Of a DNA stretch of 64,000 nt, positions 1 to 64,000 are shown one piece after another (the first letter of the stretch is position 1; every line of letters begins with the position of its first letter). Position numbers and translations under genes: made by a program. A model generated the notes under the pieces. That model had not been told where the DNA came from, made no database searches, and was given only the letters and a program-made list of their open reading frames with translations. Source of the DNA: Octopus sinensis (lineage: Eukaryota). The DNA lies in NCBI RefSeq assembly GCF_006345805.1, contig NC_043001.1:26288001-26352000 (forward strand), read 5' to 3'.

Positions 1-882
1 ATGTTTAGAGATTTGCAGCCTCAGTGGCACAAACGTTAGCTAAAGTCAAGTATAGTATATACATATAGCTTTCATTAAAAAAAAAAATTCTAAATATATT
101 TTCAAAATACAGCGGTTGAGATTACAAATGATGAAAGGCAAGTTGACAATTTTTTTTATGAGGGAAAATAAATTTGGAATGAATGACTAGCTGGGAAAAT
201 ATATAATAACTGCACTTACAATTTATCATTTGTAAGTGTGTAACTCCAAAGCTAGTTGAATAACAACTAAAAAGGAAAACGATACAAAACTAAAAATATT
301 TTTTATCTCAATATTCTGCATCATTTAATAATTATAAAAATCTCATTAAATTCTTTTGAAGAATTTTAGCAACCTAAATGCTGAATTAATGTAATGAACC
401 AGGTGTTAACAAATCTGTTACTAATAATATAACATTCCAACAGCAAAATAGCTGCAGTTGGGGCATAGAACTTAATGTTATGCAGCAATAACTGGTTGAG
501 ATAGGAACTGAGTACAATGATATAGCATATTCTGACCAATACAAATAAACTTAAAAAAAACAATCACTGTGATATTCAGATATACTTTTAATTAATTAAT
601 AAAAGTAATTGACTTTGTTTTTGGATTTGGTTTGCAAGATTCTTTATGTGAGTTCATGTGTTGAAGCATATTTTGTTGTGTCTGGGGAGAGTCATTTTCT
701 TTTAGTGCCTTATTATTTAACACATTCACTGGTAAAGTTTCCACTTATTTATTTTTTTTCTCCTAAAATTTTTGTTGCATCTTGCAATTTATTCAATAGT
801 CGCTGACTCTGTCTGTTATCCGAGATGCATTTTTTTGGTTTATTTGTGCGCATGTGTGTGGGACACTGTGTGTGCACATACA

Positions 883-1100
883 CATGTAAGTGTATGTATG
901 TATGTATGCATGTACGTATGTATGTATGTGTGTATGTATGCATGCATGCATGTAAGTGTATGTATGTATGTATGCATGTACGTATGTATGTATGTGTGTA
1001 TGTATGCATGCATGCATGTAAGTGTATGTATGTATGTATGCATGTACGTATGTATGTATGTGTGTATGTATGCATGCATGCATGTAAGTGTATGTATGTA
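883..1100. repeat. 66-bp tandem repeat (about 3.3 copies) built from TATG/CATG microsatellite
   Basis: CATGTAAG recurs at 883, 949, 1015 and 1081. Confidence 0.9.
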
Positions 1101-2444
1101 TGTGTGTGTGTGTGCATACATACATATATATGTATGTATGTGTGTACATTTGTATGCATGTATTCTGCATATTCATGTGTTTGTGTGTTCGTGTTTGTGT
1201 TTTTATGCGTGCGTGTGTGTGTATGTATGTATGTTTGCATGAGTGTGTGTGTGTTACTATGTACAGTCTATATGTATGTATGGATGTGTGTCTCCATACA
1301 TGTCCTTGCGTGAAGTGAAGTGAGTGTGTATATGGTCACGTGTTTCAGTCTTCATTTGCATATGTATGTGTGTTTGTCTGTTTATATCACCTATGTACCT
1401 ATACGTCTGTAAGTCTATCTGTTTACATTCATATCCATTTACCTACATAGATGTGCACATACATATACGTATACATACACACACACACACATACATACAT
1501 CTACATAACAGCCCACTAACTATTCTACCTGTATATAAATATAAAATATGGGTATGGGGGTATGATTACCTACTATATATATTTCCTCTTTTGTACTGGA
1601 TGTTTCATTAATGAGTATGTACTCCTGTATTTGTCTGAGTGTTAACTCCTTTGGGTGCTTGAATAAAATGCAGATATTAAGTTGACCCAGGTTGTGGATG
1701 TCAAGTTGACCCAAGTTGCCTCCATGTTGGACTAAGATGACCCAGGTTGCTTCCATGTTGATCCCGGGACCAACATGGAGACAACCTGGGTCAACTTGAC
1801 ATCTGCATTTTATCCAAGCACCCAAAGGACCCAACACTCAGAGAAATACAGGAGTATGTCATCATAAATGAAACATTCCCAGTGCTAAGTATGAAATATA
1901 TGTAGTAGGTAATCATACTCCCATACCCACAGTTTATATTTATATACAGGTAGAATAGTTAGTGGGCTGTTATGTAGATGTATGTATGTGTGTGTGTGTA
2001 TGTATGTATACGTATATGTATGTGCACATGTATGTAGGTAACTGGATATGATGTAAACAGATAGACATACAGATGTATAGGCACATAGGTGATATGAACA
2101 GACATACACACATACATATGCAAATGAAGACTGAAACATGTGACCATACACACATACACACACTTCACTTCACAAAAGGGACACATATGGAGACACACAT
2201 CCATGCATACAGACACAGTACATAGTCATGAAAACCCATACACAGACGCACTCAGACATGTATACACAAGGAGACAGAGGTACACACGCATACACATATA
2301 TACACACACACACACAAACACATGAATATGCACAATACATACATACATACACATGTACACACATATATGCATACACATATACATACATATGTACACACAC
2401 ACATACATGCATACACACACTAGCATGCATACATACATACATAC

Positions 2445-2675
2445 ATGGCCTAGTGGTTAGGGCAGCGGACTCGCGGTCGCAGGATCGCGGTTTCGATTCT
2501 CAGACTGGGCGTTGTGTGTGTTTATTGAGCGAAAACACCTAAAAGCTCTACGAGGCTCCGGCAGGGGGTGGTGATCCCTGCTGTACTCTTTCACCACAAT
2601 GGCGGTGCCCCAGCATGGCCACAGCTCAAGAGCTGAAACTGGAAAAACAAAAACAAACAAACAAACAAAACAAAA
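2445..2675 (+). mobile_element. tRNA-derived SINE, family D head with a family-B-like 3' end (chimera)
   Basis: A/B-box head (TGGCCTAGTGGTTAGGGCAGCGGACTCGCGG...GTTTCGATTC) matches 27269ff. From 2601 the sequence switches to GGCGGTGCCCCAGCATGGCCACAG...TGAAAC, the family-B tail. Confidence 0.8.
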
Positions 2676-2872
2676 ACATACATACATACATATGTGCATA
2701 TGTGACCCACACACAGTGACCTACACACACGTGCACTAACAAATAAAAAGAACGCAGCTCAGATAATGGACAGAGTCAATGACTATTGGAAAGGTTGCAA
2801 GACGCAACAAAAAATTTAGTAAAATAAATAAGTAAATGAGTGGAAACTTTACCAGTGAGTGTGTTAAATAAT

Positions 2873-3200
2873 CATCATCATCATCGTTTAGCGTCCACTT
2901 TCCATGCTAGCATGGGTTGGATGGTTCGACTGGGGTCTGGGAAGCCAGAAGGCTGCACCAGGCCCAGTCTGATCTGGCAATGTTTCTACAGCTGGATGCC
3001 CTTCCTAACGCCAACCACTCCGTGAGTGTAGTGGGTGCTTTTTACGTGCCACCGGCACAGGTGCCAGACGAGGCTGGCAAACAGCCATGATCGGATGGTG
3101 CTTTTTACGTGCCACCGGCATGGGGGCCAGGCAAGGCTGGCAACGGCCAAGATCGGATGGTGCTTTTTACGTGCCACCGGCACAAGGCCAGCCGAGGCCA
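2873..3200 (-). mobile_element. Family A non-autonomous retroposon (RTE-type tail, tandem modules)
   Basis: (CAT)n-CGTTTAGCGTCCACTTTCCATGCTAGCATGGG tail and three GGTGCTTTTTACGTGCCACCGGCA modules; interrupts the right arm of the palindrome. Confidence 0.9.
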
Positions 3201-3356
3201 AGAGAATGACTCTCCCCAGACAACAAAAATAATTAAAATACACCTTTAATTAATCAAATAAAAGTAATTGGAAGTTATTATTACACTTTGTTATCTTAGT
3301 TTACATTCATATTGCTAATTAGAAATGGCTGGATATTTCTCAAAAATTTAGTTCTA

Positions 3357-3520
3357 CAAGGGGCTGTGAAAAAGTTCCAGGCTTTGAGGGTATCACAAAA
3401 GACCTGGTTGGAGGTCCAACCTTCCAACTTCCACTGCAATAAGTGTGTGAATCTGAAAGGAGAATATATTGAATAAAGCCATAATTAACTGATCCTCTTG
3501 TATTTTCTTTTACCCAATAC
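3357..3520 (+). mobile_element. Internally deleted mariner-like DNA transposon relic
   Basis: TA-CAAGGGGCTGTGAAAAAGTTCC terminus followed by CNKCVNLKGEYIE*, like the mariner C-terminal KC..L.G.Y.E motif. Confidence 0.6.
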
Positions 3521-3914
3521 ACTTACATGTGAAGGTATACACAGTTTTTCATTAAAACCCTACACTATTTATCATAATTTATCTTGTAGACAAAATAGTT
3601 TAAATTCTGCAGAACAGATCTTTTTCAGTTCTGTCAGTTATTAATTAACCCATCATTTAAAAAAAAAGGAATTTATTTAAAGACAATATGTCTTATAATG
3701 TCAATTAAGCAGTAGCCACAACATTATTTTCGTTTCCAACTCTTTATAATGTCATAATAACAGTATATCTACTACACAAGGACAGTTATTCAGTACACTT
3801 GAAGTTTTTGTTGGTATCAGATAAGTGATCTATTCATCAAATATATGCATTGATAACAGTATTATACCAGAATTAATGGACAATTCAGTGCAAGCACTGA
3901 TGGTAAATAGTCTT

Positions 3915-4112
3915 TTTTACAATAGGCACAAAGCTTGAATTTTGTGGGGTGATGCTGGTTGATTACATCCACCCCAGTGATCAACAGGTGCTTATTTTAT
4001 TGCTCCTAAAATGATAAAAGGCAAAGTTGACCTCAACAGAATTTGAACTCAGATCATAAAGCCAGAAGAAATACTACTAAACATTTAGTCTGGTGTGCTA
4101 ACAATTCTGCCA
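3915..4112 (-). mobile_element. Degenerate SINE family C
   Basis: AAAGGCAAAGTTGACCTC...GAATTTGAACTCAGA is the reverse complement of the family C core. Confidence 0.75.
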
Positions 4113-4225
4113 ATAATGATGACTGAGTCTCAATGCCTGTGAATCAGTGTGAAGACAGAATAAAAATAGAAAATAACCAGTAACATCATCCACCAGGAAT
4201 AATTATTTTCCTTGTACAATAAAAA

Positions 4226-4490
4226 TCATCATTCATCATCATCATCATCGTTTAATGTCTGCTTTCCATGCTAGCATGGGTTGGACGATTTTGACTGAGG
4301 GCTGGTGAACCAGATGGCTGCACCAGGCTCCAATCTTGATCTGGCAGGGTTTCTACAGCTGGATGCCCTTCCTAATGCCAACCACTCCGAGAGTGTAGTG
4401 GATGCTTTTTATGTGCCACCGGCACAGGGGCAACGACCTCGCTCGAATCCTTTTACACATGCCCCCAGCACAGGTGCCAGTAAGGCGAAT
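4226..4490 (-). mobile_element. Family A retroposon
   Basis: (CAT)n tail, CTGGATGCCCTTCCTAATGCCAACC core and a module. Confidence 0.9.
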
Positions 4491-4769
4491 CTTGATTATA
4501 TATTTTAATGAATCTGTAAATTATAAAATTATAAAAACAGCAGAAAGATCTTGACTGCAGCTTTCTTGAATAAAATGAGCCTTGATGTAGAATGTAAAGT
4601 GATTATTAGATTCGAGAAAGGAACCCAATAATTATAGTCTTTAAAACAGAAAGTGGAGTACCTTAAATATGTTATTAATTATTCACAGGATACTACTTTA
4701 ATGCTTATTAATTAAATATGTTAATGCATATAAATTAAAGAACTTAATCTAGTGATTACTTTAAGTGAT

Positions 4770-7150
4770 GTTAAGAGTAAATGCTTATATGACAATGTAT
4801 ACAGAGGTCATGGCTAAGGCACATAGAATAGAAATGGATTGAGGCTCTGGGATCTAACCATTTGCAATACTGACTCAAAAAAACTGGCCTGCCACCTAAT
4901 CAGCTACCATTCAAGTGAACATGCAAACTAGACAGATATCATGCTCATCAAGAAACAGATTAGACAGTTGGTTGTGAATATCAAGGTTTTTCCTCAGTGA
5001 AGTATGTGCCTCTCAACATAAATTAGTAATTAGTGACATCAGAGTAAGAGCTAGAGACCCAGAGAAATGAGAAGGAAGATACAGAAACAATTGAAAGATC
5101 CTTCAACTGCACATAAATTCAAAGCAGTACAAGCTGATACATATGTGGAGAAGGAGGAGGAGTTACTTACAACATGGAAGAGAAACTGAGAGTTTTTACA
5201 AGACAATTTGCTGCAAACCAGATCTGTGGATAGTGCAAAGTTCTATCAGAGAGAAGGTGACATTGTGGTGGAATAGTATAGTTGAGCCATAAAAGCTCAG
5301 AGACAGGCTCATGAAGAATGAGAAAAAATAGGAAGAAAGAACAATATACCTGGTAACTAGAAGAGATGCTAAATGTCAGGTACACTTAGAAATGGATTTA
5401 AGAGGTTTGCAAGTGTGACATGAATGATGAGAAGCTTGGAGTATTTCAGATTGCAAAGCAGTGAATTAGTATCAATCAGATGTTGTGGGTGGCACCAAAA
5501 AGAATGAATTGTGGAAATGTTATGATACTAAATGAGAAAAATGCTCAAGAGAGTGAAGGATTAATCAAAAGAAAATCTAACAGAGGGATCAGCTACTGAA
5601 AGTAACATTGAAATGTTTGAAATAGCCATTAAGGATATGAGAGCAGAGAAAGCATCTAAACCACTTGGGAAAAATACTGAAAACATCCCACAGAGTAGGG
5701 TACACACGAGCCTTGCCTAGTCAATAAGATAGCATAGGAAGTGGTCATCCCCAATGATTAGAGCAGTAGCATTATCAACCATTACAAGCGCAAACAAGAT
5801 GCTCTATAAAGAAGCAACTACATATGCATTAAATTGATGGAGCAAGTTATAAAAGAAACAGAAAGAGTTATAGCAAAATAATCAGGAAGAAAATTAGCTT
5901 AGTTATATATGGCTTGAGTTCATGCCAAAATGTGGTACAATTGATGCTGTCTTCTTAGTGAAATAAGTACAGAAGTCCTGAACAAAAAGCAAGACATTAT
6001 TTGTTTTGATAGAGAAAGTCTTTGACAGAGCACTGTGCTCTGAGATTGAAAGTGGCTAAGAAAACTAGATGCTTTTGAAAACCAAGCAAACCATCTAATG
6101 AAATATTGTCAGCAAGATGCGAGTTAGTAATGAGAAGTTTAGTGTAAAGATAGGTGTACACCAGGGCTCAGCTCTCGGCCCTTCTTATTTATTGTAGTCC
6201 TCCAAGCTATAACAGAAATTTTTACTATTAGCTTTCCATGGAAATTTCAGTGTACCAATAGCTTAGTTTTCACAGCTAAATCTGTGAAAAGATTGAAGAA
6301 ATTTTGAATGTGGAGGCAAGAAGTCTTAAAGTAAACCTAGCAAAGTCAGAGATTTTAGTGATCAAGAAAGAAAGCAGGACTTTATTGCCATCTGGGAAGT
6401 GGTTATACTCAATATGCAAAAACGGGGGGAAGATAAACATGGATAAAAGATGCAGCTGTATCACAAGCAGGCTAACAGATAAAAAGTAATTAGGAATAAA
6501 AACACCCATAAAATAAATTTTTTCAAATATTCGGCAGGTACCATGGAATAGTTAATAGCTTCTGTTACCTAGGTGTCATAATTAGAAATAAAGGAGTGTG
6601 TTCCAAAAGCACAGTAGCTAGAGTAAGAATAAGATAGCAAAAATTCATGGAGCTGTTATCTCTACTGACAACAAATGGATCCTTTATCCAAGTGAAAGGC
6701 AGATTGTAAGAGGCTTGTGTAGAAAGTGCAATGTTACCCTAGCATTGAATAAGAAGGATTTGCAAAGACTGGAAACAAATAAGCAGAGCATGCTCGCTGA
6801 ATCTACACTGTTGGTGTATATGAATGACAAAGTACAAACAAGATGAGAGAAAAAATTTAATATATGTAAGAGATTCAGATGCAGTGAGCAAAAGAGGAAA
6901 CTTTGCTAGTACAGACATGTGATACACATACTGAGAATGACAGTTGAATAAAGAAGTTCCAAATGAACTAAGGAAGTTGCAGAAGAGGAAGATTAAAGAA
7001 GACATAAAAAGAAGTGGTGAAAGATGATGACAGGAGGCTGAACCTCATAAAAGATATGACAAAGAACCACAAAGAGTGAGATACTGTGCAGGAGGAGACC
7101 TATACAACCTATGCAAGCATAAAAAAAGAAACATATAAAATGATGATGAA
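4770..7150 (+). mobile_element. Decayed RTE-clade LINE (APE C-terminus plus reverse transcriptase)
   Basis: Frame-broken remnants include CNTDSKK..HLISY (APE), IKLMEQVIKETERVIA, FMP..GTIDAVFLV, EKVFDR and IGVHQGSALG; ends in CCTATGCAAGCAT...AAATGATGATG. Many stops and frameshifts. Confidence 0.85.
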
Positions 7151-7455
7151 GTGGAGAAAGATATTTCATTTTTAATGCTATCTATATTTAAAGCTACTTC
7201 AGAGATTGTTGATTTTATTCAATCCTACACATAAGATTGTTTATTTCAATCCAGCAGAGAAAAATTTAATGCCAGTAGTCATAGTATACAGCAGTGTCTC
7301 ATTTTTGCATTTACATTTAGAAAAATCAATGACATTTCTTCAATTTGATCAATTACAGAAACATTAATTTCTTTTTATGTAATTGTTTTAGTTTGTTTAT
7401 TGATTAATTTTGCACTGAAATAAATTATGAAGCTTCTGAACAACTTCTACTTCAG

Positions 7456-7930
7456 ACATACACAAAGGAACTGATGAAGACGCATTCCTAGCAACAATAA
7501 GAAATCCCAGAAAATATGGACATTAAGTTTGACATCGATCCTTTGAAAGAGGAAAATGCCAAGGACACCAAAGAATGAGAGTGGAGTGGTCAACAAAGAG
7601 GAAGAGAGATAGGGTGATACCAGTGGTCATACTAAGACCAATAAAAACCAAAATGATGTGGCTGAATATTCAAGTCAGACCAACAAGAGTCACATCACTA
7701 ACAGCAACCAGAGCAACAGCAACAAGAGCCACAACAACAAAGAGGTACAACAAACACAAGAACAAAAGATACAGTTACAATAACAGCAACAACAAGAGCA
7801 GAAACAACAGCAAAACAAACATGCCCTCTCTCAATTTCTTGTCTCCTGTTTACAAGAGTTATGAAACTGGAAGGGGTCACTTTTGCCTTTGAAGTGTCAG
7901 GGCAATTCAGAAATCCATGGTGGTAGGGGG
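7456..7930 (+). other. Decayed coding-like segment (Q/N/K/E-rich) after a splice-acceptor-like site
   Basis: CAACTTCTACTTCAG acceptor-like site at 7441-7455; fragments EIPENMDIKFDIDPLKEENAKDTKE* and GDTSGHTKTNKNQNDVAEYSSQ...EVQQTQEQKIQLQ*QQQQEQKQQQ, broken by stops. Confidence 0.3.
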
Positions 7931-8139
7931 AAGTCACATGAATTATTCAGGGTGGTTTTCCTTTGAATTGGGGACATTTTTCTTGTTGACATTTTATTAT
8001 GTATTGTTTTTACTCAATGGTAAACATGCCACTATTTTTGTATTCCCCTCTTGCACTATCACCAATATCTTAGGTTCTTGAGAGCAATAAATAAACTCAT
8101 CACCATCACTACTACTACCACTACTACCACCACCACCAC

Positions 8140-8560
8140 CATTAGCACACTGGGAAAAATGCTTAGTGGTATTATGTTTAAGGCGGCGAGCTGGCAGAAA
8201 TGTTAGCACGCCGGGCAAAATGAGTAGCCGTATTTCATCTACCGTTACGTTCTGAGTTCAAATTCCGCCGAAGTCGACTTTGCCTTTCATCCTTCCGGGG
8301 TCGATAAATTAAGTACCAGTTTTACACACTGGGGTCGATGTAATCGACTTAATACCTATGTCTGTCCTTTGTCCCCTGTATGTTTAGCCCCTTGTGGGTA
8401 ATAAAGAAATAGGTATTATGTTCTGAGTTCAAATTCTGACAAGGTTGACTGCCTTTCATCCTTTCAGGGTCAAGGAAATAAGTACCAGCTATGCACTGGT
8501 TTGATGCTATCAACTAGTCTCCTCCCCACAAAATTTCAGGCCTTGTGCCTTTAGTAGAAA
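8140..8560 (+). mobile_element. SINE family C nested in an older family C copy
   Basis: Young copy 8179-8411 (AAGGCGGCGAGCTGGCAGAA...AAAGAAATA) flanked by the 11-bp duplication GGTATTATGTT (8168-8178, 8412-8422) inside an older copy. Confidence 0.85.
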
Positions 8561-8977
8561 TATTACCAAAATGAAGTAGATTGAGATGATTATTTTGAAC
8601 TTGTGGAAGACGCATGAAGTGTCGAAACACCCATTTCCAGAGGGGAATTATTCAAACTCCAAAGAATTCCTCTCTACACATAGCTACGATGCTCCCCCCA
8701 CTACTTTTGCTCATGATCAGAGATGTACAAATCGTCAGCCATTAAGGAACATGCTCAACTATTAAGGCCAAGTAACTGACAAGCAAATCTGTGATATTGA
8801 GCAAAATATTTGTCATAGTCCATCTTTTATACCAAGGCAAAACATGTACATGAGAACACTTCCAATCAGTTAAGATCAAAAGCCATGAGAGCCACAGCTT
8901 TGTACTGCATCAGGGTATTTATTATCATCATTATTATTATTATTATTATTAATAATAATAATATTATTATTATTTTA

Positions 8978-9350
8978 TTGTCTTCGCACAGCTTCTAACA
9001 CTGGAGATGTACTACAGTGTCAGCTGTTCACTATCAGAGAACCTAGGTAAAACCCCTTATTTTTCGAGCACCATCCAGAGTATTCAAGCGGTTCTAAGCA
9101 GTGCTGTTTTCTGCAAGTGCTCCACCCTTATTGCAGCCCCTATTTGTTCCATGTACTTCTCAAGATTTTTACTTACTGTTACCAGGGCTCCAACAATTAT
9201 TGGTATTACTACCACTTTTTTCAGTGACCACAACTGCTTAACCTCCCAAGCTAACCTATCATATCTATCGACTTTTCTTTCTTCCTTATCGCACACCTTG
9301 TTGTCAGCTGGGCATGCTATATCTATGATCCAGCATCATTTGCTTTCTAT
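8978..9350 (-). mobile_element. 5'-truncated R4/Dong-like non-LTR retrotransposon (REL endonuclease C-terminus plus 3' UTR)
   Basis: CWIIDIACPADNKVCDKEERKVDRYDRLAWEVKQLWSLKKVVVIPIIVGAL...LQKTALL is a typical REL tail (D.ACP..K..KY..IP.VVGALG); (TAA)n tracts on both sides. Confidence 0.85.
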
Positions 9351-9759
9351 TATTATTATTATTATTATTTTATTTTATTATCACTTGAAACTCGCTCCAA
9401 ATATGAGTCCATGTTTGCATGTATTATGAAAGTCTGCAGTATGACATATCACCTCTCATCTCAGCCACACTTTATTTTGTTTGAGAGACTCAGTGTCTTG
9501 AGATAAGACTTTTTATGTCTTGCTAAGGTTTTCTAGTGACACAAACACCTTTTACTATCAGTAGTCATCATGCATATCAGCACAGCCATCTCTTTCCAGC
9601 TTATATCTTTAATTACTAGTGATGCTTTTGCACTCCACCTATTATACAAGTTTACATTACACAGCCATCAGAGTCATTTCTCCAACCTCTACATGTCTGT
9701 CATTCTAAGTCTATAAAGCTTTATCCTGTAGCTATGCTCCAGATAGTCTGTCAGAGAGA

Positions 9760-9816
9760 GGACAGACAGACAGAAACAGTGAGAGACAGATAGATAGACA
9801 GACAAACAGAGAGACT

Positions 9817-9850
<34 letters not shown>

Positions 9851-9851
9851 C

Positions 9852-9916
<65 letters not shown>

Positions 9917-9940
9917 GAAAAAGAAAGAGAGAGAGGCAGA
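9760..9940. repeat. (GACA)n/(GA)n microsatellite
   Basis: Direct reading. Confidence 0.95.
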
Positions 9941-10768
9941 TGTAGTAATCTTTCTTTATATCTATCATATTATTTTTTACACTAACTCCTATAATTTCAC
10001 TTATGTAGCACTAATTAGGTCCTATGGGTAACAGAAATTGTTTACTACATGTTGTGAACCATCTGAACAGCTCATGGATTTACTTGTAAATGCTGAAAAC
10101 TATGATGTAAGTAAATAAGCAAAAATAATAGATGCTGTGCTTTCAGAATAATAGACCTACATCCTTGATTGGAATCTTTCTTTAAATTGTTTGTTTATGT
10201 TTTGGAAGCATTTTCAATACTAATTTATAGTTTTCAAAATCCTATTATATGTAGTTTATTCTTAGAAAATTCAATAATTCAAAATCAAATGGTGATAGAT
10301 TTGTTTGTAGTTTATGATAGCAATTCAATATTGATCTAGTCTACAATTATCAGCAGAAAGATGCTTTTATCCCTTTCAATTGATTAGATCAAAGCAATAA
10401 GTTTGAGTCAAAATTTTATTTAAACACATTTGTTAGATAATATTAAGTGAGTTCTTTCTATTAAAAAGGATAAAAATTTGGACTAAAAAGTTAAATGATA
10501 TAATGAAGATCAAGGAAAAGCTATTTCCTTTTGTTTTTAACAAACTTTATGCCATATTTTATCTGAAATTTACTAGTATCAAACTGCGTAAATTCTCTGC
10601 ATGCTTGCTTGATCAACTAGAAATGGTAGACAAGTAACCCCTGAATCACACAAGTCAATCTCAAATAAAAATGGATGGAGCTTCTATGAGGCTGCTCAAG
10701 CTTCAAGAAACAGTAACTAAAATCTCTCACAAATCATACCCTACTGTTTTTAATAATATATATATATA

Positions 10769-11033
10769 TCATCATCATCATCATCGTTTAGCGTCCGTTT
10801 TCCATGCTAGCATGGGTTGGACGGTTCTACTGGGGTCTGTGAAGCCAGAAGGCTTCATCAGGCCCAGTCAAATCTGGCAGTGTTTCTACGGCTGGATGCC
10901 CTTCCTAACGCCAACCACTCCGTGAGTGTAGTGGGTGCTTTTTACGTGCAACCCGCACTGGTGCCAGACAGAGCTGGCAAACGGCCACGAACGGATGGTG
11001 CTTTTTATGTGCCACCGGCACGAGGGCCAGGCG
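10769..11033 (-). mobile_element. Family A retroposon in a (TA)n tract
   Basis: (CAT)n tail and two modules. Confidence 0.9.
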
Positions 11034-11034
11034 A

Positions 11035-11073
<39 letters not shown>

Positions 11074-11075
11074 AT

Positions 11076-11240
11076 TGGCTGTGTGGTAAGTAGCTTGCTA
11101 ACCAACCATATGGTTCCAGGTTCAGTCCCACTGCGTGGCATCTTGGGCAAGTATCTTCTGCTATAGCCTCGGGCCGACCAATGCCTTGTGAGTGGATTTG
11201 GTAGATGGAAACTGAAAGAAGCCTGTCGTATATATGTGTG

Positions 11241-11271
<31 letters not shown>

Positions 11272-11460
11272 TTGTCCCCCTAGCATTGCTTGACAACCGA
11301 TGCTGGTGTGTTTACGTCCCTGTCACCTAGCGGTTCGGCAAAAGAGGCCGATAGAATAAGTACTGGGCTTACAAAGAATAAGTCCTGGGGTCGATTTGCT
11401 CGACTAAAGGTGGTGCTCCAGCATGGCCGCAGTCAAATGACTGAAACAAGTAAAAGAGTA
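11076..11460 (+). mobile_element. tRNA-derived SINE family B
   Basis: TGGCTGTGTGGTAAG...GGTTCAGTCCC head, TTGGGCAAGT CORE-like block, internal (TA)n(TG)n, tail GACTGAAACAAGTAAAAGAG. Confidence 0.9.
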
Positions 11461-11764
11461 TATATATATATATTTGACCAATGTGGGAACCTCTATTCAA
11501 TCACTTAGAGATCAAATCTTCCTCAAATCACACACTACTCTCTAAAAAAAGAAAACAGATTCAACATTGTAGTTTCAAGTTCACTGTACCTAGAAAAAAA
11601 AAATGCACAAAAATAAAACAGAATGATGTTGTCTAGAATACCTCTGATCAGAAGACTGGTCTGGGCTAAAACAACACTAGCTTCTAAACTCTTTCCATTG
11701 TAGAACTTTAAAAACATGGAATTTATAAGTGATATGCGGAAAAAATAACAGTTTACTTTATTAT

Positions 11765-11952
11765 GATAAAATACTAACTAAGCAGATTTTATTTGAAATA
11801 CCAAAATACTGGTATCAAATTATATTTTCTATATTTCTACCCTAAGTATGTCTGTTCAGTTTAGTAGTATAGAAAACATCCCAATTTACAAATTCCTGAC
11901 AATACATTCCTAATTCTACCACTAATGCCAGATGAATTCCCAATGGTATGTG
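11765..11952. repeat. Dispersed inverted repeat, copy 1
   Basis: Reverse complement of 16539-16781. Confidence 0.9.
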
Positions 11953-13020
11953 AGAATCATGGCATTTATTTCTAAGCTTGACATATAATACTGCAGCTTA
12001 TGTTTTATGATAATTCTTTAGAAATTGTGAGTTAGTAGTTGAAACATTTACACCTATAAGTGCTGAGATAGAGATGTGATTTGAAACTAATTAAATTACA
12101 AATAAAATACAAGAAAATTTTAGTAGCAAGCAAACTTTATAGCAACTCAAATTGCTGGAAATAAAACCAACTTATTCTTGGTATCATGAATGGGATTATC
12201 AAAACATTATACTTTTTTTACAACAGAATTAGAATTTGATTCCAAATATAAATTAACATTATTACATATAATTGTAATTCTATAATTTCACAAATAACAA
12301 ATGAAGAGAATAGTTAGAGAGATTGCTTCATAACGTTCTCATTAAAGGACAGATATATAAAAGATGTTAGTAGGATATTTTCATTTTTTGAAATTTAAAC
12401 CAAAACTTAATCAATCATTTAACTTTTTCTCTGAATATTTCCATCAATTATACATCTAACCTAGACATACAAAATATCTGATAATGAAGGAAGCTGTTAC
12501 TATTATAATAATCAAATTTTTTAACACAAAACAGTTGGTTGATTTCTCACACAACCAACAGTTTCGTTATTTTCAAAGAAAGTTCTTGTTTAAATTAAAA
12601 GCTGAAGTTTTTCAGCACTAACAATGAAATATCACATCACATAATAATTAAAATAATCCCATATTTGATTAAATTTTAATTGCAATCATTCTTGTTGCAT
12701 GACATCTCCAAATTAGCAATCACTGACAACACCAAAATGTATTCTAGATCTTCATAGGAGATGAAAACAAAAATTGTCTTTGTAGTATAGGATATTAGAC
12801 ATGATACTCAGAGCTGCTTGATGCCAGTTCAAACTGAAAGTATGCACAAATGAATTTATAAATAGAAATGTATTTAATAATTATAATTTCTAAATGGATT
12901 ATTAGTAGAATTGAATAAACAAAATTCATGAAGTACAGTGAATGGAATCACTAACAGCTATGAAAACTGGGTTACAGGATTGCTGAAAACAGAGTGACAA
13001 AAGGGTCTCATATGTGTAAT

Positions 13021-13440
13021 CACCATCATCATTGTTTAACGTCCGCTTTCCATGCTGGCATGGGTTGGACAATTCGAGTGGGGTCTGGGAAGCCAGGAGG
13101 CTGCACCAGGCTCCAGTCTGATCTGGTAGTGTTTCTACAGCTGGATGCCCTTCCTAACGCCAACCATTCCATGAGTGTAGTGGGTGCTTTTTATGTGCCG
13201 CTGGCACAGGGGCCAGGGTAGGTTGGCAAACGGCCATGATCAGTTGGTGGTTTTACGTGTCACCGACACAGACGCCAGTCAGGCGGCACTGGCAACTGCC
13301 ACGTTCAGATGGTGCTTTTAACGTGTCACTGGCACGAGTATCTTAACTACAATTTCCATTTGATTTTCATTTTGATGTTGGTGTTAACGTACTTGACTCA
13401 ATAGGTCTCCTCTAGAACAGCGGGTTACTCTATGATCCAA
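13021..13440 (-). mobile_element. Family A retroposon with extended 5' part
   Basis: Tail, three modules, and a GTACTTGACTCAATAGGTCTCC block shared with the copy at 36.5 kb. Confidence 0.9.
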
Positions 13441-14659
13441 GGTTAGCACTTCAGAAAAGGATCAGACTCAATGTAGAAAATATTTGAGTGACTAAGATTA
13501 TTCATGCAATTAGTAGACAAAAGTACCTCAAATGGTAATTAAAATCTAAACACAACAAGCAAGAGAGACAGCTTTTATAAAATTGTTGGAAAATAAAGAT
13601 GACTCTAGTTTTGTCTAATCAATGACTACTCAACCTCTCAAGGTTGCTACCACAAAAAATGCACCCAATATACCTCTGTATAGGTGTTGACATAAGGAAG
13701 GGCATCCATCCATAGAAACCAAGCTAAAATGAGCATATGAGCACCTAAGCTGAGGGAGCTGTTACTCCCAATAGGAGGAAACTGGGACAGTGATGACCTG
13801 TCCAACCAATGGATAGCAAATGTATATGATGATGGGAGTGGATCTTGCCTTTGAAGCCAACTGTTGATATTGTTTGAGCATTCCATTATTTATTCTGTCC
13901 TTTTAGCAATAAGCAGCTCAATGGTGACCTCCTACTTGACCAAGAAAATAGCAAGGAAACAGCTGCAGCTTGCCATGTACTGTTGGAGACACTTGGAGCT
14001 GTAGTCAGCTAAGTCATCAAGGAAGCATTACAAAGAACTAAAGTAATCCTTCCCAAACTGATCTAAATAATCTATGGAAGACAGTAGTCTGTGACTGCTA
14101 CATAAACATCAGGTTATGTAGCATGTCTGTCATTCTGTCCAACATAAGTGCAAGAGCTGATATACAATGATTTGGTTATGATTTCAAAAAGATACATAAA
14201 GTCCAGTTGACCTAATACTGGATATCAGAAAGGTCAAGAAGAATGAGAGATCAATCTAGTTGTTGTAAAGTTTTGATATTTTCTACAAACTGATAGTTTA
14301 ATGAAGGGTCTTATGGTCCTGAAATTGAATTTCCTTAAAAAAGAATATTTGATAAAGAATATTTGATAATTTGTGAAATACATCATGTGATTATGCCAAA
14401 ACATCAACCTTCGTTAATAGCTGAACTGCTGAAAATAACAAATTATTAAAACATTTTCAATGTTTAACGAGACATCTCTAATCTATTGTGGCTATATTTT
14501 GATATCATTACATAAACAATTGGAAAGTCAAAAGACAATAATTTTTTTCCTCTCACCACTTTCATCACTGATCATTTTCATTCTTCCCCTTTTAATTTGT
14601 TGATGCTTCAAATACATACATATACTTATATATTATTATTATTATATTATTATTATTAT

Positions 14660-14694
<35 letters not shown>

Positions 14695-15179
14695 ATAGTA
14701 GTAGTAGTAGTAGTAGTAGTGGTAGTGGTGGTGGTGGTGGTGGTGTTACGCACACACATGCATCATTATCATTATTATTATTTTACATGCTTTCAATTTA
14801 GGACAATTTGAAAGGATTTAACAGGTTGGCGAACCACACCTTGCTTTAATGTCTCTTTTGTCATGGTTTCTATGACTGGATGTCCTTACCAACATCAAAC
14901 ACTTTACAGAGTGTACTTTTTAGGCACCAGTACTGTTAGAGGTTGCCTTGCAGCTTGCTAAGTAAAACAGAGCCTCCATGATGGATTTATTGTGAAAGTA
15001 TGGCTAATGAAGAAATTAACAGAGAGAACAGTGTTGGACTGGAGTAACAGAGCTAGAGGAAAGGGGAAGGGGAAGAGTAATGTTATGAACTGGTGTGGAG
15101 AAGAGTAGGGAGGACAAAGTGATAATGGGGTGGGATGTGAAGGTGGACCAAGTGATGGAGTGAACGAGTCTATGTGCCA

Positions 15180-15540
15180 TACTGCTGTTACGTTGTGAGT
15201 TCAAATTCCGCTGAGGTCGACTTTGCCTTTCATCCTTTCGGGGTCGATAAATTAAGTACCAGTAACGCACTGGAGTCGATGTAATCGATTTAATCCCTTT
15301 GTCAGTCCTTGTTTCTCCCTTCTGTGTTTAGCCCCTTGTGGGTAGTAAAGAAATAGGTATTTCGTCTGCCGCTACGTTCTTGAGTTCAAATTCCGCCAAG
15401 GTCAACTTTGCCTTTCATCCTTTCGGGGTTGATAAATTAAGTACCAGTAACGCACTGGAGTTGATGTAATCAATTTGATCCCTTTGTCTGTCCTTGTTTG
15501 TCCCCTCTATGTTTAGCCCCTTGTGGGTAATAAAGAAATA
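15180..15540 (+). mobile_element. Tandem dimer of SINE family C
   Basis: Two TGAGTTCAAATTCCGC...GGGTARTAAAGAAATA units joined at AAAGAAATA|GGTATTTCGTC (~15356). Confidence 0.9.
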
Positions 15541-16074
15541 TACTTGCAGAGGTTGGACAGTTTGTTGTGATCCAAGACAGTTCTGACTGGAGTTATACTG
15601 GCTTATTATTGAAAGAGAGAGGCAAAGGAGAGACTAACAGAGACGGTGTTAAAGAAAGGAATAATGGGTGGGAACGTGAAAAGTAGTGCCAGGGGGAGTA
15701 GGTGAGAGAAAATTAGAAGATAACAGGATGATGATGGGGAGAAGGAGATGAGTGTTACCCCATGTTATACATGGGTGGATAAAGTGGTGCGTGAAAGAAA
15801 GATAAGATGGATATGGAAAATAGGAGGGAAAATGGAAAGTGGTATCAGGGTATTAGTGAGAGAACATAACAATGATAAGGATGATGTGTATGGGTTGAAG
15901 ATACTTCAACTGATATTAATAATCAGGTTTTGAAAATTTGTAGGTTGACAGCTTGTATCTATGCTAATGTATGCAAGTTTTTCACTGGGTTTGCTATAAG
16001 ATTTTTATTTGATATTACGATACATGGTAGTAGTTATTTTTAGGCCAAAAGTTTTGAAAAGTAACATATATATA

Positions 16075-16246
16075 TTTCGTTTTGGGATTTGGTTTGCAAG
16101 ATTCTTTATGTGAATTTGTGTGTTGAAGCATATTCTGTTGTGTCTGGGGAGGGTCATTTTCTTTTTGTGCCTTATAATTTTACCAGTGAGTGTTAAATTA
16201 TAAGGCACAAAAAGAAAATGACTCTCCCCAGACACAACAGAACATG
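16075..16246. mobile_element. Short hairpin copy of the Penelope-like terminus found in the 0.6-3.2 kb palindrome
   Basis: 16081-16180 matches 620-718; arms ~16129-16180 and ~16195-16246 are inverted. Confidence 0.8.
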
Positions 16247-16538
16247 TGTGCGTGTGTGTGTGTGCATTGGAATGTTGGAATATAGCTAACCAATCATTGC
16301 TATACAAGCCAGTATCATGGTAGATTTCTCACTGATTGTATCTAGGATATGTATCTCTATTTCTGCAGTGTATAATTTCTGCTGTACTACATATCAACAA
16401 CGAATATGGTCCTTTGTCATCTTTTCTGTGAGCTGCAGTTTCTTCAAATCAGTTTCATAACTGTTCACTATTTTGTCCCAAGTTTTTCAAGGTCCCTTCT
16501 TGCAAAGCTTCTCCTAACTTTCAGCACTTCATACACAC

Positions 16539-16781
16539 ACATACCATTGGGAATTCATCTGGCATTAGTGGTAGAATTAGGAATGTATTATCAGAATTTG
16601 TAAATTAGGATGTTTTCTATACCGCTAAACTGAATAGACATACTTAGGGTAGAAGTATAGGAAATATAATTTGGTTTTCTATACCGCTAAACTGAATAGA
16701 CATACTTAGGGTAGAAGTATAGGAAATATAATTTGATACCAGTATTTTAGTTTTTAAAATAAAATCTGTTGGTATTTTATC
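16539..16781. repeat. Dispersed inverted repeat, copy 2, with an internal 62-bp tandem duplication
   Basis: Reverse complement of 11765-11952; GTTTTCTATACCGCTAAAC...ATATAATTTG occurs twice. Confidence 0.9.
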
Positions 16782-16935
16782 CGGTCCCACTTTATTTCCC
16801 ACTGATCCCCACTTCCTGTGCCTCCAAGTATCTCTCCTTCTCTGAGCTACATCTTAGGTTTGCCATACTTCATCTCTAATACTCCCTCATATCTGCTATC
16901 ATTTTCAACACCCTCTAATATTTGCTGTTGATGCT

Positions 16936-17298
16936 TTGTTTGTTTGCTGAGTGAAGCGGTCTTCATGGGAGAAGTCCGAAACATGGTCTTTTGCTATTCG
17001 TAAGACCTGCAGAAGAGAAAGCAGGTCAACCCCCGACACCGAGAGCATCGCCGAATGGATGAATGCGCATCCAGGCTCAGCAGTTGTGTAGAAAGTCGGG
17101 GACAAGAAACAGAAAGAAAGAGTGAGAGAAAGTTGGAGTGAAAGAGTACAACAGGGGTCGCCACCACCCCCTGCCAGAGCCTGGTGGAGCTTTAGGTGTT
17201 TACGCTCAATAAACACACACAACACCCGGTCTGGGAATCGAAACCACGATCCTCCAACCGTGAGTCCGCTGCCCTAACCACTGGGCCATTGCGCCTTC
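16936..17298 (-). mobile_element. tRNA-derived SINE family D, alternative tail (OR1/OR2-like)
   Basis: Head shared with 27269ff but a different 3' half; 13-bp TSD TGYTGTTGATGCT (16923-16935, 17299-17311); (CAAA)n tail. Confidence 0.85.
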
Positions 17299-17889
17299 TG
17301 TTGTTGATGCTCCATCCCACCTTTGTCCCTCCACCATCACTCCTGCACATCTCCAATATTTATCTCTGTCACTGTACATCTCTCCCTCTTCCCAACCCTC
17401 CCAACTCTTCCACTCTGTACATCATCTCCCCATTTTCTGATCTATCTATAGGTTTATTATACTGCTACTCTCCACCTTTTCTATACTACCACTTATCACC
17501 TCCCCCTTGAGCCACTGCTATTTCTTTCACCTTGTCGCCCACACTGTCAATTCACCATTGACCACACCTTTGTTCATTATTCACCACATACGCCTCTACC
17601 CGCTCTTTAACCATCTATCACTCTTCTTTCACACTTGTGTGAACTTACCCACCCACCCACCCTTCCTGATCCACTGTCTCTAGTCTCTTTTGTACTCACT
17701 TTCTTGTACCTCGAGATTATGCTCTGATACCTTATATTCATCTGCTTTATCTTCTTTCCAGTAACTCCCTTATATTATGTGGAGTAGCTATGTATCTTCT
17801 CTATACCTGTGCATATCCCTCCATCATACCTTAGCCTCTCAAAACCTAGCATGACACCACCTTCCTCTCAACTACAGCTCCACTCAGCC

Positions 17890-18378
17890 AGCAAGGTTTT
17901 TTTCTTTTGTCTTGTGAGTTACTTGGTGACCTCTCTAGTGTTGTCATGCAAAAAGCACCCAGTACATTCTGTAAAGTGCTTGGCATGGAAAAGACTAGCA
18001 GCAGTAGAAACCATAACCATGCCAAAACAGACACTAGAGTTTGACACAACCCTCCAACACATTAGATCCTGTCAAACCTATTTCTTTACTGCCCACAAGG
18101 AGCTACAAAGAGAGGGGACAAACAAGGACAGACAGATTAAGTCGATTCCATCAACCCCAGTGCGTAACTGGTACTTAATTTATCAACCCCGAAAGGATGA
18201 AAAGTAAAGTCGACCTCGGCAGAATTTGAACTCAGAACGTAGTGGCAGACGAAATACCGCTAAGCATTTCACCCGGTGTACTAACATTTCTGCCAGCTCG
18301 CCACCTTAATCCATCAAACCATCAAACCCATGCCACCATAGAAGACATATGTTAAATGATGATGATGACGATGATGAT
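17890..18378 (+). mobile_element. Old family A copy interrupted by a minus-strand family C SINE (18079-18307)
   Basis: AAAAAGCACCCAGTAC...CCCATGCCACCATAG...AAATGATGATG split by TATTTCTTT...CTGCCAGCTCGCCACCTT. Confidence 0.8.
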
Positions 18379-18889
18379 GGTGAGGAGGAGGGGGAGGGAG
18401 GGGGGGAAATGCATGTGTGTGTAAGAGATCATTTTAAAGTCCACTTTTCTATGTTTGCATGGTGCAGATGAAGCCCATTGAATCACATTTTCTACAACTG
18501 GATGTCCTTCCTGTCGCCAACCTTCACCTGTTTTCACACCAGACAATATTTCCCTGTGGCTGGACATGTTTTCACAAAAGGTTCAAAAAGAATGAGTCTT
18601 CTTGTATGATGGTGACACTCATTTGCAACTATTGCACAATATTGAAGGAACGCACATGCATATTCATCATACAGGTTTCTTTCAGTTTCTGTCAACCAAA
18701 TCTACTCAAAAGACTTTTTGTCAAACAGGGCTATAAATGAAGACAATTGTCCAAGGTGCCACGTAGTAGGCATGGAGTGAACCACATTGTTGTGAATTGA
18801 ACTTCTCAACCACAAAGCTGTATTTGAACCTAAATTTACGTGGAGAATCGGGGTGTATATTTATAATGGGATAATCTTACCACTTTTGG

Positions 18890-19120
18890 TCCATAGAGAA
18901 GGACATCATGCTCAGAATGGTCAGTGGCAAGAGAGGAAGAGGCCGACCAAGAACCCGCTGGCTTGACACCATCAAGAGTGATACTGGAATGGACATAGCC
19001 AGTCTGAAAGAAGCAGCCCAGGATAGAACTGACTGGAGGACACTGATCCAACGAGTAACCGAGAGTCGACTTCGACTGAGTGGATAGATAGACAGATAGA
19101 TAGATAGATAGATAGATAGA
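18890..19120 (+). mobile_element. 3' end of a BovB-like RTE LINE with a (GATA)n tail
   Basis: Intact frame SIEKDIMLRMVSGKRGRGRPRTRWLDTIKSDTGMDIASLKEAAQDRTDWRTLIQRVTESRLRLSG* followed by (GATA)n. Confidence 0.9.
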
Positions 19121-19576
19121 TATCTTAGCACAGAGAAATTGGAAAACATAATTGATCCATTTCTCTAAAATTTAGGTGTGCATATTATGTTGAACACAGA
19201 CAAAATTTTTGTATAGGAAATATCAGAACCTAACTTTATTTTATGGACTAGACAGAGGAGTGGGAGTTGGTACCCACGACCTTTACAATCCTTCCCAGAC
19301 TTGCATGGTTGATGCAACTGATGTTCAGTTTGAGCATCTGTAAATCAATGTCCAATTTGTACATACCTTTATATACATATAAGTGTACACACATGCACAC
19401 ACAGGAACCAGGCAATTATACAAGTCAGATTTAGATATTTCCAATAGAAAACATTGCTTATGTTCAACATACCATGAACACCTTTATTTTAGAGGATTGG
19501 ATCAATTTTGTACACCAATTGCTATCAGATAAGATTTTTCTCATGGCAGATCAATAAAAAGTCAGTTTTAAGCTGT

Positions 19577-19643
<67 letters not shown>

Positions 19644-20274
19644 GAATTGCACTTGCCATATGGAAATGGTTTCCTTCATCTTTATTAAAAATGTATTGAC
19701 ATATCATATACATTAATAGTAATCTTACTACTGTTACCACAAATAATAATAGTCATTTCTTTTGTAGCCACAGGGGCCTTATACATGCATACAAAACATT
19801 TTATAGAAAATTATTACAAACAAAAATGTTGGAATTCTTCAGTTTGACTGAGCCAGTAAGGTTGAGGCTATGTACTGAAGCACACATACAATAAATGGGA
19901 AAAGGGGCAAAATCATAATACATAAAAACATATTTAAAATGTATGACAACATAAAATGAAAGTACTCATAAAGGATGGGAAATTCCAAACCACCGTCTGC
20001 TTTAGGTAGTTGTCTTTGTAATTATCAGGCAGATTCCAATAACTGGTCTTCTCATATGTATCAGCTTTGCTATTTATCTATGTTATGCTTCTTTTTTTAT
20101 ATCATAATTGATGAACAATAGCATCATTGGTTACAGATTTCCAATGGATTGGTCATTGATGCAATGTATTTCTGATTGCAAGTATGACAAGTGAATGTCC
20201 ACAACTGAATACAATATAACACTTTGTTTGAAAAGCTCTGGTATTTTTAGTTTTCTCACCAATGTTTACATCCT

Positions 20275-20531
20275 TGCTGGTGGTACGTAAAAAGCACCAA
20301 CTGATCATGGCCACTATCAGCCTCCTCTGGCACCTGTGCCGGTAGCACGTAAAAAGCACCCACTACACTCACGGAATGGTTGGCGTTAGGAAGGGCATCC
20401 AGCTGTAGAAATACTGCCAGATCAGACTAGAGCCTGGTGCAGCCTCCTGGCTTCCCAGACCCCGGTTGAACCATCCAATCTGTACTAGCACGGAAAACAG
20501 ACGTTAAACAATGATGATGATGATGATGATG
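20275..20531 (+). mobile_element. Family A retroposon
   Basis: Two modules, GGTTGGCGTTAGGAAGGGCATCCAG core, (GAT)n tail. Confidence 0.9.
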
Positions 20532-20699
20532 ACTGAAGTACATCAGTGAAAACACACATACACATTATGTGCTCTCAAATTTCACAATCCTTGATCAGTC
20601 TGAGCTTATGGTAAAAGATACTTGCTGAGTTACCATACAATGAGATCAATCTGGAACCATGTGATTGTGAAGAAACCCACATAATCATGCTACATCCAC

Positions 20700-21500
20700 C
20701 TTCCATCACCCTTCCTCTGCTTCAAATGAAACTTGAAGAAGTTGATGAGGTTCTCGTCAAAAAAATAGAATTGTGTCCTTATAAATAGAATTTTCTCTGT
20801 TTCAACTGCAACAACTATACATGACTTTCATTATGACCACCAGGGGAAAACTGACAGTCTCACTTTGTGAAAGGATGATAATGAAGCTGAGACTTGGCTG
20901 TATGTCAGATATGTCCTAAACATAATAACAGCTGTACAGGTCAACAATGCTTGGACACAGAACAAATCCATAAAGAACAATTTTGTTGTTTTCTGTGCAC
21001 CTTGAACAGTCACAACTTATTTGCATTTTTATGCTTGTAAAGCTAATCCCAAATTGGCAATGTCTCACAGGTAGGTAGAATTGCCAGGTCAGAGATTTTG
21101 GGAAGTTCAGAAATCATAAGTTCTGAAATGAAAGTCATCCTGAATAGGATGTGCAAATTGGTTTTCATCAATGCCCAGAATCTCCCTGAGAACATCATCA
21201 TTGATATTTGTCACTAATCCAGATGCTGGATGTTCAGTCTTCATCTCCATATGACTCATGATGGTAGCTCCACCAAAGAGATGAGTTGAGAGGGAATCAC
21301 ACCGACTCACAGCCTTTGTGCATGTCTGCATCCCAACTTTCTGTGCAAAGAGCATTGCAGCAGATAAACCTTTTCACAATTGGGACCAACCCTTGTATAA
21401 GAAGCAGAATAGCAGATGCCCTAACTTTATAAGTATAAAGCTGATGTTGGCATTTACATCCTCTGCCTACCACCTTTCAAAGATAGCTTCCTCTCATCCC
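20700..21500 (-). mobile_element. Decayed L1/Tx1-like LINE (post-RT region)
   Basis: Remnants WDERKLSLKG, KLGHLLFCFLYKG, NDDVLREILGIDENQ, KSLTWQFY, LPIWD*LYKH and NLINFFKFHLK, resembling the Tx1 ORF2 C-terminal half. Confidence 0.7.
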
Positions 21501-21544
21501 ATTTCTGACTGAAACTGACTGTTGTACTTGTAACTAGTAATAAC

Positions 21545-21905
21545 AGTTTCAGATTTTAGCACAGGACCAGTAGTTTTAAGGGAGGAGTAAGCCAGTTACA
21601 TCAACCCCAGTATTCAACTGGTATTTATTTTGTTGACCCCCCCCCCATCCCTCCAAAGGGATGAAAGGCAAAGTTGACCTCATCAGAATTTGAACTCAGA
21701 ACACGAAGACAGATGAAATACCACTAAGCATTTTGCTTGGTGTGCTAATGAGTCTGGCAGCTCACCACCTTGTACCCAGTAATAATAACTCTTTCTAATT
21801 TTGGCACAAGGCCAGTAGTTTTAGGGAGAGGGGTCTACTTCATACTACTGACACCAGTACTTGGCAAGTACTTTATTTCATCAACCCCAAAAATTGAAAA
21901 GCAAA
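21545..21905 (-). mobile_element. Two degenerate family C SINEs
   Basis: GATGAAAGGCAAAGTTGACCTC...GAATTTGAACTCAGAAC core; a second partial copy from ~21785. Confidence 0.75.
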
Positions 21906-22788
21906 TAACAGTAGATGTAATACATTAAAGAAGACAAACGTACCAAAGCCTTTTGATAGCTAAAATAAAATTAGACCATGTTAGCAATGATTCCACCATA
22001 GACAAGAGTTATCAATCTTGGTGGCAAAATAGGATATTTTAGAGCCCCTAAAGAACAGAGGGAGAAAAATTAGTTCTTTATCTTCTAAGTCAGAAAAGAT
22101 TTCACTGGCATCCGTGTGAGAGTGAATGTGGTCGTTGGAAAAAGGTATGGTGACATTGTATGGAATTAAGATTTAATGTTTGTATTAAGGGAAACTGATC
22201 AATATTATATACTCTTTAATATATGCCCTTATTCAAATACATACAGATTTCTCTTTAAATAGAAGTTAAACTTCTGAGAGAAAGTAGGGGAGAGAGAAAT
22301 AGACTATCCAGCTGCATACACAATATCCAGGTGTTAAATTGAATTGCTAGTTTACTTATGTGTTGAGAGTTCAAATATTGAAGTGATTTTGAGTAGGACA
22401 TCTACATGCCCCAATTCACTTAGCTACTTAGCTACTAACCTACTAACATTTTTTTAGACTTCAAGTCTACCTGCAAAAGACAAGAAACCATTCTTTTACA
22501 TTTGTTCCAAGAATATCTTGGAGTTATCTTCAACTTGATAACATATGTGTGTGTAAAATAAATAAACAAATATATATATATATACATATAGTAGAAATAT
22601 GTTACAAAAAGAAAATATAAGATACATGTGGAAATGTAAGGGTAAAATATGCAAAATCAACGAAAATGCACATTACAAATTTTAAAAAAAGGCTTTTTAT
22701 GACAGGTAACAACAAATATATACATTTAGATGGACTGAGGTAGTAATAAGAGTCATAAAAGTCATTATGAGATGATTATAAGATGATA

Positions 22789-22819
<31 letters not shown>

Positions 22820-22820
22820 C

Positions 22821-22859
<39 letters not shown>

Positions 22860-23099
22860 ACACACACACACACACACAATTATATATTAATTTAAGAAGT
22901 ACATATAATTGTGTTGACATACTTATGAACATTATTTAGTAAGCATTTATATGCAAAGCAAGTGGAATGCTCTCAAATGAGAAAATATAAGTATAGAAAA
23001 ATCAATTTCAGAGATAATGATAATTTCCATTGCATGTTTTCCCTTATCCTTGCTCCATTGGGAATTTCAGTAGTTTTAAGCAAGCCATAAATTTATATA

Positions 23100-23800
23100 C
23101 AGACACTCCCCTATTTATGAATGGGATAAGTTCCTGGAGTTGGTTTGTGAGTCCAAATGTTTGACATTATTCCTGTTGATACTTAATACTGTACACGGCA
23201 TTGTATAAAATTTTCATTTGGTACAGTGATACTACAAAAATATTCGACATATTTTACAAGTTCTGTAGAGTATTTTAATATATAAATAGCATAAGAGTAA
23301 TAATAATAATAACAACAAATAATAAGAAAAAAAGCTATTTATACTGTTACTATACTTTCTTTATTCATGGCACTGTCTTGATTACTGGTACTGATGTTGC
23401 TTGCTGGGATTTAGTTGAAAGATGATAAAGGTGGAGATAGAATGTCCTTTGAGTATGAAGAACAGCTGCTGGGAATAATTTTGAAGGCTGTAATAAACTC
23501 CTGTGTGCATACACTGTAATTTTTCTTGTTGGTCTTTCGTCAGCTCATTTTGAAAAATCTATCTCAAGATATCTGCAAAGTTAATTTTTACTTTTCTTCA
23601 AAGCAGGCAATAGCTTTGTAAACAGCTGTAGATGCTTTCATAAATCACTCGGTGTTTGAGTCCTGAAACTCAAATGGGGTTAGTGCCATCTCAATCATGT
23701 TGGAATCTTTAGCAATCTGCTTAAAAAAATTCCACTGTGGTTACCATATCAACACTGGTAGCTTCCCTGCTCACCTTCATATTGTACAAGCTTAACCAAT
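23100..23800 (-). mobile_element. Tigger/pogo-like DNA transposon relic
   Basis: TA-CAGACACTCCCCTATTTATGAATGGG terminus; minus-strand remnants KQIAKDSNMIEMALTPFEFQDSNTE*FMKASTAVYKAIACF and QIS*DRFFK, like a Tigger transposase C-terminus. Confidence 0.65.
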
Positions 23801-24178
23801 TATGGTTAGTAATAAGTGTTTTTATACTAACATTTACATACTATTTAGCCCCAAAATATACAAAGAGAATTATGGCCTTCTGTTGAAATGAATTAAGAGG
23901 CTAATAAGCACGAGGCAATTTCACAGATATGTTAGTCTTGTCTTCTGTTATAACAGATTCTGATCCTCTGAACTTGCAAACCATTGACCACTTTAGTCCA
24001 AATCTGTCCAGTGTGTTCATCTCTCACTTTCTCATTATCTCTATTGCATCTCACCTCTTTCAAAGCCAGCATTAAACACTTGGCTCAATCTTTCCTTCCG
24101 AGAACTGCTTCCAGCAAGAATTATGAACTAGCTTATATTTTTCTGACAGAAGTTCAAGGCGGTTGGATAGCAATTTAA

Positions 24179-24397
24179 CCCTTTTGTTACTAACCCGGCC
24201 AAAACCGGCTCTGGCTCTGTGGTAAAATGTCCTGCTTCATAAGTTTTGAATTAAAATATCCCACCAAGCCTTAGTCACAATTTACGTTCCTAACACTAGC
24301 TGAATGATAATTAAGTTATTTTACTAAATTCTTTGTTATATTTAAAATAATTGAAAGAAACACAGAGCATCTCAAAATAAATACAGTAACGAAAGGG
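24179..24397. mobile_element. piggyBac-like MITE, family 1
   Basis: TTAA duplications (24175-24178, 24398-24401); TIRs CCCTTTTGTTACT / AGTAACGAAAGGG; homologous to 38366 and 51999. Confidence 0.9.
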
Positions 24398-24531
24398 TTA
24401 AGCAAATCCACTGCTGGCAGATTCAGTTTTAAAAGACTTTATGAACATTGAATATGAAAAGAAATGTGAATTATTTAAATGATAAATGGTGCAGACAGAC
24501 ATGAGATTGACCTTTTTCCAATGAAATAAGC

Positions 24532-25548
24532 CAGAATGTAGATGAATAAGATTGACAAGTTTGAAAAATTATGACACTTCAAATCAAGAAAAAGTAGATT
24601 AATATGCAAGATAATATATTAAGTATGTCCTGTTGTACCACTATCAATAAATAATGCTATAACCACTAGGACTCTAAAAGATATCTGTGAGAGAAAGTGG
24701 TGTGCGTGTGTGTGTGTGAGAGATGGGTATATTGTCGCCATTTTATATTTTTCATTTCGCAGATGCACACTCTTTTTGATTTTGTCAACTACACAGTATA
24801 GTAGGGTCAGTTGGGCACTGTCTGTAAAAAAAAAAAAAACAGCACCATAATGCAATTCACTTGGTCAGAAATTTGAAAATGACATGCTGTACTGCTTGGC
24901 ATTCACACCTGAAGCTCCAATATGAACATTTCAGAGTGTTCAGGTGTCAATCTGAGGACATGTGCCAAGAGTGACAAAAATCAAACATGCAGTCAACATC
25001 ATGGGCAACATTGAGTCTCACATGGCCTAAGACTCAACACAGAAGCCTACATCAAGTGCCTGGAGAAGGTAGTGCTGCCCTGCGTGAAGAGGATGGCTAC
25101 TGGAAGACCCTATGTCTAGCAACAGGACTCAGCACCATGCCACACAAGCAGGAGAACCTAGTCGTGGCTGTCAGACAATTTCTGCGACTACATCACCTCT
25201 AACATCTGACCACCTAATTCCCCAGACTGCAACTCCCTTGATTATTATGCGTGGGGTGCAGTTGAGTGAGAGATCAACAAAACTCCTTGTAACATCAAAG
25301 ATGAAATGAAGGCAAGGATTATGGCAGCATTTACCAACTTAAACATGAAGACAGTCCAGAAGAGTTGCAGGAGATTCCAAAGTCTGGAGGCTGTGGTTGA
25401 AGCCAATGGTGATTTTATTGAATAAATTTACTCTTTAATATTTTCAGATATTTTTATGCAATTTTGGTAAATATATGTGTTAAAATGAGATGTCAGTGTT
25501 ATTTTCATTTTTGTGTAATTTAAACGACAGTTTATTCACCACACCCTG
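24532..25548 (+). mobile_element. maT (DD37D) Tc1/mariner transposon relic
   Basis: ~25018-25425 reads ...RPYV*QQDSAPCHTSRRT*SWLSDNFCDYITSNI*PPNSPDCNSLDYYAWG...EAVVEANGDFIE*, with 37 residues between the catalytic Asps; 3' TIR ends CACCACACCCTG; degenerate 5' TIR at 24532. Confidence 0.85.
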
Positions 25549-26018
25549 AAGTGACTTTATATATAAGGGAACTGTGATTATGTACATCAGAAAAAATATA
25601 TATAAGTCAAAACAATTTGTTGGCCTTTCATGATTTTTATAACTATTTATGTTATGTAATATTATCTTATGTTATATTATATTCATAGTATATAATGTAA
25701 TATTGCAATACAAATAAATTATTGGATTGTCAATAGTATATCTTTATATTTATTTTATATATATATACACATAATGGACTCACCCATTGTTAGATGACGT
25801 CTGAGGATTTGACAATTTCTTACTGAACAACCACACAGATGACTTGTTTATAGAGATCAAATGTTTGTGTAGCCATAAGCTCACTCCCTTCATCAAATCA
25901 ACATTGCCTGTACAGGTGCAACTAGGCGCCACATCTTGCAATTGTGAATGCAACACCCTAACCACTAAGCCATGTGCCTTTACACATTCACATGTTTGTG
26001 TATACACATACATATGTG

Positions 26019-26076
<58 letters not shown>

Positions 26077-26079
<3 letters not shown>

Positions 26080-26232
26080 TAAATGTGACTAGGGGGTTAG
26101 AAACACTTAAATTGCTAGAAATAAGAGCTAAAATGCTCTAATGTTGTAGTAAAAGCACATAATTGTATACATATATACTAGCTCTTATTTCTAGCAATAT
26201 AGGTGTTTCTAACACCCTAGTTCTATTTAGTG
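26077..26232. repeat. Inverted repeat with ~54-bp arms and a 48-bp spacer
   Basis: CACTAAATG...TAGAAATAAGAGCTA (26077-26130) versus TAGCTCTTATTTCTA...ATTTAGTG (26179-26232). Confidence 0.9.
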
Positions 26233-26300
26233 ACAATTATTGTTTTCCTTTTTGCATATTGCTGTCTATATTGATTATATATATATATATATATATATAT

Positions 26301-26480
26301 ACTAGCTGGTGTACCCGGTAATTCCCGGGGGGTTAAGATGTTTTATTGAAACGCCTTATTACTCTTATATAAGAAAGGAATTTCGTTATAACTGCCACAA
26401 AAGGTATTTTCCGTTATGAAAAAATACGAAAAACTGTCAGTTAGAGGAGGGAGAGATTGTTGGAGGTTGGCAAGAGAGGT
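26301..26480 (+). mobile_element. Possible Helitron/Helentron-like non-autonomous terminus
   Basis: (TA)n-ACTAGCTGGTGTACCCGG-TAATTC-CCGGG, with a subterminal hairpin. Confidence 0.4.
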
Positions 26481-26678
26481 TTTGGGAGATTGGTGAGAAA
26501 GATTGTGACGCTGATGTTGTCCAAGGGAATGGTATAGCTGATATAGGTTGGCCCCGGTATCATTTCATGACTTGCCTTCAGAACTCAGTGAGCCAGAAGA
26601 ACAACCATAAGACATCCTGTTCAATGCTCTAACGATTCCACCAATCTACTGCAATGGTAACTCTCTCTCTCTCTATAT

Positions 26679-26782
<104 letters not shown>

Positions 26783-27268
26783 ACTTGTGTAAAGTATAGT
26801 CTCTCAAAAATTTAAGAACATTATGAGTAAGGTCACTGTGTACCGAGTTTATGATCAGGTTTCAATACCCAGATGTAGCTATTATTTCACAACATCAGTT
26901 CTATTTATGCTCTTGGAAAAAAACTGCATATTTCACAATTTCTTCTCTAAAAATTTGGAGACGGCAATATGACACCACTCCACTCTGTAGCAGCTGCCTT
27001 GCTCTCAATTTTCCCAGAAATGCTGACTTATTTCAATACAATAACTCCTAGTGTCAATATTGAGTTTACACCCTTTTGTCATCTGAAGCCTCTGCAAGGA
27101 ATCATGAAGTTATTTCCAAAGATTTTTGTGGAACATTCCCAAAAGACTCTGATTTACAAATATCACTCCTATTGAACCCATCAACCTAAGTTGACTGAAC
27201 TTTATTCTCTCCAGACTTACTCAATGACACCTGTTCACATTCAGTTTCATATTACTTAATTTTACAGT

Positions 27269-27660
27269 GGAGGCGCAATGGTCCAGTGGTTAGGGCAGCG
27301 GACTCGTGGTCATACGATCGCGGTTTCGATTCCCAGACCGGGCGTTGTGAGTGTTTATTGAGCGAAAACACCTAAAAGCTCCACGAGGCTCCGGCAGGGG
27401 ATGGTGGTGATCCCTGCTGTACTCTTTCACCACAACTTTCTCTCACTCTTACTTCCTGTTTCTGTTGTACCTGTATTTCAAGGGGCCGGCCTTGTCACTC
27501 TCTGTGTCACGCTGAATATCCCCGAGAACTACGTTAAGGGTGCACGTGTCTGTGGAGTGCTCAGCCACTTACACGTTAATTTCACGAGCAGGCTGTTCCG
27601 TTGATTCGGATCAACCGGAACCCTCATCGTCGTAACCGACGGAGTGCTTCCAACCAAAAC
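27269..27660 (+). mobile_element. Full-length tRNA-derived SINE family D
   Basis: A/B boxes; 15-bp TSD ACTTAATTTTRCAGT (27254-27268, 27661-27675). Confidence 0.9.
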
Positions 27661-27845
27661 ACTTAATTTTGCAGTTTCTGTCCATACAATTATTTCTTCT
27701 ATAAGATACACCTTTGTTCCATATTCTATTCCTTTCTTTAATTAAAACAGTTTCTCTGTTCAATTCATGCTGCTTTAGCAATCTGTATAATGAGTAATAA
27801 AACTGTTCTTATAATGTTTGGAATCTATTTCTTATTTCATGCAAC

Positions 27846-28245
27846 TCTCTTTTACTCTTTTACTTGTTTCAGTCATTTGACTGTGGCCATGCTGGAGCAC
27901 TGCCTTTAGTCAAGCAAATCGACCCCATGACTTATTCTTTGTAAGCCTAGTACTTATTCTATCGGCCTCTTTTGCCGAACCGCTAAGTTATGGGGACGTA
28001 AACACACCAGCATCAGTTGTCAAGTGATGTTGGGGGTGGGGACAAACACAGACACACAAACACATACACATACATATATATACATATATACGACGGGCTT
28101 CTTTCAGTTTCCATCTACCAAATCCACTCACAAGGCTTTGGTCAGCCGAGGCTCTAGTAGAAGACTGTTGCCCAAGATGCCACGCAGTGGGACTGAACCC
28201 AGAACTATGTGGCTGATAAGCAAGCTACTTACTACACAGCCACTC
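27846..28245 (-). mobile_element. SINE family B
   Basis: Reverse complement of 11076-11460. Confidence 0.9.
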
Positions 28246-28499
28246 TACCACCTTTTGTGAAGGTATTGCATGACAATTGATGACTCTCAGAATATATCTA
28301 GTTACATATTTAGACACAGTAACAAAATCAGAGCAAAAAATATCCAGAAAATGTATGCTTTTATAAAAGGGGTTTTATTTTAAGTACTGATATACTGATA
28401 TGCACATAAATTCACAGTAGTAGGTAAGTTCCCTGCCAACACTCCATCCCACCCTTGTGTTTATAATAATTTGGTTTCAGCCTTTAACCTTTACATGAA

Positions 28500-28813
28500 A
28501 TCGATCAAAAAATCAATGGAAATTGTAGTTGTGATACCAGTGCTGGTGGCACGTAAATAGCGCATCCGGTGGCACATAAAAAGCACCGACCAATCGTGGC
28601 CATTGCCAGCCTCGCCTGGCACCTGTGTCGGTGGCACGTAAAAAGCACCCACTACACACACGGAGTGATTGGTGTTAGGAAGGGCATCAAGCTATAGAAA
28701 CACTGCCAGATCAAATTGGAGCCTGGTGCAGCCTCCTGGCTTCCCAGACTTAGTCAAACCATCCAACCCATGCTAGCAAGGAAAACGGACGTTAAACTAT
28801 GATGATGATGATG
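28500..28813 (+). mobile_element. Family A retroposon
   Basis: Three modules and a (GAT)n tail. Confidence 0.9.
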
Positions 28814-29420
28814 TATTGGATGTTGCCTTATGTGATTACTGTTCATGACTTTGCTTGCAGTTACATTTAAAAAGAATAAAAACATTTAGCTGAAATAATT
28901 CTAATCATTGCCAATACCATCGAGCAAAGCCACAGAAACATAGATATCATAGCGACATTATGTTTCTCTAACCTTTGCCTGGAACACACACAACTACTTG
29001 AGCTTTTAAATTATCACCCTTGATTGACTGATGATATATAAGCAGCATCTGATGAGAATTAGGATTACAGCCAACCAATAAAGAATTGTACATACATGGT
29101 TTGCACACATGGAAGGCATGTAAACAGAAATTCATGGGACAGCATATCATCACAGGTGCTTTTGTTTCATAGCAGAATCAAATTCTGCTTAAACAGTCAT
29201 GCTTAAAATGCATGGCACCGTTAACATATATTTGTTGACAACCTTGATATATCTATATACTGCATAATAACTTGCTGTTGTATGTGTGTGCATACATGCA
29301 TGTATTTGTATATGTGTGTGTGTGTTAATGCATGTTGCCAGAGCAAGTGTAGGTAGATAAGTTACATGTGATTTTTCTATGTGCTTTTTTTTTTAATGAA
29401 TTACAATATTCAACAATGAA

Positions 29421-29727
29421 TCATCATCATCATCATCATCATCGTTTGATGTCCGCTTTCCATGCTAGCATGGGTTGGACGATTTTGACTGAGGGCTGGC
29501 AAACCAAATAGCTGCACCAGACTCCAATCTGATCAGGCAGAGTTTCTACAGCTGGATGCCCTTCCTAACGCCAACCATTCTGAGAGTGTAGTGGGTGCTT
29601 TTAAGTGCCACCGGCATGAGGGCCAGTCAGGCAGTACTGGCAACGGCCACACTCAAATGGTGCTTTTTATGTGCCACCTGCACAGGAGCCAGTCCAGCGG
29701 CATTGGCAACGACCTCGCTCGAATGTT
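29421..29727 (-). mobile_element. Family A retroposon
   Basis: (CAT)n tail and two modules. Confidence 0.9.
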
Positions 29728-30554
29728 TTGGAAAATATTTTACTATTTACCAATCTAATAAGTCTGTCTGAGTAAAAAGTGAACGTTTACTTCCCAAAAC
29801 ATTAGAAATATTCAACAACCAATATATTATGCTGTGTCTTGAGGCAAGAAGCAAAAATTTTCTTAAATAACTATAAACAGCTATAGCTTCAAAAGAGAAT
29901 TTTCTGTAGTATTGAAACAAAATTCTTCCAAGAAAGGTAAATAATTTACTTCTGATGTCCATCAAAAGAGAATTGTTTATTCAACTTGCCTGATAAAAAC
30001 CAATTGAGTGACTAATCATGTTAACAACAATTAACATAATTTTCTAAACAAACCTCATCTTTAGAATGTATGTGTGTACTATTTACACTATGTAGCTATA
30101 TGACATTTTAATTGATTCAATCTCTGGTTCTTATCAAATGTTTTATTTCTAGTTACAACCGTGATTCCAACTGAATTTGAACTAAGAACCTTTATTTTGA
30201 AAGTAAGGCTAGAAATACTCGTATCCACTAAATCACTGGCTGTTGCACTGCCTTTTAGAAATAAAATGTTTAGTTCAAATCCAGTCTCTGGTTATATACA
30301 TATCCAGAAATAGAAAACAGAAATAAAATCAAAATATAGTCTTGATATAAATATTGTAATACATACATTTAAAAATATATATTTCTAAGACCAGAAAATC
30401 ATAATCTTAACAACAAACCAATCTCAGGCATCTAGACAGTTAAATCTGTTGCTGTAAAGTGAGAGAGTGTAAGAAATATGCATTATATCCTGATAATAGC
30501 TTTTAGTTAAATTTTGAGTTTGTTTTTTCAGTTTTTACTTAAAATAAAACTTAC

Positions 30555-30630
30555 CTGTGGTTGAATATCATTTTCAAGGCAATTAGTTCCATAGATGAGG
30601 CCAGACTCATCCATATTCAACTTGACCGAT
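30555..30630 (-). CDS. Exon of an unidentified host gene (76 nt; SVKLNMDESGLIYGTNCLENDIQPQ)
   Basis: Minus-strand acceptor TGTTATGTTTGTTATAG and consensus donor CAG|GTAAGT; only one frame is open; lies in a TE-free island. Confidence 0.7.
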
Positions 30631-31992
30631 CTATAACAAACATAACAATAATTGTTAATTCAATATAATTGCTTCCCAAACATATAATTTATGCTAAAGT
30701 TTTGAAGTTAACATCAGTAAACATATATCTAAATGGAAATCAGTTCAAAGTATAAACATTTATTTTTGCAATTCTTGATCAATTGCCAAAATAAAATGAA
30801 TGACTTGTAATATTGCTTGTAGAAACAAAAGTATATTTTGGCTACAAATCTCCTTGCAAAAAAAAATAAATAAAATAAAAAGAAAGAATAGAAAATACAT
30901 AAATGAAAATACTTAATGAAACAAAATAAAATCAAAGATTAGAGGATATAGTTAAGGTTGGAATCAAAATTATTAGTGACAGGAAGCATTTCTGAAGATA
31001 GAAAATTCCGTGTCCAAATGAATTCTATTCTGTATTTTAAAACTAAAAACACGGTGGATATGATTTTTAGTAAGTGGTTCAAGAGTTCATAAATTACATT
31101 GTTTTGTTTTCTACTTCAGTTTAATAGGTGGAAAAATATGTTCTAGGCCTCTTGGGAAAATATATCTGTGATAGACTAACATCTTCTACAGGAGTAGATT
31201 TAACTCTAACTTACTCAACAGAACCAACTTCAATGCTAAACGTTAATCTCAAAACCCAGCGATCGACATTCTCATGTGAGAAGCCTTTTCAGTGTAGTTA
31301 CTTGATCTGCTTATGTAACAGCAAAATCTCACTATTTATAGTATGAATGAGTTTAGGACAGAATACAAAGCAAAAAGATCTGTCCTATGTGACTTTGTAG
31401 TTACATTTATGTATTTTATTAACTTATTTATTTTATTGTAATTTAGTCATATAAATAACAATGGTGTTAATAACGATATCTATGAAAGAAAATGTTTTGA
31501 ATCACTAAATATCATCAGCTCAGCTCATTAGTATGTATAAAGATGCTGACTCATCTCAGTGCAGAACAGTATAAAAAAAAGATAAATAAGAATGGTGATG
31601 ATAATGGCTTCAATAAATTTACAGTATCTTTATGAGCTGATACTATTCAGTCAATATAAAGAAAATAACCTTAATTTTTTTCTTAAAAAAGATTATTCAT
31701 GAGAATCTTGCAAGCCAAATTCACTAGAGAATTAAATTAATTCCTTAATAAGTGTAAGACTATCAATAATAGACTTATCAAGCAACAACATTCAACAAGA
31801 TTATAAGTAAATGCTACTTAGCTGTTTTCCTAACAGACATCTAAATCCCTAGTAAAATGCAGTCATACTTTATATTAAGCGAGATAAAGCTATTAATATA
31901 GTCTAGGATTTACAAATATTCAAACGAAGCCGAAGCCGTAATGCAGCAAAATCATCCCAATAAATCTACAACTCAAACCTTTGCACTCTAAC

Positions 31993-32102
31993 CTGAAGTT
32001 GACTCATGTGGTGAAGCCACCAAGTGGTTGCAGTTTTGTCCTGTTTCATAGACACAATTATATGATAACAATGGGGAATCAGAAGAATCTAAATATATCA
32101 AC
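31993..32102 (-). other. Candidate alternative exon (110 nt)
   Basis: Acceptor TTATCATTATTCAG, donor CAG|GTTAGA; open frame LIYLDSSDSPLLSYNCVYETGQNCNHLVASPHESTS. Confidence 0.35.
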
Positions 32103-32139
32103 CTGAATAATGATAATAATAATAATAATAATAATAATA

Positions 32140-32181
<42 letters not shown>

Positions 32182-32277
32182 CACTAAATAAATAAATAAA
32201 AGGAGTAATATAGATCAATATAAATGTGAAGAGTGCTGTTATAGCAGCAGTCATGACAACTAAAAGATGGATAAGTG

Positions 32278-32308
<31 letters not shown>

Positions 32309-32629
32309 TTAAGTTTATCTTATATATATATATAATATATGCACACACACACACACACACACACACAGATCAGCATTAGATATAATGCAGCAGCAATAAT
32401 GTTAAAAGACTGTGGTATAGATAGTGTCACAAAAACTGCACATTAAAATAAAAATAAGCAATTTATATCACATGTTCTTGACACACTTTAAAGGTTAGCT
32501 TTCATAATTAACTTCAGTTAGAACAGCAAATAATTGTTTATTTCATGTGATAAAAGAAGACAGAAAGGGAAAAAAAGGAGAGTGAGGGTGTGTGTGCGCG
32601 CGCATGTGTATGTGTGCGCGCGCGTGTGT

Positions 32630-32667
<38 letters not shown>

Positions 32668-32747
32668 CAGAGACAGACAGAGAAAAGAGCAGGAGTCAAA
32701 AATTGAAAAGCATTCATGAGATAACTATGTAGTCTCAAATCACTGAC

Positions 32748-32821
32748 CTTTCAGAAAGGCAGCAAACAATTTTGACAAAATATATGGGAAAAGCCTTCAG
32801 TTCTTCATTGCATCTCCTCAT
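32748..32821 (-). CDS. Candidate first coding exon (MRRCNEELKAFPIYFVKIVCCLSE-R)
   Basis: ATG at 32821-32819 and donor AAG|GTCAGT; the phase-2 end joins in frame to exon 30555-30630 (AG+A). Confidence 0.45.
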
Positions 32822-32916
32822 CAACGTGTACAAGCATGTATAAGAATGTAGGCGTATGCATACATAGTTCCAAACAAACACACACATGCATGACTGTGTG
32901 TATGTGTGTGTGTGTG

Positions 32917-33003
<87 letters not shown>

Positions 33004-33562
33004 CAAAGATTTAAACATAGCAAATGAAAATGCTTAAAGTTCATTTGTGAAACAATCAATTACACAAATTAAAGTAAGATTATATAAATTGGATAAACAT
33101 AAGAAACATACATTCTGCTACTTAAATGCTTCAAAATGTCAATCAAGGAACATTTTAAATCTCAGACAATATAATGAGCAACATGCACTAAAGTCCATAT
33201 TCACACAGTGGACTTTAAACAGTAGTCTTCCCTATAAACATTGTTAAGTCTTTAAGACAAAGAGAATGGGATTTAAAAGAGCAACTTTGTAGTTATGTCA
33301 AATCAGTGAAATCCAAAAACAAGAATGTTATTGTTTTCACATAATCATCTTGAAAAGTCAATTGTAAATTAATGAAAAGTAAAATTGGTTTTACAACAGT
33401 ATGAGTGCATTTAAACAAATGGCTTAACTAACAGAGTAAATAAGGTCAACTGAATTGACAAGAAATCTATTCATTCAAAGGTATAATGCACTCCACAGTA
33501 GTATCTATCAACTATGTTCTCTTCCATTTTTGCTCTTTTCTTTAACTATACTCCTCCACCTG

Positions 33563-33795
33563 AAGGCGGCGAGCTGGCAGAATCATTAGTACGCCGGGCA
33601 AAATGCTTAGTGGTATTTCGTCTGCCGCTACGTTCTGAGTTCAAATTCCACCGAGGTCGACTTTGCCTTTCATCCTTTCGGGGTCAATAAATTAAGTACC
33701 AGTTACACACTGGGGGCAATGTAATCGACTTAATCCGTTTGTCTGTCCTTGTTTGTCCCCTCTGTGTTTAGCCCCTTGTGGGTAGTAAAGAAATA
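33563..33795 (+). mobile_element. Full-length SINE family C
   Basis: Perfect 16-bp TSD TATACTCCTCCACCTG (33547-33562, 33796-33811); central GCCTTTCATCCTTTCGGGGTC...AAGTACCAG block resembles the Nin/Deu-type SINE domain. Confidence 0.95.
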
Positions 33796-34130
33796 TATAC
33801 TCCTCCACCTGGGTTCACTGTTTATATTCTATGACACAGAGACAACCATTTACAGATGCATTCACAGTAGTTTTGTTCTAAAAGTTTTCTTTACACAAAT
33901 TTTTAAAAAAATTTTCTATCCAATCTGTTCCTTGAAACTGTCATGTGGCCATTTTCATGTTGCATGATAAGCATGAGAAATTGTAGTTGTAAAAATCATG
34001 GAATTACAGGTGGTGATCAACATCAACGTGCAACCTATTCTGGGGACTTTCAGCTTGGAGATTATGGACAACTTCCTGAAATCTCTAGCCTGGCAGTGTT
34101 ATATGTTCAGGTTAAGATCTACAGGCATAC

Positions 34131-34349
34131 TCTCTCTTTTTACTTTTTTACTTGTTTCAGTCATTTGACTGCGGCCATGCTGGAGTACTGCCTTTGGTCG
34201 AGCAAATCGACCCCGGGACTCATTCTTTGTAAGCCCAGTACTTATTCTATTGGTCTCTTTTGCCGAACCACTAAGTGACGGGGACGTAAACACACCAGCA
34301 CCGGTTGTCAAGCAATGCTAGAGGGACAAACACAGACACACAAACATAT

Positions 34350-34380
<31 letters not shown>

Positions 34381-34544
34381 CGACAGGCTTCTTTCAGTTT
34401 CCGTCTACCAAATCCACTCACAAGGCTTTGGTCGACCCGAGGCTATAGCAGAAGACACTTGCCCAAGATACAATGCAGTGGGACTGAACCCGGAACCATG
34501 TGGTTGGCTAGCAAGCTACTTACCACACAGCCACTCCTGCACCT
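34131..34544 (-). mobile_element. SINE family B
   Basis: Near full-length reverse complement of the family B consensus. Confidence 0.9.
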
Positions 34545-34569
34545 GATAGTGATATCAGCTGAATTTGTC

Positions 34570-35045
34570 TGAGATGCACAAAGTGTAATGAAACTATTCT
34601 GCATGCAGTTGTTCAACATTCAGTTATAGCTGATTTGTAGAGTTAATTATATTGAATAAATGTTGTCATGTGTTGGATGGATGTAGCTATCCAGAAAGAG
34701 CAGGCAGCTTTCCTCCGTTTAGTGGGATCAGTGAAAGAAGAGATACTTTCCTCCACAGCCAAACCCTCATCAGGTTCTTTAAGTGCCTCACAGACAGGAA
34801 GATGAGGGCAGAGAGAGGGAGAGAGGTGATGAGCAAGAGTGGCAAATCCTGGATCAGTGAGATTCCTTAATTGGCTCTGGATGGCTGTCCTCCTATTGGG
34901 ATATCTTATTTTATTCTTTTTGCAAAGTGCTGATTTCCATGTGTTTTTTTATCATGGTTAATTCTGCATAAAGCCTCATCATTTTATAATTTGTCAGTCA
35001 CTGCGATAGCCCTCATCCTTCACGTTTATAGCAAATAATAACATT
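34570..35045 (+). mobile_element. L1/Tx1-like LINE 3' fragment
   Basis: DTFLHSQTLIRFFKCLTDRKMRAER, similar to the NLINFFKFHLK end of the 20.7-21.5 kb relic. Confidence 0.55.
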
Positions 35046-35312
35046 ATTTGTTTGTTATTGTTCTTATTTTATGTCCATTGTCTGGAAATCTTTTTTGTCA
35101 CACACCTGTAACCTCTTCAGCGACCCTCCACCCCACATGTTTCCTACTGTTCTGTTTAGTCTATGTAGACAGAGAGAAGGTCAACAGAATGAAAGATAGC
35201 AAGATCACAAACCCCAACACTAGAACCAGCGACAACACCACCCCTAGCTGGAGTAACAGTAAGGACAACAATAACATGAATAACATCATTATTATTATTA
35301 TTATTATTATTA

Positions 35313-35510
35313 TTGTGGCAAGCTGTCAGAATCGTTAGCACACTGGACAAAATGTTTAGCAGTATTTCATCCATTGCTACATTCTGAGTTCAAAATTCCG
35401 CTGAGATCTACTTTGCTTTTCATCCTTTTGGGGTCGGTAAATTAAGTACCAGTGAAACACTGGGGGTCGATGTAATCAACATATCCCCTCCCCAAAATGA
35501 CTTCAAACCA
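35313..35510 (+). mobile_element. SINE family C in an (ATT)n tract
   Basis: GGCAAGCTGTCAGAATCGTTAGCAC...TCTGAGTTCAAAATTCCG...AAGTACCAG. Confidence 0.85.
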
Positions 35511-36424
35511 TTATTATTATTATTATTATTAATATTGTAATTTTAGGTATTTTTAGATTTATTTTTCACTAATAACAATTATATTGACCTTATATCAATG
35601 TTGGAGCTACTAGGTCAGTCACCAGCAATCGTTATATGTATTGCTTTTTTGATTTTTCTAGTTTTCCAGTGTGGTTATTTGTTCTTTATGGAAATTTCCT
35701 TCCATAGCAGCATATGATTTTATTTCTCATACCACATATATTTAACCATTTCCTGATTTTTATGTTTTTTCTCTCATTAAGGCTTTCTGATATTCTACTA
35801 TTCTGACCTTTAGGAGTCACATAATTTCTCTTTGACAAATATTCTAGATACATTTCTTATATCCTTTGTTACTCTTGGTGACATTACTGAAAGATAAATT
35901 TAATTAACCATTGCCCTTAATTTGGAAATAAAGAATAATAATTTGGGGCTGGTGTGGGCCCATGTATACTCATGTATACTTGTGACACCAACTGACAATG
36001 AGAGATGAAAATGAACTAGAAACCATTATTTCTAAACTAAAAGTAATAGTTACCCTTATAAGGGTTCCTAGCTTAAATTGTCTGAGACAATGCACTAATC
36101 TAGAAATAAAATACTGGAAGAGATATCTGATCAAAATAATAAATACTATAGGACATACACTCCTTAGAGGTTAATTAGACATAAAATTAAAGACATCAGT
36201 GCTTTTCATTTCTAATTAAAGGTTTCTAATTTGACTCCAGCTTGTGATGAATGGATATATTCTGGAATAAAGAATCTAATGATGATTGGAGATTGAACCA
36301 ATTGAATTAGTGTAAATATAAATAGATATTCTTGGAAAATATCACTTGAATAACAAATATTAAATATTAGGCATTTTGACACAAAGTCAATTTTTGTAGA
36401 GCAATAAAATAGTAAATAGAATTA

Positions 36425-36897
36425 CTGGAACCCAGCAGTTGCCAGTGCTGCCGGACTGACTCCTGTGCAGGTGGCAAGTAAAGAAACACCATTTTGACCC
36501 TGTGCTTTAGGAGACCTATTGAGTCAAGTACATCAACATCAAAAATCATTGGAAATTGTAGTTGTGATCCCTGTGCTGGTGGCACATAAAAAGCACCATC
36601 TGAACGTGGCCGATGCCAGCGCTGCCTTGACTGGCTTCCGTGCCGGTGGCATGTAAAAGGCACCAACCGATTGTGGCCGTTGCCAGCCTCGCCTGGCATC
36701 TGTGCCGGTGGCACATAAAAAGCACCCACTACACTCACAGAGTGGTTGGTGTTAGGAAGGGCATCCAGCTGTAGAAACACTGCCAGATCAGACTGGAGCC
36801 TGGTGCAGCCTTCTGGCTTCCCAGACCCCAGTCGAACTGTCCAACCCATGCTAGCATGGAAAACAGACTTTAAACGATGATGATGATGATGATGATG
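36425..36897 (+). mobile_element. Family A retroposon, long copy (four modules)
   Basis: Modules at ~36464, 36572, 36639 and 36701; (GAT)n tail. Confidence 0.9.
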
Positions 36898-37420
36898 AAT
36901 TAATTCCAGGTAAAGTGAAGTGAACTTAGGCAGGATTGGAACTAAATTGGAATGAAAAAAAAAAGAAGAAAATTTAATACTTTTGGTTCAATCCTTATGT
37001 TCTTGAACTAAGTATAGGAAGCTCATGTGTGCATGAGGGATCAATGGATGTGTTCAAACTAAGTAGTCTTAACTAATCGAAAGAAATATTTACAGAATTC
37101 CATTATTTTACATATCAACTAGCCATAAGTTTGCTCCCCAACCAAAAAAGTAATGTTTCTGTTTATTTTTTATTATCAAGTAACAAAGTCACTGTTTCAA
37201 AACAAAAATGTAATTATGTATTTTTGGACATACAAGTCAAATGTCTGAAACCAAAATTTACAGCCCCCAAAAAATGATAAATCAGTCAACTTATGCATGA
37301 AGATGACTTAGGAGGACCAAAAATTCTATGTGAAATGCAGCAGGATTTGGAAAGACAGTGACAATGTTTGAATGTTTCCATTATGTACTACAACAACTTG
37401 TATACTGGAAAATAGGTATA

Positions 37421-37816
37421 AGGCGCAGGAGTGACCATGTGGTAAGTAGCTTGCTTACCAACTACATGGTTCCGGGTTCATTCCTACTGTGTGACACCTT
37501 TAGCAAGTGTCTTCTACTAGAGCCTCGGGCTGACCAAAGCCTTGTGAGTGGATTTGGTAGACGGAAACTGAAAGAAGCCCGTCGTATATATATATGTGTG
37601 TGTGTGTGTGTTTATGCGTTTGTCCCCCCAACATCGCTTGACAACCGATGGTAGTGTGTTTATGTCCCCATAACTTAGCGGTTCGGCAAAAGAGACCGAT
37701 AGAATAAGTACTAGGCTTACAAAGAATAAGTCCTGGGGTCGATTTGCTCAACTAAGGGCGGTGCTCCAGCATGGCCACAGTCAAATGACTGAAACAAGTA
37801 AAAGAGTAAAAAGAAT
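37421..37816 (+). mobile_element. Full-length SINE family B
   Basis: From AGGCGCAGGAGTG to GAAACAAGTAAAAGAGTAAAAGAA. Confidence 0.9.
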
Positions 37817-38365
37817 AAAAAATACTTTTTTTTTTTTAAATAAAAGCATACTTAAGAATTGCAAAACTTTAAAAAATGTTATATTATAAAAGATATATAC
37901 AACTTGTTTTGTATTTAGCTTAATGAAGTTTGGTTTTATAAGTTTTTAAGTGCTAAGTTATTACTAAAGATTTTTATCACTAGCAAATGATAAATACCAT
38001 TACATATTTACATAATACTTTAATCATTTTAAAAATAATAAATGACTTAAAAAAAACAAATTCTGCTATTCTATAAATCTGAATTTGGAAGATTTTGATT
38101 TTGCATCATTTTATCTCAGCTTCATTAATCTGAAACATACCGCTTGAGAATTTATAAAGATGAAAATAACTACAGGGCATGTAAAGTTGTTTAAATGAAG
38201 TTCAATTTTAATAGGCTTACTGAAGTATTTATGTCTTTATGTCAAAATATGTTTCAAGCAAAAATATTAAATATTAGAAATGAATAAAGTCTAGCAAGAA
38301 TAGGTATAAATCATCATCATCATCATCTTCGTTTTATATCTACTTTCCCAAATGATATGAGTTAA

Positions 38366-38587
38366 CCCTTTTGTTACTAACCCGGCCAAAAACGGCTCTG
38401 GCTCTGTGGTAAAATGTCTTGTTTTGATATAAGTTTTGAATTAAAATCTTCCACCAAACCTTAGTCACAATTTACGTTCTTAACACTAGCTTAATGATAA
38501 TTAAGTTATTTTAGTAAATTCTTTGTTATATTTAAAATAATTGAAAGAAACACAGAGCATCTCAAAATAAATACAGAATCAAAAGGG
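38366..38587. mobile_element. piggyBac-like MITE, family 1
   Basis: TTAA TSDs, CCCTTT/AAAGGG ends; homologous to 24179-24397. Confidence 0.9.
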
Positions 38588-39051
38588 TTAAACATGTCAC
38601 CATGGTCCAAATCAGTGCTTACTTAGAGTTACTACTCTCCTAGATAGGTCAGAGGACCAGGCTTTGCTCATACATTTCATTTTTGACTAAATTCCCTTTC
38701 TATCAGAGTGTACTGAGTCCATTTTATTGTGCCACCAACCTTAGAGAGCTTATCTCCTTAACAAGACTAACGGGTCATTTTGACCCAATGTCTCTGTTCT
38801 TTTGCTAGCGATTTTACAGAGAGAGTGACAGGGAGCCAGGTGGTAGTGAGATGAGAGATAGGGGTATGAATGATGAGAGAGTAACAAAGAAGTGGGGAAG
38901 GTAGCAGGCTGTAGATTTGACAAAGAGTGAGAAACTCCAAATGTTTCTCAAATGGGTGAGAAACCCAAATGTATGCACACACAAACATGATGGTTTAGCA
39001 GGCCAAAACTTCAAATTCACTGTCAACAACATTCCTGTTTAAGAATAATAT

Positions 39052-39205
39052 ATCATCATCATCATCATCATCATTTAATGTCCACTTTCCATGCTGGCAT
39101 GGGTTAGATGGCTTTTGACAGGAACTGGTAAGCCAGGGAGCTGCACCAGGTTCCAGTCTGATTTGGCATGGTTTCTATAGCTGGATGACCTTCCTAACAC
39201 CAACC
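39052..39205 (-). mobile_element. Truncated family A retroposon
   Basis: (CAT)n tail plus core only. Confidence 0.8.
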
Positions 39206-39212
39206 ACGCACG

Positions 39213-39243
<31 letters not shown>

Positions 39244-41608
39244 GTCTTCCAATCTTCATCACTTCCAACATTTTAATGTTCACATAAAGTGATACAATAG
39301 TTTTTAAGAAGATTTATATTGACAATGATGGATTAAAAGTCTAAAGATTAAATTAGTATGAATAAATGTGTTATCTTGTTCTTGAGAGTAACATAACAAA
39401 AACGAAACTTTTCTATATTCAACAATAGTCAATAGAACCAATCACCCATTCATGGATACATTTGTTCAAGAAAATCAGGACATTATAGCCTTGATAGCTT
39501 TTGCATAAGATCAATTGATTGATTGATTGATAATGCACAGCAATATCTTTTAGACACTACCAATATTATCATATTCTAAAAATCAAAATTGGAATTCAAG
39601 ACAAATATCAATTTTAGACACTTCCTAAAATTACAATCACATCATCAAATATACTCTTTCATGTAGAAGCACATATATTGAACACCATACATAAGGCACA
39701 AAGCATCTTCTACTATAATAATACTCTTGTGTTTTTCTCCATCACAACATATGAATTAGAAAGGAAGGGGTGATAGATGAATAAGGAAGAAAGGGGTGAT
39801 GGCAAAATGGTGGGATGGTGAACATTCAATGCTGAAAAGAAAAATCAAACAGCATTTCAACTCCATGTGAGTATATGTGTTTATGTGCATGTGTACAAGG
39901 GAAGTACTGGCAAGTGTATTAATTTGATTTACCCTCCATATTTATGTATAAAATACTACAATTGGCCATCATTTTTGATGGCACAGAGCCAGCTAGTAGT
40001 ATATAAAACTCAAAGCAACTAACATATGTGTATGTGGTAAGGCACTGCATAAAGAAGTTGTGTAATTGAACTGAAAGTTTCGCAATTGAATACTTCTGTT
40101 AATACACGGGAATGGATACAGAAATCTTAATCAAAATTCAAAGGAACTCATTAATGAATGATTCCTGTAAAGTGAATATGCCCTACAGAAATGATTCAAA
40201 GAAGAGAGATAAAAAAGGAGTTACAGGAAAATTCAAAGTAAAATATTGAAAAGCTTTTGCTCCATTAGTTCTGTTTCTGGCAATTCCATGTATTTTTAAT
40301 GGAGCTATTCTGCCAAAAGCAGTTGGCATTTGTGGTAAGAAGATAAAAAAAATACAAACAATGCTTATAAAATGGAAAAATTCTACATTTATTTCCAATT
40401 TAAAAAAAGCAGCTTTTTAATAAATAAACTAATTTTAATAGATAATCAATTTAATTAGAAAAAATAAATACAACAAACTTCTTCAGATTGCCTTCTTTTT
40501 CTTACATTATAAGGTTCTTAGAACAGTGCCATGCCAATACAGAAAAATTGATGATAAAAAGGATAATAATGGCAATTAGACTAAAGTTGTGTGTGTGGTG
40601 TTTTGTTTTTGTTTTTGTTTTTTGGGGTTTTTTGGGGTTTTTTTTTTGTTTTTTGTTAAAAATATTTTAATATATTGTGTGTTTTCCTGAACTACCAATA
40701 CGTAACTGACAATCAGCTAACAGTTGAAGTGAATTCTTTTTAACTTTAAGGTCTATGAAATAAGGCTGTGAAAAAGAAGAAAAAAAAGACAGGAGAAATA
40801 ATAATTATTATTGAGAAAAGTCTCCCTGAAGCAACTAAAAAAAAAACCCATGTATTTGTTTCAGTAAATAAACAAATGAAAAAGATATTACACCTTCCTC
40901 TTCTATAATATTAAAATGTGACAGCAATTTTGAAATAGTAATTATGAATAAAAACATTGGGTTCAAGTAGGCAGCAGATAATGTACAAAGCAATTAGTGT
41001 GTGGGTATATTACTGTAGATAAATTCCACATACCCTATTATATGTTGACATCTCTTTTGTATGCAATGAATTTTCAAAATGTCAAATATCTCACTTTTTA
41101 TAATTAAACAATTGCAAACATAAAGTTAGAAGGATATTTGTCAAGTAATGACGGAATTTTATCCATGTCAGTAACACCATCACTACAACCTCCCTAGTTT
41201 TCCTAGGCTGAATGTGTCTGCACAATAGCAGACATCAAGTTCTCATACTCTACATCACTTCTTTCATGAAATTTAACTTTTTCCAGTTTGTTCTGCACTG
41301 GCTAGGTTACTCTCCATTACATGACAATAATTTACATTTCATGTCCAGCCCAATGAAGTCCTCTTCCAGCTATTTTTTTTTATAAAGTTCAACAGATTTC
41401 ATTCCCATCTCCCTGGGCAATTAGTGTCCAATCTCCGGGGCTCAATTGTCATCTACTTAAAAGAGGTCATTAGTTACCTACTTTGGTCTTTGGTTATTTG
41501 CAGTATCAAGTGCACTAGTACTTTTGTGCACTTGGACAATTGTTTTTCTCTTTTTTTATCAGACCCCTTGCATTTAATTTACACCTAATTATAGCTATAA
41601 CTCTTTAA

Positions 41609-41827
41609 CCCTTTAGTGTCCAGATTATTCTATCAAACATAATGCCTATTGATTCCCATTGATTTGAATTAATCATGCATTATCTCATATCTTCAAGATC
41701 TTGATGGTGTAATTACTTAATATAGAATAATATTGTGGGGTAGGTGTGAGAGCCTGGATCTGGTCAGTTTGAACATAAAACAGATTAGCTATTTTGGCCG
41801 GATATGGCCGGTTTAAATACTAAAGGG
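41609..41827. mobile_element. piggyBac-like MITE, family 2
   Basis: TTAA-CCCTTTAGT...ACTAAAGGG-TTAA; internal sequence differs from family 1. Confidence 0.85.
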
Positions 41828-42147
41828 TTAATACAGATTTCAAAAGCTCAAGATTCCCCCTAATATATTTCAAACCTCTTGCTAGCCATAGATCCAATAA
41901 AATCATTTGGTTACAGACACTCTTTTAAGAGCACTAAGTAAATCCTTCTACAAAGGATACAGAAAAACCTGATGAAAAGGTGGGAGCTAAAAATGATTTT
42001 CATAGCAATCCATTTCACTATATGCTTTATATTTTACATAACAGTAAAACTAACCTTATTTTTAGTCTTGTCATACATGACTTCAGCTGCCATCAAGAGT
42101 CTTTTGTCTACACCTACTGAGGAGGAATGGACTTTGAGCAATCTTTT

Positions 42148-42198
<51 letters not shown>

Positions 42199-43149
42199 AT
42201 TTTCAACTTTAAGCTAAGCACAAGTCAGTCAAAGAAACAGCTGGGTATTAAAATGTAGAAAGCTACATTGGAATGAAGATGTAATGGAAATGAATGATGC
42301 ATGATAGATGGAAACTACTTGTACTCGACATATTTCAAAGAAAACTTTGTTGTTCATTAAATGACATATATAGAATGCACTGAAATCTTTTTAGGCTACC
42401 AAATTCTTTGAAGTTTACTAAATATTTCAAATTCATGGCATTCTCTCTTAAAGAAACCAAGACACATTCTTACAATTTTGAGTGTCCTTTGTAATAGTTT
42501 TGTTCTGACACAAAACCACCTTCCAGTAAAATAATTTTTCATACAGAGAAAATTCTATCAAAAAAAAACATGAAGAATGGAGCTAAATATCCAAAAGTTT
42601 GTGCTTATCTATTATGTCCCTAGAAATACGAAATTGACTGCTTATCCTATGGCTCTTAAATGTGTGGGTGGGGGGAGAGAAGGAGAAAAAGAGAGAGAGA
42701 GCTTTCGATCATATTTGAAACATAAACCTAACAGAAATAGTAAATTAAGTAAATTAAATATTTATTTTCCTGATAAATATTTGTCCAATTCACCTAGAGA
42801 TAGAGATTATCAGGAAAATAAGTTTTTGTGCAATATAAATTTGATTCAACCTAAATGTAAGTTTGATACAATCTACAAATATTTGGCATGAACTACAATA
42901 AGGAAAGGAATTTTAAATTTGTTTTGATATGACTTTGTAGTTAAGAGCTTCCTTTTGCGAACACACAGTTCCAGGTTCAATCCCATTGCACAGGCCCACA
43001 AACCAGTGCTTTCTACTTTGACTCCAAAGCAACCAAAATCTTCTGAATGAAATTTAGTTAGAGAGGACATAGGGCTGCAACTATTTCATACCAGTGGATC
43101 TGATCTTGGGTTACCTCCTTGATTTCAGACCAATAGAGACTAATTGCTT

Positions 43150-43490
43150 TCATTTCATCTTCCATGCATCCTTTCCAGGTCTTCTTTGGTCGTCCAACTT
43201 TCTTCTTTCCTTCAGGTTGTCAGTCTAACATTTGTCTTGTAATGCTGCTTGGGGATCTCCTTAGAATGTGACTGAGCCAGCCCATTTCCTTTTCAGAAGT
43301 TCTTGATTGATTAGCGTCTGGTTTGTTCTATCCTACAGACTTCTGTTTGAAATTATGTCCAGCCACCAGATCTTGAGGATGTAGGGCAGACATTTGCTGA
43401 TAAGGTCTGTAGATTACCCTTTATGGCTTTGGTGACCCTCCAAATTTCTGACCCATAAAGAAGAACAGCCTTGAAGATGCCAAGTTTTGA
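43150..43490 (-). mobile_element. RTE-type LINE 3' ORF fragment
   Basis: WLSHILRRSPSSITRQMLD*QPEGKKKVGRPKKTW. Confidence 0.75.
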
Positions 43491-45162
43491 ATGAAATTTG
43501 GTAGACTGAAACTATGCAGAAGCCAGTCAGATGCCTTTATTTTGAGATGGTAGACTTACAGCATTTTGTGGTATTTGATCCCCTTTACACTCAATTAAAC
43601 TTTGCTTTTCAACTTTTACAAGACTACTGATAAAATAGCAGCCAGCTAACAACTGCTCAAGAAGAACTTACTCAAGGACATAACATGCTGTTGGGAATTG
43701 AATTCATGACCTTATGATTATGAGCAGAATATCACCAATCATCACCTGCTTAAAGGCAAGGTGACATTTCCCCATTACCAGATGCTCCAGTTCAGTCAAC
43801 TGGCAAAAATGAGTAGTATCTGTAATTCAAAGGACCAGTCTTGTCACATTCTGCGTGATGCTGAATCTCCCTGATAACTGTGTTAAAAGTACATGTGTCT
43901 GTGGAGTGCTCGGCTACTTGCACACTGATTTCATGAGCAGGCTGTTCCATTGATCAGATAAACTGGAACACTCATTGTTGTAACCGACAATATGCCAGTA
44001 TCATAATACCATACATTAAGTATCTATAATGCATATCAATTAGAAATAATGTTCTGGTATTTTGAATCTTCTTTATCTACAAGTATTTCAAGCCATTTGC
44101 AAAGCATACAACAGACATTTAACTAACTTCTTAAATAAAGCTTTTTAAAAAAAAAACTTTAAAAAAAATTTTAATAATTTCATTGGCAATACTAGAAAAT
44201 AAAAATTTATGTATTATATTACAAATATGCATTGAAAAACCCTCACACAAATAAATCTGCTTACACTTTCCACACACAGTTTAATTCTACTAAGTTATAG
44301 CTAAGACTCAAGTCATTTCTCTGTTGAGAAATTTTTATTTTGTTAAATGCACCCCCTCCCAAAGTGATTTGAAGAATTTGCTCTAATACCAAATGCTAAC
44401 CTTTCATAAATGAAATTGAGTACGTGTTATCATAGTCAGCATTAAAATGTCAAAATTTATGCTATTCACTTGTAAAATATCACAATAGAGAAAAAAAAAT
44501 GGCTGCAGGCTTTTGGTGGGTTCTTAAGCTATCTTAGAACTCACTCCAGCCTCCCTCTGTCACTATTCAAATATAAAAATAAATAACAAGAGAGCTTAAC
44601 GTAACTTCATGTAAATTTTTTGATGGTTATGTAACAGTACACAATTCTCTTCAAATTAAATATCTAAAATGCTTAAAATCTAAAAATGCTTAAAATTTAT
44701 AATTTTATTAAAACTAAGAGGCACACAAGCATCGTTGTACTAGTAAATGCGACAATAAAACACAAATGCCATATAGTTTACTATAAAACTATTAGAACTA
44801 AAGTATGACTATGTAAAATAATTCCACAGATAGGACTCAACTGGCCCTGGAATTAGACCATAAGTAAATATGAGTGAAAGTTTCAAAATTAATGTAAAAT
44901 GTCAAGTTTAAGAAAAATGGTTTCAAGTAGCAAACACAAATTAAAAAGAAAATAAGATATTTTACCTAAAATGTCAAATTTAAAACTTAAATGTGCATTA
45001 AATCTTTTCTCTTTGCTTATTAGTAATTGTCCTGTTTTTTTAGCTATTGTTTAATATTTGAGATACACAATATGTAGCTGCTTTCATGTTTATTATTCAA
45101 GATAAGTAATAATTAAAGATAGTTGAGTAAATAGAGGCTGGTAAGAGTACAGAGAAATATTA

Positions 45163-45375
45163 TTTTTACTCTTTTACTTGTTTCAATCATTTGACTGCGG
45201 CCATGCTGGAGCACCGTCTTCAGTTGGTAAATCGCCCCCAGTACTTATTCTTTGTAAGCCTAGTACTTATTCTATCAGTCTCTTTTGCCGAACCGCTAAG
45301 TTACGGGGACGTAAACACACCAGCATCGGTTGTCAAGCGATGTTGGAGGGGACAAACACAGACACACAAACATAT

Positions 45376-45415
<40 letters not shown>

Positions 45416-45628
45416 CATCATCATCATCATCATCATCATATATATATATATATATACATATATACAACAGACTTCTTTCAGTTTCCATCTACCAAATCCA
45501 CTCACAAGGCTTTGGTCAGCCTGGGGCTATAGTAGAAGACACTTGCCCAAGGTGCCACACAGTGGGACAGAACCCAGAGCCATGTAGTTGGTAAGCAAGC
45601 TACTTACCACACAGCCACTCCTGCGCCT
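45163..45628 (-). mobile_element. Full-length SINE family B
   Basis: Consensus match with an expanded internal (TA)n(CAT)n tract. Confidence 0.9.
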
Positions 45629-45928
45629 AAATATTTATAAATAAAAATTATAATGGTATAATAAATTTCAACCCCTTAGTATCCATATTAGTCAGTCAAA
45701 TGTAATGCTTATTTATTCATATTGTTTTGAATTAATCATGCATTACCTTGCAGCTTTGAGATTTTGATGATGTGATTGTTTTGCTTTAGAATGACATTGT
45801 AGAGTAGATGGCAGAGGCTAGATCTGGCCAAGCTGAACATAAAAATGCGCGGGCTAAAACTACGCACCCTCACTAGTCAGTTAAGGTGAGACAGTGTCAC
45901 ATGACAACTTGCTGGAGCCTAGCAGCAG

Positions 45929-45965
45929 GTATTTAAAGGGAAAAATTTGACAAGTCAGTCAGTCA
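45929..45965 (+). promoter_or_regulatory. TATA box plus Initiator-like motif in the GC-rich insert
   Basis: TATTTAAA at 45930-45937 and TCAGTCAGTCA starting 25 nt downstream of the TATA start (45955). Confidence 0.45.
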
Positions 45966-46045
45966 CCGGCTGACACTCGCTGACGATACATCAAAGAGGC
46001 CAGGGAACAGAAAAAGGAAGAAGAAAGAAGTCATGCACCCAACAC

Positions 46046-46133
46046 CAGAGCTGAAGACACCTCCGAAAGGGGTGGGGCCGCCACGTCAAAACGGTAGAGG
46101 AGTAGGGGCCGAAACCAGACGTGGGTCCTCCTG
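46046..46133 (+). ncRNA. Atypical type I hammerhead-ribozyme-like motif
   Basis: GAG-CTGAAGA (46051-46057), an extra hairpin, GGCC/GGCC stem II, GAAA (46111), CC/GG stem III, GTC (46125-46127), then CTC closing stem I. Confidence 0.4.
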
Positions 46134-46602
46134 ATGATGTCTTGAGCTAACTGGATCCTATAAAGGAGCTGTTGTGGTAGCAGACCACGAAACATGGTTG
46201 TAATTCCCTTGATTTAAATGCTAAATGATTAAATAATTTGTTTTAACTCTGCTTTCTCGAGCTAATATGAATAGGGCAATTCTGCATTACATCTCATTAT
46301 GCTTAGTGATCCTATGCCATTGTTCCTATGAAACTTATAAAAAACAGCAACCAAATCTCCCTCAAACCCCACTCAGCCACTTTAAAAAGAAAAGCAAACA
46401 TACATATTCAGGATAATAGTCCTAAACACATTATACTGCTGCAATCAAAGACAGAATGATTACAGCTTGAATGCCTTTGTTCAATCTACTCAATTGGTGT
46501 TCTAAACAATAACAATCGGTTGCTATCCATCTACAATCTAACTCTTAGGTATTAAATTGACACTAGCTCTTCCCCCTGGCACCAACTTATGCAGGATTTA
46601 CA

Positions 46603-46734
46603 GCAGCTGTGTGATGGGAAGTTTGCTTCCCAGCCATATGGTTCCAGGTTCAGTCCCATAGCCCAGGACGGAACAAAGGCTGGTGAGTGGATTTTGTAGA
46701 CAGAAATTGAAAGAACCCCATTGTGTGTGTGTGT

Positions 46735-46769
<35 letters not shown>

Positions 46770-47250
46770 TCATAATCATCATCATCATCGTTTAACATCC
46801 ACTTTCCATGCTAGCATGGGTTGGACGATTTGACTGAGGTCTGGTGAACCAGATGGCTGCACCAGACTCCAATCTGATCTGGCAGAGTTTCTACAGCTTG
46901 ATGCCCTTCCTAATGCCAACCACTCCAAGAGTGTAGTGGGTTCTTTTATGTGCCACCAGCACAAGGGCCAGTCAGGCGGTACTGGCAACGGCCATGCTCA
47001 AATGGTGCTTTTTATGTGCCACCTGCACAAGAGCCAGTCCAACGGCACTGGCAACGACCTTGCTCAAATGTTTTTTTCATGTGCCACCAGTACAAGTGCC
47101 AGTAAGGCAACGCAGATAACGATCACGCTCGAATGGTGTTTTTTACGTGCCATCGGCACAGAGGCCAGCTTGTTGCTCTGGCAACGGTCACGCTCGGATG
47201 GTACTCTTAGCACTCCACTAGCATGGATGCCAGTCATCAAATTTGATTTG

Positions 47251-47281
<31 letters not shown>

Positions 47282-47545
47282 GTCATCATCATCATCATCA
47301 TGAGAGAGAGAGATACATATTTGTCTGTGTATGTGTGTGTGTCTTTTTGTTTGTTCCCCACCACTGCTTAACAACCAGTGTGGTTTGTTTATGTCCCTGT
47401 AACTTCACCATAAGAGATCAACAGAATAAGTACCAGGCTTAAAAAAATAAAAAAATATAAAATTGGGGTCAATTCATTCAACTAAAACTCTTCAAGCCAG
47501 TGCCCAAGCATGGCTGCAGTCCAATGACTGAAACAAGTAAAAGAC
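46603..47545 (+). mobile_element. SINE family B split by a minus-strand family A copy (46778-47245)
   Basis: B head 46603-46720 and B tail 47320-47545; an A copy with about five modules lies in the central microsatellite. Confidence 0.85.
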
Positions 47546-48549
47546 AACAGATAAAAGATATTTCCAATGGTATTCTTAGTTGGTTTCGTTGTATCTGTCA
47601 CTCCTAAATGTTTGATAATTTCCAGAATTTTTTGTTCTGTATGTATTATTTGCATACAAAATATTTGTTCTGATACATAACGTCAAATTCCACTTACTCT
47701 CTTAGCATATATTGTACAACTCTCATCATCCTTTACATCTAACTAATACTAGCTTGGTCTATGATGGTCCCGAAAATTTGGCTATTGGGATATATTTTTT
47801 AAATTATTTTTACAGTTAGATTCTCTACTTGCATCTAAATACTATTCAGCTAGTTAATTATTAAAATTTTAGTATAGCTATTTTTACCCCAGACTCCATA
47901 TTATTAAAGAGATGAGACTAAAGTTTTCTATTGATTTAACAAGCTTAACCTCCTTTAGTGAGTAGGCATGCACAAAGGAGAAAGAAAGGGAGTGAGGGGA
48001 AGATAACAGCTGTTGTTTGAATAGGTTTATATATATTGTTTTTTTTTAAACTTATTTTGCATTTTTGTTTCTCATAACATCTTGCTGCTCTCCTCCACTT
48101 TAGCATGATGCAAATTCCTTTATGTGTGAACTGATGTTACAATTGTTGTAAATTTATTTGAGAATCTTTTTTGCAAATTAAGTATGTTTCCATGAGATAA
48201 AAATAATGAATTAATGATATGATTTTCCATTTATTTTCTTGTGGAAAGAAATAATTATTTTTAAATAAGAGAATACTTCCCAACAATTTTGTAATATTAA
48301 CAACTCTGATATTTAAGTTATTATTTACATAGCTTCAGCTGTTTATACTCTGCATTAATAATTAATAAAAAAAAAACTTTCTCAAATGATTAATTTCTTT
48401 CTTTATAACCTTAGTTATTACTCAAAAGTAGTTTTCTTAAAAATCAGACAGTGTTTGATCTATCTCCTAGACTATACCAGAAAGTTTTAAATAAATATTA
48501 AAAAAAAGTAAAATAAAAACTATTACTTTCTATATTTTAGGGAAACGCA

Positions 48550-50265
48550 TTTAGTAAAATGTGTTGATGGCCATCTCAACTTCTCCAAAACTTTTTAATT
48601 CTGTGCTATGCAAACAACTTATGGCAAAGCTTTCTGCAATGGGTGTGAAGGCTAATCTTCATAACTAGTTGAAATTCTTCATTCTTGGTTGAAAAGAGAT
48701 AGTCAACATCCTGCATCCTATTTGATGACATCTGGAATCCTGCAGGGTAATGTTCTTAGTCTGCCCTCTGTTGTTTGTTGCATATAGTCTTGAAATCAAT
48801 GCCAACTTGAAGTATATTTACTGTGTTTAAAAACATAGGTGTCTTGCACTAAAAAGAATGGATCCTGGGTGCTACAGGTCTTCCCTGCAATCTAACCTAG
48901 ATACAATGCAACAAGGGATTATTAAATGGCAACTCATGATGGCTGTAGACAAGTAGGATCTTTTCGGTTTGAACGGCAGTTTTTTCTAGCGGTGTCATAT
49001 GAAATTGTCATCCATAATTATGACCCTAGTATCGATCTATTGCATTTCAATCTGTTTTAGGGTTAGGGTTAGAGTTAGGGTTAGTTAGGGTTGGTTAGGG
49101 TTAGGGTTAGGGGTGGGGGGAAGGGTATCTTTTTTTCTTCACAAATGGAAATAAACCCAATCTGTTTCTTAAACGAGGGGCATATTCATACGGCACAGAA
49201 TGCTTTCACCTCAATAGACGTCATTGATTGGTTGAAATTGCAGAAATTGCAGAAATTGAAGGAAAAAAACAACAAATATCTTACAAACTATAGAATTTTC
49301 TCAATAAAGCCAAGAGAAAAAGATGTTTTATAAACACATTCTACTAGTATACAAAGTTTAAAAGTGTTTAGTTACGTGGAAATTATTTTGAAAAACTGCC
49401 GGTCAAACCGAAAAGATCCGACAAGTACACCACAATAACATTCTGAGAGAAAAAAAACCTGGAATTTACCTACTCCTTCCACAACACAATCTTAAGAATG
49501 GATGTGAATGAGGCATTATTGTTTGTGGTCTGCATTGGACAAACCTCACTTCTAAAACTGTCAAGAAGGCTGCAGGTGTCAAACATCATTCAGTCAGACC
49601 TTTGTCAGATGCTCACCAGCTATCTATTTAAAGATACATATGGCTATGGAATGTCCACACAGTTTACATCTCTAGTCTGGGACCACCCCAACTCTTTCTC
49701 AGAATATAAATCAAGAGACATGCTGCCAGACAAATACCTTCCACCGGCCACTACATCTTGAATGTCTTGCTTTTCTGGGCATCAACACACTAAATCTTTG
49801 ATTCTTAGTAACTGAGTTGGTAGAAGCCCACAAGATCGTCCTGTCTTTCCAACAACAACCTTGATCATCTTTTTTAATTCAATATCTCTGCCACTCATGG
49901 ATACACTTACAAAACAAAGCAAAAAAAAAGCACACAACACCCATGACTTTTGGAAACATTTTTCATACTCAGAATTGCTGAAGCATGTAACCAAGTACCA
50001 GCATCAGTTGTTAGTTGACAAGACTGTGCATCCTTGAAAAATTGCCTGCTTCCCAAAATTTACCAACATTGTACACCCCTTTGTTTTTGTGGCTCTTTTA
50101 ATCTTCCTTTTTCTGTTTTCCCATGTTTTATCCTGTATGTTATGCTATTTTTGAATGCAACTGCTGTCTTTCTGTCTTTGACTTACTGCTGTTTTCGGTT
50201 CCCTCTTTTACTCTTTTCTGAAGAATTGTAGTGCACCTGAACACTGTCTACAATAAGCATATTAT
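48550..50265 (+). mobile_element. Decayed CR1-like LINE (RT region to 3' end)
   Basis: VDGHLNFSKTF.NSV..KQLMAKLSAMGV, TSGILQGNVL..PLLFVAY, LQSNLDTMQQ..KWQLMMAVDK, QFTSLVWD; ends in an (ATT)n tail. Confidence 0.75.
48956..49419. mobile_element. MITE with 29-bp TIRs, 8-bp TSD and internal (TTAGGG)n
   Basis: TSD GACAAGTA (48948-48955, 49420-49427); TIRs GGATCTTTTCGGTTTGAACGGCAGTTTTT / AAAAACTGCCGGTCAAACCGAAAAGATCC. Confidence 0.95.
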
Positions 50266-50289
50266 TATTATTATTATTATTATTATTTT

Positions 50290-50570
50290 CATCATCATCA
50301 TCATCATCATCATTGTTTAACGTCCGTTCTCCATGCTAGCATGGGTTGGACGGTTCGACCGGGGATCTGGGAAGCCAGAAGGCTGCACCAGACTCCAGTC
50401 TGATCTGGCAGTGTTTCTACAGCTGAATGCCCTTCCGAACGCCAACCACTCCGTGAGTGTAGTGGGTGCTTTTTACGTGCCACCGGCACAGGTGCCAGAC
50501 GAGGCTGGCAACGGCCACAATCGGATTGGTGCATTTTACATGCCACCGGTACGGAAGCCAGTCAAGGCAA
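50290..50570 (-). mobile_element. Family A retroposon in an (ATT)n tract
   Basis: (CAT)n tail and two modules. Confidence 0.9.
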
Positions 50571-50573
50571 GTC

Positions 50574-50608
<35 letters not shown>

Positions 50609-50942
50609 TTGTTAATATTCAGATCAAAACCAATATATAAAATGAAAAGCGACAATTTCATTCGCTTCATAATTATGTTTATAAATGACAAAATTATAGA
50701 TATGTAAACTAATAACAATTTGGAACAAAAATGTCATTTTAAAAATTATTTATTCAATTGTATACCTTCAAAGTCTGGCAAGGGTTACAGAAAATAATGA
50801 TTGGGAATGCTTGCAACATGCAAATTTAATAGTAAGGCACACCTGATGTAGTGAGCCACGACAACAGTTAATTATGTAAGGAAAACATACTATTTATTAG
50901 ATTTTGTACGTGTTAAATGTATGAATATTTTAAAATACTTTC

Positions 50943-51116
50943 TGATGCTGGTGTGTTTATGTCCCCGTCACTTAGTGGTTCGGCAAAAGAGACTGATATA
51001 ATAAGTACTAGGCTTACAAAGAATAAGTCCCGGGGTCGATTTGCTCGACTAAAGGCGGTGCTCCAGCATGGCCGCAGTCAAATGACTGAAACAAGTAAAA
51101 GAGTAAAAGAGAAAAA
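50943..51116 (+). mobile_element. 3' half of SINE family B
   Basis: GATGCTGGTGTGTTTATGTCCCC...GAAACAAGTAAAAGAG. Confidence 0.9.
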
Positions 51117-51231
51117 GATATATATATATATATATATATAATTTTAATCCAAACGGGAAACAAAAAAACAACAACAATGGAACAATTACAGTATTATTAT
51201 TAATAGGCGCTCAGGAAAAGGAAGCAGGGAG

Positions 51232-51267
51232 GTATGACGTTTCGAGCGGAGCTCTTCGTCGGAAACA
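51232..51267 (-). ncRNA. Minimal hammerhead ribozyme variant in a Penelope-type pLTR fragment (51141-51364)
   Basis: Minus strand reads GTTT-CCGACGA-A-GAGC-TCC-GCTC-GAAA-CG-TC-ATAC; the fragment sits between (TA)n tracts. Confidence 0.7.
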
Positions 51268-51998
51268 TAAAGAAGGAAGAGAGAGGAAAGAAAGATCCCA
51301 GAGCGGGCAACAGGGAAAGAGAAAAAAAAAAAAAAAAAAGACGACTGGTGTTTACGAGTGGCACATATATATATATATGAGTTATTTTCTGTTAAATTAC
51401 TTACTTAAAAACTTAAGGATAAAAAAAAAAGAAGAAATCTGACTAGAACTTGTCTTTAGTTTTTTCAGGATATGTGAGCAACTTGCTATTTTTGAGGCAG
51501 CAGGTTTATAGATCAGTAGATATAGTCTGGATTTGATTTTCAGATGGAATGACTTCCTTTACCATCCTCAGTAATTCTGGAAAATATACATACCACAAAT
51601 TCAAGTTCTTGCTCTCACATATCTAAAGTTTCATTCTCTTATATAGCAGAAAATCAACGACCGATTTTTTTTTTTTTTTAAATAGCTTCACTGCTCAGTC
51701 TAATAAATTTACTGGTAGTGTGAATATTTTTGAAATGAAATTACAGAAGCATCATTTTGTTTGGAAACTAAATGTCAATGGTAGTATTTGTTAAATAACT
51801 AAATAGTATCTGAAAACTTTTATAAAATATTTTAACCATGACATTTGCTAGTTAAATTATCTTAAATAGGTTTTGATTAGTTGAGACAGTTGACATCTCT
51901 GACCCTTCTTCATATTCATATTCAGCTGCAATTAAGGATAGAGGCAGACTTAATCAATTGGACAAGTAGACTTAATCCACTGCCTAGGGTGCCTTTAA

Positions 51999-52220
51999 CC
52001 CTTTCGTTACTGTATTTATTTTGTGATGCTCTGTCTTTCTTTCAATTAATTTTAAATATAACAAAGAATTTAGTAAACTAACTTAGTTATCATTAAGCTA
52101 GTGTTAGAAACATAAATTATGACTAAGGTTTAGTGGAAGATTTTAATTCAAAATTTAGGAAAACAAGACATTTGTACTACAGAGCCAGAGGCGGTTTCAG
52201 CCGAGTTGGTATCAAAAGGG
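51999..52220. mobile_element. piggyBac-like MITE, family 1 (opposite orientation)
   Basis: TTAA TSDs at 51995-51998 and 52221-52224. Confidence 0.9.
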
Positions 52221-52979
52221 TTAAAGGAAGTGACTATGTTGCAAGTATTTGGGCCAGATTGCTTTGTTTGAGGAAACTTGGGTCTCTCACCAGTCTTAAG
52301 AGCCCCAAAAAAGATCATGAATGCTGCTCTTACTTTTCTGATGAAGTGATACAAAAGATTTTTTAATAGATTTTGCCATTTTCACAGAAACAAGGTATAT
52401 ATATATTTCCAAAACACCTCAAGTACACAATTATATACCATAATAATGGTTCCATTTGACAAAATAGGAGGCCAGTTTTATGAACTAATGTAAATGAAAT
52501 TGTATATTATTGTAGTTGAAACTGTATATAACTGGAACATATTTTTTCATAAAAAATGTTAATGGAATTCTGAATAGCAAGATACAGAACTTAAAGCCAT
52601 AAAATATCTATTGAGTCTAGCAGCATGCATCAAATACACAACTATGCTATATCTTGCTATAATAAATAAAAGATGTGACATATCCTTTGAGACAATAATG
52701 ATAATGTAAAAATGGCTTGATGATATAATAGGGTTGGTTGGTTTTAATAAAACTTGTCAATATATCATCTATTTAGTTATCTCAGACTTCATGATTACTA
52801 TATTTTTTTCTTTAATATTAATACCCAAGGAGAAAAGTTATATTTATAGCTATAGGAGAGATTGGTAAGTGGACAAGATTACTATTATTAATGTGAAATT
52901 TGAAAACTTTAAGGTTATTGAACAGTATATTGCCTAACATTTTGGTCTTTTATCATCTCTTATTACTAAACTCAATATT

Positions 52980-53480
52980 CTGAGTTCTCACCTCAACAGT
53001 TTTCCTAGGTATCCTCTACTGAAAATAATTGGTACTTTTCACCTAACATTCTTCCTCATCTGTTTGCATCACATGTCCATAGCAGCTAAGTCAGTTTCAT
53101 TTCTTCTGAACACTTCCTTTAACATCCAACTACCCCTTTTTTTTTTTTTTACTTCATTTGTGTTCAGCTTCCCATGCAGCATAACATGGCAAATCTAATA
53201 GATCATGCTTGCTTCATTTCTTTCCTCTGCAGATTTTTCCATATTCACTGCATATACAATGCTCATTCTCATACATGCTTTATACACAATCTGTTTTACA
53301 TGCCAGTAGAGAAACATTTTTCATCTGTCATCTCAGTGGTTTTTCTAGCTACAATCATCTTCTACAATAATTAGCTCACCAAGTGAGCCATCTAAGAGTT
53401 CACGGACTTCATTTCATTAGTGTGTCTGCATTGATTCTGTCAGCCAGATCCTGTCACATTTGTATTGCCATTGCTTGCAC
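52980..53480 (-). mobile_element. Decayed RTE LINE fragment
   Basis: IVYKACMRMSIVY, EERNEASMI and YGHVMQTDE remnants. Confidence 0.55.
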
Positions 53481-54104
53481 GAACTGAGTACACAATACTA
53501 AATCCTTATCCATCTCCTACCTACATATTAAGCAAGGTCAAAAACACCAAGATTTTATGCTCTATCTCTCTCTCACTCACTCACTCACTCTCTTTCTCTC
53601 TAACTAGCTAGCACTTTAGTTTTAAGCTCTGGGCTTAAATTTTTTTCTCAGCGTGACAGATTCTTCACTAAAAAATAGGTCATCAGTATTTTAAAGTTTT
53701 CAGAGACATCTAGTTCCTTTTGCATTATAACCTACAGAACTATAATAAATCCCATCATACTCTCACTTCTTTCTCTCTCTCTCACACACCCTTGTTCATC
53801 TTCTGCAGATGCCCTCCCTTCTACCTGCTCTGTTGATCATGTTGCTGAAATGAATGGAAACTACATAAGAGTAATGAGCACCGTTTTGTCTTACAGGGTT
53901 CAAAACAACATCACAAATACTGGTGCATGATAAAATGCATCCCATACATTCCGTGAAGTGGTTGGCAAATGAGTGGAGATAAGCAAGTGGATAACATGGA
54001 GTTGGAAAAAACTCTTAAGTATTGTCCTATTGGAGACATGACCATCTCTCTCTAGTGCTGGTGCCATGCCAACATGGAGGGCAGAGGTAAATTTATAACA
54101 GTAG

Positions 54105-54360
54105 TGGTGGTGGTGAGGAGGAGGAGGGGGAGGAAGTGGGAAGAGGAGGAAATGGAGGGAGGAGAAAATGGGGAGGAGGAGAAAATGGGGAGGGGGGAGA
54201 AGGAGGAAATGGGGAGGAGGAGGAAATGGGGAGGAGGGGAAAGTGAAGAGGAGGAGGGGAGGAGGGGAAAGTGAAGAGGAGGAGGGGAGGAGGGGAAAGT
54301 GAAGAGGAGGAGGGGAGGAGGGGGAGGAAGGGATGAGGGAGAGGAGGAGGAGGAGGATAG
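54105..54360 (+). repeat. Polypurine (GGA/GGGA) tract with a ~28-bp tandem unit
   Basis: GGAAAGTGAAGAGGAGGAGGGGAGGAGG-like unit repeated about three times from ~54238. Confidence 0.9.
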
Positions 54361-54603
54361 GTTATAATTATCCATGAAGAGGACTGACAGAATCAATTGT
54401 TTCACCATTCATTATCAAATGAATAATTAAGCTAGTCTTGAACAACATGATGGTGACCTTGATCTCTGCTTAGACACCACAATGAAGCAAGCAAATAAAC
54501 AAAGGACTGCATTTCATGTGACCATATGAACAACTTTGATACTGAATGACAGCAACTTATTTTATTACAGCCAGGTGAGTTTAACAAGACTATTGAACAA
54601 CAT

Positions 54604-54690
54604 AGGCGCAGGAGTGGCTGTGCGGTAAGTAGCTTGCTTACCAACCACATGGTTCCAGGTTCAGTCCCACTGCATGGCACCTCGGGCAAG
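54604..54690 (+). mobile_element. Isolated family B tRNA-like head
   Basis: AGGCGCAGGAGTGGCTGTGCGGTAAG...CTCGGGCAAG, then unrelated sequence. Confidence 0.85.
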
Positions 54691-54809
54691 GCTGGCATCC
54701 CACTGAGGGGTGATGTTGTGACTTATACACCAAGGTAACTGGGTAATTGGCCCTATGAATCCTAGGACTTGTGACAGTAATGTTCAGGGTTTGCTGATGA
54801 TGATGATTA

Positions 54810-55676
54810 GCATACTCTGTAGAGTGGTTGGTGATAGGAAGGGCATCCAGCATAGAAACTAAACCAACAGTGGAATGTACAAGTAAAACAGTCTCCAATC
54901 CATCTAAGAGAACTAACTTCTGAATAAGAATTCACTAAGACTGTCATGACACAATCAGCCAGTCTAGCATGAAAAATCATCATCATTATCATCAACATTT
55001 AACGTCTGCTTTCTATGCTGGCATGGGTTGGATGGTTTGACAGGAACTGGTGAGGCCAGGGGCCATACCAGGTTCCATAATCTGTTTTGATTTGATTTCT
55101 ATGGCTGGGTGCCTTTCCTAGCGTCAACCACTTTACAGAGGGCACTGGGTGCTTTTTACATGGCACCATCACCAGTGCTTTTTGCATGAAAAATCAAGTA
55201 TAAAATAATGTCAATGACAATGATGATGCTGTATTCATCAATGGCTATTCGACCCATTGAACAAATAAAATGATAGGCAAAACATTTGACTTTGTTTGCC
55301 TTTGATATACATTTCTTTTAACGAACTCGGCCGTTGCCAGCACCGCCCCGACTGGCCTCTGAGCTGGTGGCACGTAAAAAGCACCATCCAATTGTGGCTG
55401 TTGCCAGCCTCGTCTGGCCTCTGAGCTGGTGGCACGTAAAAAGCATCAACCAATCGTGGCCATTGCCAGCCTCCTCTGGCCTTTGTGCTGGTGGCACATA
55501 AAAAGCACCCACTACACTCACGGAGTGGTTGGCGTTAGGAAGGGCATTCAGCTGTAGAAACATGCCAGATCAGACTGGGCCTGGTGCAGCCTTCTGGCTT
55601 CCCAGACCCCAGTTGAACCGTCCGACCCATGCTAGCATGGAAAGCAGACATTAAACGATGATGATGATGATGATGA
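54810..55676. mobile_element. Cluster of three family A copies (+ 54810-54975, - 54978-55185, + 55320-55676)
   Basis: GGAAGGGCATCCAG cores and CAT/GAT tails. Confidence 0.8.
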
Positions 55677-56775
55677 GAGCTAATTTGTATGGAAGAAGTA
55701 AATAGTAAATCAAATCAATCCAGTATATTACTGGTATTCATTTCATCCATCTTAAGATACAACAAGCAGAATTACTCCTGGGAGGATTTGACTAAGAAGT
55801 AATCAGCTAAATATTGAAAAGCATATTGACTGGAATTCTAGTATTTTTGCTAACTTCAATAAAAGATACATGCATAGACATTTAAACATCTTTCTATACA
55901 ATATATTCATAGTAGCTTTATGGCTAATACAAATGAAGAAGGAAGCATTTTATACTAAGTTAGTAGAATGAATATATGGATTTTTCTATTTGAAACACAC
56001 ACAAACACACAATGTAAGGAAGTAGGCTAATGCTATTGTTTCAACAGGAAACTGCTTTCATCTCTTTTCTGACACTGAGACTGAAGCAAGCACATCACAG
56101 TAGAAATGTAATCATTAACCATCAACGGAGCAGTTCACATTTCTTATGACGTACATCGTACATCTCTAAATAAAGACATTTAATAGGTAAGAGAAGAAAG
56201 AGCAAGAAAAAGGGTGATAAGAGAGAGTGTGAGAAAGAGGGTGGGAAGAGAGAGTGAGAAAGAGGAAAGTATATAGAAGTAAGAGAAGGGAGATTAAGAA
56301 AGAGAATATGCATGTGTGTGTGTGTGTGTGTGTGTGTTTAAAAGGAAAAACAGAAAATAAAATTGTTATGTAATGGAAAAATGTAAGAAAGAATTTGACT
56401 GCTTAAGTCTTGGTATTCTTGACTTTGGGGCACTTGATCTGCTGATTTTACATATTTGGCCTTACCAGTAAGGCCAAGTTCCTCCAGATATCATATGATT
56501 CACTTGAGATTAGAAGTAAAGAAAGATCTGCAAAGCTCCATTTTCAGTGACATTTTCTGCAACAGTCTATGAATAATACATCCTTTACTAAATGAACCTC
56601 TGGGGCAAAAGTCAACACCAGTGTGAATCTATGCAATGGAGTATTAAATGGCGTTAGAATATAATTGAAATGTAAATTAATATAGAGATAAATATTAACA
56701 CCACTACAAGGACAGCAACAGAATTATAGGCATAGCACTTCTATATAATTTAGCAGTACTATTGCAATAGGCAAA

Positions 56776-56990
56776 AGCGGCAAGCTGGCAGAATCATTAG
56801 CATGTTGGGCAAAATGCTTAGCAGCATTTAATCCATCTTTATGTTCTTAGTTCAAATTCCACCAAGATCTACTTTGCCTTTCGTCCTTGTGGGGTCCATA
56901 AAATAAGTGCCAGTTGAACATTAGGATTGATGTAATCGACTTATCCCCTCCCCTGAAATTGCTGGCCTTGTGCCAAAATTTGAACTCTAT
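56776..56990 (+). mobile_element. SINE family C
   Basis: Flanked by a TGCAATAGGCAAA duplication. Confidence 0.85.
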
Positions 56991-57007
56991 ACTGCAATAG
57001 GCAAAGG

Positions 57008-57218
57008 TGCCGTTCAAGAATTTGGACCTGGAGATCTCCATTTCCAGCGACTTCGAGGGCCACCTACCAGTGGTGTCGGGCATCAACGAAGATCCCTTGA
57101 CTACAACAAGATGACCAAAGTTTTTTTTTTTTTTCCAAGGTCTGGGGTCTCCTGCCCTTAAGTCCTAGACCATCACCTAATCACCCTTACCTGTCTTGTT
57201 GCTTAACAACAACAACAA
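57008..57218 (+). mobile_element. Unclassified 5'-truncated non-LTR retroposon 3' end with an (AAC)n tail
   Basis: Perfect 13-bp TSD CAATAGGCAAAGG (56995-57007, 57219-57231). Confidence 0.75.
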
Positions 57219-57803
57219 CAATAGGCAAAGGCTATGTTATATCATTCAAGCTAAACCACATCAAAGAATGAAACGGCAGAATCCAAGGAAACTTGTGAAG
57301 ATCTGTATTAGTTTATCAGTATCAAAATAATAAAAGACTGTCTATGTTGTAAGAAAGAAATAGAGAGTGTGTCTGCTGTTTCAGATGGTGGTCCTTTAAC
57401 TGGAGGAAAGGAAAAATTTGGGGAAGAAGAAAAGTATGTAGTTTGAGTAATGTCTCACATAGTGGTAAAAAGGCATATATGATGATCTTGGTAAAGCACA
57501 TTCCCCACAGTCAGAATAAATGAAAACATAGCCACATAATTTTTGTGCTCTTATATATAGCTCACATCCACTCCTACCAGTTCACACAAATGTAGACAAC
57601 ATATCACACAACAATTTCTCTTCACATACATCTCGCTTAGCTCTTCTGCTTCCTGCACTCACTAGACAATACCCACCTTTTCTTCCATTGCTTCTGCCTT
57701 TCAACCATGCAAGACATAACTCAAAGTATGTACTTTGTTCCTTCTCCACTAAGTTTTTTTGTTCCTCTTACTCTTCCCTCAAAGGACCATTGTCTGAAAT
57801 ATC

Positions 57804-57847
<44 letters not shown>

Positions 57848-57911
57848 TTCTCTTACAGCATAAAATTAATAATTACATACTCTGTACTCTTCTTTGCCTT
57901 GTTTTGTTCCT

Positions 57912-58157
57912 AAAGCACCATCCGATCGTGGCCGTTTGCCAGCCTCGTCTGGCACCTGTGTCGGTGGCACGTAAAAAGCACCCACAACACTCATGGAGTG
58001 GTTGGCGTTAGGAAGGGCATCCAGCCGTAGAAACATTGCCAGATCAGACTGGGCCTGGTGCAGCCTTCTGGCTTCTCAGACCCCAGTTGAACCGTCCAAC
58101 CCATGCCAGCATGGAAAGCGGACGCTAAACGATGATGATGATGATTGATGATGATGA
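57912..58157 (+). mobile_element. Family A retroposon
   Basis: Module, core and (GAT)n tail. Confidence 0.9.
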
Positions 58158-60149
58158 GTTATCACACTGACTGCAAATGCAGACATCTAGATTATTGAAT
58201 TATACTTAATTTGGATTATCTTTATCCTTATTATTTGCTGACACTAATTTCCCTGGATTCTACTTTCATTAATTTCTCAGTGTAATTTGGCTTGAATAAT
58301 GCAAACTAGCCATCACTTATTGTAATATTACTGTAAAATTATAGAAGAGCTATATTATTTGTTTTATTTGGCATCTGGAACTTTTCCACTAAACAAGTAA
58401 AAAGTTTACTAATTTCCATTTTCTGAAGTTTCTACACATAAAGTCATGGTTAGTCCACTTTACTCTATAAGGAGCATAGGGCCATTTTCCCGGTTTCTCT
58501 GATATATATATTCCTCCCTGGATGGGATACCAGTTCATTGCAAGATTACTCATTTTTTTCTATCTGAATGGACTGGAGCAACATGAAATAAAGTGTTTTG
58601 TTCAAGAACACAATACATAACCCAGTCCAAGAATTGGAATCACAATCTTACGATCATGAGTACAACACAACCACTAAGCCATATATCTCCAGTAAAAATA
58701 GACTCATGCCCATTATTATTTTTCAAATCACAACCTACCATCTTGAAAAATGAAGACAATGAATATTATAGTCCCGAGTGATTATATCCGAAAGAATTTT
58801 GATTATAGGTCTGCCCAGTAAAGGCTGAAATTGTTCTAAGTGTAACATATTGCTTGTATATGAATGAATAGTGGGAATCAGTAGGACTCTATATCAATGT
58901 TCAATGGCTGTGTATGATGATGTATGTGTGAAGCAATTGTGTATATGTGATGTGTGGTTATGTGAGTGGAGATATGCTGCTAGAGGAAGGTAAGTCATTT
59001 GTTTAAAGCATATGGATATGCAGTACCAAGACAGAAGGTAATATACACTGTTCACCTTTCCACAGCGCAAAGGCAAACATTATTACTTAAAGCATATACT
59101 TTTCCCTCAGAACACCTTTGATCATAGGTCTACAAAGTTAGAGCTGACTTGGGTTAAACAACTACAAGTTAATATCCTGCAAGAATCAACTTTGGCTTAC
59201 GAGTTAATAAAATAACTAAGTAGTATTGTATTTCTGGTACCTTAAAGAAATTGGTGTTGTGCATTGTCAAAATGGAAATATACAATTATAGCCATATTTT
59301 CTTTTGTAACTGTGACATACTATAAGATATTACTTAGAATTAATCTAAGTATTGTTTTTAGTATTTCTGTTCTTCTTTAAGCAAACTGCTAAAAATGTTA
59401 CAATGGCTCCTGGCTGCAAGCAACTGACCACTTACAGTATAGTATAAAAGTTATGTAATATAACTGATCTAGGTTCCTCCTGATAAAACCCAAAATAGCT
59501 CTTTTGTAATTACTAATATATTTTATTCCAGCCAAGCCATATAAAGACACTATGCCAACATTCATTTTTCCCTCCTTCTTCGGGGTTACTATTAACTATT
59601 CTCATTTTCACTGTCGTTTCACTGTGTCACATACCATGAAATGCCATTCTTAATTAACTTTTTTATTTTTCAAAAGGCAGTCGTTTTCCAAATATTTTCC
59701 CTCATTTTCCTGATCAGCTGACTAAAACTTATGTAACACAATCTCATAGTTCACAAATGAATGCAGGAAGTGCAATATGGTTTGAATTAAGATTCTTTAA
59801 AAATTTCAATGTTTTTTTACCCCTTTGACAAGCTACTTGTTTATCTTAACCAAGAATCTATTGAACTATGTAAATAGAAAGAACAGAAACAGCACTATAC
59901 TACAGTTTATTTATATAATATTTTTAAGCTTAAAAGTATTACATACATAACATGCATATATAACATTAATATAAACAATATGGCTGAATTAAAGATTTGA
60001 TCATAAATCTTACATAGTTGACAATTTGACATTACCTCATCTATTCAAACCATTTATATTAGAATACATTATTATTTTTAGAAATTACTTATAATATCTA
60101 ATGTAAATGTAATATATAAATGTAAATTTCTGCTAATCCTCAAGGTGCT

Positions 60150-60365
60150 TTTAAAGGGTGGTGCATAGATCTGATTTCATGTCTTTAAACAGAGGAGACA
60201 AATATTCCTCTGGAGAGGATACTGTCAACAGCAGATAACATTCCCAGATTATCTGGTACCTATTCTTGACAGCTAGATGAAGTGGGACACAGATTAAGTG
60301 CAATTGCCCAAGTGAACAACACAATTTCTGCTGTAGATTTGAACACAAAACCATTGATTTCAATA
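60150..60365 (-). mobile_element. Possible hAT transposase dimerisation-domain relic
   Basis: RYQIIWECYLLLTVSSPE...FKDMKSDLCTTL loosely matches L..P.SSA..ER.FS..K.IK..LR..L. Confidence 0.35.
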
Positions 60366-61059
60366 TCCAGTAACCACACAGCTATTTTAGTTTTACACAA
60401 CTAATGTGCATAACATGAATAGATTGTAATACAATATACTGTGAATACTGTATGTACCGAGGTCCCCATTAGACAGGTCACAAGTATGTTATTGTAGCTA
60501 TTTCATTTGAATGTAATAATTCAGGCAGTCAAGAATTGTGATGTCACTTTGGTCTAGCGGTTAACACAGCTATATGGTTTACAGCAGACATGGTGTTCAA
60601 ATCCCACAAGCAATGTTACAACTTTCTTCTACTTCTTTGGCTAAATATAAGATCTTACATTTGTAAAGGAATATAACGTTATTAATTTTCTAAAGGGCAT
60701 CAGGGGTGTAAGTGGAGTGAAGTTTCAATCTCAAACTATAACTGGGTTATCGACTTAACTCAAAAGTAGCTCATCTCTTTTACTACACAGTGCTATTCAC
60801 ATGTCACAAAATAACTATGTAGATTTTACTTTTCTACCCATGGAGAGATTGTATAGGCATTTGTTTATATTTTTCTAATGTACCCAATAGCTTACACAAT
60901 GTCAGCTGAAATTTGTAACAATTATACTAATTATTATTATAATAATAATTAACACTCGATAATACAATTATAGTCTTGAAAAAACACTGCTTAGGACATC
61001 AATAATTAATTGAAATAGTTGCCAGCTACATGCTATTTATGCAAATTGGGTTTTCTGGT

Positions 61060-61405
61060 TTAGTGAAGTTTCTGAACACCAGATATAGTTGTATGAAACA
61101 AGGAGAAAAGGCCATGCTGCATTTTGGAGATGAGTTGCCTAATAGATGCAAATGTTTCATTAAAAAACTGGAGAAAAGGAGAACATCTTGAAGAACTGAT
61201 GAGAAATCTATAGCTCTTATATCCAGGATATAGATTTTCATTCATCCTTGTTGGCATAGATTACATAACAACAGGTCTGCATTAAACCTAAAAATACTTG
61301 GGTTCTCTTAAAAAGAACAGAGCTGACTGATTCATATTCTCTGGATACAATTGATTATGGGCAGGGTGAAAATGTGTAAAATATTTCAAGGATTTTTCAT
61401 TTGAA
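61060..61405 (+). mobile_element. REL-type (R4/NeSL-like) non-LTR retrotransposon 3' relic
   Basis: PDIVV*NKEKRPCCILEMSCLIDANV..EELMRNL*LLYPGYRFSFILVG..NLKILGFS..GRVKMCKIFQGF (PD..E REL motif). Confidence 0.75.
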
Positions 61406-62040
61406 GATTCCTGGGTGAACATAAGCACACGATCACAGATACATATAGAGTACACGTGCATGAACACACATAAACAGAAATGAAACATACACACATGTAT
61501 TTTATCATGACACACCTACCTACTAGTGCAAGTTTATCCACACACACACACACACAAAACATATACACATATATGCATACATCAACCAAGTTAGATAATC
61601 ACAAAGTCCAACAGCTGTCTTAAGCCTTACCACTATGTTAGTGACTGGCCTGAAAAGGAAACGAACTTAAAATAAACCCCAAAGAAACAAACAAGTATAC
61701 ACACACACAAACACACACGCACACATCCATACAATGTCTCCATATAGAGATAACACATAGGTGTGTTATTCCTGAGGGATGTCCCAAATAGGACCAAAAG
61801 AAATTTAATCACTTTCTCTCTTTCTAGCCACAAGTATTTGCTTACATTTACCTGGTGTACCCAATTAAACAAGTAGTGTTAGCTAAAAATTAGTACAGTT
61901 TTAAAACATACTGCAAAGCATTATAATAATTGTTATTATGATAATTAACTACTGAGAAGAACGATAAAAAAAAATAACTAATGCAACAGTTTCTTACATA
62001 ATCTTGAGGTGTTTTAGGGGAGGAATTGAAAATAAAAATT

Positions 62041-62445
62041 TCATCATCATTTTAATGTCCACTTTTCCTTGCTTGCATGAGTCAGATGGGAATTTGTTGA
62101 GGCACATGTTTTAATGCCTGGATGCCTTCTTCCTGTCACCAACTCCCACCTGTTTCCAAGCAAAGTAATATTTCCAAGGACCAGACACATTTTTCACAGA
62201 AGACTGGAAACAAACAACATTGCTTGTTTACAACCATGATGTGATGTTAAGAGAAGGGTACACAAATACACGCGCACACACAGTTATATACATATGACAA
62301 ACTTCTCTGTCTACTAATTCCACTCACAAATCTTTGGTCAGCATCCAACACTTTAGCAGAAGACATTTACACATGTGCTGCACTGTGGGACTAACCCAGG
62401 ATCACATAGATGGAAAGCAAGCATCTCGATCACATAGCCATATCT
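62041..62445 (-). mobile_element. Old family A variant followed by a degenerate family B head
   Basis: (CAT)n-TTTAATGTCCACTTTTCC...CTGGATGCCTTCTTCC, then CCACTCACAAATCTTTGGTC...GTGGGACT. Confidence 0.7.
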
Positions 62446-64000
62446 TCCCCTTCATGCAGTTATGCTTTGTTTTAATAATGAATTTGAAATAGTAACATAG
62501 AATATGTAAGCCATAATCACAAATATTTAATAGCTAAATATGATTATCCATAATCTAGTCTTTTAGACTATACCTTATATACACAACATTTCTATACATG
62601 AAAAAAAAAAGAACAAATTTTCATTTATGATAGATTGATTAGCATTTAGTAAACCTCAAAAGTTCTTTCCTAAGAACAAGTCTGTTGAACAAGTTAAAAA
62701 TTATCAAACAAGGTACTTCAAAATAGTCAGTCAGTAAAATTATATGATATACTGTTTACAATTCCAGCATTCCAAAAAGGCCATTTGTTGGCTAATACTT
62801 CTTGGTGATTTTGCAAAGTAATTTTCTTGTTATAATTATAATTAATTAGAAAGCCATTGATGTCAGTCTGTGGAATGTATTGTGAAATGTCTTAAATATT
62901 TTTATGCCTTGTTTGAGATACTTGGACATGGAACCAGAAATTTCTACAGAAAGAAAGCTCATTCAGGGATTTTTGCTTTTTTTAAAGACTTAAAGCTTGA
63001 AATTGAAACTAGGTTAAAAACTCAACTTAGAAATAATACTTCTTGATTAAAAACAAAATTGATTAGTTAACTTAAAATTGTGTTGCTACAGCTAGTATAA
63101 TTATCAAACACTTAGATCTGAATTTGATTTTGTCTTCGACATTTTTGAAGTTAGTTTTTCTCCACAAGCTATTTTTCCAGTAGCCGGTTTCATGATGGAC
63201 AATACATATTTGCCTTTATAAAACTCTACAAGACTGGGGAGTAAGAATATGTAGGTGCAGTTATTGGTCAATTTAAATTTCAAATTAGTAGCCACAGAGA
63301 AATTACAGTTCAAGGGAAGATGGGTTTAACAAGTATTCAAAATGAAATCAAAATAAGGAACTGCATGCAAGAGTTTGGAGAGACAAATTCATATTGGAAT
63401 GAAACTAATCTTGTGTACATCTTTTGTTCTCTGTCTAACACAGAAATCAATATTATCTTTAGATTTGCCAGGAAATATAACAGAAAATACAGACACAGTT
63501 CTCCTGCTTGATTCTTTAAAAAAATTTTTTTTTGAAAACGCATACAAATAAAGAAAATATTAAATATTGCTAATCAGAGAATTATGAAGGAAACACAATA
63601 AGAATGAGCAAATATGGTGTAATAGTTTCAATAGTGAATTAAATAAGAAAATTTGAGAGAGTAAAGTCCAGTGCAACAACAAAAGCAGATACATAATGTA
63701 GAACCTCTGTTTTATGATTTTGTTAGGGCCTCTGAGATTGGAGAGAGGAAGGGAGAAAATTATCCTTAGGCCATAGATCTGGTCAAATGCTTATAATGAA
63801 GTAGACTTTGTAAAGGCACACAAAGAGCCAGAGTTAAGCCAGGCAAGAACAGGAACAATCTCTACAACAGTTTTCCACATAATTTCTGTCAATCAAATTT
63901 CATTCACATAGTTTTGATCAACCTGAGATTACAGTAGAAGATAGTTGCCCATGGTTTTGTACATCAGGGTTAACCTCATACAGTTGAAAAGCAAACTTCT

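What the first reader, a model, noticed from the sequence alone, without database searches (positions are those of the whole stretch)
36460..36730. Headless RTE-partner retroposon carrying tandem compact H-type pseudoknot modules
Seen: about 20 family A copies occur in the window. None shows a tRNA head, and most carry 1-5 repeats of a ~60-nt module, YGTGC-N-GGTG-GCACR-TAAAAAG-CACC, followed by a GCCAG/CTGGC hairpin. This can fold as an H-type pseudoknot: stem 1 YGTGC/GCACR, 1-nt loop N, stem 2 GGTG/CACC, and an A-rich linker. N varies (C at 36701ff, T at 36572ff, A at 36464ff and ~29680), as expected if unpaired; a simple GTGCC/GGCAC hairpin would need it fixed. The array lies just upstream of GGTTGGCGTTAGGAAGGGCATCCAG. 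From recall, similar motifs occur in RTE 5' UTRs downstream of twister ribozymes. Inference: a repeated structured RNA replacing a Pol III head or ribozyme, for example an exonuclease block, processing signal or RT pause site. I know of no description of this structure.
Basis: partly seen in the sequence, partly recalled or inferred. Interest (0 to 1): 0.75.

Follow-up and report, generated by a model that had tools for sequence, protein, structure and literature searches.

The report
Knot-like RNA module in retrotransposon tail
These repeats are cut-off tail ends of a common protein-coding jumping gene (an RTE LINE, likely from an octopus), not a headless short element; the tail holds copies of a conserved 26-base module that could fold as a tiny RNA knot and likely helps the element's own enzyme handle its RNA, which is untested.

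Summary
The modules are real, but family A is not a headless SINE. The window's 13 copies are ordinary 5'-truncated insertions. The last module is kept across RTE families 36-61% identical at the protein's C-terminus whose UTR bodies are unrelated, so it looks selected; upstream copies decay and likely arose by slippage. The pseudoknot is possible but unproven. In young subfamilies stems stay intact while N and loop 3 vary. There is no significant covariation, hairpin rivals are as stable, and N=T is CpG decay. 5' ends do not pile up at modules, Rfam finds no ribozyme, and a tRNA-headed SINE shares the tail without the module. Closest working analogue: the R2 3'-UTR pseudoknot bound during target-primed reverse transcription. 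The scan noted this module three times before on other DNA.

The parts
36421..36898 (+). 5'-truncated copy of an RTE LINE: 3' UTR only, about 480 nt; no target-site duplication found
36464..36490 (+). degenerate upstream unit (stem 1 mismatch, 8-nt loop 3)
36572..36597 (+). module core 1 (N=T, consistent with CpG decay)
36615..36635 (+). spacer hairpin arms GCCAG/CTGGC (predicted)
36639..36664 (+). module core 2 (2 mismatches to the pattern)
36681..36698 (+). 6-bp spacer hairpin (predicted)
36701..36726 (+). terminal module core, the one conserved across RTE families; pseudoknot or hairpin
36732..36744 (+). small hairpin CACTC/GAGTG, kept with varying loop in all families examined
36744..36785 (+). 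anchor motif, RTE 5'-UTR sequence in relatives
36790..36833 (+). long predicted stem-loop before the terminus (36730-36875 folds at z -2.41)
36834..36875 (+). RTE 3'-terminal sequence, also ending L286's upstream element and L291; its last part is shared with the tRNA-headed SINE
36876..36898 (+). (GAT)n tail
2865..3198 (-). other family A 3' fragment (3 modules)
4225..4431 (-). other family A 3' fragment
10762..11034 (-). other family A 3' fragment (terminal N=G)
13009..13380 (-). other family A 3' fragment
20271..20532 (+). other family A 3' fragment
28497..28813 (+). other family A 3' fragment
29420..29729 (-). other family A 3' fragment
39052..39207 (-). family A 3' fragment cut at the anchor (no module)
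46769..47227 (-). other family A 3' fragment
50291..50571 (-). other family A 3' fragment
55323..55676 (+). other family A 3' fragment (3 modules)
57912..58155 (+). other family A 3' fragment

Best explanation
The array is the 3' UTR of an autonomous single-ORF RTE LINE, and its last module is a conserved cis element that likely folds as a compact H-type pseudoknot and likely serves as an auxiliary handle for the element's own protein when it binds its RNA for target-primed reverse transcription. Shown: the LINE anatomy (ORF of about 1,040-1,055 aa with endonuclease, RT and a PHD-like finger; 420-800 nt from stop to anchor; (GAT)n tail); 5' truncation of the window copies; conservation of the terminal module across RTE families; decay of upstream units; and the downstream motif being 5'-UTR sequence in other RTEs. 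Inferred: an ancestor captured a bipartite (5'-UTR piece plus 3' end) tail behind its ORF; extra units arose by RT template slippage or unequal exchange and are mostly redundant; the fold is a pseudoknot; the protein binds it. The handle is not obligatory in trans.
For: 30 of 30 best loci for the ORF end carry module(s) and anchor downstream. Pfam finds RVT_1 and Exo_endo_phos above cut-off and PHD below it. Older families B, D, F and G keep a module right before the same hairpin and anchor. Copies of F, G, B and D reach an RTE ORF end 36-61% identical to family A, 74-1,030 nt upstream, through unrelated UTR bodies. All 17 young copies keep stem 2 at 4/4 and stem 1 at 4/5 or 5/5, while N is G, A or C and loop 3 is 6-7 nt. 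Across five subfamilies 1 of 16 stem columns varies, and that change is C-G to U-G. The junction base swaps partner: G pairs into stem 1 in family A, C pairs into stem 2 in the older families, so both stems stay possible with loop 2 = 0. Upstream units break stem 1 or stem 2 at master level. Precedent: the vertebrate R2 3'-UTR pseudoknot-hinge-stem is bound by the RT protein and compensatory mutants rescue activity (PMC11601368, passages); L2 proteins bind a 3' stem-loop (PMC4176376, abstract).
Against: There is no significant covariation for the pseudoknot: 1 double change, 323/500 shuffles; 0 among terminal modules. The core triplets never vary, which fits sequence-specific binding as well as pairing. 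A bulged extension of stem 2, exclusive with the pseudoknot, shows 3 double changes (2/500; I defined it after seeing the data, and one of the three is an alignment by-product) and is the nested minimum in G and D. With a recalled Dirks-Pierce penalty and no coaxial or tertiary terms, the pseudoknot roughly ties the hairpins in the isolated core and loses by 4-9 kcal/mol in context. A tRNA-headed SINE shares the anchor and tail without the module (0 of 22). A 15-nt deletion removes the 5' half of the terminal module in 14 of 29 ORF-anchored older copies, although upstream units remain. No binding or probing data exist.
Confidence: 0.4

Rival explanations
1. Same role (a cis element in the LINE 3' UTR), but a simple hairpin plus sequence-specific contacts: an extended stem-2 hairpin in older families and a stem-1 or stem-2 hairpin in family A, with no pseudoknot.
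For: Nested minimum-energy folds. Double changes G-C to U-A and C-G to U-A in the bulged stem-2 extension. With N=C, a 6-bp stem-1 hairpin is the minimum.
Against: No single hairpin is shared by all families; only the pseudoknot core is possible in all of them. Young subfamilies with N=A or G cannot form the 6-bp hairpin. The extension is broken in family A and has an A-A mismatch in F1.
Confidence: 0.25
2. The module is a passenger: it came with the captured tail and persists by linkage to the conserved anchor and terminus; the array is neutral slippage.
For: The SINE lacks it. The terminal module is often half-deleted: 4 of 41 unbiased and 16 of 70 selected copies, on several spacer backgrounds. 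Unit number runs from 1 to about 11. No covariation.
Against: It is retained almost unchanged across families whose UTR bodies were replaced and whose ORF ends differ by 40-60%. Changes at master level avoid the stems.
Confidence: 0.15
3. The module stabilises the LINE mRNA or aids its translation (3'-UTR stability element or cap-independent translation aid), unrelated to RT binding.
For: A Pol III SINE needs no translation and lacks it. It lies beside a motif that is 5'-UTR sequence in relatives.
Against: No direct evidence. It lies about 170 nt from the 3' end, and unstranded RNA-seq of a related organism shows no start or end peaks, a weak test.
Confidence: 0.12
4. One reading: a structured RNA that replaces a head or ribozyme and defines 5' ends (XRN1 block, self-cleavage, RT pause).
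For: It occupies the slot just before the anchor where hagfish RTE-2_EBu has a twister-like stretch. The recurrent 15-nt deletion could mark an RT jump. 5' ends are slightly enriched inside cores (22 core vs 17 spacer, p=0.049 uncorrected).
Against: The 5' ends of 94 copies spread from 16 to 647 nt before the anchor. Only 4 of 39 lie within 6 nt 5' of a core (p=0.78) and 1 of 39 within 6 nt 3' of one (p=0.26). No Rfam ribozyme or xrRNA match. Cleavage in the 3' UTR would separate the ORF from the priming end (inference).
Confidence: 0.08

Closest known systems
[quoted passage not shown]
   Same: Single ORF with APE-type endonuclease and RT, 5' truncation, microsatellite tail, and the same anchor motif.
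   Different: The anchor sits in the 3' UTR here, not the 5' UTR, and the 5' UTR has no Rfam ribozyme. RTE-2_OV is described with a 1,109-aa ORF and a mostly microsatellite 3' UTR (passages), so it is probably another family; sequences were not compared.
Bipartite RTE derivatives and RTE-tailed SINEs (Kojima 2018 PMC5786205; Kojima 2020 PMC7245038)
   Same: A 5'-UTR piece directly followed by the 3' terminus; hagfish SINE1-1 and SINE2-1/9/10 carry the same anchor; L291 has the anchor plus the same tail.
   Different: Here the bipartite block ends an autonomous, coding LINE and is preceded by a tandem module absent from those sequences.
A-clade R2 3'-UTR pseudoknot-hinge-stem (PMC11601368)
   Same: A pseudoknot-capable element near the 3' end of a non-LTR retrotransposon RNA, conserved across diverged UTRs, followed by a hairpin.
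   Different: Different clade (restriction-like endonuclease, site-specific); single copy within the last 65 nt; proven by cryo-EM and rescue. Here it lies about 170 nt from the end, is amplified and is unproven. No sequence homology was tested.
Nin/Deu SINE domain of gastropods (PMC4758252 supplement)
   Same: About 12 of 16 nt resemble the module's 3' half (by eye).
   Different: No matching stem-2 5' arm in the loop; too short to show homology.
Twister-P1 (RF03160) and pistol ribozymes
   Same: Twister occupies the same slot in hagfish RTE-2_EBu (by eye); pistol has a stem plus A-rich linker of similar geometry (recalled).
   Different: No Rfam match and no catalytic core motifs in the module region.

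Membership tests
RTE-clade LINE | single ORF with APE endonuclease and non-LTR RT | tested here: met
RTE-clade LINE | 5'-truncated copies ending in a short tandem-repeat tail | tested here: met
RTE-clade LINE | RT phylogeny places it in the RTE clade | not tested
   Clade assigned from architecture, recalled N- and C-terminal motifs, and the 5'-UTR motif shared with named RTEs; no tree built.
RTE-clade LINE | target-site duplications | tested here: inconclusive
   Simple exact-match searches found none convincing; flanks are microsatellite-rich.
SINE or headless non-autonomous retroposon | defined 5' end (Pol III head or fixed start) and no ORF upstream | tested here: not met
   5' ends are continuous from 16 to 647 nt; longer copies enter the ORF.
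Bipartite RTE tail | 5'-UTR-derived piece joined to the RTE 3' terminus | tested here: met
   The anchor matches the 5' UTR of L286 over about 42 nt and of hagfish RTEs; the tail matches L286's 3' end and L291.
Bipartite RTE tail | the module itself derives from a relative's 5' UTR | tested here: inconclusive
   No module in the 5' UTR of L286 (only a weak look-alike), of the two hagfish RTEs or of this family's own 5' UTRs. Few relatives were available.
H-type pseudoknot | two crossing stems with feasible loop lengths | tested here: met
   Stem 1 3-5 bp, loop 1 1-3 nt, stem 2 4-5 bp, loop 2 0, loop 3 5-8 nt in five family majorities; 17 of 17 young copies.
H-type pseudoknot | compensatory covariation in both stems | tested here: not met
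   the test has little power because the cores are invariant.
H-type pseudoknot | both stems form at once in solution | not testable with these tools
   Needs probing; energy estimates are marginal.
Known self-cleaving ribozymes and xrRNA families in Rfam | match to a family model | tested here: not met
Nin/Deu SINE domain | extended homology to the domain | tested here: inconclusive
   A short resemblance only; one supplement file each of PMC4758252 and PMC4824008 was not searchable.

The most novel reading that the evidence does not exclude
An RTE LINE lineage captured a 5'-UTR block at its 3' end and evolved there, independently of R2, a 26-nt pseudoknot that its own reverse transcriptase grips; family A stabilised it by a junction-base swap and multiplied it into arrays, giving the coding RNA an advantage over its module-less SINE parasite and helping the family reach very high copy number.
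Probability: 0.2. Interest if true: 0.62.

Novelty: new variant of a known kind. Interest (0 to 1): 0.36.

Why it matters
How RTE-clade proteins pick their RNA is little studied compared with L1, L2 and R2; searches listed no paper on a structured RTE 3'-UTR element. A 26-nt element conserved across diverged families, with natural variants and a partner SINE that lacks it, makes that question testable with short RNAs. It also shows an autonomous LINE ending in the bipartite 5'+3' block so far described, in the papers I read, for non-autonomous elements and SINEs. For annotation, these very abundant repeats (97 family A ends in 864 kb) are LINE fragments that can easily be mislabelled as SINEs.

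Tried and rejected
Rfam gave no gathering-level match in the window, in 5' ends or in relatives. E-value scans gave only miRNA, snoRNA or lncRNA models far below their cut-offs, plus one decayed twister-P1 (25 bits, cut-off 67) on another contig. ARAGORN found no tRNA in the window. Viral contigs held neither module nor anchor and no endonuclease relative. The metagenome scan gave one locus, anchor without module. Covariation among decayed genomic copies is uninformative. No listed holder was on record as RNA. Three raw RNA runs of a related organism were unstranded and showed no start or end peaks; this shows family-derived RNA but nothing on processing. Pistol and hammerhead resemblances are from recall and fail on missing core motifs. 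A paper search for the two motifs as text listed two papers unrelated by title. Target-site duplication searches were inconclusive. One search used a mis-indexed structure and is superseded. Whether any RTE in this genome keeps the anchor in its 5' UTR was tested only on fetched loci: 0 of 448 anchors led into an endonuclease start other than one separate adjacent copy, and 1 of 30 5' regions held an anchor, itself a separate tailed copy. A genome-wide test remains open.

Full report
Observation. At the given place three cores lie at 36572, 36639 and 36701, a degenerate unit at 36464, then a small hairpin, the anchor, a long stem-loop, a 3'-terminal sequence and (GAT)n. The window has 13 family A 3' ends, not about 20. 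Rfam and ARAGORN find nothing.

What family A is. Searching the own genome with the copy and reading upstream showed that longer copies run into an open frame ending like an RTE protein (the C-terminal motif is recalled). All 30 best loci for that ORF end carry modules and the anchor downstream. Walking 5' gave endonuclease, RT and PHD-like domains and a 5' UTR of roughly 650-950 nt to the start codon region, without module, anchor or Rfam match. I fetched 18 loci chosen for long open frames's list. In 864 kb of contiguous DNA around the window and two other places there are 97 family A ends. The 5' ends of 94 mappable copies spread from 16 to 647 nt before the anchor, median 172, and 4 exceed 430 nt. 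This is ordinary LINE 5' truncation. The organism is likely an octopus (inference from the repeat families and from earlier scan notes).

Origin of the tail. In the supplement of PMC7245038 (passages) the anchor lies in the 5' UTR of hagfish RTE-2_EBu, behind a twister-like stretch judged by eye, in RTE-4_EBu, and in bipartite SINE tails. L286, an RTE fragment within a named MAG contig and likely animal contamination, has the anchor about 240 nt before an endonuclease start 55% identical to family A's. An upstream RTE end on the same contig has a short 3' UTR with a similar terminus but no anchor or module. L291 has the anchor directly followed by the same terminus. So the end of this LINE has the layout of a bipartite RTE derivative as described by Kojima (PMC5786205, parts 2-4 of 5 read). 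I infer capture by template switch or recombination. An earlier scan note says relatives keep the module once in front of the gene; I could not confirm this: L286 shows only a weak look-alike.

Conservation. Older families (my labels B, D, F, G) keep at least one module just before the same hairpin and anchor. Some of their copies reach an RTE ORF end: 3 of 30 F loci at 930-1,030 nt (33-61% identity; two more at 472 and 767 nt), 3 of 30 G loci at 560-960 nt (36-44%), and B and D copies at 74-157 nt (51-59%); most copies are too short to tell. Their UTR bodies are unrelated to family A's. In family A's young subfamilies the terminal module always keeps stem 2 (4/4) and stem 1 (4/5 in 9, 5/5 in 8), read by distance from the anchor without filtering (17 of 17). 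N is G, A or C, and the end of loop 3 varies. Over five subfamilies 1 of 16 stem columns varies against 4 of 5 loop or outer columns; I picked those five after seeing the data and left out the invariant UAAAA. Upstream units break stem 1 or stem 2 at master level (that scan required an intact GGTG, and further degenerate units are visible). Contigs and reads from three other coded organisms differ inside the module, at 8% or more, only at N, CpG sites, the outer position and loop-3 length (reads at least 88% alike).

The fold. Among 390 decayed family-A-type modules there is no covariation, and N=T is explained by CpG decay. Among family representatives (real copies that I chose to match the family majority) the pseudoknot has 89-91% of cells paired but only 1 and 0 double changes, no better than shuffles. 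In favour: the junction base is G in family A, pairing into stem 1, and C in older families, pairing into stem 2, and the outer stem-1 pair reads C-G, U-G, U-A or A-U in most types but mismatches in G, B, D and one young subfamily. Against: older families can extend stem 2 over a one-base bulge using loop 1, which excludes the pseudoknot and shows double changes (13/500 and 2/500 shuffles; defined post hoc, related sequences). With ViennaRNA stacks and a recalled Dirks-Pierce penalty, the isolated pseudoknot is within about 1-2 kcal/mol of the best hairpin in family A, slightly ahead for N=A, and 2-5 kcal/mol behind in D, F2 and G. In context it is 4-9 kcal/mol behind, without coaxial or triplex terms. 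Stem 2 forms in the nested context fold of all four young subfamilies. I put the pseudoknot at about even odds in family A and lower in the older families.

Function. 5' ends do not pile up at module edges: 4 of 39 lie within 6 nt upstream and 1 of 39 within 6 nt downstream. There is a marginal excess inside cores (22 vs 17, p=0.049 uncorrected) spread evenly over offsets 1-22; 55 further copies ended outside the regular array. This gives no support for an XRN1 block or RT roadblock. A SINE with a tRNA-like head (boxes judged by eye; head piece found in 7 of 22 copies) shares the anchor and terminus but has no module (0 of 22); if these RTEs mobilise it, the module is not required in trans. 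A 15-nt deletion between two 6-nt repeats removes the 5' half of the terminal module in 14 of 29 ORF-anchored older copies, with no diagnostic linked changes, and in 4 of 41 unbiased copies, on several spacer backgrounds. It points to recurrent RT jumps or dispensability when upstream units remain. The best reading is an auxiliary cis handle for the element's protein, by analogy with the R2 3'-UTR pseudoknot (PMC11601368, passages) and L2 stem-loops (PMC4176376, abstract), with extra units as redundant products of slippage. Binding is untested.

Novelty. RTE LINEs in octopus are known (PMC9115989 and PMC13282606, passages), as are bipartite RTE tails. Searches (listings) showed no description of this module or of a pseudoknot in an RTE 3' UTR. 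Repbase, subscription papers and two unreadable supplement files were not seen. The scan's own notes hold three earlier reports of the same module. Verdict: a real, conserved and apparently undescribed RNA motif in the 3' UTR of an ordinary kind of LINE, misread at first as a headless SINE; fold and function are open.

Noticed in passing
L332:3891-4022 (protein residues 780-823); L067: A PHD-like finger follows the RT domain in the ORF (Pfam E 1e-4 to 3e-4, below cut-off); already noted by the scan (e1-9883115).
   Followed up: no
G000, list: Dozens of copies have uninterrupted frames of 1,019-1,062 aa, and copies within a subfamily are 98-100% identical: very recent activity of at least four subfamilies.
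   Followed up: partly
window 18498-18522 (-) and upstream; L011, L140: A tRNA-headed SINE with a CORE/Ceph-like motif shares the RTE anchor and terminus but not the module.
   Followed up: partly
L195-L224 (family F): Family F carries a duplicated module-hairpin-anchor block (two anchors 100 nt apart); its second module differs at both outer stem-2 bases.
   Followed up: partly
L285:1485-1541 (-): A lone decayed twister-P1-like sequence (25 bits), the only match to a 23-nt twister motif in the genome at 2 mismatches.
   Followed up: partly
L286-L294: Likely animal RTE and SINE sequences inside named bacterial and archaeal MAG contigs (contamination); several carry a tRNA-like head before the anchor.
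   Followed up: partly
L252-L254 (G000:C26 about 24,428,560-24,430,510): About 14 tandem copies, period about 144 nt, of an old module-anchor piece: a local satellite.
   Followed up: no
L082, L088, L093, L098, L100: 5' UTRs differ strongly between subfamilies and hold internal duplications, like the 3' UTR; possible 5' switching.
   Followed up: no
window 15182-15540: A 185-nt tandem duplication of another SINE-like repeat.
   Followed up: no
window 49057-49112: An interstitial telomere-like (TTAGGG)n stretch.
   Followed up: no
window 6547-6737: Fragment of an older RTE ORF, about 70% identical to the young elements.
   Followed up: no
L072:1360-2258: Mariner-like transposase fragments near an RTE copy (translation; motifs recalled).
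   Followed up: no
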